Shown piece after piece: positions 1 to 64,000 of a DNA stretch of 64,000 bases; position 1 is the stretch's first letter, and each line of letters starts with the position of its first letter. Source of the DNA: Alphaproteobacteria bacterium (GTDB lineage Bacteria; Pseudomonadota; Alphaproteobacteria; Bin95); contig OZ224045.1 of NCBI GenBank assembly GCA_963665325.3, positions 640,001 through 704,000 of the forward strand. The letters are read 5' to 3'. The position numbers and the translations under genes were made by a program. The notes beneath the pieces were generated by a model that saw nothing but the letters and a program-made list of their open reading frames with translations, had not been told where the DNA came from and searched no databases.

Positions 1-2
1 GC

Positions 3-1430
3 CACCCGGTGGGGCGCACCGACAAGGCCGGCGTTTCGGACGTGCTGCTGGAGTCGGCCGTCACCACCATCGTGGACTGCGAGGATTCGATCGCCGCTGT
101 CGATGCCGAGGACAAGGTTCTCGCCTACCGGAACTGGCTCGGCCTTATCAAGGGCGACCTTGCCGCCAGCTTCGACAAGGAAGGCGGAGCGGTCGAGCGC
201 CGTCTCAACCCGGACCGCCGCTATACCGGTCCCGACGGAGGCGAGGTCGTGCTGTCCGGACGGTCGCTCATGCTCTGCCGCAATGTCGGCCACCTTATGA
301 CCAACCCGGCGGTGCTGGACGGCGAGGGCCGGGAAGCGCCGGAGGGCATTCTCGACGCCGTCTTCACCTGCCTGATCGGCCTGCACGATCTCAAGGGCAA
401 CGGTGCGCTCGGCAACAGCCGGGCCGGTTCGATCTACATCGTCAAGCCGAAGATGCACGGGCCGGAGGAAGTCGCGTTCGCGGACACGCTCTTCGCCCGT
501 GTCGAGGACATGCTGGGCCTGGAACGCTACCGCATCAAGATCGGCATCATGGACGAGGAACGGCGGACTACCGTCAACCTCAAGGAGTGCATCCGCGCGG
601 CGCGGCGCAGGGTCGCCTTTATCAATACGGGATTCCTCGACCGGACCGGCGACGAGATCCACACCTCGATGGAAGCGGGCCCGATGATCCGCAAGGCGGA
701 CATGAAGGCCGCGCCCTGGCTGCGAACCTACGAGGACTGGAATGTCGATACCGGTATTGCCTGCGGCCTGCGCGGCCGGGCCCAGATCGGCAAGGGCATG
801 TGGGCGATGCCGGACCTGATGGCGGACATGCTGGAGCAGAAGATCGGCCACCCGATGGCCGGCGCCGACACCGCCTGGGTGCCCTCGCCCACCGCGGCGA
901 CGCTGCATGCAACGCACTACCACCGCGTCCGGGTCGAGGACCGCCAGGAAGCGGTCGCCGGCCGCGCGCGAGCCAGCCTCGGCGATATCCTGTCGATCCC
1001 GGTGGCGCCGCGCCCCAACTGGTCGCCGGAAGACATCCGCGCCGAACTGGAGAACAATGCCCAGGGCATACTCGGCTATGTCGTGCGCTGGGTGGACCAG
1101 GGCATCGGTTGCTCGAAGGTGCCGGACATCGACGATATCGGCCTGATGGAGGACCGCGCCACCTGCCGCATCTCCAGCCAGCACATGGCCAACTGGCTGC
1201 ATCACGGCGTCTGCACCGAGGACGAGGTACAGGCGGTCATGCGCAAGATGGCGGCGGTGGTGGACCGGCAGAACGCCGGCGATCCTGCCTATACGCCGAT
1301 GGCTCCCGCCTTCGACGGCCCCGCCTTCAATGCCGCTTGCGACCTCGTCTTCCAGGGCCGGGAACAGCCTTCGGGCTACACCGAGCCGGTACTCCACCGC
1401 CGTCGCGCCGAAGCCAAGCAGGTCGGCTGA
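3..1430 (+). CDS. glcB: Malate synthase G (5'-truncated by window edge)
   Basis: Motifs [39 protein letters not shown] and [12 protein letters not shown]; the frame is open to the window start. Confidence 0.97.
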
Positions 1431-1486
1431 CGGCGCGGCACAGGCTCGGGATCGGGTTGGGGGCCTGGCGTGTCCGACGCCGGGCC

Positions 1487-2437
1487 TTACATTTCCCGTC
1501 CCAGAGCGAGAAAGCGTTCGCGGCGGGCTCGGCGCAGTGCGCTGCCTTCGATACCGTCGAGATCGCGGAAGGCTTCGTCCAGGGCCTCGCCGAGTGAGGC
1601 AATCGCCGCTTCGGGGTTGCGGTGCGCCCCGCCCAGCGGTTCCTCGACAACGCGGTCTATGACGCCCAGCCCCAGCAAGTCCGTCGCCGTCAGCTTGAGC
1701 GCCTCGGCCGCTTCGGGGCCGTGCTCGCTGCTGCGCCAGAGGATCGAGGCGCAACCCTCGGGAGAAATCACCGAATAGATCGCGTGCTCCATCATCAACA
1801 CGCGGTCGGCGGACGCCAGAGCCACGGCTCCCCCGGAGCCGCCCTCACCAATTACGGATGCGATATAGGGTACGCGCAGTTCCAGGCCGATCTCGATGCA
1901 ACGCGCGATCGCCTCCGCCTGGCCCCGTTCCTCGGCCTCGACGCCGGGATAGGCGCCAGGCGTGTCCACGAAGGTCAACACAGGAATGTCGAACCGGTCG
2001 GCAAGGCGCATCAGGCGTTGCGCCTTGCGGTAGCCTTCGGGATGCGCCATGCCGAAATTATGCCGGCGGCGCGATTCGAGATCGGCGCCCTTTTCCTGCC
2101 CCAGCACCAGGACCGACCGGCCCCGGAATCTTCCGAGGCCGCCGATCACCGCCGCGTCGTCGCGAAACGCCCGGTCGCCCGAGAGCGGAAGGAATTCGTC
2201 GATCAGCTCTTTAACGAAATGCGTCAGGCGCGGTCGCCCCGGATGGCGGGCCACCTGGACGCGCTGCCAGGGCGACAGCTTCGAGTAGGTCTGGACCAGC
2301 AGCTTTTCCGCCTTGGAGCGCAACTCCGCGATTTCCTCGGCGATGTTGAGGTCATCATTGCCGCTCAACTGGTTCAGCTCGTCGATCTTGGCTTCGAGCT
2401 CCAGAACCGGCCGTTCGAACTCCAGGGGCACCAGCAT
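1487..2437 (-). CDS. accA: Acetyl-CoA carboxylase carboxyltransferase subunit alpha
   Basis: LEFERP N-terminus, VARHPGRP, NFGMAHPEGYRKA, DTPGAYPG, GEGGSGGA, YSVISPEGCASILW. Confidence 0.97.
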   Translation of the reverse strand: MLVPLEFERPVLELEAKIDELNQLSGNDDLNIAEEIAELRSKAEKLLVQTYSKLSPWQRVQVARHPGRPRLTHFVKELIDEFLPLSGDRAFRDDAAVIGGLGRFRGRSVLVLGQEKGADLESRRRHNFGMAHPEGYRKAQRLMRLADRFDIPVLTFVDTPGAYPGVEAEERGQAEAIARCIEIGLELRVPYIASVIGEGGSGGAVALASADRVLMMEHAIYSVISPEGCASILWRSSEHGPEAAEALKLTATDLLGLGVIDRVVEEPLGGAHRNPEAAIASLGEALDEAFRDLDGIEGSALRRARRERFLALGREM

Positions 2438-3339
2438 CAGGAATCGCTCCTCGACGCGAGCGGATGATGATCGAAGACGGCGCGCCGCAACTGCTCCTCC
2501 ACGACGTGGGTATAGATCTGTGTCGTCGCAATATCGGCGTGGCCGAGCAATTGCTGAAGACTCCGCAAATCGGCCCCGCCTTCGAGCAGATGCGAGGCGA
2601 AAGCGTGGCGCATGACATGCGGCGACACCCGGGCGGGGTCCAGTCCCGCGCGAACCGCCAGTTCGTCGAGCAGCTGGCCGACCCGGCGCCGCGTCAGGTG
2701 GCCCTCCTTGCTGCGGGACGGGAACAGCCAGCGCGAGCGACGCCCGCCGACAAGATAATGATTACGCGCAGCGGTCCAAGCGTCGATGGAGGCGCGCGCA
2801 TGGTCGCCGAGCGGGACGACTCGCTCGCGACCGCCCTTGCCCCGTACCGTCAACCAGCCGCGTCCGGGCGGCACGTCGGACATGACGAGGCCGACAAGCT
2901 CCGAGACGCGCAGCCCAGCCCCGTAGAGCAGTTCCACGATGCAGCCGAGCCTGAGGCGCGCCGGCCCGTCATAGCTTTCGATGGCCTCGATGATTGCGCC
3001 CAATTCCTCGATGCCGAGATGGCGCGGCAAGGGCCGGCCGATCTTGGGCGCATCTAGCCGGTCTGCGGGATTGTCGCCGCGATAGCCCTCCGCCGTGCAG
3101 AACAGGAAAAACTGGCGCAGCGCCGAACGACGCCGCGACACGGTCCGGGGCGACCGGCCGGCCCTGAGCAGGCCGGCCAGGTAGCTTCTAAGGTCCGCTT
3201 CCCCGGCTGTCTCCAGGCCGCCGCCGAGTGTGGCCTGTGCGTCTTCGAGGTCGCGGCGATAGGCAGAGACCGTGTTGGCGGCAGCCCCGCGCTCTACCAC
3301 AAGCGCCTCCAGAAAGGCGTCGAGCGCGCATACGGTCAC
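2437..3339 (-). CDS. xerD: Site-specific tyrosine recombinase XerD
   Basis: AYRRDL, LYGAGLRVSEL, GKGGRERVVP, SPHVMRHAFASHLL, LLGHADIATTQIYTHV; position upstream of accA is typical of Alphaproteobacteria. Confidence 0.93.
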   Translation of the reverse strand: MTVCALDAFLEALVVERGAAANTVSAYRRDLEDAQATLGGGLETAGEADLRSYLAGLLRAGRSPRTVSRRRSALRQFFLFCTAEGYRGDNPADRLDAPKIGRPLPRHLGIEELGAIIEAIESYDGPARLRLGCIVELLYGAGLRVSELVGLVMSDVPPGRGWLTVRGKGGRERVVPLGDHARASIDAWTAARNHYLVGGRRSRWLFPSRSKEGHLTRRRVGQLLDELAVRAGLDPARVSPHVMRHAFASHLLEGGADLRSLQQLLGHADIATTQIYTHVVEEQLRRAVFDHHPLASRSDS

Positions 3340-5033
3340 TGTGCCGCCTCGACGAGGCTTTCGAACGCGTAGGCCCGCGCCTCTGCCGCCAGTCCGACGG
3401 CCGCCAGGGCCCGCACAATGGCAGTCGCGGTCGGCAGATCGGCCCGAGGCCGGCCGCCGGAAGCTATGACGGCATAAAGCACAGCTTCGCCGATCCGGCC
3501 GCCTCTGCCGGCGGCGTCAAGCCCGCGCCATACCACCGGTGCGGGAAATTCGCCCTCTACGCCTTCGAGATCGGTCAACAGGGCGTTCCAGTCGTCCGGC
3601 CGCACGGGCTCGCCCACCGCCTCCATCAGCGCAAACACCGTGACGGCGCGGGGATAGGGAGGCTCGCCACCGCCCGCCTCCAACCAGCGTCTGAGACCGT
3701 CCTCCGCCCACGATACGGTATCGCCGGCGTCGGCGAGTTTCATCAGCGGCCAGGCGAGAACCGCGGGCTTGCTGTCCGCTTCGAGGGTCTCTCCCCGTTT
3801 CACCGCGGCGACATACCAGCGCTCCGCAATATCGAGGCGTCCCGCCGCAAGCGCGGCAAGGACGGTCGTCACCGTATGCGGCGCCAGTTCGGATGACGGA
3901 ATCACCGGCCCGACATAGTCGACGGTCGCGGCCGCCACGGGCGCCAACAGCCCCGCCGAGAGCGCATCCTCCCAGAGCAGCACCAGCGCTTCCATCTTCT
4001 TCTGCGTGTCCGTCGCCTCGACCGCATCGCGCGCGAGCAAAGCACGGGGATGTCCGGCGTCGGCGGCCCGGAGATACCGGGCAAGCAGAGCTTTCGGTGC
4101 GATCAGGCCGTTCCGGGCGGCTTCCTCCGCATCTGCTTCCGTGCGGACGAGGCTCGCACGCGCACGCACAGCCACAGGGTCGTTGCGGAGGCTCCATACC
4201 TCCGGCGGCGCTTCATCGAGCCAGGCCAACATCGCCACATTAAGCGGAGTGATCGGGCCGTCGTCGGGCAGCGCGGGCGCACTGTCGCCTGTTGCACCCA
4301 TCGCACGCAGCATCAAGCCCTCGAACAGCGGGTCGCCGTCCGCATCCACTTCGCGGAGAATGTCCAGAATGAGCCGCGCCCGGTCCAGATTACCCGCCCT
4401 AGCGGCGCAAAATGCGGCCGCGCGCTGAACATAGGTTGCGGGCGCGCGCGCCATTTCCGCGTCCGCCGCAGTGCAGGCGGCATCCAGGTCGCCCGACGCC
4501 AGTGCCGGATCGACCGGCTCGGATCGGGCCATGGCAGGAGGCGCCTCAAGGCCGGCCGCTCCGGCCAGCAGCGACGCCTCCCGGTCGCGGCCCAGATTCC
4601 GTAATTGACGCACCCGCAATGGCGCGAGGCGCGGCCCCTCGCCCTCCGGCGGCGCCGCACCGGCTGCCAGAACCCGGAACAGAACGCCCCGCAGCACCGG
4701 CGACGCAACGGTTTGCGGCAACCCTTCGAGCAGGCGGGCGACCGCCTCTTTCGAACTCCCGCGCCATAGCGGCAGGCCGAATCCGCCCTCAAAGCCCGGC
4801 AGGCCGGCCGAGTCGGGGTCGCTCGGCTCGGCCGGCGCGCTCAGGACCGTTTGCGGCGCCAGCGTTTCCGGTTGCTGCGGCTGGCGCTCCGGCTCCGGAC
4901 TCGTCTCCGCCGCGGACGGGGGAGCAGCCGGGATGAGCCGGATCGGCGCGCGCTTCTCGGCGGCCCCGGCCGCTGCGGCCACAAAAACGGCAGCGAGCCC
5001 GCAAATCAGGGCCCTAGCGAGGGAAACGGTCAT
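3336..5033 (-). CDS. Conserved alphaproteobacterial exported helical protein of unknown function
   Basis: Signal-peptide-like N-terminus (MTVSLARALICGLAAVFVAAAAGA), Pro-rich linker, GFGLPLWRGS motif; stop overlaps the xerD start. Confidence 0.75.
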   Translation of the reverse strand: MTVSLARALICGLAAVFVAAAAGAAEKRAPIRLIPAAPPSAAETSPEPERQPQQPETLAPQTVLSAPAEPSDPDSAGLPGFEGGFGLPLWRGSSKEAVARLLEGLPQTVASPVLRGVLFRVLAAGAAPPEGEGPRLAPLRVRQLRNLGRDREASLLAGAAGLEAPPAMARSEPVDPALASGDLDAACTAADAEMARAPATYVQRAAAFCAARAGNLDRARLILDILREVDADGDPLFEGLMLRAMGATGDSAPALPDDGPITPLNVAMLAWLDEAPPEVWSLRNDPVAVRARASLVRTEADAEEAARNGLIAPKALLARYLRAADAGHPRALLARDAVEATDTQKKMEALVLLWEDALSAGLLAPVAAATVDYVGPVIPSSELAPHTVTTVLAALAAGRLDIAERWYVAAVKRGETLEADSKPAVLAWPLMKLADAGDTVSWAEDGLRRWLEAGGGEPPYPRAVTVFALMEAVGEPVRPDDWNALLTDLEGVEGEFPAPVVWRGLDAAGRGGRIGEAVLYAVIASGGRPRADLPTATAIVRALAAVGLAAEARAYAFESLVEAAQ

Positions 5034-5163
5034 CCGGCAACACTTTCTCCACCGCCGCTTCAGGCGGAGGCGATTCGACGAAACCGAAATACAGCAACCC
5101 GGCCACCACCGCCGCGCCAAGAAGCCCGACCAACACGTTCAGGACCAGTCTGCGAGCGTCCAT
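5014..5163 (-). CDS. Small single-pass membrane protein (49 aa), absent from the ORF track
   Basis: Hand translation MDARRLVLNVLVGLLGAAVVAGLLYFGFVESPPPEAAVEKVLPDDRFPR*; purine-rich GAGGAAGGG upstream of the ATG; overlaps the next gene. Confidence 0.7.
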   Translation of the reverse strand: MDARRLVLNVLVGLLGAAVVAGLLYFGFVESPPPEAAVEKVLPDDRFPR

Positions 5164-5312
5164 AGCCCTTCCTCGATTTCGCCTTCCGGGGTGGCGGTCC
5201 GGCGCTCATTCCCGATAATGCGATTCTAGCGAAAGTCGTTCAAAGGCGCGAATGCGGCAAAATCGAGGCTTTGCTTCCTGCCACGCGCGCCCATATCCCG
5301 GGAATGCCCCGT

Positions 5313-5864
5313 ATGAGCTTCAACAGAACTGTCGCACTGATCGGCATGATGGGCGCCGGCAAGACCAAGGTCGGCCGCTTGCTGGCGCAACGCCAGGGTC
5401 TGAAATTCATCGACGCCGACACCGAAATCCAGGAAGCGGCCGGCTGTTCCATCGAGGACATTTTCGAGACGCAGGGCGAGGCTGCCTTCCGCGAGGGCGA
5501 GCGCAAGGTTATCGCACGGCTGTTAGACGGGCCGGTGCATGTGCTCGCCACCGGCGGCGGCGCCTTCCAGAACCCCTCGACGCGTGCCGTCATCGGCAAG
5601 CGCGCGGTTTCGGTTTGGCTGAAGGCGGATTTCGATGTGCTCTGGGAGCGCGTGTCGCGGCGGGCCAACCGTCCGATGCTCAAGACGCCTGATCCCCGGC
5701 GCACCCTCGCCGACCTGATCGAGAAACGCTATCCGGTCTATGCACTCGCCGACCTGACGGTAGTCAGCGAGGGAGGGCCGGTCGAAGAGACCGTTGCGCG
5801 GGTGGAAGACGCACTGCAGGGCGCGGGCTATCTGGCAGCCGAGCGCGCGAGGGCCGGCCGATGA
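5313..5864 (+). CDS. aroK: Shikimate kinase
   Basis: P-loop [30 protein letters not shown] motif; directly upstream of aroB. Confidence 0.95.
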
Positions 5865-6976
5865 ACCCGGCACGGAAGATAGAGGTCGGGCTCGGCGACC
5901 GCAGCTACGACATTTTCGCCGGGCCGGGTTTGATGGAGCGCGCTGGAGACTATCTGCTGCCGGTGCTCAAACGCCGCCATGTGGCGGTTGTCACGGACGA
6001 GAATGTCGCCGCGCACCATCTTGCGCGGCTGACGGCCGGGCTGGACGCTGCGAACATTTCCTTTGCACCCGTCGTGCTGCCGCCCGGCGAGGCAACCAAA
6101 TCCTTCGGCCACCTGGAAGATCTGCTGAACCGCCTGCTGGACGCCGGCCTCGACCGGGGCGGCTGCATCGTCGCGCTCGGCGGCGGCGTGGTGGGTGACC
6201 TTGCGGGCTTCGCGGCTGCCATCCTGCTGCGCGGCATCGACTATGTGCAGATACCGACCACCCTGCTCGCGCAGGTGGACAGCGCCGTCGGCGGCAAGAC
6301 CGCCATAGACACGCCGCAGGGCAAGAATCTGGTCGGCGCCTTCCATCAGCCGCGCCTCGTGCTCGCCGACACGACATCGCTCGCCACCCTGCCCGACCGC
6401 GAACTTCGGGCGGGTTACGCGGAGATCGTGAAATACGGTTTGATCGACCGTCCCGACTTTTTCGGGTGGCTGGAGGACAACGGCGCACGCGTGCTCGCCC
6501 GCGAGGACGACGCGCTCGCCTACGCCATTGCCGTCAGCTGCGAGGCCAAGGCCGATGTCGTGGCGGCAGACGAGCGCGAGGTCGGCCGCCGCGCCCTGCT
6601 CAATCTGGGTCACACCTTCGGGCACGCCTTCGAGGCGGAAGCCGGGTTCGGCGATGCGCTGCTCCACGGCGAGGCCGTGTCGCTCGGCATGGTGCTGGCA
6701 TTCCGTATGTCGGTCCGGCTCGGGCTCTGCCCGGAGGAGGATTTGGCGAGGATGCGGTCGCATCTCGCGGGCGCAGACCTGCCCGTGGACCCGCCCGGCG
6801 CCAACGCCTCCCTGGGCCGCCGCGACGCGCTGATCGAACGGATGCGCCGCGACAAGAAGGCCGAAGCAGGACGTATCGTGCTTGTGCTGGCCCGCGGTAT
6901 CGGCCGCGCCTTCGTCCACCGCGAAGTCGGGGAGGACGTGCTGGCCGCCCTGCTCGACGAGGCGCTTGCGCCATGA
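5861..6976 (+). CDS. aroB: 3-dehydroquinate synthase
   Basis: [49 protein letters not shown]. Confidence 0.97.
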
Positions 6977-8235
6977 CGGTCGAGTTCTGGATCGTCGTCG
7001 GCGCCATAGTCGCGCTGCTGGTGCTCTCGGCGTTCTTCTCCGGGTCCGAGACGGCCCTCACCGCAGTCAGCAGCGCGCGCATGCACCACCGCGCGCGGCG
7101 CGGCGACGCGCGCGCCGCGGCCGTGCGCCGCCTGCGCGCCGACCGGGAGGGGCTGATCGCGGCAATCCTGCTGGGTAACAACCTTGTAAACATTCTGGCC
7201 GCCTCGCTGGCGACAAGCCTGTTGATCGGCCTGTTCGGAGAGGCCGGCATCGCCTATGCAACCGCCGCGATGACCTTGCTGATCCTGGTCTTCGCGGAGG
7301 TATTGCCCAAGACCTACGCCTTCAACCGCGCCGACCGGGTAGCGCCGGCTGTGGCGCCGGGAATAGCCTTTTTTGTGCGGGTGTTCGGGCCGCCGGCGCG
7401 GGCGGTCCAGTTGGTTGTGCGCGGCATACTTCGCCTTTTCCGCATTGCGGGCGGTCCGGCGGGCGGGTCCGAGGAGCACGAGGAAGAGCTCAGGGGCGCC
7501 ATCGAACTGCACCGCGGCGAGGGCGAGGAGATCCGCGACGAACGGCGGATGCTGCGCAGCGTGCTGGACCTTGGCGATGTGTCGGTCGGCGAGGTGATGA
7601 CCCACCGGCGCAACATGGCGATGGTGGACCTCTCCCTGCCGCCGGAGGATATCGTCGTGCAGGTGCTGGCCAGCCCGTACACCCGCTTGCCGCTCTGGCG
7701 GGACGACTCCGACAACATTGTGGGCGTGCTGCATGCCAAGGCCGTTCTGCGGGCGTTGCACGAAACCGGCGCGGCGAGCCTCGACGCGGCTGCGCTCGCG
7801 GCCAGGCCATGGTTCATCCCCGACCAGACCACCCTGCTCGACCAGCTGCACGCCTTTCGACGGCGGCGGGAGCATTTCGCCCTTGTCGTGGACGAATACG
7901 GCGCGCTGATGGGACTGGTGACGCTTGAAGACATTCTGGAGGAAATCGTCGGCGACATCGCCGACGAGCACGACATTGCCGTGCCGGGTGTGCGCGCCGA
8001 ACCAGACGGCTCCTATGTCTGCAGCGGCGGCGTGACCATCCGGGACCTCAACCGCGAATTCGAATGGTCGCTTCCCGACCAGGACGCCACCACCATCGCA
8101 GGACTGATGCTGCGCGAGTCGCGGCGCATCCCCACACCCGGCCAGGCATTCGATGTCCACGGATTCCGTTTCGAGGTGCTGCGCCGCAACCGCCAGCAGA
8201 TTGCGACCATCCGCATCACACCGCCCCGACGGTGA
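6973..8235 (+). CDS. HlyC/CorC family (CNNM/DUF21 + CBS + CorC_HlyC) transporter
   Basis: [31 protein letters not shown][19 protein letters not shown]; ATGA overlap with aroB. Confidence 0.92.
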
Positions 8236-8288
8236 CGACAGGGCCGCGGCGGGGGCTATAATCGGCGCGATTTCGAGGGAGGGCCCCC

Positions 8289-9068
8289 ATGGCCGAGCGC
8301 GAATACTGCACCGTCGAGCGCGACGGGCGCCTGTTGATTGTCACCCTGAACCGTCCGGAGCGCTATAACGCGCTGCATTTCCCGGCGCATTTCGAACTGG
8401 CGGAAGTCTGGGACGAGTTCGCCGCCGACCCCGAACTCTGGGTCGCCATCGTCACCGGGGCGGGCGACAGGGCGTTCTGCGCCGGCAACGACCTGCGCTT
8501 CCAGGCCGAGGGCAATATCCGCAAGCGCTGTCCGACCGGCTTTGCTGGCCTCACCGACCGTTACGACCTCAACAAGCCCGTCATCGCCGCCGTCAACGGC
8601 TTCGCGATGGGTGGCGGTTTCGAGACCGCGCTGGCCTGCGACCTGATTATTGCGGCCGAGAACGCGATTTTCGCCCTGCCGGAGCCTCGCGTCGGCCTCA
8701 TGGCGGGCGCCGGCGGCGTCCACCGCCTACCCCGGTTGATCGGCGAGAAGCGGGCTCTCGGCATGATCCTGACCGGGCGGCGCGTGGGCGCGGCGGAAGG
8801 CAAGGAACTCGGCTTCGTCAACGAGGTCGTGCCCGAAGGCGAGGCCGTGGCGGGCGCCCGGCGCTGGGCCGAGCAGATTCTGGAATGCGCGCCGATCTCG
8901 ATCCGGGCATCGAAGGAAGCGGTCTATGCCGGCATGAACGAGGCGACCCTGCAGACGGCCATTGCCCGCACCTATGAAGAGCAGCATGTACTGATCGGCA
9001 GCGCCGACTATATCGAGGGCCCGAAGGCATTCGCCGAGAAGCGCCCGCCGGTCTGGCAGAACCGGTGA
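8289..9068 (+). CDS. Enoyl-CoA hydratase / crotonase family protein
   Basis: TLNRPERYNAL, AFCAGNDL, KPVIAAVNGFAMGGGFE, FALPE. Confidence 0.92.
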   Translation: MAEREYCTVERDGRLLIVTLNRPERYNALHFPAHFELAEVWDEFAADPELWVAIVTGAGDRAFCAGNDLRFQAEGNIRKRCPTGFAGLTDRYDLNKPVIAAVNGFAMGGGFETALACDLIIAAENAIFALPEPRVGLMAGAGGVHRLPRLIGEKRALGMILTGRRVGAAEGKELGFVNEVVPEGEAVAGARRWAEQILECAPISIRASKEAVYAGMNEATLQTAIARTYEEQHVLIGSADYIEGPKAFAEKRPPVWQNR

Positions 9069-9931
9069 TGGAACCGCAAACCTGGCTCGACGGGGTCTGG
9101 CACGCCGGCAACCCGCCGATCTTCGGGCCGATGACGCATGCGGCGTGGATGGCCTCGGTCGTTTTCGACGGCGCGCGGGCCTTCGAGGGCGTCGTGCCGG
9201 ACCTCGATCGCCACGCGGCCCGCGCCATCGATTCCGCGCACGCGCTCGGCCTCGCTCCGAAGATTGAGGCCGAGGAGATCGCCAGGCTCGCCATCGAGGG
9301 CGTGCGGCGCTTTCCGGAGGGGACGGAGCTCTATATTCGCCCGCTGTTCTGGGCCGATGAAGGCTTCGTGGAGCCGGAAGCCGAGTCCACCCGTTTCATG
9401 CTGACGCTCTTCGAGCTGCCGCTGCCCGCGCCCGACGACAGCGTGACGGCGGCCGTTGCCGAGGAGCGCCGCCCGCGGCCCGCCATGGCGCCGACCGACG
9501 CCAAGGCCTCGTGCCTTTATCCCAATGTACAGCGAATGATACGCAAGGCGCGCCAGCGCGGCTTCTCGACCGCCGTGGTGCTGGACCCGGACGACAAGGT
9601 AGCCGAATTCGCGACCGCCAACCTCTTCATGGTCAGGGACGGCAAGGTCGCTACACCTGCCGACAACGGCACCTTCCTCAACGGCATCACCCGCCAGCGG
9701 CTCATCGGGCTGTTGCGGGAGGACGGACACGATGTCGCCGAGCGGACCATCGATCTGGAGGAGCTGCTGGAAGCCGACGAGGTGTTCGCGACCGGCAATG
9801 CGCCGAAGGTGGTCTCCGCGAGCCGCATCGAGGAACGCGACTTCCAGCCCGGACCGGTTGCGCGCCGGGCCCGCGAACTCTACTGGGCGTTCGCCCATGC
9901 GCACGGGAAGCCGGAGGATTTCGGACTGTGA
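9068..9931 (+). CDS. Class IV (branched-chain amino acid type) aminotransferase
   Basis: VFDGARAF, YIRP, AKASCLYPN, EFATANLF, FLNGITRQR. Confidence 0.9.
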   Translation: MEPQTWLDGVWHAGNPPIFGPMTHAAWMASVVFDGARAFEGVVPDLDRHAARAIDSAHALGLAPKIEAEEIARLAIEGVRRFPEGTELYIRPLFWADEGFVEPEAESTRFMLTLFELPLPAPDDSVTAAVAEERRPRPAMAPTDAKASCLYPNVQRMIRKARQRGFSTAVVLDPDDKVAEFATANLFMVRDGKVATPADNGTFLNGITRQRLIGLLREDGHDVAERTIDLEELLEADEVFATGNAPKVVSASRIEERDFQPGPVARRARELYWAFAHAHGKPEDFGL

Positions 9932-10386
9932 AGGCCATCGATCCCTGGACGCTTCCGGCCAAGACCGGCTCCGCCTATCCACCGCCGTTCGACGAACCCG
10001 TCCGCAACCGGGAAAAGCGCGCGCTCGGAGATCCGTTCAGCCTCCGGAACTTCGGCGCCAATCTCGTGCGCCTTCCTCCGGGAACGGAAAGCTCGCAGCG
10101 CCACTGGCACAGCCGGCAGGACGAGCTTGTCATGGTCCTGGAAGGCGAGCTGGTGCTGCTGACGGATGAGGGTGCGCAGGTGATGACGCCCGGAATGGTC
10201 GCGGGCTTTCCGGCCGGGACGCCCGACGGGCACAAGCTGGTCAACCGCTCCCCGGAAGACGCCGTCTATCTCGAGGTCGGAGACCGGATGCCCGGCGACG
10301 CCACCGCTTATTCCGACATCGATATGCGCTCTCTGGCAACCGAAGGCGCCCGGCAATTCGTCCATAGGGACGGTACCCCTTACTGA
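9928..10386 (+). CDS. Cupin domain protein
   Basis: GTG start overlapping the upstream stop; FGANLVRLPPG-x-SSQRHWHSRQDELVMVLEGE, GFPAG-x-GHKLVNRS. Confidence 0.88.
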   Translation: MKAIDPWTLPAKTGSAYPPPFDEPVRNREKRALGDPFSLRNFGANLVRLPPGTESSQRHWHSRQDELVMVLEGELVLLTDEGAQVMTPGMVAGFPAGTPDGHKLVNRSPEDAVYLEVGDRMPGDATAYSDIDMRSLATEGARQFVHRDGTPY

Positions 10387-10401
10387 GGAGCAACGCGCGT
10401 C

Positions 10402-11028
10402 ATGGCGCTCACGATCTACGGCATCGCATTCAGTCGCGCCTTCCGGTCGCTCTGGGCGGCGAACGAGCTCGGGCTCGACTATACCCATGTGCCGACGCAC
10501 TTCATGAAGGAGTCGAAGCAGGCCGACTATCTCGCCGTCAACCCGAACGGGCGGGTGCCGGCTATGGTGGACGGCGACCTCGTCCTGTTCGAGTCGATGG
10601 CGATCAACCTCTACCTGGCCCGCACCTACGGGGCGCCGCTGCGCATCGACGACGCCAGGGACGAAGCGCGCGCGGTGCAGTGGAGCTTCTGGGGGATCAC
10701 CGAGCTGGAGAGCACGCTGCTGAGAGCGATGTTCACCGCGCTCGGCCTCTTCGGCGAGGAGGCCGATCCCGCCAAGGCCAATGAGACGCTGAACAAGGGC
10801 GCCGGCCGCGCGCTGACCGTCCTCGACCGCCATCTGGACGGCCGTGACTGGCTTGTCGGCGAGGACTTCAGCGTCGCCGACCTGAACGTCGCCGGGGTCC
10901 TGAACCTCGCCCGCACCGCGAAGCTGGACCTTTCGCCGTGGCCGAATGCCGCCGGCTGGCTCGACCGCTGCTACGACCGGCCGGGGGCGAGGAAGACGCT
11001 GGAGATGGCCCGCTCGGCGCGCGGCTGA
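10402..11028 (+). CDS. Glutathione S-transferase family protein
   Basis: SRAFR, NPNGRVP, LFESMAINLYL, FSVADLN; GAGGAG RBS. Confidence 0.92.
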   Translation: MALTIYGIAFSRAFRSLWAANELGLDYTHVPTHFMKESKQADYLAVNPNGRVPAMVDGDLVLFESMAINLYLARTYGAPLRIDDARDEARAVQWSFWGITELESTLLRAMFTALGLFGEEADPAKANETLNKGAGRALTVLDRHLDGRDWLVGEDFSVADLNVAGVLNLARTAKLDLSPWPNAAGWLDRCYDRPGARKTLEMARSARG

Positions 11029-11052
11029 ACCCTCCGGCGGCGGGAGGCGGCG

Positions 11053-12225
11053 ATGAAGATTGTCGAAGTGGAGGCCGTCGCGCTTGCCGTTCCGATGAAG
11101 AGGCCGATCGCGGCGCCGATCAGCATGCCGAGGGCCGACGAGACCGCCGGGATCGTCTTCAGGGAATACCGCTCGGTCATCGTCCGCATCCGCACGGATG
11201 ACGGCATCGAAGGCGTCGGCGAATGCATGACCCGGCTCTCGGGAACGGCGCTGCGCGATATCGTCCGCTATGTCGCCCCGCTGCTGGTCGGCAAGGACCC
11301 GCGGGACGTCGAATATCTCTGGGACCTGCTCTGGTCCGTGATGATGAACCGCGGCCACCAGAAGGGCTTCTACCTTGAGGCCATGGCCGGCATCGACACC
11401 GCGCTCTGGGACATCTGGGGCAAGTCGGCAGGGGTTCCGGTCTGGCGCCTGCTCGGCGGCAGGACCAATCGGAAGCTGTGGGCCTATGCCTCTTCGCTCC
11501 GGCTGCGCGACATCGGGATATTGCGGGACGAGATCGACGCGCACAAAGAAAACGGCTTCAACGCGATGAAGATCAAGATCGGCAAGGACCCGATGAACTG
11601 GCGCGGGGAAATCCGCACCGTCGAGCAGATCCGGGACCATGCCGGCGACGGGATTACCCTGATGGCCGACGTGAATTGCGGCTACGGGCACGACCGCAAG
11701 ACCGCGCTCCAGGTCGGACAGGCGCTCGAATCACTGGGCCTCTATTGGTACGAGGAGCCGCTGGCGCCGGACGATATCGACGGCTACGCCTTTCTCCGCG
11801 AGAAGCTCGGCATCCGGATTGCGACCGGGGAGGCCGATTTCAACCGTTTCAGCTTCGCGCGCTTCTTCAAGCGCGATGCGATAGACATCGTCCAGCACGA
11901 TGCGGCGCGGGCGGGCGGCATTACCGAGGCGCGGAAGATCGCCGACATGGCGTCGGCCTTCCATGTGCTTTACGCGCCGCATACCGGCAGCTCCTCCAAC
12001 ATCATCATGACGGTGTCGCTGCATCTGGCGACCTATGCGCCCAACTTCCTGATCTACGAATACATGCAGAGCGACTGGAACCGCGAGGAGCGCAATCCGC
12101 TTCGCGAGGACCTGTGCAAGCTGCCGATCAAGTCGTTCGAGGACGGTTATCTGGAGATGGAAGACCGCCCGGGTCTCGGCATCGCGCTGAACGAGGAAGT
12201 CGTCGAGAGATACCGCCTGCCCTGA
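11053..12225 (+). CDS. Mandelate racemase / muconate lactonizing enzyme (enolase superfamily)
   Basis: GIDTALWDIWGK, KIKIG, MADVN, WYEEP, ATGE, YAPH. Confidence 0.92.
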   Translation: MKIVEVEAVALAVPMKRPIAAPISMPRADETAGIVFREYRSVIVRIRTDDGIEGVGECMTRLSGTALRDIVRYVAPLLVGKDPRDVEYLWDLLWSVMMNRGHQKGFYLEAMAGIDTALWDIWGKSAGVPVWRLLGGRTNRKLWAYASSLRLRDIGILRDEIDAHKENGFNAMKIKIGKDPMNWRGEIRTVEQIRDHAGDGITLMADVNCGYGHDRKTALQVGQALESLGLYWYEEPLAPDDIDGYAFLREKLGIRIATGEADFNRFSFARFFKRDAIDIVQHDAARAGGITEARKIADMASAFHVLYAPHTGSSSNIIMTVSLHLATYAPNFLIYEYMQSDWNREERNPLREDLCKLPIKSFEDGYLEMEDRPGLGIALNEEVVERYRLP

Positions 12226-12431
12226 CGCGAGAGCATTGCGCCGGACCTCGCCACCAGCCTTTTCGGTCGGTCGGGAACGCCGGGACTATCGTTTCCATAC
12301 CGGCGGGGCTCCTCGACTCCTGCCCCCGGCATATGCCAAACTTTGTCTTTACATATGCTTTCGGGGCTCCCGATGGTACCGGGTGTATCAGAGCATTCTT
12401 CGTCCAGCCCCAACATGCAAAGGGATGACGA

Positions 12432-12635
12432 ATGGCCGAAGACCCCAACACCGGGCAACGCCTCGATCATATCGAGGAAGCGATGGTGTACTTCAATCGC
12501 CGCCAGAATGAAGACCTCGCCCTGTCGCAAGAGATGAGGCTGGACTTCCTGCAGGAGTTCAAGGCGGTTCGGAAGGCGATCTACATCATGGCCGCGGCGC
12601 TGGTCTTCACCACCGTCGCGGTATCGTTCGTATGA
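12432..12635 (+). CDS. Small hypothetical protein, coiled-coil with C-terminal hydrophobic anchor
   Basis: 67 aa ORF with AGGGA RBS; hydrophobic tail AIYIMAAALVFTTVAVSFV. Confidence 0.6.
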   Translation: MAEDPNTGQRLDHIEEAMVYFNRRQNEDLALSQEMRLDFLQEFKAVRKAIYIMAAALVFTTVAVSFV

Positions 12636-12700
12636 TTCCCTGCAAGGCCTGACCGGCGCGGGGCAATCCCGCACCCTTCACCGAATACGCTGTCCCTTCT

Positions 12701-14248
12701 TCAGGGCATCACGCCGTGGCGCAAGGTCGGGCCCGGTGCCTCGGTGCGGCGCATTTCGGCGCGGTCGAGCGCCTCGATCAGGCGCGAGCGGGTTTCCGCC
12801 GGGTCGATCACATCGTCGATCTTCATAGCTTCGGCCGCCGGCCAGGCGCCGCAGAGGCGCCCATATTCCCGGACCAGACGGTCGTAAAACGCATCCGGGT
12901 CCTCGGCGGCCTCGATCTCGGCCTTGTAGGCGGCGCGGATGCCGCTCTCCAGCGGGATGGCGTTGAAGTCCGCCGTCGGCCAGGCAAGTACCGCCGACTG
13001 CTCCGCTCCATAGCCGCCCATGGCCGCCGCGCCGTAGCCGAACGCCTTGTGCAGCACCACCGTCACGAGCGGTGTGTCGGCGAAGGCGAAGCTGCTGGCC
13101 ACTGCCATTCCGACCCGGAGCGCCCCTTCCCGCTCCGATTTCGGCCCCGTCATCACGCCCGGCGTATCGGTCAGGAAAACGACCGGCAGATGGTAGGCCG
13201 CCGCCAGGTCGATGAAGCGGCGCAGCTTGTGGCCGGCCGCTGCCGTGATCGCCCCCGCCATCACCTTCGGCTGGTTCGCCGCTACCGCCACCGCCCGCCC
13301 GTCAAGGCGCGCGAAGCCGGTAATCATCATGCGGGCATATTCGGGCTTGAGCTCGAAGAAGCTCCCCCGGTCGAAGATCGCCGCAACCGCCTTCTTCATG
13401 TCGTAAGGCCGGCGCCGGTTCGCAGGTATGAGACTGCGCAGCGTCTCCGGCGCCCCGTCAGGAGCGGGCGACGGTTCCACCTGCGGCGGCCAGGCCCAGG
13501 CATTGGCCGGCATGAAGGAGAGGTAACGCTTGAGTTGCCGGATCGCATCGGCTTCGTCCTCGGCGGCGTTGTCGGCGACGCCCGAGATGCGGCAATGCAC
13601 CTCCCAGCCGCCCAGCTCCTCCTTCGAGACGCGTTCGCCCGTGCCCATGGCGACCAGGGGCGGGCCGCCAGCGGCCAGCATGCCCTCCCCCTTCACCATG
13701 ACGATGAACTCCATCATCGAAGCCAGAAGCGAGCTGTCCCCGGCGGTCGGGCCCAGCACCGCCGCAATCGTCGGCGCGGTGCCGGAGAGCCGCGCGACAT
13801 TCATGAAGTGGTGCATCGGCGCGAGCCCCTCGCCGATATACTCGTCCGTGCGCGCGCCGGCGCCGTCGAACAGCCAGACCAGCGGCACCCGGTCCCGCCT
13901 GGCCAGTTCGATCATCCGGTTCTTCTTCTCGAAGTTCACCAGTCCGAGCGAGCCGCCGAGCACGGTGAAATCCTCGGCGACCACGCCGGCAATGCGCCCG
14001 TCGATCCGCCCGAAACCGGTCACGACGCCGTCCGCGGGCGTGTGCTTGTCCTTCACGGGCGTGACGCGGGTGGGGGCATGCGTTGCAAGGCCGCCAATCT
14101 CGGTGAAGCTGCCCGCGTCCATGAGCATCGCGACCCGCTCGCGAGCCACCTGCTTGCCTGCCCGGCGCTGGCGCGCGACCTTCGCCTCGCCTCCATGCGC
14201 TTCGGCCACGGCCCGGCGGCGCGCCAGTTCCTGCAGCAGGTCGGTCAT
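12701..14248 (-). CDS. Acyl-CoA carboxylase beta subunit / carboxyltransferase
   Basis: DGVVTGFGRIDGR, DFTVLGGS, GGWEVH, ITGFARLDG, DTPG, IDDVIDPAETR. Confidence 0.92.
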   Translation of the reverse strand: MTDLLQELARRRAVAEAHGGEAKVARQRRAGKQVARERVAMLMDAGSFTEIGGLATHAPTRVTPVKDKHTPADGVVTGFGRIDGRIAGVVAEDFTVLGGSLGLVNFEKKNRMIELARRDRVPLVWLFDGAGARTDEYIGEGLAPMHHFMNVARLSGTAPTIAAVLGPTAGDSSLLASMMEFIVMVKGEGMLAAGGPPLVAMGTGERVSKEELGGWEVHCRISGVADNAAEDEADAIRQLKRYLSFMPANAWAWPPQVEPSPAPDGAPETLRSLIPANRRRPYDMKKAVAAIFDRGSFFELKPEYARMMITGFARLDGRAVAVAANQPKVMAGAITAAAGHKLRRFIDLAAAYHLPVVFLTDTPGVMTGPKSEREGALRVGMAVASSFAFADTPLVTVVLHKAFGYGAAAMGGYGAEQSAVLAWPTADFNAIPLESGIRAAYKAEIEAAEDPDAFYDRLVREYGRLCGAWPAAEAMKIDDVIDPAETRSRLIEALDRAEMRRTEAPGPTLRHGVMP

Positions 14249-14302
14249 CCCCTCATCCTTCAGCGCGCCGTGCAGCAGCAGCCGGGCGCGACAGCCTCCG
14301 GT

Positions 14303-14839
14303 TCAGACCGCGTCCCTCAGCTTGAGCTTGAGGCCGACCACCGCATAGCGGTCGAGGCCCGTGATCTCGGCGATCTCGGCAAATGGCAGGCGCGTTTCGT
14401 TGAGCAGCACCGTCGCATGCTGGACGGGCTCCAGCCGGCGCCGGCTTCGCCATATGAAGCTCGGCCCCGGCTGCCTGCGCACACGCTCTTCCTCGCGGTC
14501 CAGCCCCCGGCGCAACGCGTCTTCCCATGCGGCGCGGAAGCGGGCGCGGTCCTCCTCCGCGTGCCGTTCGCTCTCCCGGAAGGCTTGCGCACGCGCCGCC
14601 GCCCGTTGCCGCCGCATCCGCTCGAACGGGCTCTCCTCGCGAACGAATTCCGGTTCTTCGCCCGACCGCGCGGCTTCCGAGAGGGACATACCGTGGCGTG
14701 AGGCCAGCCGCCGGGCCGCCGCCAGCGCCGCCTCGCGCTCGCCGTCGTAGGAACTGCCGGCCGCCAGTGCCAGCAAGCTCCGGAAACGGGTCCGCTCCGC
14801 CTCTGCAAATCCGGTCGGGATGGAACCTCTCCCTCGCAC
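14303..14839 (-). CDS. Hypothetical protein with DUF2786-like N-terminal helical motif
   Basis: LLALAAGSSYDGEREAALAAARRLASRHGMS; helix-turn-helix-like C-terminus (FAEIAEITGL). Confidence 0.6.
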   Translation of the reverse strand: MRGRGSIPTGFAEAERTRFRSLLALAAGSSYDGEREAALAAARRLASRHGMSLSEAARSGEEPEFVREESPFERMRRQRAAARAQAFRESERHAEEDRARFRAAWEDALRRGLDREEERVRRQPGPSFIWRSRRRLEPVQHATVLLNETRLPFAEIAEITGLDRYAVVGLKLKLRDAV

Positions 14840-14945
14840 GAAACTACAATTCTACAATCCCGGCACCGGGTAGGGAAACCGTTATTCGACGCACGCGGCC
14901 GGCAGCGAATGCCGTTATGGTGGCGGAAAACGGGAGTGGCGCAGC

Positions 14946-15815
14946 ATGGCGGACGGGACTTTCGGCTTCATCGGCCTTGGCAATATGGGCGGGCCGATGG
15001 CCCGTCATGCCGCCGCGACCGGACGGGAGACGGTCGTGCACGACATCGCCGGCACTGCGGACCGGGCGCCCCCCGGAGCGATGGTCGCGCAGTCCAATGG
15101 CGAGGTCGCGCGCCGGGCCGGCATCGTCGCGCTTTCGCTGCCTACGGTCGCCTCCAATCGCGAGGTCGTGCTGGAAATTGCCGCAGCCGGACGCAAGGGG
15201 CAGATCGTGGTCGATACCTGCACTATCGGCCCGGCCGCCGCGCGCGAGAACGCTCGCATCCTGGCCCAAGCCGGCATCGCCTATCTCGACAGCCCCGTTT
15301 CAGGCATGAAATTCCGCGCCGAGGAGGGCACGCTGGCCAGCATGGCGTCCGGTTCACAGGAAGTCCTGGACCGTGCGCGGGAGATGGTCGGGGCATGGTC
15401 CCGGACGATCTTCCATGTCGGCCTCGAACCGGGGCTCGGCCAGACGATGAAGCTCGTCAACAACGCGCTCAACATTTCCACCCTCGTGACCTCCTCGGAA
15501 GCGGTGTCCTACGGCGAGCGCGCCGGACTCGACATCGCCACGATGCTGGAGGTCATCAATGCCAGCACGGGGCAGAATTTCACGACCCTGCATGCCTTCC
15601 CGAAGCATGTTGCGACGGGCGAATTCAGCGGGTCGGGTGCGGAGGCCCATGTCGTCAAGAAGGACCTCGGGCTGTTCGTCGAGGGCGCCGGGGCGGACGG
15701 CGCGCCCTGCCCAACGATCCTCCGCGCCTACGACACGGTTGCCGCCTTCGCGGACTCCGATCCGGGCCAGGACATGATCCGGATCTACCCCTTCGTGCGC
15801 GACGGGGCGTCCTAG
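14946..15815 (+). CDS. NAD(P)-dependent beta-hydroxyacid dehydrogenase (3-hydroxyisobutyrate dehydrogenase family)
   Basis: GFIGLGNMGGPMA, DSPVSG, MKLVNN, KDL. Confidence 0.92.
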   Translation: MADGTFGFIGLGNMGGPMARHAAATGRETVVHDIAGTADRAPPGAMVAQSNGEVARRAGIVALSLPTVASNREVVLEIAAAGRKGQIVVDTCTIGPAAARENARILAQAGIAYLDSPVSGMKFRAEEGTLASMASGSQEVLDRAREMVGAWSRTIFHVGLEPGLGQTMKLVNNALNISTLVTSSEAVSYGERAGLDIATMLEVINASTGQNFTTLHAFPKHVATGEFSGSGAEAHVVKKDLGLFVEGAGADGAPCPTILRAYDTVAAFADSDPGQDMIRIYPFVRDGAS

Positions 15816-15891
15816 CATGAACTTTTTTGTGGCGCGGACCGACCCCGTTCGCGGGTAAGGTCTGGCGTTCTCCCCTTCCGGCCGGTCCGTG

Positions 15892-17076
15892 ATGCTCAAC
15901 GATCCCGTCAAGCGCAATGTGCTGCTGCTTGCCGTCTGCCAGGCGCTCTACATATCCGCCACGACCCTGATGATCGTGACGGTGCCGCTGGTCGGCAAGA
16001 TGCTGGCGGACGATCCCGGGTGGGCGACCGCGCCGCTCTTCTTCCATCACGCCGGCGTCATGAGCGCCTCGATTCCGGCCTCGCTGCTGATGCGCCGGAT
16101 CGGGCGTCGTGCGGGCTTCATGCTCGGCACAGTGATCGGGTGCGTGGGGGCGCTGATCGCCGTCCAGGCAATTTACGACATGAGCTATTGGGGCTTCTGC
16201 CTCGGCGTGACCGTAGTCGGCTGGTTCAACGGATTCGCGATCTTCTACCGCTTTGCCGCTGCCGACATCGCAACGCCCGAGTTCCGGCCCAAGGCCATTT
16301 CCCTGGTGCTGGCCGGCGGACTGCTGGCGGCCATCATCGGCCCGGAACTGGCAAAGCACACGCTCGACTGGCTGGCGCCGGTCTTCTACGCCGGCAGCTA
16401 CCTCTCGCTGGTCGGGCTCTATCTCCTCTCCTTCTGCCTTCTCGCCTTTGTGAAAATTCCGAGGATGAGCGCGGAGGACCGGCGCGACACGGGCCGTCCC
16501 CTGCTCGAAATCCTGCGCCAGCCCGCCTGTATCGTCGCCATCCTGGCGTCGGCGGCCGCCTACTCCACCATGTCGCTGGTGATGAGCCCGACGCCGCTGG
16601 CGATGGAGGCCTGCGGCTTCGACACAGACGACACCTTCACCGTCATGCAGGCGCATGTCATCGGCATGTTCCTGCCCGCCTTCTTCACCGGCCATCTGGT
16701 GTCCCGTTTCGGGGCGCGGCCGATCATCCTGTCGGGCATTGCGATGATCGCCGTCTGCGCCGCCGTCAACCTGACCGGCATCACGCTCGCGCATTTCGCC
16801 GTGGCGCTCTTCCTGAACGGGGTCGGCTGGAACTTCATGTTCGTCGGCGGCTCCTCGCTGCTCACCGAAGTGCACACGCCCGCCGAGCGGGCCAAGGTGC
16901 AGGGAATCCACGATTTCACCGTCTTCGGCACGATCGCCGTCTCGGCGCTGTTCTCCGGCCGCATCCTGGAGGACCTCGGCTGGGACTGGATCAATATCGG
17001 CATCCTACCGATGATTGCCGTGGCGCTCATCGCCACCCTGATACTTGCCGGCTCCCGCCCCCAGCGGGCAGCCTGA
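15892..17076 (+). CDS. MFS transporter
   Basis: About 12 hydrophobic segments; RFAAAD, AISLVLAGG, HVIGMFLP, GVGWNFMFVGG. Confidence 0.9.
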   Translation: MLNDPVKRNVLLLAVCQALYISATTLMIVTVPLVGKMLADDPGWATAPLFFHHAGVMSASIPASLLMRRIGRRAGFMLGTVIGCVGALIAVQAIYDMSYWGFCLGVTVVGWFNGFAIFYRFAAADIATPEFRPKAISLVLAGGLLAAIIGPELAKHTLDWLAPVFYAGSYLSLVGLYLLSFCLLAFVKIPRMSAEDRRDTGRPLLEILRQPACIVAILASAAAYSTMSLVMSPTPLAMEACGFDTDDTFTVMQAHVIGMFLPAFFTGHLVSRFGARPIILSGIAMIAVCAAVNLTGITLAHFAVALFLNGVGWNFMFVGGSSLLTEVHTPAERAKVQGIHDFTVFGTIAVSALFSGRILEDLGWDWINIGILPMIAVALIATLILAGSRPQRAA

Positions 17077-17109
17077 CCCGAAGCACGACTGTCATCTTCG
17101 GCCTCTCTG

Positions 17110-17590
17110 GAACAAAAATCTATTATCTATGAAAAAATTCATATAATAGATTGACTCAAGAAGGCTGGGTCCTATATGTAGCGGACGGAAGCAGGCGGCA
17201 TCCGCGGAACCGCCTCGACCTCCGCGTCGGCGCCGACGCAAAAAACACCCTGAGGAGATGACAGGAGAAGTGCGCCTTGCGGCCGGCCCGCGCGCGGGCG
17301 CAATCAGGCGCGCGAACCGCGCCGGCACCAGCGGGCGCGGGCGCGCCCCCGCGATACGCGCGAAACAGGGTCCCGCCGCGCCAGACGAACCGGCGGCGGG
17401 GCGAACGGAACGGAGAGCGACCGGGAGGAACGACCGATGCCGAAGACGCCAAGCCGGAAAATCGGAAGCAATATCCGGAACGGCGGCAGCATGCCCGAGG
17501 AGACAACGGCATATGCGCCGTCCGTATGCGGAACATGACAGTCCATGACAATTCCGTAGGGCCGCATGACAAAACATGACATTCCCGGGG
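17110..17590 (+). repeat. Dispersed non-coding element, copy A (promoter-like head, conserved GC core, CATGACA array)
   Basis: Shares ordered blocks with the reverse complement of 44540-45035, including identical CGCGATACGCGCGAAACAGGGTCCCGCC (17350-17377) and GGGCCGCATGACAAAACATGACA. Confidence 0.85.
17117..17178 (+). promoter_or_regulatory. Sigma70-like promoter with overlapping AT-rich palindrome
   Basis: TTGACT (17151)-N16-TATATG; inverted repeat AATCTATTAT...ATAATAGATT (17117-17152). Confidence 0.55.
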
Positions 17591-17699
17591 GCATCCGCGC
17601 CGCGCGCCGTGCTCATGCGACAAATCGGGGCTTGAGGGACACCCGCCCTTCCCTTACACGCGCCGGCGGCGCTTCCATCCACTCGAGGGGAACCCTCCC

Positions 17700-19808
17700 A
17701 TGTCGCCCGTCCTGATTTTTGTCGTCGTCTGCGGCCTTGCCGCGCTGCTCTATGGCGTTGCCGCGTCGCGGTCCGTGCTCGCGGCGAGCCCCGGAAACGA
17801 GCGCATGCAGGAGATCGCGGCGGCAATCCAGGAAGGCGCGCGCGCCTATCTGAACCGGCAGTACCGGGCCATCGCCATCGTCGGCGTCGTCATCTTCGTC
17901 GTGCTGCTGCTGCTGCTCGGGGTTCACGAAGGCATCGGCTTCCTGATCGGCGCCATTCTCTCCGGCGCGGCCGGCTATATCGGCATGAACGTCTCGGTGA
18001 AGGCGAATGTCCGCACGGCGGAGGCGGCTCGGCAGGGACTGGCCCAGGGACTGGCCGTGTCATTCCGGTCCGGTGCGGTGACGGGAATGCTGGTCGCAGG
18101 CTTGGCACTGCTCGGCGTCGCCGTTTACTACACCGTCCTGGTCAATACCGGCGCCGAGGGACGCGGCCTGATCGACCCGCTCGTGGCGCTGGGCTTCGGC
18201 GCCTCTCTCATCTCCATCTTCGCGCGCCTCGGCGGCGGCATCTTCACCAAGGGCGCCGATGTCGGCGCGGACCTCGTGGGCAAGGTCGAGGCCGGCATTC
18301 CGGAGGACGACCCGCGCAACCCGGCCGTGATCGCGGACAATGTGGGCGACAATGTGGGCGACTGCGCGGGCATGGCCGCCGACCTGTTCGAGACCTATGC
18401 GGTCACCGTCGTCGCGACCATGGTGCTGGCGTCGATCTTCTTCGCCGCCGATCCTGCGCTTGCCGCAAAGGTGATGTCCTACCCGCTCGCCATTGGCGGC
18501 GTGTGCATTCTCGCCTCCATCGTCGGCACCTTCTTCGTCAAGCTCGGCGCCTCCCAGTCGATCATGGGCGCCCTCTACAGAGGCTTCATCGTGTCGGCAG
18601 TGATCTCGCTCGGGGGCATACTGGCGATGACCGCATGGACCGTGGGCATGGGCCCCATCGGCGAAAGCGGCTTCACGGGCACGCAATTGTTCATCTGTGG
18701 GGCCGTCGGCCTTGTCGTTACGGGGCTCCTCATCTGGGTGACGGAATACTACACCGGCACCGAATACCGCCCTGTCCGCTCTGTGGCCCAGGCCTCGACC
18801 ACCGGCCACGGCACCAATGTCATCCAGGGGCTCGCCGTCTCAATGGAAGCCTGCGCGCTGCCCGCCATCATCATCTGCGTCGCCATCATCGCCTGCCACC
18901 AGCTTGCGGGCCTGTTCGGCATCGCCATCGCCGTTACGGCCATGCTGGCGCTCGCGGGCATGGTGGTGGCGCTGGACGCCTACGGCCCCGTCACGGACAA
19001 TGCCGGCGGCATCGCCGAGATGGCGGAGCTGGAGGAGGATGTCCGCGAAACCACCGACAAGCTGGATGCTGTCGGTAACACCACCAAGGCCGTCACCAAG
19101 GGCTATGCCATCGGCTCGGCGGGTCTCGGCGCGCTGGTGCTGTTCGCGGCCTATACGGAAGACATCAAGTTCTTCAGCGCGGCCGGAGACCAATATCCGT
19201 TTTTCGACGGCATCGCAGAACAGGTAACCTTCTCGCTGTCCGACCCCTATGTGGTCATCGGCCTGTTCGTGGGCGGCTTGCTGCCCTTCCTGTTCGGGGC
19301 GATGGGCATGATGGCCGTGGGTCGCGCGGGCGGCGCCGTCGTGGAGGAGGTGCGCCGCCAGTTCCGGGAGATCCCCGGTATCATGGAAGGCACTGCCAAG
19401 CCGGAATACGGCCCCTGCGTGGACATGCTCACGCGCGCGGCGATCAAGGAAATGATCGTGCCGTCGATGCTGCCGGTGCTCTCGCCGATCGCGCTCTTCC
19501 TGCTGATCTGGCTGGTCGCCGGCAAGGCGGCGGCACTGACCTCGGTCGGCGCCATGCTGCTCGGCGTCATCGTCACCGGCATCTTCGTCGCCATCTCTAT
19601 GACCGCCGGCGGCGGCGCTTGGGATAACGCCAAGAAATACATCGAGGATGGCCATCACGGCGGCAAGGGCTCGGAAGCCCACAAGGCCGCCGTGACGGGC
19701 GACACGGTCGGCGACCCCTACAAGGACACCGCCGGTCCCGCCGTCAACCCGATGATCAAGATCACCAACATCGTGGCGCTCCTGTTGCTCGCCGTGCTCG
19801 CGCATTGA
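17700..19808 (+). CDS. hppA: Membrane-integral pyrophosphatase, K+-independent H+-pumping type
   Basis: [40 protein letters not shown] (Lys variant), [14 protein letters not shown]. Confidence 0.96.
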
Positions 19809-19887
19809 CGGGCCGGTCCGGCAGGCCGTGACCGTGGGGAGGAATCCCGGCTAAGCTGGCGGGCGTTCCCCGACGGACCCGTCTTCC

Positions 19888-21441
19888 ATGCAGGCCGATA
19901 CGGTCGATGACCTTTTTCGCCGTTTCGGCCCGAACTACCGCTGGTATGTAACCTTTGCCGGCCTGATCGGCGGCTTTTCGATGGTGCTGTCGGCCACCAT
20001 CGTCAATGTGGCCGTGCCGGAGGTCATGGGCGCGTTCGGCGTCGGGCAGGACCAGGCGCAATGGATGGCGACCGCCTTCCTCGCTACGATGACCGCCAGC
20101 CAGCTGCTCAACGCCTGGATCACCGAGGCATTCGGGCAGAGGCTCGGCTTCGCGCTGACGCTCGCGGTCTTCATGGCCGGGGCCCTGATGAGCGCCACGG
20201 CCACTTCGATGGACATGCTCATCCTCGGCCGCATCCTGCAGGGCGTGGCGGCGGGCATCGTCATGCCGATGACGATGGTGACCATCTTCACCGTCTTTCC
20301 GCCGGAACGCCGGGGCATGGCGATGGGCGTTTACGGCGCCGGCGTGGTGCTGGCGCCAGCGCTCGGGCCAGCGGTCGGGGGGATCGCCATCGACACGCTG
20401 TCCTGGCGCGCCATGTTCCTGCTGCCGCTGCCCTTCTGCGGCCTGGCGCTTCTCGCCGGCATGGTGTTCATGCCGTCCAAGGGGCGCATCGGCAGGCTGC
20501 CGCCCTTCGACTGGTTCGGCTTCGTCTTCCTGGGAGCGGCGCTCTTCCTGTTGATGACGGCCGCGGCATCGGGGCCGAGGGAAGGTTGGCTCTCCGATCA
20601 TATCCTGCTCTACGCCGTGCTGGGCACGGTCTCGGCGGCCATGTTCGTGATTATCCAGGTGAAGAGCCGGGCGCCGCTTCTGGATGTGACGCTCTTCCGC
20701 AACCGCACCTTCACGGCGGCGGTGATCGTCGCTTTCGTGTTCGGTGTCGGCAACTTCGCCTCCGGCTATGTCATTCCCGTATTCGTCCAGCAGGTTCAGA
20801 GCTTCACGGCGACCAAGGCCGGGCTGCTGCTGATGCCCGCCGGTCTGCTGCTGGTCTTCGCACTACCGCTCACCGGACGCGCCGCCGACCGTTTGCCCGA
20901 CCATATCCCGATCCTGGCCGGCCTCGGCTTCTTTGCGTTCGGCACCTTCCTGATGGCGACGGCCGACGCCAATACCGGTTTCTGGGCCTTCGCCGTCTTC
21001 ACGATGATCAGCCGGGTGGGCATGTCCTTCATCATGCCGGCGCTGTCCGCATCCGCCCTTCGCGCGCTCCCGAACGAAAAGCTGGCCCAGGGATCGGGCG
21101 CGATGAACTTCATCCGCCAACTCGGCGGGGCGTCCGGCACCAACCTGATCGTGGTCTGGCTGCAATTACGGACGCACTGGCATGCGGAATCGCTAGCCTC
21201 CACCCAGACAGCGGCGAACACGGCAAGCCGGGGATTCCTCGAGATCGTGGCGGACCGCCTCGGCATCGCCGGCCTGCCGGACCCGGCCCGGCTCGGCGCG
21301 GCGCTCGACTATCTGAGCCAGGTCGTCCACGCCCAGGCACTCGCCTTCGGCTTCCGGGACTGCTTCCTGGCGCTCGGCGCCGTCTTTGTGCTGGCGATGC
21401 TGCCGGCGCTCAATCTGGCGCGCGTCCCCCGCAGGGAGTAG
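19888..21441 (+). CDS. DHA2 family (EmrB/QacA) MFS efflux permease
   Basis: ATIVNVAVP, GRILQG, APALGPAVGG, RQLGG; about 14 TM segments. Confidence 0.9.
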   Translation: MQADTVDDLFRRFGPNYRWYVTFAGLIGGFSMVLSATIVNVAVPEVMGAFGVGQDQAQWMATAFLATMTASQLLNAWITEAFGQRLGFALTLAVFMAGALMSATATSMDMLILGRILQGVAAGIVMPMTMVTIFTVFPPERRGMAMGVYGAGVVLAPALGPAVGGIAIDTLSWRAMFLLPLPFCGLALLAGMVFMPSKGRIGRLPPFDWFGFVFLGAALFLLMTAAASGPREGWLSDHILLYAVLGTVSAAMFVIIQVKSRAPLLDVTLFRNRTFTAAVIVAFVFGVGNFASGYVIPVFVQQVQSFTATKAGLLLMPAGLLLVFALPLTGRAADRLPDHIPILAGLGFFAFGTFLMATADANTGFWAFAVFTMISRVGMSFIMPALSASALRALPNEKLAQGSGAMNFIRQLGGASGTNLIVVWLQLRTHWHAESLASTQTAANTASRGFLEIVADRLGIAGLPDPARLGAALDYLSQVVHAQALAFGFRDCFLALGAVFVLAMLPALNLARVPRRE

Positions 21442-21453
21442 GCTTCAGGCCGT

Positions 21454-21540
21454 GGCCGCTTGCTGGAATTGGTAGACAGACCGGACTTAAAATCCGATGG
21501 GAGAATTCCCGTGAGGGTTCGAGTCCCTCAGCGGCCACCA
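21454..21540 (+). tRNA. tRNA-Leu (TAA)
   Basis: Acceptor GGCCGCT/AGCGGCC-A-CCA, D-loop GGAATTGGTAGAC, anticodon loop CTTAAAA, long variable arm, GGTTCGAGTCC. Confidence 0.95.
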
Positions 21541-21571
21541 ACATAATCAGCTAGAATGGGGGCAGAGAATG

Positions 21572-21594
21572 GGTGGCCTTCAGGGCCGCCTTTT
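21572..21594 (+). terminator. Intrinsic terminator downstream of tRNA-Leu
   Basis: GGTGGCC-TTCAG-GGCCGCC hairpin followed by TTTT. Confidence 0.6.
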
Positions 21595-21678
21595 CGCTTC
21601 CGTGATTCCGTGGGGCCAAGGAACCGGAGAGCTATGCCGGAACCGGGTAAGAAACATGTACCCTGTACAGGTCAGCCC

Positions 21679-21712
21679 CGTGACCACGCATGACAAAACA
21701 CGACATTTCCGG
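21679..21712 (+). repeat. Isolated CATGACA heptamer array (partial copy C of the dispersed element)
   Basis: CGTGACC-acg-CATGACA-aaa-CACGACA-TTTCCGG, matching CATGACAAAACATGACATTTCCGG of copy B. Confidence 0.7.
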
Positions 21713-21724
21713 TAGCTGCGCTGC

Positions 21725-22300
21725 ATGTCCCTGCTCGTGCTTGCCTCCGCTTCGCCCCGCCGGCTCGAATTGCTCCGCCGTATCGGCATTGAACCGGACC
21801 GGATAGCGCCGATGGAGATCGACGAAACGCCGCGCCCCGGAGAGTTGCCGCGAGACCTTGCCGCGCGGCTTGCCGGAGAGAAATGCGCAGAAGCGTCGAA
21901 TCACTTCCCGGACAGCTATGTGCTCGCTGCGGACACTGTGGTTGCATGCGGGCGCCGGGTGCTCGGCAAGGCGCAGGATGTCGAGGAGGCGCGGCGCTTT
22001 CTCACGATGCTTTCCGGTCGCCGCCACCGCGTATGGGGGGGAATCGCGGTCCGGGCACCGGACGGCCGCCGGGCAGACCGGACGGTGGTGACGCATGTGG
22101 CGTTCAAACGGCTGGAGACGCGCGAGATCGAAAGTTATCTCGACTGCAGCGAATGGCGCGACAAGGCCGGCGCCTACGGTATCCAGGGCCGTGCAGGCGG
22201 CTTCGTCAAGGCGATTACCGGCTCCTACCCGAATGTCGTGGGCCTTGCCCTTTACGAAGCACGGTCGCTGCTTGCCGGCCTAGGTTATCCCGTACCGTGA
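21725..22300 (+). CDS. maf: Maf family nucleoside triphosphate pyrophosphatase (YhdE-type)
   Basis: LASASPRRLELL, ADTVV, LSGRRH, DKAGAYGIQG, NVVGL. Confidence 0.94.
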   Translation: MSLLVLASASPRRLELLRRIGIEPDRIAPMEIDETPRPGELPRDLAARLAGEKCAEASNHFPDSYVLAADTVVACGRRVLGKAQDVEEARRFLTMLSGRRHRVWGGIAVRAPDGRRADRTVVTHVAFKRLETREIESYLDCSEWRDKAGAYGIQGRAGGFVKAITGSYPNVVGLALYEARSLLAGLGYPVP

Positions 22301-23382
22301 ACCGGGCACTATTGACGGAAGCGCCCTGGGGCCGAACGGCCGCATTGCTGGCGGGCGGGGCGGCGGTGGAATTGCGGCTGGAGCGTCCGGCGGACGAAAT
22401 GGGTTCTATCTGGCGCGGTCGCGTACTGCGCGTGGAGCCGGGCCTCGGCGCGTTCGTCGATCTGGGAGATGGCAGCACCGGCCTGCTCGGCGGAAGCAAG
22501 CCACCGCACGAAGGCTCCTCGCTTCTGGTTCAGGCGACCCGGCCCTCGGTCGGCGGTAAAGGGCCTGCTCTCGGCAGGGCTCCGAGGCTCGCCGGCCGCT
22601 ACCTGGTCTTTACGCCCCGGAATCCCGGTGTCGTCGCATCTAAGCGGCTTCCTGACGATGGAACCCGCACCCGTCTGCAAGGCCACGCGCGCCGGCTTGT
22701 CGGGCCAGGCGAGGGAGCGGTCGTACGTGCCGCGGCCGCAGCGGTGGCGGATACAGCCTTTGCAAGGGAACTGGACATGCTTCGGGCGCGTTGGCAACGC
22801 ATCGAAGCAGCTTCGGATGAGGCGCCCGCCCTCTTGTGGAGGGAAGGCGACCCTCTCCGGGCTTTCCTGCGGGACCGCCTTGCTCCCGGCGGCACGGTGC
22901 TTGCGGACCGCAGGCTGCGCTCTTACGCGGAACGCTTGGGTTTGCCGGACATACGGATCGAGTTGCTGGACGAGCCAGGCTGGCAGGCTTTCGACCTCGA
23001 AGACGCAATCCAGAGGGCGCTGGAACCGGTGGTGGCGCTCGCCAGCGGCGGAAGCATCTCCGTCGAAGAAACGCGGGCTGCGGTTGTAATCGACGTGGAC
23101 GGCGGCGGACGGAAAGACGCGCTGGCGCTAAACCTAGAGGCTGCGGAAACGGTTGCGCGGGAGATCCAGCTGCGAGGGCTCGGCGGCCTTGTGCTGATCG
23201 ATTTTGTCGATCTCGACCGGGCGGTCGAGCGGCGAAGGGTCGAGCGCCGCTTGGCGGACGGGTTCGCGGGCGATCCCGCCGCGCGGCGGCAATTGCCGTT
23301 CTCGCCGCTCGGGGTGATAGAGATGACCCGCCAGCGTCTCGGAGTCCCGCTTGCCGAGCAATGGGCGCTGCGCCGGAGGTAG
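22297..23382 (+). CDS. Ribonuclease E/G family protein (short RNase G-like)
   Basis: S1-like GRVLRVEPGLGAFVDLG, IDVDGG, NLEAA, LRGLGGLVLIDFVD, GVIEMTRQR; lies between maf and yacG. Confidence 0.85.
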   Translation: MNRALLTEAPWGRTAALLAGGAAVELRLERPADEMGSIWRGRVLRVEPGLGAFVDLGDGSTGLLGGSKPPHEGSSLLVQATRPSVGGKGPALGRAPRLAGRYLVFTPRNPGVVASKRLPDDGTRTRLQGHARRLVGPGEGAVVRAAAAAVADTAFARELDMLRARWQRIEAASDEAPALLWREGDPLRAFLRDRLAPGGTVLADRRLRSYAERLGLPDIRIELLDEPGWQAFDLEDAIQRALEPVVALASGGSISVEETRAAVVIDVDGGGRKDALALNLEAAETVAREIQLRGLGGLVLIDFVDLDRAVERRRVERRLADGFAGDPAARRQLPFSPLGVIEMTRQRLGVPLAEQWALRRR

Positions 23383-23384
23383 CT

Positions 23385-23591
23385 ATGGCCAAAGAGCCCG
23401 TTAAACTTCGTCCTTTCGGTTCCTGCCCGATCTGCGGGCGGCCTGCCGTCGAGGCGGTGCGCCCCTTCTGCTCCCCCAATTGCCGCCACCTGGACCTCGG
23501 CCGCTGGTTGACGGAAGGCTATGTCATCCAGGAAGGCGGTGCGCTTGGAGAAGCGCCGGCGGCGAACCCTTTCGCCGACGAGGACAGATGA
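23385..23591 (+). CDS. yacG: DNA gyrase inhibitor YacG
   Basis: CPICG-x-RPFCS-x2-C-x2-LDLGRWL-x2-Y; GGAGG RBS. Confidence 0.92.
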   Translation: MAKEPVKLRPFGSCPICGRPAVEAVRPFCSPNCRHLDLGRWLTEGYVIQEGGALGEAPAANPFADEDR

Positions 23592-23689
23592 CTGCCCCCG
23601 GCCGACGGACGCAGATGCCGCAAAATCGCGCAAAGCACGACGTTTACGGCCTTCTTTCGTCGCTTGTCCTGGTTTAGAAAGCGCTTCTC

Positions 23690-25078
23690 ATGAGCACTCC
23701 TCCTATCGGCCACAATGCGGCGATCGCCGCGCTGCGCGATGTATTCGGCGACCGGCTTTCCACTTCCGATGCGGTTCGGGAGCAGCACGGCCGAGGCGAA
23801 GACTATTTCCCGCTCGCACCGCCCGACGCTGTCGCTTTTGCGTTGACGACAGAGGAGGTGAGCGCTGCTCACCGGATCTGCGCCGAGTTCGGTCTGCCGA
23901 TCGTTCCTTTCGGAACGGGCACATCGCTCGAAGGGCATGTCAGCGCTGTTGAAGGCGGTCTTTCCATAGATCTGAGCCGCATGAACGAGGTGCTGGAGGT
24001 CAATGGAGAAGACAGCGACTGTAGGGTCCAGGCAGGCGTTACCCGTAAGCAACTGAACGAGTATCTGCGCGACACCGGGTTGTTTTTCCCCATCGATCCC
24101 GGCGCCGACGCATCGCTTGGCGGGATGGCAGCGACCGGTGCTTCGGGCACAAATGCCGTGCGTTACGGCACGATGAGCGAGAATGTGCTCGGGCTGACCG
24201 TAGTCATGCACGACGGCGAGATCGTCGAAACCGGCGGCCGGGCGCGCAAATCGTCGGCTGGCTACGACCTGACGCGATTGTTCGTCGGGTCCGAAGGGAC
24301 GCTTTGCACCATTACTGAAGTACGCCTCAAACTTTACGGCATCCCGGAGAGTATCGCGTCGGCCGTCTGCCAGTTTTCGAGCCTGGAGGCAGCCGTCGAC
24401 ACCGTAACGCTCACCATGCAGTCGGGCGTTCCGGTGGCGCGTATCGAGTTGCTGGACGACACGCAGATGGACGCCTGCATCCGTTACTCCGACCTGGAGG
24501 ATTTCGAGGTCAGGCCGACCCTGTTCTTTGAGTTCCACGGTTCCCCTGCCGGAACAGCGGAGCAGGCGGAGACAGTCCAGGACATCGCCGCCGAACTCGG
24601 CGGCAGCGCCTTCCGCTGGACGCAAAGCCAAGAAGAGCGGAACAAGCTCTGGCAGGCCCGTCACGATGTCTATTACGCCTGCATGGCACTCAGGCCCGGC
24701 TGCCGGGCCTGGTCCACCGATGTTTGCGTGCCGATCTCCAGACTGGCCGAGTGCCTGATAGAGACGCGCCGCGATGTGGACGAGACCGGTCTCGTCGCGC
24801 CCATTGTGGGTCATGTTGGCGATGGCAATTTCCACTGCGGCATCGTCATAGACCCCGACGACCCGGAGGAAATGGCGACCGCTCAGGCCTTCAACAAGCG
24901 CCTTGTTGCACGGGCGCTGGCGATGGGCGGCACCTGCACCGGCGAGCACGGCGTCGGCCAGGGCAAGATCGATTCCGTCGAGGCGGAACGAGGCGAGGCC
25001 GTGGATGTGATGCGCGCGCTCAAACTCGCTCTCGACCCGGCAAACAGGATGAACCCCGGCAAGGTGATACGGCTATGA
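23690..25078 (+). CDS. FAD-linked oxidase, D-lactate dehydrogenase / GlcD family
   Basis: GTGTSLEGH, PIDPGADASLGG, GSEGTL, GHVGDGNFH, TGEHGVGQGK, MNPGK. Confidence 0.93.
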   Translation: MSTPPIGHNAAIAALRDVFGDRLSTSDAVREQHGRGEDYFPLAPPDAVAFALTTEEVSAAHRICAEFGLPIVPFGTGTSLEGHVSAVEGGLSIDLSRMNEVLEVNGEDSDCRVQAGVTRKQLNEYLRDTGLFFPIDPGADASLGGMAATGASGTNAVRYGTMSENVLGLTVVMHDGEIVETGGRARKSSAGYDLTRLFVGSEGTLCTITEVRLKLYGIPESIASAVCQFSSLEAAVDTVTLTMQSGVPVARIELLDDTQMDACIRYSDLEDFEVRPTLFFEFHGSPAGTAEQAETVQDIAAELGGSAFRWTQSQEERNKLWQARHDVYYACMALRPGCRAWSTDVCVPISRLAECLIETRRDVDETGLVAPIVGHVGDGNFHCGIVIDPDDPEEMATAQAFNKRLVARALAMGGTCTGEHGVGQGKIDSVEAERGEAVDVMRALKLALDPANRMNPGKVIRL

Positions 25079-25824
25079 CACAGCTCGCCCATGCCGAAAT
25101 GCGGGAAGACCTCGCCTGCGCGCTTCGCTGGGCGGTAAGGCTGAACCTGCATGAAGGCGTCGACAACCACTTCTCTGCGGTCGTGCCGGGCGAAGACGGC
25201 GAAATGCGTGGCGACCGTTTCCTCATCAATCCCTACGGTGTGCACTGGTCGGAGATGACCGCATCGGCGCTCTGCCTCTGCAACGAGGAAGGCGAAGTGC
25301 TGGAGGGCGGAGACAAGGTCGAGAACACGGCCTTTTATATTCACAGCCGCATCCATGTGAATGTGCCGTCCGCGAAGGTCGTGCTGCACACTCACCAGCC
25401 CTACTCGACGGCGATTACCCTGCTGGAAGGCGGAAGGCTGGAGATGTGCGAGCAGAACGCGCTGATGTTCGACGACCGCATCGCCTATGACGACGACTAT
25501 GACGGCCTTGCGCTGGACAATGACGAAGGCGACCGGCTGGCCAGCGCGATGGGCAACCGGTCCATCGCCTTCCTGGCCAGCCACGGCATCGTCGTTTCCG
25601 GCGAGACGGTCGGCGAAGCGTTCACCGACCTCTTCTATCTGGAACGCGCTGCCCAGTTCCAGATGATCGCAAGGGCGACCGGCGGAAAGCTGCGGAAGAT
25701 TTCGGACAAGGTGCGGGATTCGGTGCGCCAGCAGTTCGCCGAGGAACGACCGAAGCTCGCCGACAGGCATTTCGCGGCCCTGAAACGCATCCTGGATCGC
25801 GAAGAGCCGGAATACCGGCTGTGA
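25075..25824 (+). CDS. Class II aldolase / adducin family protein
   Basis: NHFS, FLINP, HSRIH, VLHTH, LASHG, LERAA. Confidence 0.9.
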   Translation: MTQLAHAEMREDLACALRWAVRLNLHEGVDNHFSAVVPGEDGEMRGDRFLINPYGVHWSEMTASALCLCNEEGEVLEGGDKVENTAFYIHSRIHVNVPSAKVVLHTHQPYSTAITLLEGGRLEMCEQNALMFDDRIAYDDDYDGLALDNDEGDRLASAMGNRSIAFLASHGIVVSGETVGEAFTDLFYLERAAQFQMIARATGGKLRKISDKVRDSVRQQFAEERPKLADRHFAALKRILDREEPEYRL

Positions 25825-25834
25825 GGCCCTAACA

Positions 25835-26700
25835 ATGAAAATCGAACGCGTCGGCGAGACCATCGACATGCTCGGCGAAGGTCCGCTCTGGGACGTGACC
25901 GAGCAGGCGCTCTATTGGGTGGACAGCCGCGGCTGCAAGATCCACCGGCTGGACTGGGCCACCGGCGAGCGTCGGGACTGGGACGTGCCGGCGATGATCG
26001 GCTCCATGGCGCTTCGCGAGGCCGGCGGCGCGATCCTTGCGCTCCAGACCGGCATCCACACCTTCGATTTCGAGATCGGCGAGGCAACGCCCATCGCCGA
26101 CCCGGAGGCGGACGATCCTTCCACGCGCTTCAACGACGGCAAGGTGGATCGGCAGGGCCGTTTCCTGACCGGCACCATGGCCACGCGGATCGGCGAAGAG
26201 CCGCGCGGCTCCATCTACCGTCTCGACACGGACCTCTCGCTGCACCGGCTGAAGGGCGGCGTCATCGTGGCGAACGGCCCCTGTTTCAGCCCGGATGGCG
26301 AAATTTTCTACTTCGCCGACACGCGCCGGAACGCGATCTTCGCCTACGACTACGACACGGCGACCGGCGATATCGGGCCTGAGCGCGTCGCCGTGGATAC
26401 GACGCCCTATGACAGCGGCCCGGACGGCGGCACGGTGGACAGCGAGGGTTATCTCTGGACCGCACTCGTCCATGCAAGCCGGATTGCCCGCTTTGCGCCC
26501 GACGGGAGTCTGGACCGACTGATCGACATGCCCTGCACGCGCCCGGCAAGCGTCATGTTCGGCGGTCCGGACCTCGACATCGTCTTCGTGCCGTCGATCC
26601 GGGACTCCGGCAATGTGCGCGGCGACAAGGAAATCGACGGCGCCCTGTTCGCGGTCCACGGCCTCGGCGTTACTGGAATCCCCGAACCGCGCTTCGCCGG

Positions 26701-26704
<4 letters not shown>
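25835..26704 (+). CDS. SMP-30 / gluconolactonase / LRE family protein
   Basis: LGEGPLWD, RFNDGKVD, NGPCFSPDG, PDGGTVDSEG. Confidence 0.93.
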
Positions 26705-28694
<1,990 letters not shown>

Positions 28695-28705
28695 TTATAC
28701 CCGCC

Positions 28706-29410
28706 TCAGCCGGAATGTGAAGCCGTGCCGCCCGCAGCCCGGAAATCGGTCGCCACAAGATAGAGTTCCGAGGACTCCTTGCGGCTCGCATCCGGCTTCA
28801 CATGCCGTACTTGCGCAAAGTCCTTCTTCAGAACATTCAGGAGGTCATGGTGCATACCTCCTTGAAAAATCTTGACAACAAAGGCTCCGCCCGGCCGCAA
28901 TAATCCGCGTGCTGTGTCATAGGCCAGATCCGCAAGCGCGGCGATACGCAACCGGTCCGTCGTCGCGTGCCCGGTGGTGCGCGGAGCCATGTCGCTTAAC
29001 ACGACGTCCGCGCCGTCCGGTAATGCTGCTCCGAGTCGCGCCGGACTATCGTCGCTTTCCAGGTCCATAGTGAGGCAAAGGGCGCCGGGAACCGGCTCCA
29101 TCGACTGGAGGTCCACCGCGATCACCCGCCCGCCCGAACGCGCCACCGACACCTGTGTCCAGCCGCCGGGCGCCGCCCCGAGGTCGAGAACCGAGCTGCC
29201 CGGCTTAAGAAGGCGGAAGCGGTCGTCGAGCTGCATCAGCTTGAAGGCCGCGCGGGAACGCAGTCCCTGCCTCTTCGCTTCTGCTACATAAGAATCGCTG
29301 TGTTGGCGCTGCAACCAGCGCGTGGAGGCCGTCTTGCGCCCCTTCGCCGTGCGGAGCCGGGCCTTCAGTCCCGCCTGTCTTCCTGGCCTTGTGCGGGGAG
29401 GTCGGCTCAC
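28706..29410 (-). CDS. rlmE: 23S rRNA 2'-O-methyltransferase RlmE/FtsJ
   Basis: RSRAAFKL, DLGAAPGGW, SDMAP, KIFQG, KPDASRKESSELY; start position approximate. Confidence 0.93.
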   Translation of the reverse strand: MSRPPRTRPGRQAGLKARLRTAKGRKTASTRWLQRQHSDSYVAEAKRQGLRSRAAFKLMQLDDRFRLLKPGSSVLDLGAAPGGWTQVSVARSGGRVIAVDLQSMEPVPGALCLTMDLESDDSPARLGAALPDGADVVLSDMAPRTTGHATTDRLRIAALADLAYDTARGLLRPGGAFVVKIFQGGMHHDLLNVLKKDFAQVRHVKPDASRKESSELYLVATDFRAAGGTASHSG

Positions 29411-30408
29411 GCGGTCCCGCCGTCCCTGGCGATCAGGCGGAACAGAATGCCCTCGCGCACCCCTCGGTCGGCGACCCGGATCGAGCCGACAGGCCACATC
29501 CGACAGATTGCTTCGAGGATGGCGCAGCCGCCGACCGCCATGTCTGCCCGGTCGCGACCGATGCATGGCAGTCGCGCCCTGCCCTCCCTATCCAACCGGC
29601 GCAGTCTGGCGGACACGACGTCGAGGTCGTCGAAGGCAAGGGAGCACCCGTCCACGAGGTCACGGCGATAACGCACAAGGCCGAGATGCAGCCCGGCAAC
29701 GATCGTCACCGGGCCCGACGTGCCAAGCATCTGAACTCTACCCGCCGCGACCGCCGCAGAGATGCAGTTCGCCTCGTCGAACCGGCGCAGCCAAGGCGTT
29801 ACCGCCGCTGTCATGGCCCGGTAGGCGCGATCCGAAATCCTGTCTGAGCCAAATGTCTCGGCCATGCGGGCCACGCCCCACGGAAGCGAAATCGAATCCA
29901 GCATCCGGGCGGTTCCCTGGCCTTGCACCGCCAGCCACATGAGCTCGCTGCTGCCGCCGCCGATATCGAACACCAGTGCGCGCCCGCAGGACGGGTCGAG
30001 CAGAGGCGTGCAACCGGCCGCCGCCAGAGCTGCTTCCTCCCGCGTGCCGATGATTTCCAGCCGCACACCCGTCTCGCGCTTCACCCGCGCCACGAAGCCG
30101 GCGCAGTTGTCCGCGCGGCGACAGGCGTCGGTCGCCACGCAACGCATCTTCGTGACGCGCCGCTGCCTTATCTTGCCGGCACAGATATGGAGGGCTGCAA
30201 TTGCCCGCTCAATGGCCTGCTCCGAAAGCCGGCCGGTGCTTTGCAGGCCTTCACCCAGCCGGACGATGCGCGAAAAGCTGTCCAGGACGTCGAAGCCCCC
30301 GTCCGAAGGCCGCACGACGAGCAGGCGGCAATTGTTGGTGCCGAGATCGAGCGCTGCATAGACCGGTGCTCCAGTCTGCGGTCCCGTTTCCTGCTGCTGC
30401 CGTTGCAT
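29407..30408 (-). CDS. Ppx/GppA phosphatase family protein
   Basis: ALDLGTNNCRLL, IVRLGEG, VATDACR, DIGGGSSE, DRGVREG. Confidence 0.93.
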   Translation of the reverse strand: MQRQQQETGPQTGAPVYAALDLGTNNCRLLVVRPSDGGFDVLDSFSRIVRLGEGLQSTGRLSEQAIERAIAALHICAGKIRQRRVTKMRCVATDACRRADNCAGFVARVKRETGVRLEIIGTREEAALAAAGCTPLLDPSCGRALVFDIGGGSSELMWLAVQGQGTARMLDSISLPWGVARMAETFGSDRISDRAYRAMTAAVTPWLRRFDEANCISAAVAAGRVQMLGTSGPVTIVAGLHLGLVRYRRDLVDGCSLAFDDLDVVSARLRRLDREGRARLPCIGRDRADMAVGGCAILEAICRMWPVGSIRVADRGVREGILFRLIARDGGTA

Positions 30409-30538
30409 CGCTGCCCGAACTCCCCCGGCATGATAGCGGGGAAGCGGCAACATTGCTGCCTCTCAACGAAACGGCGACAGGACTGCCACTATGATTGCCC
30501 GGCCCGCAATCGGAGGCGCCGGAAATTCTTAGTTGAGG

Positions 30539-30949
30539 TCAGGGTGTATCGGCTTGGACCGACGTGGCGCCGGCACGCGCGCAATCCTCGTCTTCCTGTC
30601 CAGTGCCGCCGCCGACGCCGCACGCGCCGACCACCTGTCCACCGCGCATGATGGGCACCGCACCCTGCCCGTAGATCAGGCGTCCACCGTCTGCGGCAGC
30701 AATGCCGCGGAAGGTCGGATGGTCCGCCCGCTCAGTCAGGTCGCCGCTCGGCCTGGCGAAAGCGGCGGACGCGGCAGCCTTGCCCTGCGAGCCGTAGACC
30801 GCGGCCCAGATCGCGCCGTCCATGCGCTGGAAGGAGATGAGCCGCCCACCGGCATCCACAACAGAAACGCAAATCAGAATGCCGAGGCTCTCCGCATGTG
30901 CAATGGCGGTCGCAGCGACGCGGTTGGCATCCTGTAGGGTGAGCGGCAT
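30539..30949 (-). CDS. GlcG/HbpS family heme-binding protein
   Basis: VSVVDAGG, RMDGA, GKA, VGACGVGGG-x-EDEDCA; GGAG RBS. Confidence 0.88.
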   Translation of the reverse strand: MPLTLQDANRVAATAIAHAESLGILICVSVVDAGGRLISFQRMDGAIWAAVYGSQGKAAASAAFARPSGDLTERADHPTFRGIAAADGGRLIYGQGAVPIMRGGQVVGACGVGGGTGQEDEDCARAGATSVQADTP

Positions 30950-31054
30950 GGAAGGTCTCCGGATGGCATGGGTTGGAGGTCGAGCGGTCGGCCGCCGATA
31001 GTGTATAGCATCCCCCGTTGTCGCCGAATGGAAACACGGCACGGGAGCCAGCTC

Positions 31055-32437
31055 ATGCGACCGAACGAAAGAACGCTGGACCTCAGGTCCTTCCTCGAAG
31101 ATCTGGAAGCGGTGGATCCGGACGCAATATTGCGCATCCCGGAACCTGTGAGCATCGACTTCGATGTAACGGCTGTGGCGATGGAACTGGAGAACCGGGG
31201 CCGCGCGCCGGTGATCCTGTTCGAAAAGGTGGGGGACTCGCCCTTTCCCGTAGTCGCCAACCTGTTCGGCGATCGTCGGCGCTACGCCCAAGCGCTCGGC
31301 GTCGCGGACTCGGTCCTGATCGAGACCTGGGGCGGGCTCGGCGACAGGACGATCGATCCGGTAATCCGCGAGACTGGCCCGATTCTGGATAACGTGACGA
31401 CGGGCGAGAAACTCGATCTGGGCGCACTGCCGATCCTCAACCACTTCGCGGAGGATGGCGGCCCATACGTCACCAACGGTATTGTCGTGGCAAGGGACCC
31501 GGATACCGGGGTGCGCAACGCCAGCTACCATCGGCTGCAGGTCATGGGCAGGACCCGCTTCGGCACCAGCCTGCACAGCCGCCGGCATCTCTGGAACTAT
31601 GCGCAGCGGGCCGCCCGGCGGGGCGAAGCGATCCCGGTGTCGATAGTCATCGGGCACCATCCGCTGTTCGCGTTCGGCAGCGGCTTGTGGAAAGGACCGA
31701 TGAACGCCGACGAATACGCCGTCGCCGGGGGCTTCATGGGCCGGGCACTGGAATTGGTCGCGGGCGTGACGGTGCCGGTCGAGGCGCCGGCCTTCGCCGA
31801 GTTCGTCATCGAGGGCCATATCGTGCCCGGCGAAGAGGCGGACGAGGGCCCGTTCGCCGAATTCACCGGCTATGCGTCGGCCCGTTCGACCCGGCATGTC
31901 ATCGAGGTCTCGGCGATCCTGCACCGCAGGGACGCAATCTACCAGGATATCGTCCCGGGCATTTCCGACGAACATACCGGCCTCTTGGCAGTGCCGATGG
32001 AGGCGCGGCTGCTCAAGGTGCTACGCCAGAACTATCCCAATGTAACCGGCGTGGCGATGCCCAAGTCCGGCACCTGCCGGATGCATGTCTATATCGCCAT
32101 GAAGGAGCCGGCGCCCGGCCAGGCGAAGAATGCCGCCGCGACCGCGCTCGGCGAGGACCTCAGCCTCAAACTGGCGGTTGTGGTGGACGACGATGTCGAT
32201 ATCGCCAGCGACCGCGATGTCATGTGGGCGCTCTGCACCCGAATGCAGGCAGACGCTGACGTGGATATCCTGAAGAACTGCATGGGCGCCATCCTCGACC
32301 CGTCGAACCATGACGGGCTGACGGCCAAGATGATCGTGGACGCAACCAAGCCCGCCGGAGACTTCCCGCCGCGGCATACAATCCCGGAGGCAGCTGCTGC
32401 CAGGGCGAGGGAACTGGTCGCGAAATACTCGACCTGA
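31055..32437 (+). CDS. UbiD family prFMN-dependent decarboxylase
   Basis: EDGGPY, NASYHR, EFVIEG, EGPFAEFTGY, VVVDDDVD, WALCTR, KMIVDATKP. Confidence 0.93.
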   Translation: MRPNERTLDLRSFLEDLEAVDPDAILRIPEPVSIDFDVTAVAMELENRGRAPVILFEKVGDSPFPVVANLFGDRRRYAQALGVADSVLIETWGGLGDRTIDPVIRETGPILDNVTTGEKLDLGALPILNHFAEDGGPYVTNGIVVARDPDTGVRNASYHRLQVMGRTRFGTSLHSRRHLWNYAQRAARRGEAIPVSIVIGHHPLFAFGSGLWKGPMNADEYAVAGGFMGRALELVAGVTVPVEAPAFAEFVIEGHIVPGEEADEGPFAEFTGYASARSTRHVIEVSAILHRRDAIYQDIVPGISDEHTGLLAVPMEARLLKVLRQNYPNVTGVAMPKSGTCRMHVYIAMKEPAPGQAKNAAATALGEDLSLKLAVVVDDDVDIASDRDVMWALCTRMQADADVDILKNCMGAILDPSNHDGLTAKMIVDATKPAGDFPPRHTIPEAAAARARELVAKYST

Positions 32438-32679
32438 CTGCACGCTGCCCTTCGGTCCTTGCGCTGTCCGTAGTTTCGATGACAGCGGTTTTTTGACTCG
32501 CATGGCGCATGCCACCTATGGTGGCCGGGCACGTTGGCTGCGGCGCGCCTGTCACCGGGCGTACGCCTTCTAATCGGAAGCGCAGGCCTGCCGGCCGCGA
32601 GCAGGCGAAATGCCGGGGCGCGTCAATAGCGATGCCAGTGCAGCGACCTGGACGAACGCCGGAAAAAAGGGAGAACGCC

Positions 32680-33816
32680 ATGATCCGAACATACCTTCCA
32701 CGTACCGCCGTCCTGGCGGGGGCCATCGCCTTTGCGGCCGCTACGGTGCTGCTGACCGCACTACCGTCGCCCGCCAAGGCGGAATTGGAGAAAGTCATCA
32801 TCCGGGTTTCGGTGGACCTGCCGCCGCCGCCGCATCCCACGGCGATCGCCATGGAGTGGTTTAAGGAACAGGTGGAATCGCAGTTCCCCGAGGGCAGCGA
32901 GGTGCGGAACTTCTACGCCGGCGCCCTGTACAAGGACCCCGACGCCATGACCGCCATGACCCAGGGCAATCTGGAGATGGGCTGGCTGGTCTCCGGCAAG
33001 ACGGCTGCGACGGACATCTGGATGAGCATTATCGGCCAGCCCGGCGTGCTCACCACGGTCGCAGCCATCCACGACCTGCCGAACCAGGCCACCGGCAAGA
33101 TGCTGCTGAACCGCCTGCGCGAGAAGCACTTTATCGAGCCGTTCGGTTTCGTGGACCTCAGCTTCGCACTCGCCATTGCGGGCAAGGAGCGGCTGCTTGC
33201 GATGGACTCGTTCGAGGGCAAGAAGATCCGGACCTTCGCCGCTGCGGTGAACCCGGTGGTGTCGTCCTGGGGCGCCTCCCCGGTGGTCATGTCGTTCGGC
33301 GACGTGCCGAGCGCGCTCGAGTCCGGCGTGCTTGACGGCGTCATCACCTCCATCGGCGGGTGGCGTTCAATTACCGAGCAGACGCCGTACTACACCATCG
33401 CCGGCATCTCGACTGTGACCTTCGACAACTACTGGGTCGGCGCCAGCCAAGCTTGGTTCAACAAACTCAACGACGAGACCCAGGCAAAGATCCGCAGTCT
33501 GGTCGAGCAGGCCGTCACGTACCAGAACGAGCTCAACTGGTGCAACGACCAGTTCGCCATACGCCAGTACAAGGCCGAAAACCCCTCGGATGTCGGCATC
33601 TACTCCGCCACCCCCGAAGAGGCGAAGCCCCTGCAGGAAGCCATCGGCAACAATGTCGCCGACTACCTCAAGGAGCGGCTGCCGGCGGAAGCGCATGAGT
33701 GGGTAGACAGGTTCCTCAAGGAGGGGCGGGAAGCGTCTGCGCGTCTCGGCCCGGGCACCGACCCGGTCGAGAATATCGACTGCGCCCAGCATGAGCCGGT
33801 GCTCAAGAAGGGCTAG
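32680..33816 (+). CDS. dctP: TRAP transporter substrate-binding protein (DctP family)
   Basis: Signal peptide; FEGKKIRT, WGASPVVMSFGDVPSALESGVLDG, WFNKL. Confidence 0.88.
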   Translation: MIRTYLPRTAVLAGAIAFAAATVLLTALPSPAKAELEKVIIRVSVDLPPPPHPTAIAMEWFKEQVESQFPEGSEVRNFYAGALYKDPDAMTAMTQGNLEMGWLVSGKTAATDIWMSIIGQPGVLTTVAAIHDLPNQATGKMLLNRLREKHFIEPFGFVDLSFALAIAGKERLLAMDSFEGKKIRTFAAAVNPVVSSWGASPVVMSFGDVPSALESGVLDGVITSIGGWRSITEQTPYYTIAGISTVTFDNYWVGASQAWFNKLNDETQAKIRSLVEQAVTYQNELNWCNDQFAIRQYKAENPSDVGIYSATPEEAKPLQEAIGNNVADYLKERLPAEAHEWVDRFLKEGREASARLGPGTDPVENIDCAQHEPVLKKG

Positions 33817-33840
33817 CCGGGACGTGCCTGCCGTGGAGAA

Positions 33841-33865
33841 CGGGGAGGCCCGGCGGGCCTCCCCG
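33841..33865 (+). terminator. Strong intergenic hairpin between dctP and dctQ
   Basis: CGGGGAGGCCC-GGC-GGGCCTCCCCG, no U-tract; probably an mRNA stabiliser or attenuator. Confidence 0.55.
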
Positions 33866-33876
33866 GCCCTGCCCGC

Positions 33877-34440
33877 GTGAACCGCCTCTACTATGCCTGG
33901 CGCACGTTCCAGGAAAGGTTCGTGCAGTATGTCGCGGCGGCGCTGCTGCTAGCGCTGACGCTGTTGGCCGGGCTGGAGGTCATTCGCCGCTATATCTTCG
34001 GCGTTTCCTTCGAGTGGCAGCAGGACGCGGTTACCTTCGGCATTCTCGCCGGCGTGTACCTGTTCTTCGCGATCACGCAGAGCCGCGGAGCGCACCTGCG
34101 GGTGACGATCCTGCTGATATTGCTGCGCGAGAAGGGCGGGCGGTGGGGCCGCGTCCTCGCGGGTCTATTCGAGATCTTCGGTGCAACTGTCGGGCTCGCG
34201 TTCTGTGCATGGCTGGTGTGGTGGGGCCTCGAAGTGGCGGACCTCATGATTCTCCAGGAACGCAAGACCGAGAGCCTGGCATTCCTGCTGTGGCATTTCT
34301 TCGTCGTGTTCCTCCTCGGCATGGCATTTCTCGCGGTGAGCTACGCGTTCCAGCTTTACCACCACATTTGCACGATGGTGGGCGGAGCCGGACTTGTGGA
34401 GCGGTACGAGTCTCACACCGATGAAGGTTCGCTGCTCTAG
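33877..34440 (+). CDS. dctQ: TRAP transporter small permease
   Basis: Four TM segments, EVIRRY, W-x2-D, HLRV. Confidence 0.85.
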   Translation: MNRLYYAWRTFQERFVQYVAAALLLALTLLAGLEVIRRYIFGVSFEWQQDAVTFGILAGVYLFFAITQSRGAHLRVTILLILLREKGGRWGRVLAGLFEIFGATVGLAFCAWLVWWGLEVADLMILQERKTESLAFLLWHFFVVFLLGMAFLAVSYAFQLYHHICTMVGGAGLVERYESHTDEGSLL

Positions 34441-34533
34441 ATGACCAACCTCGAGACTCGCGGGTCCACGGACTCGGCATGATCCACATGCGCGAGCTGC
34501 AAGGGATCGGAGGCCCTCAAGGAGCCCTGCAGG

Positions 34534-35823
34534 ATGGGTAGTCTGCTCGCCGGCGTCCTGGCCTTTCTCGGCTCGGGAGTCACCATCGGCATCGCGCTCG
34601 GCGCGGCCAGCGCGATCTACATCCTTTTCGATCCGCTGCTGGATGCGCGGGCGCTTTCCTCGGCCTTCTTCTCGTTCCTGGGCCACTACAGCCTGATGGC
34701 GGTTCCGCTGTTCATCTTCGCCGGCTTCCTCATGGAACGCACCGGCATGGTGCGACAGCTGTTCCAATTCGCCGAGGCCCTGGTGAGCTGGGTCATCGGC
34801 GGGTTCGGGTTAGCGACGGTCACCACCTGCGTGCTGTTCAGCGCCATCTCGGGCTCGAGCGTCGCCGTCGCTTCGGCCATGAGCCTCATCACGATCCCGG
34901 AGATGCGCAAACGCAATTACCCGGACTGGCTGTCGGCCGGCATCGTGGCCTCGGGCGGGGGCATCGGCCTGCTCATACCGCCGAGCCTCTCGCTCATCAT
35001 CTACGGCATCGCGACGGAAACCTCGATCGTGCGCCTGTTCATGGCCGGCATCATTCCAGGCCTGATGCTGGCGGGCGGCATGTTCATACTCATCATACTC
35101 GCCGCCTGGCGGACCAAGACACTGAGCCGCGGCCACTTTGCCTGGGGGCCGTTGGGGCGTGCGACCGTAGGGGCTCTGCCCGGGCTTGCCATGCCGGTGC
35201 TCGTGCTGGGCGGTCTTTACGGTGGGCTGTTCACACCGACCGAGGCGGCCGCGGCCGCATGCGGCTACGCCATGCTCTACGGCCTTATCTCAGGCCGCGG
35301 CGAGTTCCTGCGCAACCTGCTGCCGACGGCCGCGCGGGCCATGAACCTCAGCGCCGTGGTGTTCTTCCTGGTTGGAAGCGTCGGGATCTTCCAATTCGTC
35401 GCCGCCAACCAGGCATGGCCCCAGCAGTTGGCTCAGCTGGTCATCGAGATGCAGCTGGAGCCGCTGCCGTTCCTGTTCGGCTACATGGCGCTCCTGTTGA
35501 TGCTCGGCACCTTCCTGGACGGCATCGCCATGATCCTGCTCACCGTGCCGGTCGTCTTTCCGGTGGCCACGGCGCTCGGCATCGACCCGATCCATCTGGG
35601 CATAGTGGTCACCATGGGCGTGGAGTTGAGCGTCATCACCCCGCCGGTGGGTTTCAACCTTTACGCCGTCAGCGGCATTGCCCAGATACCCATCCAGACC
35701 GTGCTGCGCGGGGCGATGATCTTCTTTGTATCCGACTTCATCGTGACCCTCATCATCATCCTAGTGCCCGAACTGTCCACCTGGCTACCCGCCGTACTCG
35801 GCGGGGCCTCGCCCTTCGCTTAG
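34534..35823 (+). CDS. dctM: TRAP transporter large permease
   Basis: AVPLFIFAG, ISGSSVA, LIPPS, LFMAGIIPG, FTPTEA, TPPVGFNLY. Confidence 0.95.
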   Translation: MGSLLAGVLAFLGSGVTIGIALGAASAIYILFDPLLDARALSSAFFSFLGHYSLMAVPLFIFAGFLMERTGMVRQLFQFAEALVSWVIGGFGLATVTTCVLFSAISGSSVAVASAMSLITIPEMRKRNYPDWLSAGIVASGGGIGLLIPPSLSLIIYGIATETSIVRLFMAGIIPGLMLAGGMFILIILAAWRTKTLSRGHFAWGPLGRATVGALPGLAMPVLVLGGLYGGLFTPTEAAAAACGYAMLYGLISGRGEFLRNLLPTAARAMNLSAVVFFLVGSVGIFQFVAANQAWPQQLAQLVIEMQLEPLPFLFGYMALLLMLGTFLDGIAMILLTVPVVFPVATALGIDPIHLGIVVTMGVELSVITPPVGFNLYAVSGIAQIPIQTVLRGAMIFFVSDFIVTLIIILVPELSTWLPAVLGGASPFA

Positions 35824-35925
35824 CTGACCAATTCCGTTCAGGACCAACGTTGCGTTACCCTGCAGTGACCTCTGGAAGCACTTGCAAAATTCTGCCGGAT
35901 GTACGATATGTTTCAGCCGATGCGT

Positions 35926-35999
35926 TGGGCGATAGTTTAGCGGCAGAACGCTGGGTTCTGGCCCCAGTAGCCCTGGTTCGAATCCAGGTCGCCCAGCCA
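35926..35999 (+). tRNA. tRNA-Gln (CTG)
   Basis: Acceptor TGGGCGA/TCGCCCA-G-CCA, anticodon arm CTGGG-TTCTGGC-CCCAG, GGTTCGAATCC. Confidence 0.95.
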
Positions 36000-36039
36000 C
36001 ATTTCCCAGCCTCGCTACAATCCTTCCGGTGTGCCGCCA

Positions 36040-37785
36040 ATGTCCGATTACGCCGCGCCCCTCCGCGACATTCGCTTCGCCATGACCGAGATCGCCGAAC
36101 TGGACGGGGTAGTCGCCCTGCCCGGTATGGAGGAGATTTCGGTCGATCTCGTCGACGCCGTGCTGACCGAGGCGGGGCGGTTTGCGGACGAGGCGGTGGC
36201 GCCCCTCAACCGCGTCGGCGACATGCAGGGAGCTGTGCTGGAAAACGGCGTCGTGCGCACGGCGGACGGGTTCCGGGAAACCTACCGGCAGTTCTGCGAG
36301 GGCGGCTGGAACGGCGCGCCCTTCGACCCTGAATATGGCGGGCAGGGCCTTCCGTGGCTCGTGTCCACGGCGCTCACGGAGATGTGGCAATCGGCCTGCC
36401 TGTCCTTCTCGCTGGCGCCGCTGCTTACCCAGGGCGCAGTGGACCTGCTCGCGAATCACGGTTCGGATGAGCAGAAGGACGTCTTTCTGGAGAAGATGAT
36501 TTCCGGCGAATGGGCCGGCACGATGAACCTGACAGAGCCCCAAGCCGGCTCCGATGTGGGCGCGCTCGCCACCCGCGCCGTACCGACGGGGGACGGCGCC
36601 TATCGCATCAGCGGCCAGAAGATATTCATCAGCTACGGCGACCAGGATTTCACCGACAATATCGTCCACATGGTCCTTGCGCGCACACCGGATGCGCCGA
36701 AAGGTATTCGCGGCGTTTCGCTGTTCATCGTACCCAAAGTGATGGTGAACGAGGACGGCAGCCTCAGCGCGCGTAACGACCTGCGACCCGTCGGACTGGA
36801 GCACAAGCTCGGCATCCACGGCAGTCCGACCTGCGTGATGGCCTATGGCGAAGGGGACGGCGCACTCGGTACGCTCGTCGGCGAAGAGAATTGCGGCATC
36901 CAGTACATGTTCACAATGATGAACAATGCCCGGCTCGGCGTCGGATTGCAGGGTGTCGCGGTCGCCGAACGGGCCTATCAACAGGCCCGTGCATTCGCAA
37001 TGGAGCGCGTCCAGGGCAGGGATGAGTTCAGCGGCGAACGGGGACCGGTCCCGATCCTGCATCATCCGGACGTGCGGCGGATGCTGATGACCATGAAGGC
37101 CCAGATCGAGGCCATGCGTGCGCTTTGCTACTGGATCGCAGCCGCCCTCGACCGGGCCCAACGTGCGGGCGACGCGGAAGCCCAGGCACGCGTCGATCTG
37201 ATGATTCCCGTCGTCAAGGCATGGTGCAGCGACCTCGGCGTCGAAATCGCCTCGCTCGGCGTCCAGGTGCATGGCGGCATGGGCTTCATCGAAGAAACCG
37301 GCGCAGCCCAGCATATGCGCGACAGCCGTATCGCGCCGATCTATGAGGGCACCAACGGCATCCAGGCCATGGACCTCGTCGCGCGCAAGCTCGTCCGCGA
37401 CGGTGGCGAAGCGCTCCGGGCCCAGCTCGCCCTGATGCGGACGGATGCGCCCGACCGGACGCTGGCCGCAGCCATCGACGCCGTGGAGCGCGCGGCGGCG
37501 CTCATTCTCGGCCGCTTCGGCAAGGAGTTCGGCGCGGCCGCGGCTGCGGCCGTTCCGTTCTGCAACCTTCTCGGTCTTGCAACCGGCGGCTGGCTGCTCG
37601 CCAAGGGCGCGGCGGCAGCCGAGCGCCTCCTGGCGGACGGCACTGAGGACACAGAGTTCCTGGAAGCGAAACGACTGACCGCGCGTTTCTATGCCGAAAC
37701 GCTGCTGCCGCAATATGCCGGGCACCTCGCCGCTGTTGAGGCCGCTGGCGGGGCGGAGCTGGAGATGGCAGCCGAACAGTTCTGA
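36040..37785 (+). CDS. Acyl-CoA dehydrogenase
   Basis: GTMNLTEPQAGSDVG, GQKIFIS, EHKLGIHGSPT, QVHGGMGF, IYEGTNGIQA. Confidence 0.95.
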   Translation: MSDYAAPLRDIRFAMTEIAELDGVVALPGMEEISVDLVDAVLTEAGRFADEAVAPLNRVGDMQGAVLENGVVRTADGFRETYRQFCEGGWNGAPFDPEYGGQGLPWLVSTALTEMWQSACLSFSLAPLLTQGAVDLLANHGSDEQKDVFLEKMISGEWAGTMNLTEPQAGSDVGALATRAVPTGDGAYRISGQKIFISYGDQDFTDNIVHMVLARTPDAPKGIRGVSLFIVPKVMVNEDGSLSARNDLRPVGLEHKLGIHGSPTCVMAYGEGDGALGTLVGEENCGIQYMFTMMNNARLGVGLQGVAVAERAYQQARAFAMERVQGRDEFSGERGPVPILHHPDVRRMLMTMKAQIEAMRALCYWIAAALDRAQRAGDAEAQARVDLMIPVVKAWCSDLGVEIASLGVQVHGGMGFIEETGAAQHMRDSRIAPIYEGTNGIQAMDLVARKLVRDGGEALRAQLALMRTDAPDRTLAAAIDAVERAAALILGRFGKEFGAAAAAAVPFCNLLGLATGGWLLAKGAAAAERLLADGTEDTEFLEAKRLTARFYAETLLPQYAGHLAAVEAAGGAELEMAAEQF

Positions 37786-37801
37786 CGGCGGAGGACAGCG
37801 C

Positions 37802-38512
37802 ATGACTTTTACCGCAATCGGCGCCTGCACCGACACGGGCCGGCTCGGCATCGGCATCACGACCTATTCGCTCGGCGTCGGCGGCTACTGCCCGTTTTTC
37901 GAGCGCGGCGTCGCGGCGCTCTCGACCCAGGCTTTCGCCAACCCTGCGCTCGGTCCGCTCGCTACCGCCGCGCTCAGGGAGGCGCCGGACCCGGATCGGG
38001 CATTGCGGTTGCTGGCGGAGCAAGACCCGGGTTTCGACTGGCGACAGGTCGTGATCGCGGCGGCAGATGGCCGTATCGCGGCGCATACCGGTCCTCATAC
38101 GCGGCCCTGGTCCGGCCACATTACCGGCGAGGGTTTCGCGGTCTTCGGCAATGTGCTGGCCGGCGAAGCAACGGTCCAGGCGATGGCTGCAGCATGGCGC
38201 GAGCGGGCCGGAGACGACCTGTCGGAGCGGCTGCTCAAGGCAATCGAGGCGGGGCGGGATGCAGGCGGCCAGGCGTCGCCGGACGGCACGCACCTGCCGG
38301 AACGCTCGGGAGCGCTGATCGTGCGTGGCGCGGATATCGTGGAGGACATAGACCTCAGGGTCGATCTCCATGACGACGCTGTCGGCGAACTTCGCCGCCT
38401 CTGGGAGGCTTACCGGAAATACCTGCCCTATTACGCGCTCCGCGCCCGCTCGCCCGCCGAGACGCCGCCGCAGGATGTCTGGGCGCGACAGAACGATCCC
38501 GGCAACGCATGA
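37802..38512 (+). CDS. DUF1028 (Ntn-hydrolase-like) protein
   Basis: MTFT start, STQA-x-NP-x-LG, RQV, HTG, GNVL, AGG, DLRVD; GGAGG RBS. Confidence 0.88.
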   Translation: MTFTAIGACTDTGRLGIGITTYSLGVGGYCPFFERGVAALSTQAFANPALGPLATAALREAPDPDRALRLLAEQDPGFDWRQVVIAAADGRIAAHTGPHTRPWSGHITGEGFAVFGNVLAGEATVQAMAAAWRERAGDDLSERLLKAIEAGRDAGGQASPDGTHLPERSGALIVRGADIVEDIDLRVDLHDDAVGELRRLWEAYRKYLPYYALRARSPAETPPQDVWARQNDPGNA

Positions 38513-39645
38513 CCGGGAACGATCTTTCGCTCGACACGCTGCTCGCCCAGGGAGGACGATTCCTCGACCGGGAGACCGGCGCCGTGGTGCCGCCGATCCA
38601 TTCCGCCACGACCTATGCGCGGGACAACCGCTACGAGACAACCGGCTACACCTACAGCCGCGACGCCAACCCGACCGTCGCGCATGTGGAGGAGGTGCTG
38701 GCGGAGCTCGAAGGCGCGGAGGACGCGCTCGTCTTCTCGTCGGGAATGGCGGCGGTCTCGACCTTCTTCGACAGCCTCGGCGCGGGCGACCATGTGGTGG
38801 CGCCGCGGGTGATGTATCACGGCGCGGCGGACCTGCTACGCCGCCTGGCCGACCGGCGGGGGGTCGAAGTCAGCTTTTTCGATGCGTCGGAGCCCGGCGC
38901 GCTGGAAGCGGCAGTGCAGCCCGGCCGGACATCGGTCGTCTGGGTAGAGACATGCGTGAATCCGACCTGGGACGTGATCGACGTGCGCGCCGCTGCCGAG
39001 ATCGCGCGTGGCGCAGGAGCGGTCCTCGGCGTGGACGCTACCGCGACGCCGCCTGTGGCGCTCCGGGCGCTCGAACTCGGCGCCGACATCGTCTTTCACT
39101 CCGCCACCAAATATCTCGGCGGGCACAGCGACCTGCTGGCGGGCGTGCTCGCAACCCGGCGCGCCGACGAGCGCTGGACAGAGATAAAGTCGGCCCGCAC
39201 GCGGGCGGGCGGGGTGCTGGGGGCGTTCGAAGCATGGCTTCTGCTGCGCGGTATGCGCACCCTGCACGTGCGCTACGAGCGCCAGGCGGCGAACGCGCTG
39301 GCGATCGCGCAGCATTTCGAAGGCCATAAAGGGATCGAGGCGGTGCTGTATCCCGGCCTGGAGTCCCACGCCGGACACGAGATCGCGAAGCGGCAGATAG
39401 CGGGCAGCTTCGGCGCCATGCTTTCGCTGCTGGTCGAAGGCGGCGCGGAAGCCGCCAAAAGGGTCGCCACGCGTACCCGGCTGTTCGTGCCGGCAACATC
39501 GCTGGGCGGCGTCGAGAGCCTGATCGAGCACCGGGCGACGGTCGAGGGGCCGCTTAGCGCCGTGCCGGCGAACCTGCTCCGCCTTTCCATCGGCATCGAA
39601 CGCGCGGACGAGCTCATCGCAGACCTGGAGCAGGCCCTCGCCTGA
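38509..39645 (+). CDS. PLP-dependent trans-sulfuration enzyme (cystathionine gamma-synthase/lyase family)
   Basis: YSRDANPT, FSSGMAA, HSATKYLGGHSD, SLGGVESL, RLSIGIE. Confidence 0.93.
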   Translation: MTGNDLSLDTLLAQGGRFLDRETGAVVPPIHSATTYARDNRYETTGYTYSRDANPTVAHVEEVLAELEGAEDALVFSSGMAAVSTFFDSLGAGDHVVAPRVMYHGAADLLRRLADRRGVEVSFFDASEPGALEAAVQPGRTSVVWVETCVNPTWDVIDVRAAAEIARGAGAVLGVDATATPPVALRALELGADIVFHSATKYLGGHSDLLAGVLATRRADERWTEIKSARTRAGGVLGAFEAWLLLRGMRTLHVRYERQAANALAIAQHFEGHKGIEAVLYPGLESHAGHEIAKRQIAGSFGAMLSLLVEGGAEAAKRVATRTRLFVPATSLGGVESLIEHRATVEGPLSAVPANLLRLSIGIERADELIADLEQALA

Positions 39646-39666
39646 CGGACGGCGGGCGGACCCGGA

Positions 39667-39930
39667 TCAGCGATAGAAGTCCACACGGAAACGGACGGGG
39701 CCCACCGTTTCGACCTTGTGCGACACCTCAGGCTCCATGATTCCCGGTCTCGCAGGCGATAACTCGATTTCCTCGACTTCCGGTTCGAGGATTCGGTAGC
39801 GAAGCCGCCCTTCAATCGCCACGATCTTCCCCCATATCCCGGCCTTGGTGCTGTGGGAGCGCAAGAGGCCGGCAGGAATCGAATTTTCGGAGAATTCGGG
39901 CGTCCCCCCGTAGCGCTCGACCTTGCCGGG
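39667..39930 (-). pseudogene. DUF1971 (TehB-associated cupin) gene lacking a canonical start
   Basis: Y-x2-TPEFSENSIPAGLLRSHSTKAGIWGKI-x3-EGRLRY...HKVE...FY; no ATG or GTG between this region and the upstream in-frame TAG. Confidence 0.6.
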
Positions 39931-40041
39931 CGCGCTCAGGCGTTCCAGAAGCTTGTTGCCGGGGGCGTGGCAGTCAACGAAGCACTAGGCGACCTCAGGG
40001 CTATTGGCGGACGGAGATTGACGCCGAAACTCTGAACCTAG

Positions 40042-40359
40042 CTATCTAGGTTCGATGCTGTAGCGGATGGCAAGACTATCGGGTTTCACGACATCCAAAA
40101 TCGTTGCGCTGAACGCATGACCGCGAACGAGCCCTTGGGCCGTGCCGAGGAACTGCTGACCATCCCCTTCTTTGTCATACGCACGTATCCTGATCCGGCC
40201 CTTATCGCATGTTGCGCTTCCCTCAATTTTTATCATCCCCGAAATTGCCTCATACCAGCGCCAATCCTCGACCATGCACTCGCCTACGTGGTCATCGCAT
40301 GCGGCAGCCGCACCAATCGATATGAAGGCTATTGCGATAGCCAATGGGAATGTCCGCAT
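40042..40359 (-). CDS. Small secreted hypothetical protein (lower GC)
   Basis: AGGAGG RBS; signal peptide MRTFPLAIAIAFISIGAAAA; three Cys. Confidence 0.7.
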   Translation of the reverse strand: MRTFPLAIAIAFISIGAAAACDDHVGECMVEDWRWYEAISGMIKIEGSATCDKGRIRIRAYDKEGDGQQFLGTAQGLVRGHAFSATILDVVKPDSLAIRYSIEPR

Positions 40360-40372
40360 TATACCCCTCCTT

Positions 40373-40438
40373 GTTGACCCTGCGTTGACCCAACACCTGG
40401 AATGGGTCAACGAAAACTCGCTAAGTCTTTGATTTCCC
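40373..40438. repeat. att-like remnant at the tRNA-Lys 3' end (GTTGACCC direct and inverted repeats)
   Basis: GTTGACCC at 40373 and 40384, GGGTCAAC at 40404, AATCAAAGACTTAG just after the tRNA CCA. Confidence 0.5.
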
Positions 40439-40514
40439 TGGTGAGCGCGGCAGGATTCGAACCTGCGACCGCCTGATTAAAAGTCAGATGCTCTACCAAC
40501 TGAGCTACGCGCCC
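40439..40514 (-). tRNA. tRNA-Lys (TTT)
   Basis: Reverse complement GGGCGCGTAGCTCAGTTGGTAGAGCATCTGACTTTTAATCAGGCGGTCGCAGGTTCGAATCCTGCCGCGCTCACCA. Confidence 0.97.
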
Positions 40515-40530
40515 GACCGGGTCGGCGGCG

Positions 40531-40559
40531 AAACTGTGCGGCGTCGGCTGCGCTGTCAA
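40531..40559 (-). promoter_or_regulatory. Probable sigma70 promoter of tRNA-Lys
   Basis: TTGACA-N17-CAGTTT on the minus strand just upstream of the tRNA. Confidence 0.55.
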
Positions 40560-40566
40560 GGGCCCG

Positions 40567-41112
40567 TCAATAGACCTTGGAAGCGGCGCCGCTCTGCACC
40601 TTGCGCCCGTCCCCGAACCGCTGTTGCAGGGCTGCGATCACGCGCGGCGTGGTGAAGGGGGAGGAGTCCCCGCCCAGCGCCGCGATCTCCTTGACGAAGC
40701 GCGAAGAAATGAACTGGTGGTGTTCCGAGGCCGAGAGGAACACGGTTTCGACGTCCGGCTCCATCGTGCGGTTAAGGTTCGCCATCTGCATCTCATATTC
40801 GAAATCGGAAACGGCCCTCAGCCCCCGGAAGATCACGCTCACCCGGTGCTCGCGCGCATAGGCGACCAGGAGGCCGTCCATCAGCCGCACCTCGATCCGG
40901 TCCGCGACGACGCGGTCGCCCAGCATGGCGATCTCTTCCTCGACCATCGACCTGCGCTCTTCGGGCGCGAACAGCGGCCCCTTGCCGGCATTGTTGAACA
41001 CGCCGACGATCAGCTGGTCCACCAGCCGCGCGCCCCGGTAGATGATATCGATATGACCGTTGGTGATCGGGTCGAACGTGCCGGGATAGAGGCCGATCTT
41101 CTCGTGGTTCAC
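40567..41112 (-). CDS. coaD: Phosphopantetheine adenylyltransferase
   Basis: [36 protein letters not shown]. Confidence 0.97.
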
Positions 41113-43805
41113 TCTTGCTCTCCTGCGCCGTTCCCGGCATCCGCGTCGCTTTCGGGCGCCCGATCCTCGTCATCCGCCTCGTCGTCCTCGTCGGCATCGG
41201 CAAGATGCGACACCTGGACGACCCGCGCGCCCTCAGGAATGTTGAAAAGGCGCACGCCTCTCGTCGGCCGACGCGCTTTCCGGATATCGGTTACGGGGCA
41301 GCGGATCAACTGGCCGCCGTCGGTCATCAGCAGAAGCTGATCCGTGTCCTCGACCGGGAAGGCGGCGACAACCTCGACCTCCTCGCCGCTGCGGGTCATC
41401 AGCTCGACGCCCTGCCCGCCCCGGCTTGTCACGCGGTAGTCGTAGGCGGAGGTGCGCTTGCCGTAGCCGTCCGAGGCGACCGACAGGATCATCTGCTCGT
41501 GTTCCTCGAGTTCGGCCGTGCGGATCATGTCCCCGATGCCGTGCTGGCTGAGATAGGTATCCCGCTCCTCGGTGCTGTCGATCATGAACCCATCGACGAC
41601 GCTCATGGAGATGACGCGGTCGTCCTCGCGTAGCGAGATGCCGCGCACGCCCGTCGATGCGCGGCTCACAAATTCCCGGACGCCCTCTGCCGGGAAGCGC
41701 AGCGCCTTGCCCTGCCGGGTCGCCAGCAGGATATGGTCGCCCGGCCCGCACGGCTTCACCCCCACCAGCACATCGCCCTCGTCCAGCTTCATCGCGATCT
41801 TGCCGCGGCGGGGAATGTTGATGAAATCCGCGAGCGTGTTGCGCCGCACATTGCCGCTCTCGGTCGCGAACATGACCGAAAGCCCGCGCCAGCTCTCCTC
41901 GTCGTCCGGCATCGCCATCACGGCGGTGATGCGGTCGCCCGCCGGCAGGGCCTCGATGACCTGCTGCATCTTGACACCGCGCCCCTGCGGCCCCGTGCGC
42001 GGCAGGCGGTGGACCTTGAGCTTGTAAACGATGCCCGAGGCCGAGAAGAACAGCAGCGGCGTGTGCGTGTGTGCGATGATGACCTGCGAGACCGCGTCCT
42101 CATAGCGGTTCGACATGCCCGAGCGCCCCTTGCCGCCGCGCCTCTGGGCCCGGTAGGTGGAGAGCTGCACGCGCCGGATATTGCCGCCCTGACTCACCGT
42201 CACGACCATGTCCTCGCGCTGGATCAGGTCTTCTTCGTCAGGGTCGATCTCGGCATCGGTCAAGGTCGACCGACGCTTGTCCGCAAAACGGTCCCGGACG
42301 CTCTGCAACTCGTCGCGGATCAGAGCGAGCAGCTTCTCCCGCGAACCCAAGATTTCCAGATAGCCCCGGATTCGCTCCGCCACCTCCTCCAGTTCCTCGG
42401 CGATCTTCTGCCGCTCGAGGCCGGTGAGCCGGTGCAGCCGCAGGTCGAGAATGGCGCGCGCCTGCGCATCGCTCAACCGGTAGCCGCCGTCCTCGAGTGC
42501 GCCTCCGGTCGTGCCGAGAAGAGCCAGTAACGGTTCCGTATCCGCTGCCGGCCATGCGCGCGCCAGCAGGTTGGCGCGCGCTTCGGCGGGATCGCCCGCC
42601 TGCCGGATGACGCGGATGATCTCGTCGATATTGGCGACCGCTACCGCAAGGCCGACCAGCACATGCGCGCGCTCCCGCGCTTTGCCGAGATCGTGGCGGG
42701 TACGCCTTGCGACCACCTCCTCGCGGAAGGCGACGAAGGCGCGGATGATGCGGTCCAGCGACAGCGTCTCGGGCCGCCCGCCGTCCAGCGCCAGCATGTT
42801 GATGCCGAAGCTGACCTGGAGTTGCGTGTGCCGGTAGAGCTGGTTCAGCAGCACGCGGTGCTCGACCCCCGGCTTGAGTTCGATGACGATGCGGATGCCG
42901 CGCCGGTCGCTCTCGTCGCGCAGCGCCTGGATGCCCTCGATCAGCTTGAGGTTCACGACCTCGCTGATGCGCTCGGTCATCCGCGCCTTGTTGACCTGGT
43001 AAGGCACCTCCGTGACGATGATCGCCTCGCGACCGTGCGGGCGCTCCTCGATCTCGGTGCGGGCGCGGAGAATGACCGTGCCGCGCCCGGTGAGATAGGC
43101 CTGCCTGATGCCTTCCCGGCCGAGCAGCACGCCTCCGGTCGGGAAGTCCGGCCCCGGCACATATTCCATCAGTTCTTCGACGGTGATCGCCGGGTTGTCG
43201 AGATAGGCGAAGCAGGCGTCGATCACCTCGCCCAGATTGTGGGTCGGGATGTTGGTGGCCATGCCGACGGCGATGCCGCCCGCTCCGTTGACCAGCAGGT
43301 TCGGGTACTGCGCCGGCAGCACGACGGGTTCCTGCTCGCTGTCGTCGTAGTTCGCCTGGAAATCGACCGTATCCTTGTCGATATCGGTCAGCAGCGCTTC
43401 CGCCGCCCGCGCCAGCCGCGCCTCGGTGTAGCGCATCGCTGCCGGGGGGTCGTTGTCCATCGAGCCGAAATTGCCCTGCCCCGCGACCAGCGGCAGGCGC
43501 ATGGAGAACGGCTGCGCCATCCTCACCATGGCGTCGTAGATCGCGCTGTCGCCGTGCGGGTGGAACTTGCCCATCACGTCGCCGACGATACGCGCCGACT
43601 TGCGGAAGGGCTGGTTCCAGCCGTAGCCGCCCTCGCGCATGGCGTAGAGGATGCGCCGGTGGACCGGCTTCAGCCCGTCGCGCACGTCCGGCAGCGCGCG
43701 CGCCACGATCACGCTCATCGCGTAATCGAGGTACGAGCGGCGCATCTCGTCTTCGAGCGCTACCGGCGCGATGTCATCCGGCTCAATGAGTGTCGTGTCG
43801 TTCAC
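41109..43805 (-). CDS. gyrA: DNA gyrase subunit A
   Basis: [37 protein letters not shown], GyrA-box QRRGGKG. Confidence 0.98.
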
Positions 43806-43878
43806 GGTCTGCTAGCTGTCCGCGGAAGACGCGCCGGCTGTCCGCCGGCCCGGTCCGCATTGTGGAAATGGCGATTCA

Positions 43879-44358
43879 TCAGAACGGGATATCGTCGTCC
43901 AGGTCCTGACCCATGGGCGGAGCCGGAGCCGCCGACCTGCCGCCGCCCATCCCCCGGTCTTCATAGCCGCCGCCGTAATCCGCGCTCCGGCTCCCCGAAT
44001 CGCCGTCGCCTGCCCTGTCGAGCATCTGCAGTTCGCCGCGAAAACGCTGCAAGACCACTTCGGTCGAATAGCGGTCCTGCCCGGACTGGTCCTGCCATTT
44101 GCGCGTCTGCAGGCTGCCCTCGACATAGACCTTCGATCCCTTGCGGAGATATTGCTCGGCGATTTCCGCCACTCGCCCGAAAATGACCACCCGGTGCCAT
44201 TCCGTGCGTTCGCGCCGTTCGCCGGACTGCCGGTCGTTCCAGCTTTCCGAGGTTGCAACGGACAGATTTGCAATCTTGTCGCCGGACTGCATAGTCCGAA
44301 TCTCGGGGTCGCGGCCCAGATTTCCGACCAGAATCACCTTGTTGACGCTGCCTGCCAT
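43879..44358 (-). CDS. ssb: Single-stranded DNA-binding protein
   Basis: [23 protein letters not shown]-terminal DDDIPF. Confidence 0.98.
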
Positions 44359-44444
44359 ACCGCCGTGTCCTTACACCCGATTCGCCCCCGGAACATACAC
44401 CCCGCAGACCGCCAAAGCGACCGGCCGAGGACCGCCGCCCTGTG

Positions 44445-44459
44445 GAACGAATGGGTAAC
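44445..44459. promoter_or_regulatory. Candidate alphaproteobacterial LexA box upstream of ssb
   Basis: GAAC-N7-TAAC, one mismatch to the GAAC-N7-GAAC consensus. Confidence 0.35.
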
Positions 44460-44539
44460 TTCGTCCCCCCGTCCCGCCGCTGGCAGCACCCCTTGCCGAA
44501 GGCGGCGGATAGGTCCCCGCGCCATACGTCCCACATGGA

Positions 44540-45035
44540 GTGTCATGAAGTGTCATGTTTTGTCATGCGGCCCGCCGGAAATGTCATGTTTTGTCATGGT
44601 CCGCCGCGCCTCCGGTCCCGTTGCTGCCCGTCCGTATCCCGCATGCGGTTCCTCCATCGCGTTTCGTTCCAGTCCGTTCCCGCCGCCCGCGCCGAACGCG
44701 GCGAACATTGCGGATGGCGGCGTTGACGCCGCCGGCAGATGACGGCGTTGACGCCGCCGCCGGCTCGCCCGCCTGGCGGGACCCTGTTTCGCGCGTATCG
44801 CGTCCGCCCGCGCCCGCCCGTCAGCGCGCGTTAGCGCCGGCGCGGCTCGCGCGCCTGATTGCGCGCGCGGGACGGAGGGCGCACTTCGCCTGTGCGTCGA
44901 ATCGGGGTCGTTCTGCGCCGGGCCGGCGCGAAGGGAAGCGATCCGCGCGGACGCCGCTCCCTCGGACCCATCTTAGCATAATTTCCTGAGGGTCAAGCTC
45001 GTTTTAGAATTATTTCAAATTTAATTGGAACAAAC
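44540..45035 (-). repeat. Dispersed non-coding element, copy B
   Basis: TGTCATG at 44541, 44551, 44561, 44582 and 44592; GGCGGGACCCTGTTTCGCGCGTATCGCG (44775-44802) identical to copy A; AT-rich head with TTGACC on the minus strand. Confidence 0.85.
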
Positions 45036-45069
45036 CGCTTCTTTCGGACTGCCGCGAGGCCGGAGCGCT

Positions 45070-46077
45070 TCAACGAAGCTGCGGCAATACCTCTGCGGCC
45101 AGGCGCGCGTTGCCGTCGGCGACCTCCACGGGATCTGCGTCCGACGAGAAGGTGACGAAAACAAGCCGGTCCAGCCCGAGTTCAATGAGCGGGCCGAGCC
45201 GGTCCACGCAATAGCCGGACGGTCCCGCAACCGCGAAGCGCTCTATGAAATCCTCGTCCACGACCGAAATGTGGCCGGCCGCGATTCGCGCGTGGTTGGG
45301 CATGTCGTAGTTGGCGCCGATATATTCGAAGATGGCGCGGTCCTTCAGACCCTCGGAATTCGCTCCGGACATGCCCGTAAAATGCGCAAAAGTGCCCACG
45401 CTTCCGCTGATTATGTGGCGCGCCCGGGCCGCATCGGGATTCGCGGTGCAGTTGATGTAGGCGCCGAAGGAAAGCTCCTCGGGGTCCAGGCCCGCGTTCT
45501 CCCGGGCGGCGCGCGCCGTTTGCATCGCGCCGGCGATCCGGTCCGGGTCGGCGCCCACGGCGAAGGTGATCCGCTCGGCATGGACCGCGGCTACCGAGAT
45601 GACCCTGGGCCCCGTTGCCGCAACGTCCACGGGGACCTTGGGCTGCCCCGTGCCGGCGATCCAGTTGTTGCGGCTTTCATAGCCGTCGATATCCACCGCT
45701 TCGCCCCGCAGATAATGCTGCACATCGCGCAGATACCGCTCGAACACCCCGACCGGGGCCGGCTGCCGACCGATATAGCCGAGCGCGGAGTCGCCGCGAC
45801 CCATCCCAAGCACGGCGCGTCCGCCGGACTCGACCTGCACGGTCACAATGGCGGAGGCGGTGACCGCCGGGTGGCGCGTGACCGGATTGGTGACACCGGG
45901 GCCGAGCATGAGCCGGTCGGTCGCGGACGCGGCAAGCGCAAGGGCGCTGTAAACGTCGCCGCTCAGGTTCTGCGTATCGGGAAAGCCCAGACCGTCCCAG
46001 CCGGCCGCCTCCGCATTGCGGGCCGTCTCCGCGGCCGTCCCGGGGACAGGAAACGCGAGATACGAAAACTCAGCCAT
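45070..46077 (-). CDS. LLM class (luciferase-like) flavin/F420-dependent oxidoreductase
   Basis: AEAAGWD, DTQNL, GPGVTNPVTRHPAVTA, GRAVLGMGRGDS, VAATGPR. Confidence 0.9.
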   Translation of the reverse strand: MAEFSYLAFPVPGTAAETARNAEAAGWDGLGFPDTQNLSGDVYSALALAASATDRLMLGPGVTNPVTRHPAVTASAIVTVQVESGGRAVLGMGRGDSALGYIGRQPAPVGVFERYLRDVQHYLRGEAVDIDGYESRNNWIAGTGQPKVPVDVAATGPRVISVAAVHAERITFAVGADPDRIAGAMQTARAARENAGLDPEELSFGAYINCTANPDAARARHIISGSVGTFAHFTGMSGANSEGLKDRAIFEYIGANYDMPNHARIAAGHISVVDEDFIERFAVAGPSGYCVDRLGPLIELGLDRLVFVTFSSDADPVEVADGNARLAAEVLPQLR

Positions 46078-46175
46078 GGCGGCGCTCCCGATAGCGGTCA
46101 ACCCGCTGGTAAATTTCAGTCGGATGCCTGTTGTAACCCGAATTCGACCCGTTGTGTGCCGGACAATCCGTCCGT

Positions 46176-46559
46176 TCAGGCTTCGGCGACCGGCCATTGC
46201 GGCGGCATGAACCCGCTGCCGTCATGAGCGCACCAGCTGTCGCTGGTCGCGAGGATCAGCTTCATCCGTTCCCTGCGCGCCGCCTCGAGCCGGTCGTGCA
46301 GCGCCCTGGAGCCGGCGAATGTTGGCGAATTGGTGCGGGTCGCCGCGCGATGCGCCTTGTCCACATAGGCGATTACCAGCCACACCATGTCGCACGCCCC
46401 GGACACCTCCGGATTGGGTTCCGGCTCCTCGGCGAGATAGAAGCCGAGGATGCGCGCGCCGAGCTGCGCCATCGGCGGCCAGACGCCTTCCCTGGAGAGG
46501 CGGCGAAACTCCTGCCAGGACCCCTTCTCGATCCAGAACCGGTGAACCATCACATGCAT
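46176..46559 (-). CDS. NIPSNAP-like dimeric alpha/beta barrel protein
   Basis: GGAGG RBS; F-x-I-x2-G-x-W-x-EF...VWP...LGARILGFY...WLVIAY-x-D. Confidence 0.6.
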   Translation of the reverse strand: MHVMVHRFWIEKGSWQEFRRLSREGVWPPMAQLGARILGFYLAEEPEPNPEVSGACDMVWLVIAYVDKAHRAATRTNSPTFAGSRALHDRLEAARRERMKLILATSDSWCAHDGSGFMPPQWPVAEA

Positions 46560-46665
46560 GTCGTCCTCCGTCCGGCGCACCCCCGTCCCGGCCTGCCGCC
46601 GAATTGCGGCGGAACCGCGCCATGGCTTCTAAGCCGGGGCCGTTCGGCCTAAAATCCCGCCTATC

Positions 46666-49524
46666 ATGACAGGCGCGTCCCAGCCCCGCCGGATCGTCGT
46701 TCGCGGCGCCCGGGAGCACAACCTGAAATCCGTCGATGTGTCGCTGCCGCGCGGCAGGCTGATCGTCGTCACCGGGCTTTCCGGTTCCGGCAAGTCGTCG
46801 CTCGCCTTCGATACCATCTACGCCGAGGGCCAGCGCCGCTATGTGGAGAGCCTCTCCGCCTATGCGCGGCAGTTCCTGGAGCTGATGCGCAAGCCCGATG
46901 TCGATTCGATAGAGGGCCTGTCGCCGGCAATCTCCATCGAGCAGAAGACAACCTCGCGCAATCCGCGCTCCACCGTCGCCACCGTCACCGAGATCTACGA
47001 CTATATGCGCCTGCTCTGGGCCAGGGTCGGCATCCCCTATTCGCCGGCGACCGGCCTGCCGATCGAAAGCCAGAGCGTTTCCCAGATGGCGGACCGGATC
47101 GCGTCCCTTCCCGAAGGCTCACGCCTGCTGCTGATGGCGCCGGTCGTGCGCGGCCGCAAGGGGGAATACCGAAAGGAACTCCGGGACTACCAGCGGCGCG
47201 GTTTCCAGAGGGTCAAGATCGACGGCGAACTTTACGACATCGAGGAAGCGCCGGCACTCGGGAAGAACTTCAAGCACGACATTTCCATCGTCGTGGACCG
47301 GATCGCCGTCCGCCCCGATCTGGGCAACCGGCTGGCGGACAGCCTGGAGACGGCGCTCAACCTCGCCGACGGCCTGGCTTCCGTCGAGGACGTGCGGACG
47401 GGCGAGAGCATTCTCTTCTCGGCGCGCTTCGCGTGCCCCGTCTCGGGCTTCACCATCGAGGAGATCGAGCCCCGCCTCTTTTCCTTCAACAACCCGGCGG
47501 GCGCCTGCCCGGCCTGCGACGGCCTCGGCAGCCGGCGCTATGTGGACGAGTCGCTCGTGGTGCCGGACGAAGGGCTCAGCATGCGGCGCGGCGCCGTCGC
47601 ACCGTGGAAAAACACCACTGCGAAATACTACCAGCAGACCTTGAGGAGCCTGGCGCGCCACTACGATGTGGAGACCGACACGCCCTGGCGCGAACTGCCG
47701 CCGGAGGTGCGCCGCGCGGTGCTCTACGGCTCGGGGAACGAGCCGGTGACCATGGCCTACAATGACGGCCTGCGGAACTACAAGGTCACCAAGCCGTTCG
47801 AGGGCGTCATCCGCAACCTGGAACGGCGCCTCCGGGAAACCGACAGCGCCTGGGTGCGAGAGGAACTGTCGAAATACCTGGCCTCCCGGCCCTGCGAGAC
47901 ATGCGACGGCAAGCGGCTCCGGCCCGAAGCCCTCGCCGTCAGGATCGACAACCGCGACATTTCCGACATCGCCGCGCTTTCCATCGGCGAGGCCGGCCGC
48001 TGGTTCGCCCGGCTGGAAGACGCGCTGACGGCGAAGCAGCGCGAGATCGCCGACCGCATCCTGCGCGAAATCAACGACCGGCTGGGGTTCCTGAACGATG
48101 TCGGGCTCGAATACCTCTCCCTCGACCGGGCGTCCGGCACACTGTCCGGCGGGGAGAGCCAGCGCATCCGGCTTGCCTCGCAGATCGGCTCCGGCCTGAC
48201 TGGCGTACTCTATGTGCTCGACGAGCCCTCCATCGGCCTGCACCAGCGGGACAATGACCGGCTGCTGGCGACGCTCCGCCGCCTGCGCGACCTCGACAAT
48301 ACGGTCATCGTGGTCGAGCATGACGAGGAGGCGATCCGCAGCGCCGACTACCTGGTAGACATGGGCCCCGGCGCCGGCGTGCATGGCGGCCATGTCGTGG
48401 CCGAGGGCCTGCCCGAAGAAGTGGTCACACATGGAGACGGGCTGACGGCGCAGTATCTCACCGGGCGGCGGCGCATCGAGATTCCGCACTGGCGGCGGCC
48501 GGGCAACGGCCACAAGCTCACCGTCAGGGGCGCAAGCGGCCATAATCTCCAGGAAATCGATGCCGCCTTCCCGCTCGGCGTCTTCGCCTGCGTCACCGGC
48601 GTTTCCGGCGGCGGCAAGTCCACCCTGGTCGTCGAGACGCTCTACAAGGCGTTGGCCAGGCATCTTCATGGCGCGCGCGGCGCGGCCGCCCCGCATGACG
48701 GGATCGAGGGCGCCGATCTCGTGGACAAGGTCATCGACATCGACCAGTCGCCGATCGGGCGCACGCCGCGCTCGAACCCGGCCACCTATACCGGCGCGTT
48801 CACGCCGATACGGGACTGGTTCACCGGCCTGCCGGAAGCAAAAGCGCGCGGCTACAAGGCCGGACGATTCTCCTTCAACGTCAAGGGCGGGCGCTGCGAA
48901 ACCTGCCAGGGCGACGGCGTCATCAAGATCGAGATGCACTTCCTGCCGGACGTCTATGTCGAGTGCGAGACATGCAGAGGCCGGCGGTACAACCGTGAGA
49001 CGCTGGAGGTGCGCTTCCGTGGCCGGTCCATCGCCGATGTGCTGGACCTCACGGTCGAGGAAGGCGTCGAGATCTTCCGGGCGGTGCCGGCGGTTTACAA
49101 CAAGCTCGAGACGCTGCGCCGGGTCGGCCTCGGCTACATCAAGATCGGCCAGCAGGCGACCACGCTTTCCGGCGGCGAAGCGCAGCGCGTCAAGCTGGCC
49201 AAGGAGCTCTCCCGGCGCTCGACCGGACGCACACTCTACATTCTTGACGAACCGACCACCGGCCTGCATTTCGAGGATGTGCGCAAGCTGCTGGAAGTGC
49301 TGCACGCGCTCGTGGACGCCGGCAACACGGTGATCGTCATCGAACACAATCTGGAAGTCATCAAGACGGCGGACTGGATCGTCGATCTAGGCCCCGAGGG
49401 CGGCGCCGGCGGCGGGCGCATCGTCGCCGCCGGCACGCCGGAAGATGTGGCCGACGCGACAGAGAGCCACACCGCGCGCTACCTCGCCGCCTCCCTCGGC
49501 CGGGCGGAGCGGCTGGCGGGATAG
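46666..49524 (+). CDS. uvrA: Excinuclease ABC subunit A
   Basis: [23 protein letters not shown], two ABC signatures ([16 protein letters not shown]), zinc fingers. Confidence 0.99.
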
Positions 49525-49527
49525 CGG

Positions 49528-50280
49528 TCAGCGGCGCAGCGCCACCAACGACAATTGGCGACCGTAGTCGGGTTCGCCCTTCAGGCAGGCGCGGCGGTAG
49601 CTGAAGAAGCGTTCGGCCTCGGCGCAGGTGTCCGCATCGGCAACCGACACCGCCGCCAGTCCCGCCCGCTCCAGCCGCGCCGCGACATATCCCGCGAGGT
49701 CGAAACGGGAATGGCCGGCGCGCTCGGCCGCGACGAACCAGCGCCCGTTGTCCGGGTCCGCCGCTTCGAACTCAACGCGGAATTCCGGGCCCACCTCGTA
49801 GGATGCCTGCCCGATGCAGGGGCCGACAGCGGCGACCGTCCGGCCTGCCCGCGCGCCGAGCCGCTCCATCCGCTCCAGCACCGCTTCGGCGATGCCGGCG
49901 AGGGCGCCCCGCCAACCGGCATGGGCGGCCCCGACCACGCCCGCCTCAGCGTCCGCAAACAGCACGGGCGCGCAATCCGCCGCCAATATGCCGAGCGCGA
50001 GGCCCGGACGGTCGGTCGCCATGCCGTCCGCCCTGAGCCCCTTCGGCGGCTCGGTCAGGGTCGCGGCCTCGGCGCCGTGGACCTGGTAGAGCGTCGCCAG
50101 ACGGTCCGCACCGACCGCGGCCAGCGCACGGCGCCGGTTTTCGCTCACCGCATCCCGGTCGTCGCCGGAGCCGAAACCGCAGTTGAGGCCGGCATAGAGG
50201 CCCGTGCTGACGCCTCCCTTGCGTCCCAGAAAGGCGTGGGCAACGCCGTCGACCCCCGATATTGCGTCCCCTTCCATCAT
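49528..50280 (-). CDS. pgeF: Peptidoglycan editing factor PgeF / YfiH
   Basis: QVHG, ADCAPVL, HAGWRG, GPCIG, FFSYRR. Confidence 0.93.
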   Translation of the reverse strand: MMEGDAISGVDGVAHAFLGRKGGVSTGLYAGLNCGFGSGDDRDAVSENRRRALAAVGADRLATLYQVHGAEAATLTEPPKGLRADGMATDRPGLALGILAADCAPVLFADAEAGVVGAAHAGWRGALAGIAEAVLERMERLGARAGRTVAAVGPCIGQASYEVGPEFRVEFEAADPDNGRWFVAAERAGHSRFDLAGYVAARLERAGLAAVSVADADTCAEAERFFSYRRACLKGEPDYGRQLSLVALRR

Positions 50281-51284
50281 CCCCCTTCCCCGTCGAGAAA
50301 CCCTGCGGGCGCCGCCGCGCCGGCCGGACCGAAGGCCAGCACCCGGAACAGCCTGCCCATCGCGTCCCCGCCTGTCAGCCGGGCCAGCGCGGCCTCCTGG
50401 CCGCCGAGCTGTGCGGCGCGGGCTTCGATGCCGAGGCGCTTCAGCCAATCGCCTTGCGGCACCGGCCCCCAGACTGCCGCGCCTGCCTCGCGTCCGGCGC
50501 GCGCCAGCGCCGCAAAATCCACATGCGCGCTCATATCCGCTTCGCCCGGCCGCGACAACGGATCGACCGGCGCGTGCGCGCTAACCGCCTGCACGGTCGG
50601 CTGGCGCGGCGGCTCGACATAGCCGTAATCGATGGCAATGCCGTAACCGGAGCGAGCGGCCAGCGTCGCGGCCATGCCGGTCGCGGCCGGGGAAACTTCC
50701 GCCATATCGCCGTCCTCGCCGCTTCCGGCACGGCGCAGCGCCGGACCCGCGACGAAGCGGAAGCCGCTGCCGTCGCAGTCCACCAGCCGCTCGTGCCAGC
50801 ATCCGTTCACTCTCAGGAACTGGCGGACCGGCAGGGCGTCGAAGAACTCGTTGGCAATCCAGATCGCCGGCCCTTCCGGAACGGTCTCGACCCTGTCGTG
50901 CCAGACGGCGTCGAAGCCGTGGGCCCGCTGCAGGGAACGAAGCGCCGGCGAGGGCTCGACCAGATGCACGTCGGGACGGAATGCCGGCTGCAGCCGCGCG
51001 GCGCGGAGCGCGTCGGCCATCAGCACGCCGCGACCCGGACCGAGCTCCACCAGCCGGACAACCGCCGGCCGCCCTAGCCGCTCCCAGGCATCCACGCACC
51101 AGAGCCCCACGATCTCGCCGAACATCTGGCTGATCTCGGGCGCCGTGATGAAGTCGCCGCCGCGCCCGAACGGATCGCGGCCGGCATAGTAGGCGGCGTT
51201 GTTCAGCGCCATATATTCAGCGAACGGCATGGGCCCGTCGCGCTCGATACGCCTGGCAAGGCGGATTGCCAGGCTGCCGCTCAC
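50277..51284 (-). CDS. SAM-dependent methyltransferase, MidA/NDUFAF7 family
   Basis: GDFITAPEISQMFGE, ELGPGRG, ANEFFDALP, IDYG, D-x-SAHVDF. Confidence 0.93.
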   Translation of the reverse strand: MSGSLAIRLARRIERDGPMPFAEYMALNNAAYYAGRDPFGRGGDFITAPEISQMFGEIVGLWCVDAWERLGRPAVVRLVELGPGRGVLMADALRAARLQPAFRPDVHLVEPSPALRSLQRAHGFDAVWHDRVETVPEGPAIWIANEFFDALPVRQFLRVNGCWHERLVDCDGSGFRFVAGPALRRAGSGEDGDMAEVSPAATGMAATLAARSGYGIAIDYGYVEPPRQPTVQAVSAHAPVDPLSRPGEADMSAHVDFAALARAGREAGAAVWGPVPQGDWLKRLGIEARAAQLGGQEAALARLTGGDAMGRLFRVLAFGPAGAAAPAGFLDGEGG

Positions 51285-52072
51285 TGACGGCGGACCAGCA
51301 GAAAGAGCCCGGCTGCGATCAACGGCAGGCAAAGCAGCTGCCCCATCGTGACCGGCCCCAGGATGAACCCCAGATGCGCATCCGGCTCGCGGAAGAACTC
51401 GGCAAAGGACCGCGCGAGCCCGTAACCGAGAAAGAAGGTGCCCGCCAGCAGGCCGGGCTTCGCGCGCACCCGTTCCCGCCACGCCAGCACCAGCATGACG
51501 AGGCCGAGAGCCAGGCCTTCCAGTGCCGCTTCGTAGAGCTGGCTCGGGTGTCGGGGCAACTGCGCCGGATCGGAGGGAAAGACCATCGCCCAGGAAACAT
51601 CGGACGCCCTGCCGTAGAGCTCGCCGTTCACGAAGTTTGCAAGCCGGCCGAGGAACAGTCCCAGGGGACAAACCGCAGCCACGATATCCCCGACACGCAG
51701 GAACGGCAGCTTGTGGCGCCGCGCGAAGAGGAAACTCACCAGCACGACGCCGGCCAGCCCGCCGTGGAACGACATGCCGCCCTGCCAGAGGAACAGCACC
51801 TCATCCGGGTTCAACAGGTAATAGCCGGGCTTGTAGAACAGGACATAGCCGAGCCGCCCCCCGGCCACCACGCCCAGCACCATCCAGGCGAGCAGATCGT
51901 CCACCCGGTCAGCGCGCATGAGATAGGGCGGCAGCACGGCGAGCCGGCGCGCAAGCCGCCATCCGACGATCAGGCCGACGAGATAGGCAAGCGCATACCA
52001 GCGTATCGCCAGCGGCCCGAGCTCGACCGCAACCGGGTCGATGACCGGGAACGGGACGACAGGAAGTATCAC
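51281..52072 (-). CDS. lgt: Prolipoprotein diacylglyceryl transferase
   Basis: IRWYALAY, GGRLGYVLFY, GGMSFHGG, GRLANFVNGELYGR, RHPSQLYE. Confidence 0.97.
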   Translation of the reverse strand: MILPVVPFPVIDPVAVELGPLAIRWYALAYLVGLIVGWRLARRLAVLPPYLMRADRVDDLLAWMVLGVVAGGRLGYVLFYKPGYYLLNPDEVLFLWQGGMSFHGGLAGVVLVSFLFARRHKLPFLRVGDIVAAVCPLGLFLGRLANFVNGELYGRASDVSWAMVFPSDPAQLPRHPSQLYEAALEGLALGLVMLVLAWRERVRAKPGLLAGTFFLGYGLARSFAEFFREPDAHLGFILGPVTMGQLLCLPLIAAGLFLLVRRQ

Positions 52073-52181
52073 GGCCGGGGGTTCGCCGGTTCCAACCGGC
52101 TGGCACGATCTCCCGTGACAAGCATCATTTCATGGCCCATCCTGTCGGCGCGGTCGAGAAGCTATGCCCGGAGTCGGACCC

Positions 52182-52439
52182 ATGCAAACCGGAAAGCGTG
52201 TTCTGGACGATCTGGCCCGCGTGGCCTCGGGGGCCGCCGGCGCGGCAGGCGCCGTGCGCGACGAGATGGAGTCGATGGTTCGCGACCGTATGCAGAGCCT
52301 GCTCGACTCGATGGACCTGGTGCGGCGCGAGGACTTCGAAGCCGTGCAGGAAATGGCGCAGAACGCGCGCATGGAGCAGGAACGGCTCGAAGCGCGCGTG
52401 GCCGCCCTGGAGGCCCGGCTGGCAGAAACCGGCAAGTGA
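52182..52439 (+). CDS. ubiK: Accessory factor UbiK (BMFP) family protein
   Basis: LDDLAR, DLVRREDFEAV, coiled-coil LEARVAALE; divergent from lgt. Confidence 0.85.
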   Translation: MQTGKRVLDDLARVASGAAGAAGAVRDEMESMVRDRMQSLLDSMDLVRREDFEAVQEMAQNARMEQERLEARVAALEARLAETGK

Positions 52440-53464
52440 GCGAGATCGTCGTCGAGTATCCCTATGACGAGCCGCCGCCGGAGGGCGCGGCGCGTCAGGT
52501 AGCCGACGGGATCTGGTGGGTGCGAATGCCGCTGCCCTTCGTTCTCGACCACATCAACCTCTACCTGCTGGAAGACGGGGACGGTTGGACCGTCGTCGAT
52601 TGCGGGCTGAACAAGGACGGTGTGCGGGACATCTGGGAGACGCTGATCCGCACGCTGCTCGCCGGACGGCCGATCCGCCGCGTTATCGTCACGCATTTCC
52701 ATCCCGACCATATGGGCTTGGCCCAGTGGCTGCTGACGCGCTTCCCCGAGGCCGAGCTCTGGATGAGCCTGTCGGAGTGGCTCTGGTCGCATTTCGCGTT
52801 CGACGCGCGCGAGCGCAACATGGAAGAAATGCTGCGCTTCTGGCGGCGCAACGGCATGGCGACTTCGACGGTCGACGCCATGCGCGGGCGGGGCAATTTC
52901 TACGCCCAGAACGTGGTCCGGCCTCCCATCGTCTATCGCCGTATCCAGCATGGCGACCGCATCCGCATCGGCGAGCGCGAGTGGCAGGCGATCATCGGTT
53001 CCGGCCATTCGCCGGAGCATGTCTGCCTCGCCTGCCCGGAGTCGAAGCTGCTGATTGCCGGCGACCAGGTGCTGCCGCGCATCACGACCAATGTGTCGGT
53101 GCATTTCGTCGAGCCCGACGGCGATCCGCTGCAGCATTTCCTGGACAGCACCCGCGCCTTCGCCCACCTGCCCGACGACACCTTCACGCTCTGCAGCCAC
53201 GACCGGCCGTTCTACGGCCTGCACGAGCGCCTCGCGCAGTTGCGCGACCACCACCAGGTTCGGCTCGACGATGGCTGCGAAGCCTTGTCGGAACCGCAAC
53301 ACGCCATCGACCTGCTGCCGGTCTTCTTCCACCGCCCGCTCGACCTGCACCAGCAGTCCTTCGCCATCGGCGAGGCGATCGCGCATCTGCACAATCTCTG
53401 GCACGCGGGCCGCGTCGGACGCGAGCGAAGCGCGGACGACGTCTTCCGCTTCGTTCGGGCATGA
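52436..53464 (+). CDS. MBL-fold metallo-hydrolase
   Basis: PLPFVLDHINLY, THFHPDHMG, GHSPEH, AGDQVLPRIT. Confidence 0.92.
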   Translation: MSEIVVEYPYDEPPPEGAARQVADGIWWVRMPLPFVLDHINLYLLEDGDGWTVVDCGLNKDGVRDIWETLIRTLLAGRPIRRVIVTHFHPDHMGLAQWLLTRFPEAELWMSLSEWLWSHFAFDARERNMEEMLRFWRRNGMATSTVDAMRGRGNFYAQNVVRPPIVYRRIQHGDRIRIGEREWQAIIGSGHSPEHVCLACPESKLLIAGDQVLPRITTNVSVHFVEPDGDPLQHFLDSTRAFAHLPDDTFTLCSHDRPFYGLHERLAQLRDHHQVRLDDGCEALSEPQHAIDLLPVFFHRPLDLHQQSFAIGEAIAHLHNLWHAGRVGRERSADDVFRFVRA

Positions 53465-55083
53465 CCGAGGAGCGGGAAACCCTCTCCGCGCTGCTGGAAC
53501 GCGTCGCGGAGGAAGCGGGAGGAGAGCCGGCGCTCGTCTATGGCGGCGAAACCTGGAGCTATGCCGACCTGCTCGACCGGTCGCGCCGGGCAGCGTCCGC
53601 ATTGGCCGGGCTCGGCATCGGGCGCGGCGACAAGGTCGCGCTCTGGCTGCCGAACGTGCCGGCCTGGCTCGCGCTCTATCTCGCGCTCGGACGCCTTGGC
53701 GCCGTGGCCGTCGCGGTCAACACGCGCTTCCGGGCGCTGGAGGTTGCGGACATCCTGTCGCGTTCCGGCGCGAAGGCGCTCGCCATGTGGCCGGGCTTCA
53801 AGGACATCGACTTCGCCGGCCTGCTCGCGGAGATCGGGGAGGAGCCGCTCGCCGGGCTTGAGCGGGTGCTGGTTTATGACGAGGGCGAGGCGCCGGTTCC
53901 CGAACGGGTAGCCGGCAGGCCGGCAACCGCGGCGAGAGCGCTGTTCGAGGCGCCGCCGCTGGCCGAGGACCGCGCCACGCCCGCCGACCCCTGCAACATC
54001 TTCACCACCTCCGGCACCACCTCGAAACCCAAGTTTGTGCTGCACGGACAGGAGCCGGTGACGCGCCATGCCCGCGACTGCGTTTCCGCCTTCGGCTGGG
54101 ATCGGCCGGGCGCGGTCAGCTACCAGGCGACGCCGGTCTGCGGAGTGTTCGGCTTCTCAACCATGATGGCGACGCTCGCGGCCGGCGCGCCGAATGTGCT
54201 TGCGCCGCTGTTCACGCCGGGCGAGGCCGCAGACGCGGTGCGCCGCCACAGGGTCACCCATTTCATGGGCACGGACGACATGTATGCCGGGATGCTGGCC
54301 TTGCGGGAGGAGCCCGAACCCTTCCCCAGCCTGCGCCTCTGCGGCTATGCGCTTTTCAACCCGACCCTTGAGGATTTCGAGACGAAGACGCTGGCGCGCG
54401 GCGTGCCGCTGATCGGGCTCTACGGCATGAGTGAGGTGGGGGCGCTGATGGCTGTCCAGAAGATCGATGCGCCGCTGGAGGACCGGCTGGCCGGCGGCGG
54501 CTATCCCGTGGCGCCCGAGGCCGTCGTGCGGGTGCGCAATGTCGAGACGGGAGAGCTTTGCCCGCCGGGGGTGTCGGGCGAGGTCGAGATGCGCTGCCCG
54601 AGCCTGTTCCTGCGCTACGAGGGCAACCCGGAAGCCACGGCTGCGGCGATGACCGAAGACGGCTTCCTGCGCACCGGGGACGCCGGCCGCATGCGCGCCG
54701 ACGGCAGCTTCGTCTATGAGGCGCGCATGGGCGACACGCTGCGCCTCGCGGGATTCCTGACGGCCCCGAGCGAAATCGAGGCGCATGTCGAAACGCATCC
54801 CTCGGTTGCCGGCTGCCAGGTCGTCGGCGTCGCGACGCCGCGCGGTCCGCGCGCCTTCGCCTTCGTGCGCCCGGCGGATGACTCCTACGACGAAACGGCG
54901 CTTCTAGGCTGGTGCCGCGAGACCATGGCCAATTACAAGGTCCCCGTCCGGGCCGCCCCCATCGACGCCTTCCCCGTCACCCACAGCGCCAACGGCACCA
55001 AGATCCAGAAAGCCGAACTTCGCCGCATGGCCGAGGCCTTGGAAGCAGATGCGGCGTCGGTGCGGAGTGCGGCGGCATTGTGA
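53461..55083 (+). CDS. AMP-binding acyl-CoA synthetase
   Basis: FTTSGTTSKPK, YGMSE, RTGD, YKVP, KIQK. Confidence 0.92.
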   Translation: MTEERETLSALLERVAEEAGGEPALVYGGETWSYADLLDRSRRAASALAGLGIGRGDKVALWLPNVPAWLALYLALGRLGAVAVAVNTRFRALEVADILSRSGAKALAMWPGFKDIDFAGLLAEIGEEPLAGLERVLVYDEGEAPVPERVAGRPATAARALFEAPPLAEDRATPADPCNIFTTSGTTSKPKFVLHGQEPVTRHARDCVSAFGWDRPGAVSYQATPVCGVFGFSTMMATLAAGAPNVLAPLFTPGEAADAVRRHRVTHFMGTDDMYAGMLALREEPEPFPSLRLCGYALFNPTLEDFETKTLARGVPLIGLYGMSEVGALMAVQKIDAPLEDRLAGGGYPVAPEAVVRVRNVETGELCPPGVSGEVEMRCPSLFLRYEGNPEATAAAMTEDGFLRTGDAGRMRADGSFVYEARMGDTLRLAGFLTAPSEIEAHVETHPSVAGCQVVGVATPRGPRAFAFVRPADDSYDETALLGWCRETMANYKVPVRAAPIDAFPVTHSANGTKIQKAELRRMAEALEADAASVRSAAAL

Positions 55084-55165
55084 GCAGAGGGCCGGGTAAC
55101 AGTTTCGATCCGGCCTGAACTCATTTGAAGTTCGCTAAGGGAACGCTCGCGGCCAATTCCACTCG

Positions 55166-55438
55166 TCATGCAGCTCTCGTGCTTTCGCGCAATCTTGCCT
55201 GCGCCAGGTCCCAGGACGCCTGCCTCCGCATCCAGAAACCCGCATTGCTCCAGCCGATCCGCTCCAGAGACAGCGCCATCGACGGCGAAATGCCCGAATG
55301 GCCATTGAGCAGGCGCGAAAGGGTGTGTCGCGCCACACCCAGCTGTCCGGCGGCATAGGTCACCGTCCATCCCATTTCCTCGATGCTATCGCGAATCGTC
55401 TCTCCCGGATGGGACGGGTTCAGCATTGCGTCGGTCAT
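55166..55438 (-). CDS. higA: HigA family antitoxin
   Basis: HPGE, AA-x2-LGVARHTLSRLLNG-x2-ISPSMAL, FWMR-x-Q. Confidence 0.92.
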   Translation of the reverse strand: MTDAMLNPSHPGETIRDSIEEMGWTVTYAAGQLGVARHTLSRLLNGHSGISPSMALSLERIGWSNAGFWMRRQASWDLAQARLRESTRAA

Positions 55439-55450
55439 TGGCTTCTCTCC

Positions 55451-55723
55451 CTAGTGGTAAACGACCAGGTCGATATCGACGGCCTCACCTTCAGCGAAGC
55501 GACAGGTGACACGCCAGTTGCCGGACACACGGATGCTCCACTGGCCCCGCCTGTCGCCCTTCAGCGCGTGGAGACGGTATCCGGGCAGGTCTATATCCTC
55601 CGGTTGGCGCGCGTCGGCGAGATCCGACAGGATACGTCGAAGCCTCGAGACGAGAGGCCCGGGCAACCGGCGGGCGTCGTCCCGCTCGAAGAAAGACTGC
55701 AACCCTTTGTGTCGAAACTTCAC
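55451..55723 (-). CDS. higB: HigB family (RelE-like) toxin
   Basis: FRHKGL, LPGYRLHALKGDR, WSIRVSGNWRVT; start uncertain. Confidence 0.88.
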   Translation of the reverse strand: MKFRHKGLQSFFERDDARRLPGPLVSRLRRILSDLADARQPEDIDLPGYRLHALKGDRRGQWSIRVSGNWRVTCRFAEGEAVDIDLVVYH

Positions 55724-55932
55724 GCCACCAGACACTTGAAAGTCGCTTCGGATCGTACCGTGTACGGACACACGTAGCAACTAATTCGTCATGGACTCCG
55801 CTTTTGGTGTTTATCCTCCGTTGCATTTGCTAAAGGCGTGCTGGCCTGAACTTGAGCGCCACTTAATCGGCAAAATTGGAGTCCGTTGCCGTTTCCGTGC
55901 AGACTGCCCGCATCGATAACGGAGACGGACGA

Positions 55933-57381
55933 GTGACAGGCTGGCGTGACGCCCTTCCTTCCGACGGCCTGCTTGCGGTGGTCAAGCGGGACTGCCCGAC
56001 CTGCGTCCTCGTGGCGCCGGTACTGGCGGAATTGGCGGCGTCGGGAGCCGTGGCGGTCACGCAGGACGATCCTGCATTTCCGGAGGGCGTGGCCCCCCGG
56101 CATGACGGCGATCTCGAACTCTCCTACCGGCTAGACATCGAGACGGTGCCGACGCTGATCCGGTTCAGCGACGGCAGGGAAGCCGAGCGCGCGATCGGCT
56201 GGAACAAGGCCGAGTGGCAGGCGCTGACGGGCCGTGCCGACCTTGGCGAGGACCTGCCGGAGAACCAGCCCGGATGCGGATCGCTTTCGGTCGAGTTCGG
56301 GATGCCGGAGAGGCTGGCGGTGCGGTTCGGCGACATCCCGCTTGCCGCGCGGCAGATCGTCGTGGAGGACCATGACGACCCGATGGAGGCGGCCTTCGAC
56401 CGGGGCTGGACCGACGGCCTGCCGATCGTGCCGCCGACCGACCTGCGCGTTGCCCGGATGCTGGCCGGCACGACGCGGGCGGCCGACGAGGTCATCGGGG
56501 AAATCCCGCCCAATCTCGCGCCCTGCACCGTAGAGAAGGCGGCCATCAACGCCGTCATGGCCGGCTGCCGGCCCGAATATTTCCCGACTGTCCTGGCGGC
56601 GGTCGAAGCCGCGCTGATACCCGGCTTCTCCATGCACGGCCTGCTCTGCACGACCCATTTCGCCGGGCCGGTGATCGTCGTGAACGGCCCCGTTGCGCGG
56701 CGCATCGGCATGAACTGGAGCCTGAACGCGCTCGGCCAGGGCAACCGCGCCAACGCGACCATCGGCCGGGCCTTCCAGCTCATCGTCCGCAATGTCGGCG
56801 GCGGCCGGCCGGGCGAGATCGACCGTGCGATGCAGGGCAATCCCGGCAAATACACCTTCTGCTTCGCCGAGGACGAGACCGACCCGGACTGGACGCCGCT
56901 TTCCGTTTCGCGCGGCATCCGGCCGAGCGCGTCCGCCGTCACCCTCTTCCACGGCGAGGGCGTGAGCGGCTTCGTGGACCAGAAGAGCCGGACGGCGGAG
57001 GAGCTGACCACCTCGCTCGCGCAATATCTCTGGCATGTGAACCACCCGAAGCTCTGCGAGTTCGGCGGGGCGCTGCTGGTGCTCTCGCCGGAGCATTACC
57101 TCATCTACAAGGCCGAAGGCTGGGGCCGCAGCGAAATCCACGCGGCCCTCTGGACCGCCCTGAAACGGCCGGGAAGCGAAGTCGTGCGCGGCGCGGGCGG
57201 TCTTGCCGAGGGGATGGAACCCGGACGGGAGAACGAGGTCATCGACAAGTTCCGCGAGCCCACCTTCCTGATCGCCCGCGCGGGCGGGCCGGCTGGCCTG
57301 TTCTCGGCGGTCATCGGCGGGTGGACCGGAATGCGGATGACCGGCGAAGTCGATCCTGTAACGAAGGAGATCGGTACATGA
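55933..57381 (+). CDS. Thioredoxin-like (CxxC) domain fused to an uncharacterised domain; partner of the UGSC protein
   Basis: VKRDCPTC, ETVPTLI, PGCGS, then DGLPIVPPT, AINAVMAGC, NRANATIGRA, GNPGKY; GTG start after GGAG. Confidence 0.82.
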   Translation: MTGWRDALPSDGLLAVVKRDCPTCVLVAPVLAELAASGAVAVTQDDPAFPEGVAPRHDGDLELSYRLDIETVPTLIRFSDGREAERAIGWNKAEWQALTGRADLGEDLPENQPGCGSLSVEFGMPERLAVRFGDIPLAARQIVVEDHDDPMEAAFDRGWTDGLPIVPPTDLRVARMLAGTTRAADEVIGEIPPNLAPCTVEKAAINAVMAGCRPEYFPTVLAAVEAALIPGFSMHGLLCTTHFAGPVIVVNGPVARRIGMNWSLNALGQGNRANATIGRAFQLIVRNVGGGRPGEIDRAMQGNPGKYTFCFAEDETDPDWTPLSVSRGIRPSASAVTLFHGEGVSGFVDQKSRTAEELTTSLAQYLWHVNHPKLCEFGGALLVLSPEHYLIYKAEGWGRSEIHAALWTALKRPGSEVVRGAGGLAEGMEPGRENEVIDKFREPTFLIARAGGPAGLFSAVIGGWTGMRMTGEVDPVTKEIGT

Positions 57382-57902
57382 CGGAACCCTATGCGATGAG
57401 AGACCCGACGGCGGAGACGGAGCCGGCGATGCGCCAGCCCGTCGTTCCGCCGACGAGTCTCGACGGGCTCACCATCGGCCTGCTTTCCATCGGCAAGGAG
57501 CGCTCGGTGGAATTTCTCGACTCCGTCGAGGATCAGCTGACAGCGCAGGGCCTGAACGTGCTGCGCTTCGCGAAGCCGACGCACACCAAGCCCGCGCCCC
57601 GCGGCGTCATCCAGGACCTCGTGGAGCGCTGCGACATCGTTGTCGAAGGGCTTGCGGACTGAGGCTCGTGCACGTCGTGCAGTTTGCATGACATGAGCGA
57701 GCTCGACCGCCTGGGAATGCCCGGCTGCGCGATAGCGACCGTCGAGTTTCGGGATGCCGCAGCCGCGCAGGCTGACGCCATGGGCGTGCGTCCGGCCGTG
57801 GTGTTCGTGGACCACCCGATCCAGAACCGGACGCCCGACGAGCTGGCGGACATCGCCGAGCGCGCCATTGCGCCCATTCTGGCCGCAATCCGGAGCGGGT
57901 AG
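57378..57902 (+). CDS. UGSC family selenoprotein (in-frame TGA 57660-57662 read as Sec)
   Basis: AAGGAG RBS; ORFs 57321-57662 and 57684-57902 share one frame and join as ...EGLAD-U-GSCTSCSLHDM... (174 aa); SECIS-like hairpin follows the TGA. Confidence 0.88.
57663..57702 (+). promoter_or_regulatory. Bacterial SECIS-like stem-loop
   Basis: Lower stem GCTCG/CGAGC, upper stem GTCGTGCA/TGCATGAC, small apical loop starting with G about 20 nt after the UGA. Confidence 0.7.
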
Positions 57903-58109
57903 CAGCGCGGCAACAGCCGGGGCTACCGGGCGATGAAGCTGCGATGCATCCGGAGTCCCTCCGAACGGCGCATTTCGGTGTAGAACGCAGCCCCCGACGC
58001 CTGGGTTTCGACGGTCATGCGTTCCGGCATGTTTCGGCTTGAGGCCTGGGCGCTCCCTACGCCGTCGATTCCCGTCGCCGCTGCCCGCGATTCAGGCTGA
58101 CATGCCTCT

Positions 58110-61100
58110 CTACCAACGAAGAGACAACGTAACGGCGGCCCCGTATCCGGTATCGCCCCGTTCGTATTCGGAGCGCGTAGCGGAGATCGAGAACCCGAGA
58201 TCGCCATGCCCCGAGGGAGCCTTCCGGCGGGTGCGCCAGCCGAGCGTGTAGTCCCGCCTGGACCCGGACAGGCCGATCCCGACATAGGGCACGCCGGTCA
58301 GTCGTCCGCCCAGCGCCGGCAGCCCGTACCCCGCCTCAGCCGTTATTCGACCGCTCGAGTCGGGTGCGTTGCGCCGGGAAAGCTCCGTGACACTGGTAGC
58401 GGCGAACAGCGAGTCGGTTCCCCGGTTCGCCGCGGCGCCTGCCGACGAGGTCAACGACAGCGCGAGTCCACGCTCCGAAGACGGCGCCGGATCGAAGCGC
58501 ACGGACCCTGACATGCCCCAGTCCCGGAACCCGCGCGCTTCGTGCGAAACAAGGCGACGGGCATTCAGTTCTGCCGAAATTCCGCGCGCCGTGTCGGTCC
58601 AGCCGATGCCGCCGCCGACCTCCAGGCCGAACCCAGTCTCTGCATCCCCTCCGTCGTGGCGAACCCCGATGGAGAGCTTCGGGACAAGAGACCGCCCTTC
58701 GCCGTCCGAGAAGGGCCGTTCGCCCTCCAGCGCCAGCCGCATCCGCGTAACCTCTCCCTCGCTCGCCGCCAGGTTTCCGTTCGCAACCGAGCGAACTGCC
58801 TTCGAAGACGTGCGAACCCAGAAGGCGTCGGACTTGAGCGAAAGCGCGAACCCGTCGGTATCGGGCGCTGCCACCAGGGTCTTGACCGCGCCGAGCGCCC
58901 CGAGCGTCAGGTTGATATCCGTGCGTATGGGCGCACCGGCTTCTTCCGTGAGCGTGAAGTAGCCGGCACCGGCGCCGGCGAGGCCCCACAGAGATGCCGT
59001 ATCGTCCACACGCAAGCGGGCATAAGGGTAGATGCCCATCATCAGGCTGCGGACCTTGCCGCGCGCTTGAGGAGACGCCCGGGGACCGGTGTAGGCGAAC
59101 GTGCCTCGGCCCTGGCTGTGCGCGATCGCCGCGCCCAGGGTCATCCGCCCCCAGTCGCTGTCCGCCGCGATGAGGCCCGTTGTCACGTCGCCGTCCATGC
59201 GGACATCTTCGACCTGAGCGTCGAAGCGATCTGCGGCGCCGCGTCCCCAGAGCGAGAACACCGGGCCGTCCCCGGGCTCGGAAGAAGAAAGGTGAAACGA
59301 GGTACCTGGCGGAAGACCGGAACTTCTATTGTGCCGCGCTCTCTGTTCGTCGCTTGGCAGCTGAAGGCGCTCGGCGGCCGAGATGTAAGTCGTTTCCAGC
59401 CTGACGTCTGCCGTTGCGTCCAACATGGACACGCCGCCGACCGTCGCGTGGCGCCGCGGTTCCTCTTCCAGGCGCGTGCCTACCGCTTCGACGATCTGCT
59501 GCGCGATCGTCCGCCCGAACCTGACGAGCCATGCCCCCGGGAGCGCATCGCGGTCGTTCGAGATAACTCCTGTCGCTGCCGCTCTCCCGATACGGGCGTT
59601 CTGCGCGTCCGACAACAGAAACGCGAAGGTCTCTTCACCCTCGTCCTTGGCGTCCCTCAGCAAGGGCACGGACACGGTCTTCTCGACCTCGCCAGCGGCG
59701 AAGACGAGCGTTCCCTCGGTCCGTTCATAGTCCTCGCCCGCCTTGGCCGACCGGTCCGCCGTCGTGTAGTTGACCGAAACGGTGCGGGTGGAGCTGCGGC
59801 TCAGCAGGACATTGAAGTCGACGGCCGGGTCGCTGCGTTCTTCCGCCCGCCCGTCCTCGACGGACAGTATGGGCAGTTTCAGCACCGTCGTCGTCGCTTC
59901 GCTCAGGGCGCCGGGGCCGACCCTGTTGACCGCCCGCACCTGGAAGGTGTGTTCCTGTCCGTCGGCGAGCCCGCCCACCGTCCTGGTCAAGTCCGCCCCG
60001 GCGGAGTCCCAAAGCGTCTCGTCAGGCACGGTGTCGCCTTCAGCATAGCGATATCGATATTCAACGATCGGTGCTCCGCCGTCGCTTTCCGGCGGTTCCC
60101 AGCTTATCGTTACCTCGCCATCTCCAGGCACCGCAGACAGATCCTTGGGCGCGCCCGGAACTGTTACCGGCGTCGTGGTCGTCGAAGCCGGTTCGCTCGC
60201 ACCGACGTCGTTCACCGCACGCACCTCGAAGGCGTATTCCGCACCGTTCGTCAGGCCGCCGACCGTGATCGTCAGAACCAAATCGACAGAAGTCCAGCCG
60301 GTCGTATCCGGAACCGAAGCGCCTTCGGCGTATCGGTATTCGTAGCGCGTGATCGCAGAGCCGCCGTCATCTGCTGGCGCTTCCCATGCCAGCACGACCT
60401 CGCCGTCGCCCGGCGTCGCCGCAAGGTTCCGCGGCAGGCCCGGCGCAGCAACTGGCGTCGTGGTCGCCGAAGCCGGTTCGCTCGCGCCGACGTCGTTCAC
60501 CGCACGCACCTCAAAGACGTATTTCGTGCCATTAGTCAGGCTCCCGACCGTGACTGTCAGCGCCGTCCCGGCGGAGGTCCAGCCCGTCACATCCGGAACC
60601 GACGAACCGGCCGCGTGGCGGTACTCATACTCCGTGACCGCAGAGCCGCCATCGCCCGCCGGCGCCGTCCAGGCGAGCACGACCTCGCCGTCGCCCGGCG
60701 TCACCACAAGAGTCTGCGGCGCATCCGGCACTGTTGCCGCCAGCATAGCCGTAGCCGCAACCGCAGCGCCCAGCCCCACATCGTTTACTGCGCGAACCTC
60801 GAAAACGTATTCCGCGCCATTGTCGAGACCGTCCACCGTGACTGTCAGCGCTGTCCCGGCGGAGGTCCAGCCCGTCACGTCCGGAACCGACGAACCGGCC
60901 GCATGGCGGTACTCATACTCCGTGACCGCTGAGCCGCCATTGCTTGCCGGCGCCGTCCATGCGAGTACGACCTCGCCGTCGCCCGGCGTCGCCACAAGGC
61001 TCTGCGGCGCATCCGGTACCGTTGCCGCCAGCATGGCCGTAGCCGCAACCGCAGCGCCCGACCCCACATCGTTTATTGCGCGAACCTCGAAAGCGTATTC

Positions 61101-62618
61101 CGCGCCATTGTCGAGACCGTCCACCGTGACTGTCAGCGCCGTCCCGGCAGACGTCCAGACGGTCGTATCCGGAACCGACGAACCGGCCGCATGGCGGTAC
61201 TCATACTCCGTGACCGCAGAGCCGCCATCGCCCGCCGGCGCCGCCCATCCGAGCACGACCTCGCCGTCGCCCGGCGTCGCCACAAGGCTCTGCGGCGCAT
61301 CCGGAACTGTTGCCGCCAGCATAGCCGTAGCCGCAACCGCAGCGCCCGACCCCGCATCGTTGACTGCGCGAACCTCGAAAGCGTATTCCGCGCCATTGTC
61401 GAGACCGTCCACCGTGACTGTCAGCGCCGTCCCGGCAGACGTCCAGACGGTCGTATCCGGAACCGACGAACCGGCCGCATGACGGTATTCATACTTCGTG
61501 ACCGCTGAGCTGCCGTTGCTTGCCGGCGCCGCCCATCCGAGCACGACCTCGCCGTCGCCCGGCGTCGCCACAAGGCTCTGCGGCGCATCCGGCACTGTTG
61601 CCGCCAGCATAGCCGTAGCCGCAACCGCAGCGCCCGACCCCGCATCGTTGACTGCGCGAACCTCGAAAGCGTATTCCGCGCCATTGTCGAGACCGTCCAC
61701 CGTGACTGTCAGCGCTGTCCCGGCAGACGTCCAGACGGCCGTATCCGGAACCGACGAACCGGCCGCATGGCGGTACTCATACTCAGTGACCGCTGAGCCG
61801 CCATTGCTTGCCGGCGCCGTCCATGCGAGCACGACCTCGCCATCGCCTGGCGTCACCACAAGAGTCTGCGGCGCATCCGGCACTGTTGCCGCCAGCATGG
61901 CCGTAGCCGCAACCACAGCGCCCGGCCCCGCATCGTTGACTGCGCGAACCTCGAAAGCGTATTCCGCGCCATTGTCGAGACCGTCCACCGTGACCGTCAG
62001 CGCTGTCCCGGCGGAGGTCCAGCCCGTCACGTCCGGAACCGACGAACCGGCCGCATGACGGTACTCATACTCCGTGACCGCTGAGCCGCCATCTTCCGCC
62101 GGCGCCGTCCATGCGAGCACGACCTCGCCATCGCCCGGCGTCGCCACAAGGCTCTGCGGCGCAAACGGTACCGTTGCCGCCGGCGACCCCATCCCGGTAA
62201 CCGCAGCGCCCGGCCCGACACCGTTCACTGCGCGAACCTCGAACGTGTAGGTCGTGCTGTTGGTCAGGCTGCCCACCGTGACCGCCCGTGCCTCACCAAC
62301 CGGTGTCCACACCGTCGCTTGCGGCACGGACGCGCCCGCGGCGTGTCGGTATTCGTAACCGGAGACAGGTTCGCCGCCATTGCTCACAGGCGCATCCCAT
62401 GTCAGCACCAGCTCGGCGTTGCCAGGCGTCACAGAAAGGTTGCGAGGCGCGTCCGGAACAGTCGCCGCGGCATCCGGCACAGCCGTCCCGACAGCCGCAG
62501 CGCCCGGTCCCACATCGTTAACCGCACGTACCTCGAACGCATAGGCCGTGCCGTTAGTCAGGCTGCCCACCGTGACCGTCAGCGCCGTTCCGGCGGAGGT
62601 CCAGCCCGTCACGTCCGG
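58110..62618 (-). pseudogene. Large surface adhesin (9 complete plus 1 partial FN3 domains, Calx-beta, C-terminal beta-barrel), 5' part interrupted by a transposon
   Basis: Repeated P-x-AP-x-L-x-A-TPGDG-x-V-x-L-x-W...Y-x-FEVRAVN; Calx-beta TVSVNYTTAD-x-SAKAGEDY; AWLVRFGRT linker; terminal TLSLRW; no signal peptide. Confidence 0.88.
60560..62170 (-). repeat. Near-identical 288-bp tandem repeats encoding FN3 domains
   Basis: The 96-aa unit recurs with 288-nt period; near-identical antisense ORFs start at 61133 and 61421. Confidence 0.93.
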
Positions 62619-62765
62619 TGAGCGGGCGCAGGCTTTCAGCGGCGATCAGGGGCTGATCGGCTCGGATTAATCGAGGTTTTGGATTGGGTGCCCCCCGGCG
62701 ATCTTGCAAGAAGGCCGCCGGAGGGCTTGTCTCGGTGACAGTGACATCAACCTGAGACGGCCCCA

Positions 62766-63380
62766 ATGTCGCACAAGCTGTTCCGGCACTCCAATCTCTC
62801 CAACGCCCGGGTTTGGGATTTTCTGAAGCAGGTCGACGCGGCCGAGGCGGAGGCGTGCCGGGCGGCGGGTTGCCCGCGCTGCGGCGGCGCGCTTCACAGC
62901 GCGAGCTACCCGCGCAAGCCGCACGGTCTGGCGGCGAATCTTCGGAACGACGTTCGGCGCTTCAGCCTGTGCTGTTCGGTGTGCCGACGCCGCGTGAAGC
63001 CGCCGTCGGTGCGTTTCTTCGGCAGGCGCTTTTACGTCGGGGCGCTGTTCCTTGTGGTGAGTGCGCTGGCTGTGGCCGGCGGCGCGCGGTTGCAGACGAT
63101 CGCGCGGCGGTGCGGGGTTCCGGCCTCGACGCTGAAGCGCTGGCGGCGCTGGTGGCTGGAAGCCTTCCCGCTGACCCGGGAGTGGCAGGCGAGACGGGGC
63201 GAGCTGGCGGCGCCGCCCGAAGAGGCGCCGCTGCGCCGGCTGCTGCGCATCATGCGGGGCCGTGGCTTCCGCTCGCGGCTGCTGCGGAGCCTGGTCTGGC
63301 TGATGCCGTGGACCGGCTTTTGCGCGCTCGGCGCAGGTCCGGCTTCGCCCGCAGAAAGCGTTTCTATGATGCACGGATAG
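62766..63380 (+). CDS. Transposon-associated zinc-ribbon / HTH hypothetical protein
   Basis: CPRCGG-x-LH-x-A-x-YPRKP, RFSLCC-x2-CRRR-x2-PPSVRF-x-GRRFY, STLKRWRRWW. Confidence 0.75.
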   Translation: MSHKLFRHSNLSNARVWDFLKQVDAAEAEACRAAGCPRCGGALHSASYPRKPHGLAANLRNDVRRFSLCCSVCRRRVKPPSVRFFGRRFYVGALFLVVSALAVAGGARLQTIARRCGVPASTLKRWRRWWLEAFPLTREWQARRGELAAPPEEAPLRRLLRIMRGRGFRSRLLRSLVWLMPWTGFCALGAGPASPAESVSMMHG

Positions 63381-63428
63381 GGCACCGCATCATCGGCACC
63401 TCCACGAAGCAGCGAGGGGGATGCCGGA

Positions 63429-64000
63429 ATGAACAGCAACGACGGGAGCGAGCGTCGCGACCGGTGGGCGCGGTTGCGCTTCGCGGTGGTCGGGCCGCTT
63501 CTGGCCTCGCCGCCGCCGGCGGGGCGGCTGCACGCCGAGCTTGAGCGGCTTGCCGAACGCGAGTGGGATCACCCGTCCGGCAAGGGCCGGGTGCGCTTCG
63601 CGGTGTCCACGATCGAGCGCTGGTACTACCAGGCGCGGGCGGCGGACAACGATCCGGTGGGGGCGCTCAAGCGGCGCCCGCGCGCCGATGCCGGGCGCCC
63701 GCGCGCGATGTCGCCGACGCTGATCGAGGCGCTGCACGAGCAGTACCGGGCGCATCCGTCGTGGTCGGCGCAGCTTCATCACGAGAATCTGGCCGCGCGG
63801 GTCGAGGCCGATCCCGAGCTCGGCCCGATACCGTCCTACGCGACGCTGACCCGGGCGATGCGGGCTCGCGGGCTGGTACGCAAGCGCCGGCGCAAGTGGC
63901 ATGAGAGCGAGGCCAGGCCGGCGGTCGAAGCCCGCGAGGTATTGAGCTACGAGGTCTCGCGCTCTCACGCCCTGTGGCACGCCGACATGCACAGCGCCAA
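63429..64000 (+). CDS. DDE-type integrase/transposase (IS481/Mu-like), 3'-truncated by window edge
   Basis: Hand translation MNSNDGSERRDRWARLRFAVVGPLL...STIERWYY...PSYATL...YEV...LWHAD, the last motif carrying the first catalytic Asp. Confidence 0.85.
   Translation, partial: MNSNDGSERRDRWARLRFAVVGPLLASPPPAGRLHAELERLAEREWDHPSGKGRVRFAVSTIERWYYQARAADNDPVGALKRRPRADAGRPRAMSPTLIEALHEQYRAHPSWSAQLHHENLAARVEADPELGPIPSYATLTRAMRARGLVRKRRRKWHESEARPAVEAREVLSYEVSRSHALWHADMHSA

Follow-up and report, generated by a model that had tools for sequence, protein, structure and literature searches.

The CREE repeats of Neisseria are 100-155 bp long and have 26-bp terminal inverted repeats, a TA duplication and no ORF. 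These Correia elements (CREE/NEMIS) are outlined as dispersed, intergenic repeats that can supply promoters (PMC2649163). The so-called reused promoters are summarized as highly similar promoter regions standing before non-homologous genes within a genome, a pattern suggesting that promoters can move independently of genes (PMC3575422). By that summary they are defined by upstream similarity alone, whereas the promoter considered here is a module of a defined cassette, together with leader, ORF and tail, and the cassette also has a gene-bearing long form. In the Beggiatoaceae, TAACTGA direct repeats are intergenic 7-nt repeats that contain stop codons, lie upstream of genes and have been proposed to be regulatory (PMC4679880). 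According to its abstract, that work describes them without an attached promoter, leader or ORF. In the family reported here, by contrast, 3-nt spacers set the heptamers apart at a period of 10 bp, and the array makes up the 3′ module of a larger cassette. Searches of the open-access full-text literature on mobile promoters, CATGACA repeats, Correia elements and small terminase/pac returned no account of this family.

The host genome (G000) comprises 5.58 Mb at 67% G+C on five contigs, and the window, that is, the whole 64-kb stretch of DNA that was analysed, corresponds to G000:C1:640001-704000. An earlier note on this DNA had proposed that two stretches on opposite strands share an ordered architecture. 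This proved real: copies A and B align over ~520 nt with 76% mean column identity, several indels and the same motif order. The unit is slightly larger than first drawn. The 28-mer said to be identical does match letter for letter between the copies, and the window holds just these two occurrences, 17350-17377 (+) and 44775-44802 (-), with 0 expected from 100 shuffles. The pattern CATGACA-N3-CATGACA (at most one mismatch) occurs six times against 0.04 expected, with two pairs in copy A, three in copy B and one in a third, mini copy at 21689. As had been claimed, conservation of the core is at the nucleotide level, since an indel of 8 nt, lying between ACAGGAGAAGTGCGCC and the GCGCAATCAGG block, puts copies A and B out of frame with each other. 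A coding function of the core was rejected because the indels between its motifs are not multiples of three. The description of the whole unit as non-coding did not survive: in both copies a Shine-Dalgarno sequence and a short ORF follow the core, and the ORF ends in the first heptamer. The features of the window are as follows.

About 17100-17600, + strand: copy A, between an MFS transporter gene and hppA, pointing at hppA
17100-17180, + strand: copy A head, AT-rich, promoter-like and rightward, with TTGACT at 17151-17156 and CTATAT at 17172-17177
17181-17225, + strand: copy A P1 5′ hairpin, GGAAGCAGGCGGC / loop AUCCGCGG / GCCGCCUC, directly after the predicted transcription start
17224-17412, + strand: copy A conserved GC-rich leader core, with palindrome GCGTCGGCGCCGACGC, an A-run and then the next four blocks
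17261-17276, + strand: core block ACAGGAGAAGTGCGCC
17298-17326, + strand: near-invariant core block GCGCAATCAGGCGCGCGAACCGCGCCGGC
17350-17377, + strand: core 28-mer with CGCG-AUA-CGCG hairpin
17372-17400, + strand: core hairpin CCCGCCGC...GCGGCGGG
17423-17429, + strand: copy A Shine-Dalgarno sequence GGGAGGA
17437-17538, + strand: copy A 33-codon ORF (MPKTPSRK...), its TGA within the first heptamer
17534-17581, + strand: copy A heptamer tail, CATGACA at 17534, 17544, 17565 and 17575
17582-17612, + strand: copy A 3′ end, short GC hairpin of TTCCCGGGGGCATCC type, no T-run terminator
17613-19808, + strand: hppA upstream block GCTCATGCGACAAATCGGGGCTTGAGGG...CTTACAC and hppA, native and conserved genus-wide
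17700-19808, + strand: hppA (H+-pyrophosphatase; PF03030, 889 bits), host gene downstream of copy A
21545-21712, + strand: third, mini copy, adjoining the 3′ end of tRNA-Leu, without core; modules GCTAGAAT, P1-type hairpin GGGTGGCCTTCAGGGCCGCCTTTTC, GGAGAGCTATG and CATGACAAAACACGACA
About 44520-45045, - strand: copy B, between a luciferase-like monooxygenase gene and ssb-gyrA, pointing at ssb
45034-45028, 44996-44991 and 44978-44970, - strand: copy B head, with TTTGTTC, TTGACC and TG-n-TAAGAT, respectively
About 44963-44931, - strand: copy B P1
44864-44834, - strand: copy B core 31-mer
44710-44759, - strand: copy B 25-nt direct repeat
44644-44594, - strand: copy B Shine-Dalgarno sequence and 16-codon ORF, MRDTDGQQRDRRRGGP
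44598-44541, - strand: copy B five heptamers
44358-43879, - strand: ssb downstream of copy B, with gyrA beyond

A nhmmer profile built from copies A and B located 70 family loci on four of the five contigs of the host genome, far more than the two copies first noticed, and the 18-mer GCGCAATCAGGCGCGCGA is exact in most of them. Elements of the family range from 170 to 1360 bp. Of the 16 other species of the genus, 13 carry the element, none of them with fewer than 19 matches; the other genera searched in the same family and class yielded three marginal matches (E ~1e-4). The family is genus-restricted and was not convincingly found outside the genus. An exact 26-mer of the core is present in at least 91 loci of related MAGs, all of them uncultured Alphaproteobacteria/Rhodospirillales apart from one contig labelled Bryobacterales; viral contigs contained none, and blastn against a plasmid collection gave no match. 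At the gathering score, Rfam recognized only three tRNAs in the whole window, and at E ≤ 10 copy A and one long copy reached chance-level scores of 11-15 bits against cut-offs of 97-153. The statement that the element cannot be assigned to a known RNA class is upheld by these searches, and the element matches neither an Rfam family nor an IS end.

The common anatomy was derived from 65-108 aligned copies. The 5′ edge consists of (T)TTGTTC, a box found at the 5′ end of most copies, together with an AT-rich GAAATAATTCC box. In the 65 anchored copies in which the promoter module can be aligned, TTGAC (at most one mismatch)-N14-19-TAnnnT is present in 35, with a spacer of N15 in 31 and a TG preceding the -10 box (extended -10) in 30 of these; the remaining copies, copy A included, have CTATAT or CAATAT as a -10-like box. 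The promoter head that had been proposed is borne out in so far as TTGAC is present, but a strict sigma-70 scan, which requires a spacing of 16-18 nt, calls no promoter in copy A or B, since only 15 nt separate the TTGAC box from the -10-like box. P1 follows, then a second, variable hairpin and an A-run. The core reads, in order, ACGGGAGAnGTGCGCC, GCGCAATCAGGCGCGCGAACCGCGCCGGCGC (almost invariant), a GGCGCC hairpin, CGCGATACGCGCGAAACAGGG and one more hairpin. Behind it lie a purine-rich GGAACGGAACG stretch, a strong Shine-Dalgarno sequence, an ATG and an ORF with its TGA inside the heptamers. After the last heptamer the consensus is CTTCGCnGGGGGTCCCG, a short GC hairpin without a T-run, and no terminator-like site was predicted in copies A and B.

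P1 scores 35.7 bits against its covariance model in copy A. Family-wide, 74.5% of its cells are paired, compared to 42-59% with a slid partner, and double changes occur in 9 of 11 pairs; the covariation score is 0.255 versus 0.20 in shuffles (0/500 reach 0.255), on an alignment that was fitted to the model and is biased towards structure. A genome search with a 44-nt nhmmer profile of P1 recovered 62 known loci and a few mini forms, and is incomplete since it missed the window's own mini copy. Apart from P1, the RNA fold is without statistical support. RNAalifold gave -13 kcal/mol and 0 compensatory pairs for 85 cores, and the folding energy of 10 leaders was not better than that of shuffles (non-significant z-scores of +0.56 to -2.2). 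The proposal of an undescribed structured ncRNA family is weakly supported, with one covarying 5′ hairpin and no Rfam match, while the core shows no covariation and the unit contains ribosome-binding sites and ORFs and has no predicted terminator.

These observations bear on whether the copies form a multicopy gene family for a trans-acting structured sRNA of ~250-400 nt, in which the promoter head would make the RNA, the core would supply the functional fold and the CAUGACA repeats would bind a protein or a target. Such an RNA would be new by the Rfam result, and a promoter-like head precedes every copy, P1 covaries, the arms of the hairpin after the 28-mer vary between copies yet stay complementary by eye, and a 31-nt stretch is almost invariant. 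A core-bearing contig also exists in an RNA library; it is 152 nt long, represents a paralogous core, comes from a polyA library and could be DNA carry-over. We nevertheless judge an sRNA family quite unlikely, given the folding results and the lack of a terminator, the strong Shine-Dalgarno sequence and ORFs inside the unit and the conserved protein of the long forms. In the mini forms the core is missing altogether while promoter, P1 and heptamers are retained, and a co-orientation of 36:3 with tandem neighbours is unexpected for independent sRNA genes. Contigs of four RNA runs mapped to 15000-21000 were otherwise scattered short ones on the flanking genes; they gave no cover of copy A and are informative neither way. 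Transcription of the element is thus inferred here from sequence together with the orientation bias described below, and the head would be an active promoter whose transcripts read through into the downstream gene.

As counted with a crude GC3 gene caller, and with four loci lacking two called neighbours dropped, 36 copies between tandem genes are co-directional with their neighbours and 3 are opposite; 51 of 66 copies point at a co-oriented downstream gene and 12 of 66 face a convergent gene. Replication-strand bias was not detected in the host genome, where the orientation of 34 of 70 copies matches the local sign of a GC skew that is itself weak. An apparent run of + arrays in G016 was discounted, since - copies lie in the same interval. 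Pfam matches were obtained for 13 of 18 sampled downstream genes, all with unrelated functions, and a functional theme was discarded. The downstream genes include hppA, ssb, an amidase, an alanine racemase, a MetE-like protein, kinases, binding proteins and a transposase.

Comparison between species showed filled, reduced and empty orthologous sites. The native hppA promoter block is conserved in 15 of 15 species, and in G000 the cassette sits between the stop of the MFS gene and this block. The site is filled in G000, G005, G007, G002 and G011, and in G010 and G006 the cassette is partly visible at contig ends; in G016, G008 and G003 it is empty, the MFS stop abutting the block. With this conserved promoter block of its own, hppA does not depend on the cassette for expression. 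One long-copy site is empty (~33 bp) in G011 and G008, and two further sites, with flanks 88-93% identical, hold a 75-129-bp remnant of promoter and P1 (with or without heptamers) in G011 or G012.

Between species, copies that occupy the same locus resemble each other no more than paralogues do, and orthology of the hppA-site copies was rejected for this reason. Turnover or conversion is therefore fast relative to the flanks. For short copies, identity to the best paralogue reaches 95.4% at most, with a median of 80.5%; near-identical pairs are absent among them, so nothing points to very recent movement.

The distribution of the copies also speaks to a conserved cis-regulatory leader, a riboswitch or attenuator inherited vertically before the functionally related genes of a regulon. 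A short ORF with a Shine-Dalgarno sequence before the downstream gene has the style of a leader peptide, and most copies are co-oriented with that gene. A regulon leader is nonetheless highly improbable, as the downstream genes are functionally unrelated, 12 of 66 loci face a convergent gene, sites are filled or empty between species, and five copies carry a 326-aa gene of their own.

Arrays contain two to five CATGACA units with exactly 10-nt spacing; copy A keeps this phase with one 21-bp step. Across the host genome, 119 pairs of same-strand neighbours lie 10 nt apart, no other spacing up to 40 nt has more than 11 pairs, and a spacing of 7 does not occur, so that the family does not conform to tandem head-to-tail 7-nt repeats of the STRR or TAACTGA type. 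Phased clusters lie in or adjoin family loci in 73 of 103 cases. The arrays track the family across species, with 319 phased pairs in G016 and 23 in G009 compared to 1, 0 and 0 in the three element-free species; reversed-pattern controls in this comparison gave 0. In heptamer-bearing copies a Shine-Dalgarno-preceded short ORF ends in the TGA of a heptamer, and the array, read as RNA, certainly offers UGA stops in all three frames. Heptamer ATGs were also considered as fused starts of downstream genes and dismissed, the frame being open at ~7 of 18 loci, near a rough expectation.

In the 70 nt upstream of the 5′ edge, ATGAC is enriched in direct orientation, with 22 occurrences against 3 inverted in 71 flanks. 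By a base-composition estimate ~2.5 would be expected by chance, and the 3 inverted GTCAT are about at this level. The upstream set includes complete arrays that abut the next head. Because of this direct enrichment, whole arrays included, the heptamer arrays may be junction or insertion sites.

Five long copies of 1.35 kb lie in five unrelated contexts, adjoining unrelated housekeeping genes. Only between the head and the third heptamer do they resemble one another (92-95%), the sequences outside being unrelated, and the head of copy B is almost the same as theirs. In place of the short ORF they contain a 326-aa ORF (ORF327). Residues 11-80 of ORF327 match Pfam Terminase_2 (PF03592) with 47.2 bits against a cut-off of 26.1, a match that covers only positions 2-71 of the 141 in the profile, and PHROG 51 is matched at 1.7e-13. 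In the AlphaFold model the pLDDT is ~90 for residues 12-66 and the remainder consists of helices and disorder with a basic tail. The top Foldseek match is the DNA-binding domain of the SF6/SPP1 small terminase (4zc3 and 2cmp at the top; TM 0.85 over 56 residues, 41% identity, E 0.04), and no catalytic domain was matched. There are at least 331 homologues at 65-92% identity with many invariant columns, and the last residues, ..HD(K/I/R)(T/S)-stop, are always encoded by heptamers. ORF327 is multi-copy in 12 of 16 other species, accompanied by many N-only and C-only fragments that are deletion derivatives; it was not found in the three element-free species nor in G009, in which the element is present. 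The TerL ATPase (PF03354) and the HK97 capsid (PF05065) have no match in G000, with positive controls. By its domain ORF327 belongs to the small-terminase HTH family, but its context is not that of a terminase. Long copies had been hoped to carry a recombinase or Rep gene; their gene encodes a small-terminase-type HTH protein instead.

Some copies have a second ORF of 154-187 aa (MTATDPRP...) without a Pfam match. Others carry a 41-codon ORF, MPKTRSRGNRTEYPEP...HDKT-stop, to which the 33-codon ORF of copy A is related and which matches ~100 places in 12 of 16 other species; its codon-position entropies of 1.15/1.24/1.36 point to an amino-acid constraint that is weak at best. The remaining copies are deletion remnants. 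Mini forms, which keep only the -10 box, P1, the Shine-Dalgarno/ATG and heptamers, occur in the window at 21545-21712, elsewhere in G000 at C1:2517045 and C3:66362, and at an orthologous site in G011.

The helical phasing of the heptamers, their overlap with the end of a terminase-type HTH gene and the enrichment at 5′ junctions suggest that the arrays are also a protein-binding or recombination site. One can go further and regard the family as mainly a DNA-level one, in which the phased heptamers, and perhaps the core, would be binding or recombination sites, with promoter and ORFs secondary; variants are pac-like sites for the terminase-type HTH protein, att sites of an integrative element or OmpR/PhoB-type operators. 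Small terminases are described as recognising pac DNA via a ring of HTH motifs (PMC4737164). In the present case the spacing of exactly 10 bp corresponds to one helical turn, the long-copy protein has the SF6/SPP1 small-terminase HTH, its stop codon lies inside the array, and the direct ATGAC enrichment before 5′ ends points the same way. Moreover, the CGCGATAC hairpin of two different copies is the exact location of a 40-kb integrative conjugative element, which has a P4-type integrase and an 11-bp direct repeat on its flanks. The Pho box has an 11-bp period, however, and the TGTCAT repeats here have one of 10 bp. As neither PF03354 nor PF05065 was found in the genome, a resident packaging machine is lacking. 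In G009 the element and 23 heptamer pairs persist although ORF327 was not detected, so the arrays are independent of the presence of ORF327. A role as sites only would also leave the conserved promoter, Shine-Dalgarno sequence and ORFs unaccounted for, and we regard this explanation of the family as unlikely.

A more specific and rather unlikely proposal is that of a new selfish element: a 1.35-kb cassette whose sole protein, a small-terminase-type HTH, would recognise the phased CATGACA array of its own cassette. It would move to such arrays, and deposit them, without a transposase of its own, scatter ~100 promoter-plus-array modules per genome, and either wire unrelated host genes to one DNA-binder or redirect packaging by incoming phages. 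In such an element the array would be a pac-like site that overlaps the stop codon of ORF327.

No transposase, recombinase or Rep protein is encoded in the cassette, long copies included, in agreement with the claim that the element lacks a transposase. The Y1 transposase (PF01797) gave 0 matches in G000, which is 100% complete, with a control positive in 6 of 14 genomes; the Y2 transposase (PF04986) of IS91/ISCR rolling-circle elements, whose ori and ter ends lie next to GTTC, also gave 0, with a control that was silent everywhere and hence an uninformative negative. The absence of terminal inverted repeats, likewise claimed, applies family-wide, as judged from the ends of copies A and B and 71 upstream flanks, and is qualified by copy A alone, in which the left edge (17087-17102) and the first heptamer (17528-17543) form a 16-nt, 88% complementary pair; copy B has no inverted pair at its ends. 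No target duplication is visible in the filled/empty comparison at hppA, and other loci are complex or hold remnants. Since neither family-wide inverted repeats nor target duplications were seen, mobility is inferred and not shown, and the cassette was probably once mobile. A non-autonomous mobile or regulatory cassette, one of the two options first offered, fits the 70 loci, the 1.35-kb gene-bearing copies, the deletion derivatives and the filled, reduced and empty sites.

We favour, with slightly better than even confidence, a selfish and non-autonomous promoter/leader cassette from which transcription enters the gene behind it (hppA, ssb); its heptamers stop translation in all three frames and probably double as a site for protein binding or for junctions. 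The cassette comprises, in order, a promoter-like head, P1, a ~200-nt GC-rich leader, a ribosome-binding site and ORF, the heptamers and a GC hairpin, and copies A and B would be non-autonomous members of this genus-restricted modular family. It would have multiplied in intergenic DNA and since then have been decaying by internal deletion, the long form being a one-gene unit from which the short and mini forms arose by deletion. The promoter in each copy and the lack of a terminator make a role as a portable promoter/leader plausible, and transcription would extend into the downstream gene, hppA for copy A and ssb-gyrA for copy B. Only copies oriented like their neighbours would survive, antisense copies being purged. 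The heptamers would be targets of the cassette's own HTH protein and also the places where junctions or insertions form. The near-invariance of the 31-nt core, in copies that are otherwise ~75% identical, is unaccounted for by a promoter/leader role.

If the promoter/leader cassette reading holds, ~1% of the intergenic sites of the genus carry the same portable promoter/leader module, and this sponge-type symbiont genus would offer a clear example from nature of a repeat that spreads promoters. The protein of its candidate 'master' copy would derive from phage packaging and not from transposition. Testable objects are the predicted transcription start, the operator-like array with its 10-bp phase, the 326-aa HTH protein and the 28-nt hairpin, a putative integration site of a conjugative element. 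For annotation, the family would account for dozens of 'terminase small subunit' calls outside prophages and for many spurious small ORFs, and its repeat nature may break short-read assemblies.

Among known systems, the family is like MITEs, REP/REPIN and IS200/IS605 elements in having many short and few long copies, deletion decay and hairpins near its ends. It differs from MITEs, REP and IS200 in its long form without a transposase, the lack of terminal inverted repeats and a strong orientation bias, and from REP/REPIN or IS200/IS605 in that the genome has no Y1 transposase/RAYT. Considered as MITE parents, the long copies share the ends of the family yet encode only the 326-aa HTH/helical protein. 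The family is set apart from MITEs, REP/RAYT and IS200 derivatives by the features that define them.

In phage P22 and in SaPI, pac sites lie in or beside the terS gene; similarly, a helically phased, repeated motif here extends across the 3′ end of the ORF327 gene. In sequence and fold, the HTH at the N-terminus of ORF327 matches TerS of SPP1/SF6 pac phages (PDB 4zc3, 2cmp, 3zqq), but the rest of ORF327 is a different helical/disordered region with a basic tail. The gene is a chromosomal repeat of 5-17 copies outside any prophage, and no TerL or capsid gene was found in the genome.

With Correia elements, as these are outlined in the literature, the family has in common ~100 or more copies, a non-autonomous nature, co-transcription with neighbours (predicted for the family), polymorphism between genomes and restriction to a genus. 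The present elements differ from them in measuring 170-1360 bp and in lacking family-wide inverted repeats or a duplication, and they have a complete promoter, reading inward and then outward, at one end only, a ribosome-binding site and ORF, a phased tail and protein-coding long copies. In function, the family resembles Correia elements and reused promoters.

The block GCTCATGCGACAAATCGGGGCTTGAG-N-CTTACACGCGCCGGCGGCGC upstream of hppA is kept in 15/15 species compared, and its conservation is far above that of ordinary intergenic DNA. It probably serves as hppA's own promoter and leader.

Window 17613–17699: hppA upstream block GCTCATGCGACAAATCGGGGCTTGAG-N-CTTACACGCGCCGGCGGCGC; orthologous upstream regions L125–L138

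A reduced cassette form adjoins a tRNA gene in the window. This mini copy, which was undetected by the nhmmer profiles, consists of a -10 box (GCTAGAAT), a P1-type hairpin, GGAGAGCTATG and CATGACAAAACACGACA, and the core is absent.

Window 21545–21712, + strand: mini cassette copy, directly 3' of tRNA-Leu (21454–21540)

Several cassettes have another small repeat beside them, the palindrome CGTCATGCCCGGA-N-TCCGGGCATGACG, which is distinct from the cassette and likewise contains CATGAC. In some cassette copies the variable spacer carries 2–4 tandem units of ~25–45 nt each (GGCGGCGTCAACGCCGCCATCTGCAATGTTCGCCGCGTTCGGCGC), each of which is a GC hairpin; this same unit is found outside cassettes too, as extra BLAST matches to query positions 337–396. 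Two CATGAC motifs 10 nt apart are also present, by chance, at the start of the IstB-like gene of a 12-copy insertion sequence in the genome under study (G000), which matches the phased-heptamer scan yet is unrelated to the cassette.

Palindromic repeat, examples: G000 C1:289300 region and C3:374600 region; hppA upstream regions of two other species of the genus, G002 (L130) and G005 (L125)
Tandem spacer units: window 44710–44759 (copy B, upstream of ssb-gyrA); G000 C3:1198726, C4:746256, C4:243111 and C3:373941
IstB-like insertion sequence, examples: G000 C1:1487054, C1:2165788 and C4:29386

Three cassette cores lie inside 1.4 kb of L051, a contig labelled as a Bryobacterales MAG (assigned to Acidobacteriota), which could be a mis-binned contig or reflect transfer.

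Outside the window, two different cassette copies in G000 each hold a ~40-kb island, inserted exactly in the CGCGATAC hairpin, with the 11-bp direct repeat ACACGCGATAC on either side. Over 14.3 kb, identity between the two islands is 99.99%. The second island runs across the ends of two contigs, C3 and C4, so these may be contiguous at that point. The island carries a tyrosine integrase of the P4 type (Arm domain).

G000 C1:777100–817140: ~40-kb island
G000 C4:1–14300 and C3:1325278–1325377: second island copy

Follow-up and report, generated by a model that had tools for sequence, protein, structure and literature searches.

Does the segment between positions 57378 and 57902 of the window (the whole stretch of DNA that was analysed, 64 kb in length) hold two small genes, or a single gene interrupted by a stop codon? 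Translation with table 11 yields two ORFs, one of 113 aa ending at 57662 and one of 72 aa at 57684–57902. The initial annotation held that one TGA (57660–57662) breaks an otherwise open frame of 174 codons at D-*-G-S-C-T-S-C, and that it is the selenocysteine (Sec) codon of a hidden selenoprotein. On the sequence, the interruption was found exactly as claimed. Read-through of 57378–57902 gives the translation ...VVEGLAD-U-GSCTSCSLHD... around the TGA. The features assigned to this frame are as follows.

57364..57369, + strand: Shine–Dalgarno-like AAGGAG, 8 nt upstream of the UGSC ATG, read from the sequence
57378..57902, + strand: probable UGSC-family selenoprotein gene, ATG at 57378–57380 and stop TAG at 57900–57902; 174 residues counting U, with Sec at residue 95
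57660..57662, + strand: recoded in-frame UGA (predicted Sec, U95; motif D-U-G-S-C-T-S-C), the sole TGA in the frame
57664..57702, + strand: SECIS-type stem-loop within the coding sequence, assigned from its fold and from conservation in relatives

A scan of 55600–58200 for sigma-70 promoters and intrinsic terminators found none.

The read-through product matched PF24696 'UGSC family' (cut-off 25 bits) with an E-value of 1.6e-35 and a score of 123.2 bits, residues 7–171 aligning with positions 2–170 of the 172-position profile. It is clear that the read-through ORF is a single domain lying on both sides of the TGA. With C substituted for U, the protein also matched NF041046 'UGSC family (seleno)protein' (E 4.6e-35, 120.8 bits), about 4 bits below the curated cut-off of 125. 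When Pfam was searched at E<=10, the UGSC model alone was matched, and no thioredoxin (Trx)-family profile appeared.

The source genome carries six UGSC paralogs, with one in-frame TGA apiece. In the 41 related genomes searched, 29 of which have UGSC, exactly one TGA was present in 138 of the 139 matches; the 139th is a 49-aa fragment at a contig end that stops short of the motif. Every one of the 24 genomes from the same taxonomic family had UGSC, as did 4 of 16 other families of the class. UGSC was found in none of the 150 other genomes of an even phylum-wide sample (E<=1e-10), and hence is patchy rather than universal. The TGA stood at the aligned position in each of the 38 related loci inspected, the motif being U-G-S-C in 37 of these and U-G-A-C in one. 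Among 36 aligned sequences, C95(U), G96, S97, and C98 were invariant and C101 was near-invariant (>=90%).

Database homologs were also compared. Two full-length ones, P0122 and P0123, have Cys aligned with the TGA, and the residue in these TGA-less homologs is thus neither Trp nor Arg. In contrast, 26 of 28 homologs are only 95–97 aa long, the length expected for truncation at the UGA, and the three of these 26 that were aligned all end just before it. The prediction that gene callers would split the gene was therefore borne out, both by the two table 11 ORFs and by the shortened database relatives. For 10 close orthologs, the uncorrected pN/pS was 0.03–0.19 after the TGA, compared with 0.13–0.27 before it. 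By this measure, the 78 codons downstream of the TGA are under in-frame purifying selection.

The initial annotation had supposed that the organism has the Sec trait, with none of the genes in the window. Both parts proved correct. The source genome (completeness 100% by the tool's figure) has selA, selB, and selD (535, 442, and 271 bits, respectively), each above its curated cut-off, along with a tRNA-Sec at 72.6 bits, also above its curated cut-off, which ARAGORN called as tRNA-SeC with anticodon tca. selA and selB start about 40.7 kb beyond the end of the window. No sel gene and no tRNA-Sec lie within the 64 kb, where the three tRNAs are those for Leu, Gln, and Lys. TGA is the commonest stop of the genome, ending 1137 of 1776 long ORFs (64%); hence, the codon has not been reassigned.

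In bacteria, SelB-dependent Sec insertion uses a SECIS element, a hairpin that follows the UGA immediately and carries a G in its apical loop, some 20 nt downstream. The hairpin proposed for this locus (GCUCG/CGAGC with a loop G about 20 nt downstream) was recovered as written. The lower stem pairs GCUCG (57664–57668) with CGAGC (57698–57702), the upper stem pairs GUCGUGCA (57674–57681) with UGCAUGAC (57685–57692), and the apical loop is GUU (57682–57684), its G being 20 nt past the A of the UGA. In the Escherichia coli fdhF-type SECIS, the stem-loop follows the UGA within the ORF and has G then U in its apical loop. The present hairpin is alike in position, in the G-U apical loop, and in the spacing of about 20 nt, but differs in sequence and, in its minimum free energy (MFE) fold, lacks a bulged U on the upper stem. 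An Rfam scan of 57560–57800 at E<=10 gave one chance lncRNA match and no SECIS model.

For the 61-nt segment starting at the UGA, the MFE was −25.3 kcal/mol, against a mean of −19.6 (sd 2.7) for shuffled sequences; with a z-score of −2.1, and 6 of 200 shuffles folding equally well, the fold by itself is just mildly unusual. What carries it beyond chance is the Pfam domain running across the TGA, together with the conservation of TGA and hairpin in the relatives. When conservation was examined, the hairpin was found to be kept in 33 distinct sequences. Pairing held in 92% of cells for these sequences, compared with 8–48% when the partners were slid, and compensatory changes occurred at three of eight pairs (G-C to A-U in five sequences, C-G to G-C in two); however, a shuffle control was already 85% paired and, since related sequences were compared and the hairpin sits within conserved coding DNA, part of the conservation and of the pair statistics is due to the protein. 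In the most divergent paralog the sequence is different, and the hairpin still forms at the same place. The loop region contains rare codons. All 19 sequences of the SCSLHD type use AGT (2.5% of Ser) and TTG (6% of Leu) there, and the 13 other rows, apart from the divergent L026, use TGT (9% of Cys); the percentages refer to codon usage in the source genome.

With a UGA inside a single conserved domain, Sec machinery in the genome, and a conserved stem-loop after the UGA, we consider it highly probable (about 0.93) that 57378–57902 is one gene, encoding a UGSC-family selenoprotein with Sec at the UGA at 57660. SelB-GTP-Sec-tRNA(Sec) would bind the hairpin on the translating mRNA, and Sec would be placed at residue 95. 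Two other explanations of the TGA were weighed against the predicted selenoprotein. If it were a true stop, there would be either two small genes or a gene killed by a nonsense mutation; the two table 11 ORFs are what such a reading expects, TGA is the usual stop of this genome, and the 95-aa N-terminal piece has been entered as a protein in public sets. Against this stand the one Pfam domain across the codon, the selection on the codons beyond it, and the full-length Cys forms. Moreover, the same TGA in 138 of 139 matches from 29 genomes is not expected of a pseudogene, and the sole table 11 start past the TGA is a TTG at 57684, within the conserved hairpin. A true stop is thus very improbable. 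Alternatively, the UGA might be read through without Sec-tRNA, by near-cognate insertion of Trp or Cys or under a reassigned code. Sequence alone cannot separate read-through from Sec insertion; still, we regard this as scarcely credible, as TGA ends 64% of the long ORFs, the partner gene 280 nt upstream among them, and the Sec machinery is complete. The conserved SECIS-type hairpin at the known spacing, and the presence in TGA-less homologs of Cys (the usual counterpart of Sec) and not Trp or Arg, point the same way. A pseudogene, a split gene, and a reassigned code for TGA were all rejected on these grounds.

The UGSC protein was modelled with AF2 (pLDDT 90.5). The model has strands at residues 32–37, 60–65, 87–93, 116–121, and 140–144, with a helix after each, and takes the form of a five-fold parallel beta-alpha (flavodoxin-like) sandwich, probably not that of a thioredoxin fold. 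U95 is located where strand 3 gives way to the N-terminal end of helix 3, with C98 one turn further on; in the model, this U95-x-x-C98 pair is positioned like a redox-active CxxC. The best structural neighbours listed for the model are flavodoxin, CheY, and periplasmic-binding-type domains. The top one, 8s7v_H (Z 12.2), is only about 1 Z above the next match, and hence no specific structural relative can be named. Thioredoxin is absent among the matches listed, and the predicted topology argues against a thioredoxin fold. A sequence search of the PDB gave CobE as its sole match (E 0.12); this was not significant.

The gene immediately upstream was then characterized, and its features are given below.

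55933..57381, + strand: partner gene, comprising a thioredoxin-like CxxC domain and a domain termed Unknown_1, stop TGA at 57379–57381
55933..56289, + strand: thioredoxin-like N-terminal domain, C-P-T-C at codons 55993–56004, then an invariant P-G-C-G-S
56290..57378, + strand: Unknown_1 domain, about 360 aa, conserved partner of UGSC

The longest ORF of the partner gene begins at TTG 55876. The likelier start is GTG 55933, which has GGAG just before it; the homologs are 459–487 aa long, and the closest of them, with 482 aa and 95% identity, begins at the position of GTG 55933. The N-terminal domain had no Pfam match and matched the thioredoxin model TIGR01068 weakly (E 2.9e-5, 24.2 bits; cut-off 96.8), as it did the thioredoxins of the PDB (best E 0.004). 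C40, C43, and C134 were invariant in 12 aligned homologs. On these alignments, the domain is apparently thioredoxin-like, and is not a thioredoxin equivalog. Some sources label the partner homologs 'thioredoxin family protein'.

Unknown_1 gave no Pfam or NCBIfam match, even at E 10, while its homologs comprised 5365 cluster representatives at E<=1e-3. Its AF2 model was confident (pLDDT 92.8, pTM 0.91), yet no solved fold was matched with Foldseek (best E 4.5e-3, TM 0.28), none of 48161 chains reached Z>=5 with VIA-align, and nothing exceeded Z 4.3 in the fold searches. The domain has just two near-invariant Cys, at ORF residues 231 and 329. In the ESM Atlas, the clusters found were either without a name or automatically named as thiol-oxidoreductases; in one of them, 16% of the members carry UGSC.

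UGSC and Unknown_1 were found to be closely linked. At this locus, the UGSC start and the partner stop TGA (57379–57381) overlap as ATGA, which shows the two genes to be, as read from the sequence, translationally coupled. UGSC adjoins or is fused to Unknown_1 in 33 of 37 loci, and all six paralogs of the source genome are so linked (four adjacent, two fused). Among 62 Unknown_1 representatives of at least 400 aa, UGSC was present in 26, AhpC-TSA/Redoxin in 6, and FeThRed_B in 1. Around the paralogs lie genes for hydantoinase B, amidohydrolase, enolase-superfamily, DHDPS, luciferase-like, zinc ADH, and enoyl-CoA hydratase proteins. No third gene was common to the six neighbourhoods (51 ORFs scanned, chosen by a GC3 filter), so that no substrate can be inferred.

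In glycine and D-proline reductases (GrdA, GrdB, PrdB), a small or modular selenoprotein with a Sec/Cys pair acts together with a larger protein that confers substrate specificity and with an electron donor of the thioredoxin type. The present module resembles them by analogy only, in having a small selenoprotein, a larger partner, and a putative thioredoxin-type donor. It differs in showing no detectable sequence similarity (at E<=10, Pfam gave UGSC alone), in belonging to a high-GC host of a different kind, and in a partner domain without known family. From the motifs, the fusions, and the predicted structures, we would give roughly even odds to a two-part oxidoreductase. Here, UGSC would be the selenol/thiol redox subunit. 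Substrate handling would fall to Unknown_1, which has two conserved Cys, and electrons would travel to or from a U95-C98 selenenylsulfide by way of the thioredoxin-like domain.

A different role for the same Sec protein was considered, in which U95, C98, and C101 (U-x-x-C-x-x-C) would ligate a metal or Fe-S centre, possibly at an interface with the Unknown_1 Cys. The near-invariance of C101 creates a CxxCxxC-like spacing in keeping with this, but the third Cys is shifted or missing in two fused paralogs (UGSCTSWC, CUGSCTPAV). Likewise, in one representative, Unknown_1 is joined to the catalytic chain of ferredoxin:thioredoxin reductase, an Fe-S disulfide reductase, whereas the other fused domains are of thiol-disulfide types, namely Trx-like CxxC and the AhpC-TSA/Redoxin domains of 6 of the 62. 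That Unknown_1 has only two near-invariant Cys also suits a metal centre. Its weak structural neighbours include the Fe-S-dependent class I fumarate hydratase and L-serine dehydratase, which at Z<=4.1 is no evidence of kinship. The literature places the UGSC family among the UxxC redox motifs (PMC2398784). A metal-binding role appears unlikely, but its probability is not negligible.

A comparison with other selenoproteins places the locus further. The thioredoxin-fold UxxC/CxxU selenoproteins (Trx-like, Prx-like, SelW-like, AhpD-like) resemble UGSC in that a redox-type Sec/Cys pair, separated by two residues, lies at the N-terminal end of a helix; both are also recoded in the bacterial SECIS-dependent manner and have homologs with Cys. 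Unlike them, UGSC models as a five-fold parallel beta-alpha sandwich, has flavodoxin/CheY/PBP-type neighbours, and matches no Trx-family profile. A 'likely Trx-like fold' was suggested earlier (PMC2398784); the fold predicted here is flavodoxin-like instead.

UGSC-containing proteins have been described as a selenoprotein family, for which a UGSC/Unknown_1 fusion is also on record (PMC2398784, PMC1976440, and PMC13188914). The family has figured in the selenoproteome literature since 2007–2008 (Zhang and Gladyshev) and is thus known, albeit without an assigned function, and not new. In the GOS aquatic metagenomes, UGSC was among the most abundant selenoprotein families, with 255 Sec and 21 Cys forms (PMC2398784). 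Its function is still given as uncharacterised in a 2026 review (PMC13188914). A table of a 2016 survey lists 33 UGSC proteins from 26 organisms (PMC5029168), compared with six copies in the source genome alone. The studied protein agrees with the described family in domain, in the position of U-G-S-C, in length (about 170 aa), in the predominance of Sec over Cys forms, and in its link to Unknown_1, by association or by fusion; nothing essential differs, the paralog lying just under the NF041046 cut-off. Because Pfam and NCBIfam models of the family exist, 'hidden' holds for naive ORF calling, but not for current knowledge. The gene family is already known; what is added here relates to its genomic context.

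Callers that treat TGA as a stop will split or truncate the studied gene and its five paralogs and, since this paralog falls just below the NF041046 cut-off, a profile-driven rescue of selenoproteins could miss it. Tentatively, with the odds somewhat against it, the module of redox domain, Unknown_1, and UGSC may be an unrecognised selenium-dependent two-component oxidoreductase in which Unknown_1 is catalytic and has a new fold; such a fold is proposed because Unknown_1, with its 5365 cluster representatives, has no Pfam or NCBIfam model and its confident structural model has no solved relative. On this reading, expansion of the module in this lineage to six copies, in varied catabolic neighbourhoods, suggests substrate-specific reductases sharing a dedicated selenoprotein subunit. 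The coupling to Unknown_1, the variety of fused redox domains, and the flavodoxin-like model offer starting points for the function of UGSC.

The initial annotation had taken 57378-57902 for a hidden selenoprotein gene in which a single TGA breaks an otherwise open frame, and this interruption was confirmed on the sequence. The gene and the features belonging to it are as follows.

55876-57381, forward: upstream partner ORF; likely start GTG at 55933 behind GGAG, in agreement with the nearest homolog (482 aa)
56290-57378, forward: C-terminal part of the partner, about 360 aa, the putative Unknown_1 domain
57378-57902, forward: UGSC gene; ATG at 57378, TAG at 57900-57902, one in-frame TGA at 57660-57662, 174 residues
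57664-57668 with 57698-57702, forward: lower stem of the hairpin after the TGA
57674-57681 with 57685-57692, forward: upper stem of the hairpin; loop GUU, with the loop G 20 nt past the UGA

The TGA stands in the context ...VVEGLAD-U-GSCTSCSLHD..., where U is residue 95. Under translation table 11 the gene falls into two ORFs, one of 113 aa that stops at the TGA and one of 72 aa that begins with TTG 57684. The 174-residue read-through product is a single domain, matching PF24696 'UGSC family' over residues 7-171 (E 1.6e-35, 123 bits, cut-off 25) and NF041046 'UGSC family (seleno)protein' (E 4.6e-35, 120.8 bits, 4 bits below the curated 125). A Pfam search of this product to E 10 gave no family besides UGSC.

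The family is not new. A passage of PMC1976440 names a UGSC-containing protein as a selenoprotein of unknown function, found also in Hyphomonas neptunium, and a section of PMC2398784 places UGSC among the most abundant selenoprotein families of the GOS data, giving it a UxxC motif and counting 255 forms with Sec to 21 with Cys. The table of a 2016 survey (PMC5029168) lists 33 UGSC proteins from 26 organisms. In passages of a 2022 review and of a 2026 review (PMC13188914, where it is given with NF041046), UGSC is still listed with selenoproteins of which the functions 'remain largely uncharacterized'. Since the family has been in the literature since 2007-2008 and is modelled in Pfam and NCBIfam, the gene is already known in kind, and is an ordinary member of the UGSC selenoprotein family.

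Six UGSC paralogs occur in the genome of the organism; a single in-frame TGA interrupts every one of them, at [D/C]-U-G-S-C. The other five, listed by contig (C1, C3) and locus number, each have one TGA with a hairpin after it.

C3:670881-671309: UGSC paralog, L021
C1:260033-260458: UGSC paralog, L022
C1:963596-964033: UGSC paralog, L023
C3:1241125-1241547: UGSC paralog, L025
C1:734931-735383: UGSC paralog, L026

When the genome and 40 relatives were searched, UGSC was found in 29 of the 41, with 139 matches as the sum of per-genome counts. Exactly one TGA lay inside 138 of these; the exception was a 49-aa contig-end fragment that stops short of the motif. The motif at the TGA was U-G-S-C in 37 of 38 fetched loci and U-G-A-C in one. 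A U-G-T-C match in locus L048 was discarded as spurious, being in an unrelated frame. Among 28 UGSC relatives of near length in the protein collection, the two of full length (177 and 173 aa) carry Cys aligned with the TGA, the residue that had been proposed as a check. The expectation that gene callers would split the gene also held, the other 26 being 95-97 aa long; the three of these that were aligned all end exactly one residue before U. In 10 close orthologs, uncorrected pN/pS was 0.03-0.19 downstream of the TGA (78 codons) and 0.13-0.27 upstream of it (88 codons); three more distant orthologs were uninformative, their synonymous sites being saturated.

A hairpin had been described immediately after the TGA, and it is present as written. 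Bacterial SECIS elements have a G in the apical loop and a set spacing from the UGA, and these features were used for comparison. The predicted stability was -25.3 kcal/mol, about 2 sd better than shuffles, of which 6/200 folded equally well; the fold by itself is weak evidence. The hairpin was then compared across 33 distinct sequences out of 37 loci. In the 8-bp upper stem 92% of cells pair, falling to 8-48% once the 3' partners were slid by 1-3 columns. Three of the pairs show changes on both sides (G-C to A-U in five sequences, C-G to G-C in two, G-U to C-G in one). The lower stem varies among paralog groups and is re-formed in every group, and L026, the most divergent paralog, has other residues and other sequence there with the hairpin still at nearly the same place. 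The apical region is made of rare codons: AGT and TTG in 19/19 rows of SCSLHD type, and TGT in all 13 others but for the divergent L026 (AGT is 2.5% of Ser, TTG 6% of Leu and TGT 9% of Cys codons in this genome). The structural signal is real, yet partly confounded, because the sequence is conserved and coding, the sequences are related, and a column-shuffle control was already 85% paired. Rfam models gave no match to the hairpin.

The initial annotation had supposed that the organism has the Sec trait. Its genome (5.58 Mb, five contigs, reported 100% complete), in which the window covers C1:640001-704000, contains all four components.

C1:746594-747892: selA, 535 bits
C1:744702-746570: selB, adjoining selA, 442 bits
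C1:979117-980004: selD, 271 bits
C5:194548-194638: tRNA-Sec, 72.6 bits; called tRNA-SeC, anticodon tca, by ARAGORN

The selD ORF (L010:334-2496; C1, about 977950-980112) encodes a 720-aa fusion of Pyr_redox_2 and SelD (AIRS/AIRS_C); it has no in-frame stop and is therefore a non-Sec form. This Ndh-SelD type is mentioned in a passage of PMC2398784. A weak tRNA-Sec match at 21454-21540 (forward; 46.5 bits, cut-off 47) was rejected as a second tRNA-Sec, being a tRNA-Leu (taa) whose variable arm is long. General reassignment of TGA was likewise rejected: 1137 of 1776 long high-GC3 ORFs end in TGA, as does the partner gene (57379-57381). What had been observed at 57378-57902 holds, and its reading as a selenoprotein gene is supported.

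UGSC was present in 24/24 genomes of the same taxonomic family, with 2-7 copies in each of 16/16 congeners, and in 0/150 genomes of a phylum-wide sample. The family is expanded in this lineage, to six copies per genome.

The stop codon of the partner gene and the UGSC start codon share bases as ATGA; AAGGAG stands 8 nt before the UGSC start. The partner has at least 8000 homologs at E 0.001; the best 120 of these are 459-487 aa long and 61-95% identical, some being named 'thioredoxin family protein' at source. Its N-terminal domain (about 120 aa) is weakly thioredoxin-like, with an invariant C-P-T-C. The C-terminal domain gave no Pfam or NCBIfam match; because it is found fused to UGSC, we infer that it is the 'Unknown_1' of the 2008 paper. 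At E<=1e-3 the family counts 5365 cluster representatives, and two of its Cys are nearly invariant. Its AlphaFold2 model (pLDDT 92.8, pTM 0.91) gave a best Foldseek E of 4.5e-3 (TM 0.28) against solved structures and Z>=5 with none of 48161 chains, the top match being chorismate mutase 1fnk_A (Z 4.3).

UGSC and Unknown_1 are coupled. By tblastn the genome has seven Unknown_1 copies: four of the six UGSC genes adjoin one, the two at C1:260033 and C1:734931 continue in frame into a downstream Unknown_1 domain, and an extra copy at C1:731967-732722 has no UGSC of its own. An Unknown_1 homolog lay within the flanking DNA examined at 33 of 37 UGSC loci; for the other four this covers 1.5-kb flanks, and the L023 copy lies just beyond. 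At L061 (7625-7891, reverse; C1, about 964600-964900) a FitA-like ribbon-helix-helix antitoxin ORF (E 2.3e-15) sits between the Unknown_1 and UGSC genes and may mark an insertion of a toxin-antitoxin module between them. Domains were scanned in 62 Unknown_1 representatives of >=400 aa, out of 150 listed, and 26 carried UGSC. Six of these have a whole N-terminal UGSC domain, with C-G-S-C in three; 16 begin with only its C-terminal half, as expected of ORFs called after the UGA, and four end with only its N-terminal half, final ...GD, as expected of ORFs cut at the UGA. AhpC-TSA/Redoxin occurred in 6/62 and the ferredoxin:thioredoxin reductase catalytic chain in 1/62; 29/62 were without a Pfam domain, a CxxC lying within the first 200 residues in 14 of them.

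Other ORFs around the operon are listed here.

46666-49524, forward: UvrA
51281-52072, reverse: prolipoprotein diacylglyceryl transferase (Lgt)
52516-55083, forward: AMP-binding enzyme, 855 aa
54933-55370, reverse: 145-aa ORF adjoining the HigB-like ORF; no match in a Pfam search
55451-55780, reverse: HigB-like RelE-type toxin ORF (PF05015, E 9.2e-17), directly upstream of the operon
58110-62612, reverse: 1500-aa ORF converging on the UGSC gene

UvrA, Lgt and the AMP-binding enzyme are ordinary neighbours with no evident tie to the operon. The 1500-aa ORF resembles a large repeat protein that is secreted or exposed at the surface: PF00041 (E 7.9e-97) marks nine fibronectin type III repeats, each about 95 aa long, a Calx-beta domain is present too, and the C-terminal 480 aa or so match nothing in Pfam.

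The AlphaFold2 model of UGSC (36-row alignment; pLDDT 90.5, pTM 0.84) has five strand-helix units, with strands at 32-37, 60-65, 87-93, 116-121 and 140-144. The solved structures nearest to it are of generic kinds, namely flavodoxin, CheY and periplasmic-binding-type domains (Foldseek TM about 0.4-0.5); by VIA-align 8s7v_H came first, at Z 12.2 with 130 residues superposed at rmsd 2.8, and the next had Z 11.1. The predicted topology differs from that of thioredoxin, which would be a small correction to the thioredoxin-like fold suggested for UGSC in 2008.

In this model U95 is placed between strand 3 and helix 96-111, whose first turns carry C98 and C101. Sec95 would be inserted in a SelB-dependent manner, and U95 and C98 could form a selenenylsulfide/selenol-thiol couple at the helix N-terminus. 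An electron relay might then link the thioredoxin-like CxxC domain with UGSC and with both conserved Cys of Unknown_1, the system acting on a substrate. The spacing U-x-x-C-x-x-C would also suit a ligand of a metal or Fe-S centre, possibly at the interface with Unknown_1, a role that we regard as unlikely. All recognisable domains fused to Unknown_1 among the 62 representatives are of thiol or selenol redox type. The six paralogs lie in dissimilar gene neighbourhoods, from which no shared clue to a substrate of the selenol-thiol relay emerged. The interest of the locus lies in a partner domain without a name and without a structural relative among the solved chains compared, and further in the six-copy expansion of UGSC in this lineage and its predicted non-thioredoxin fold.
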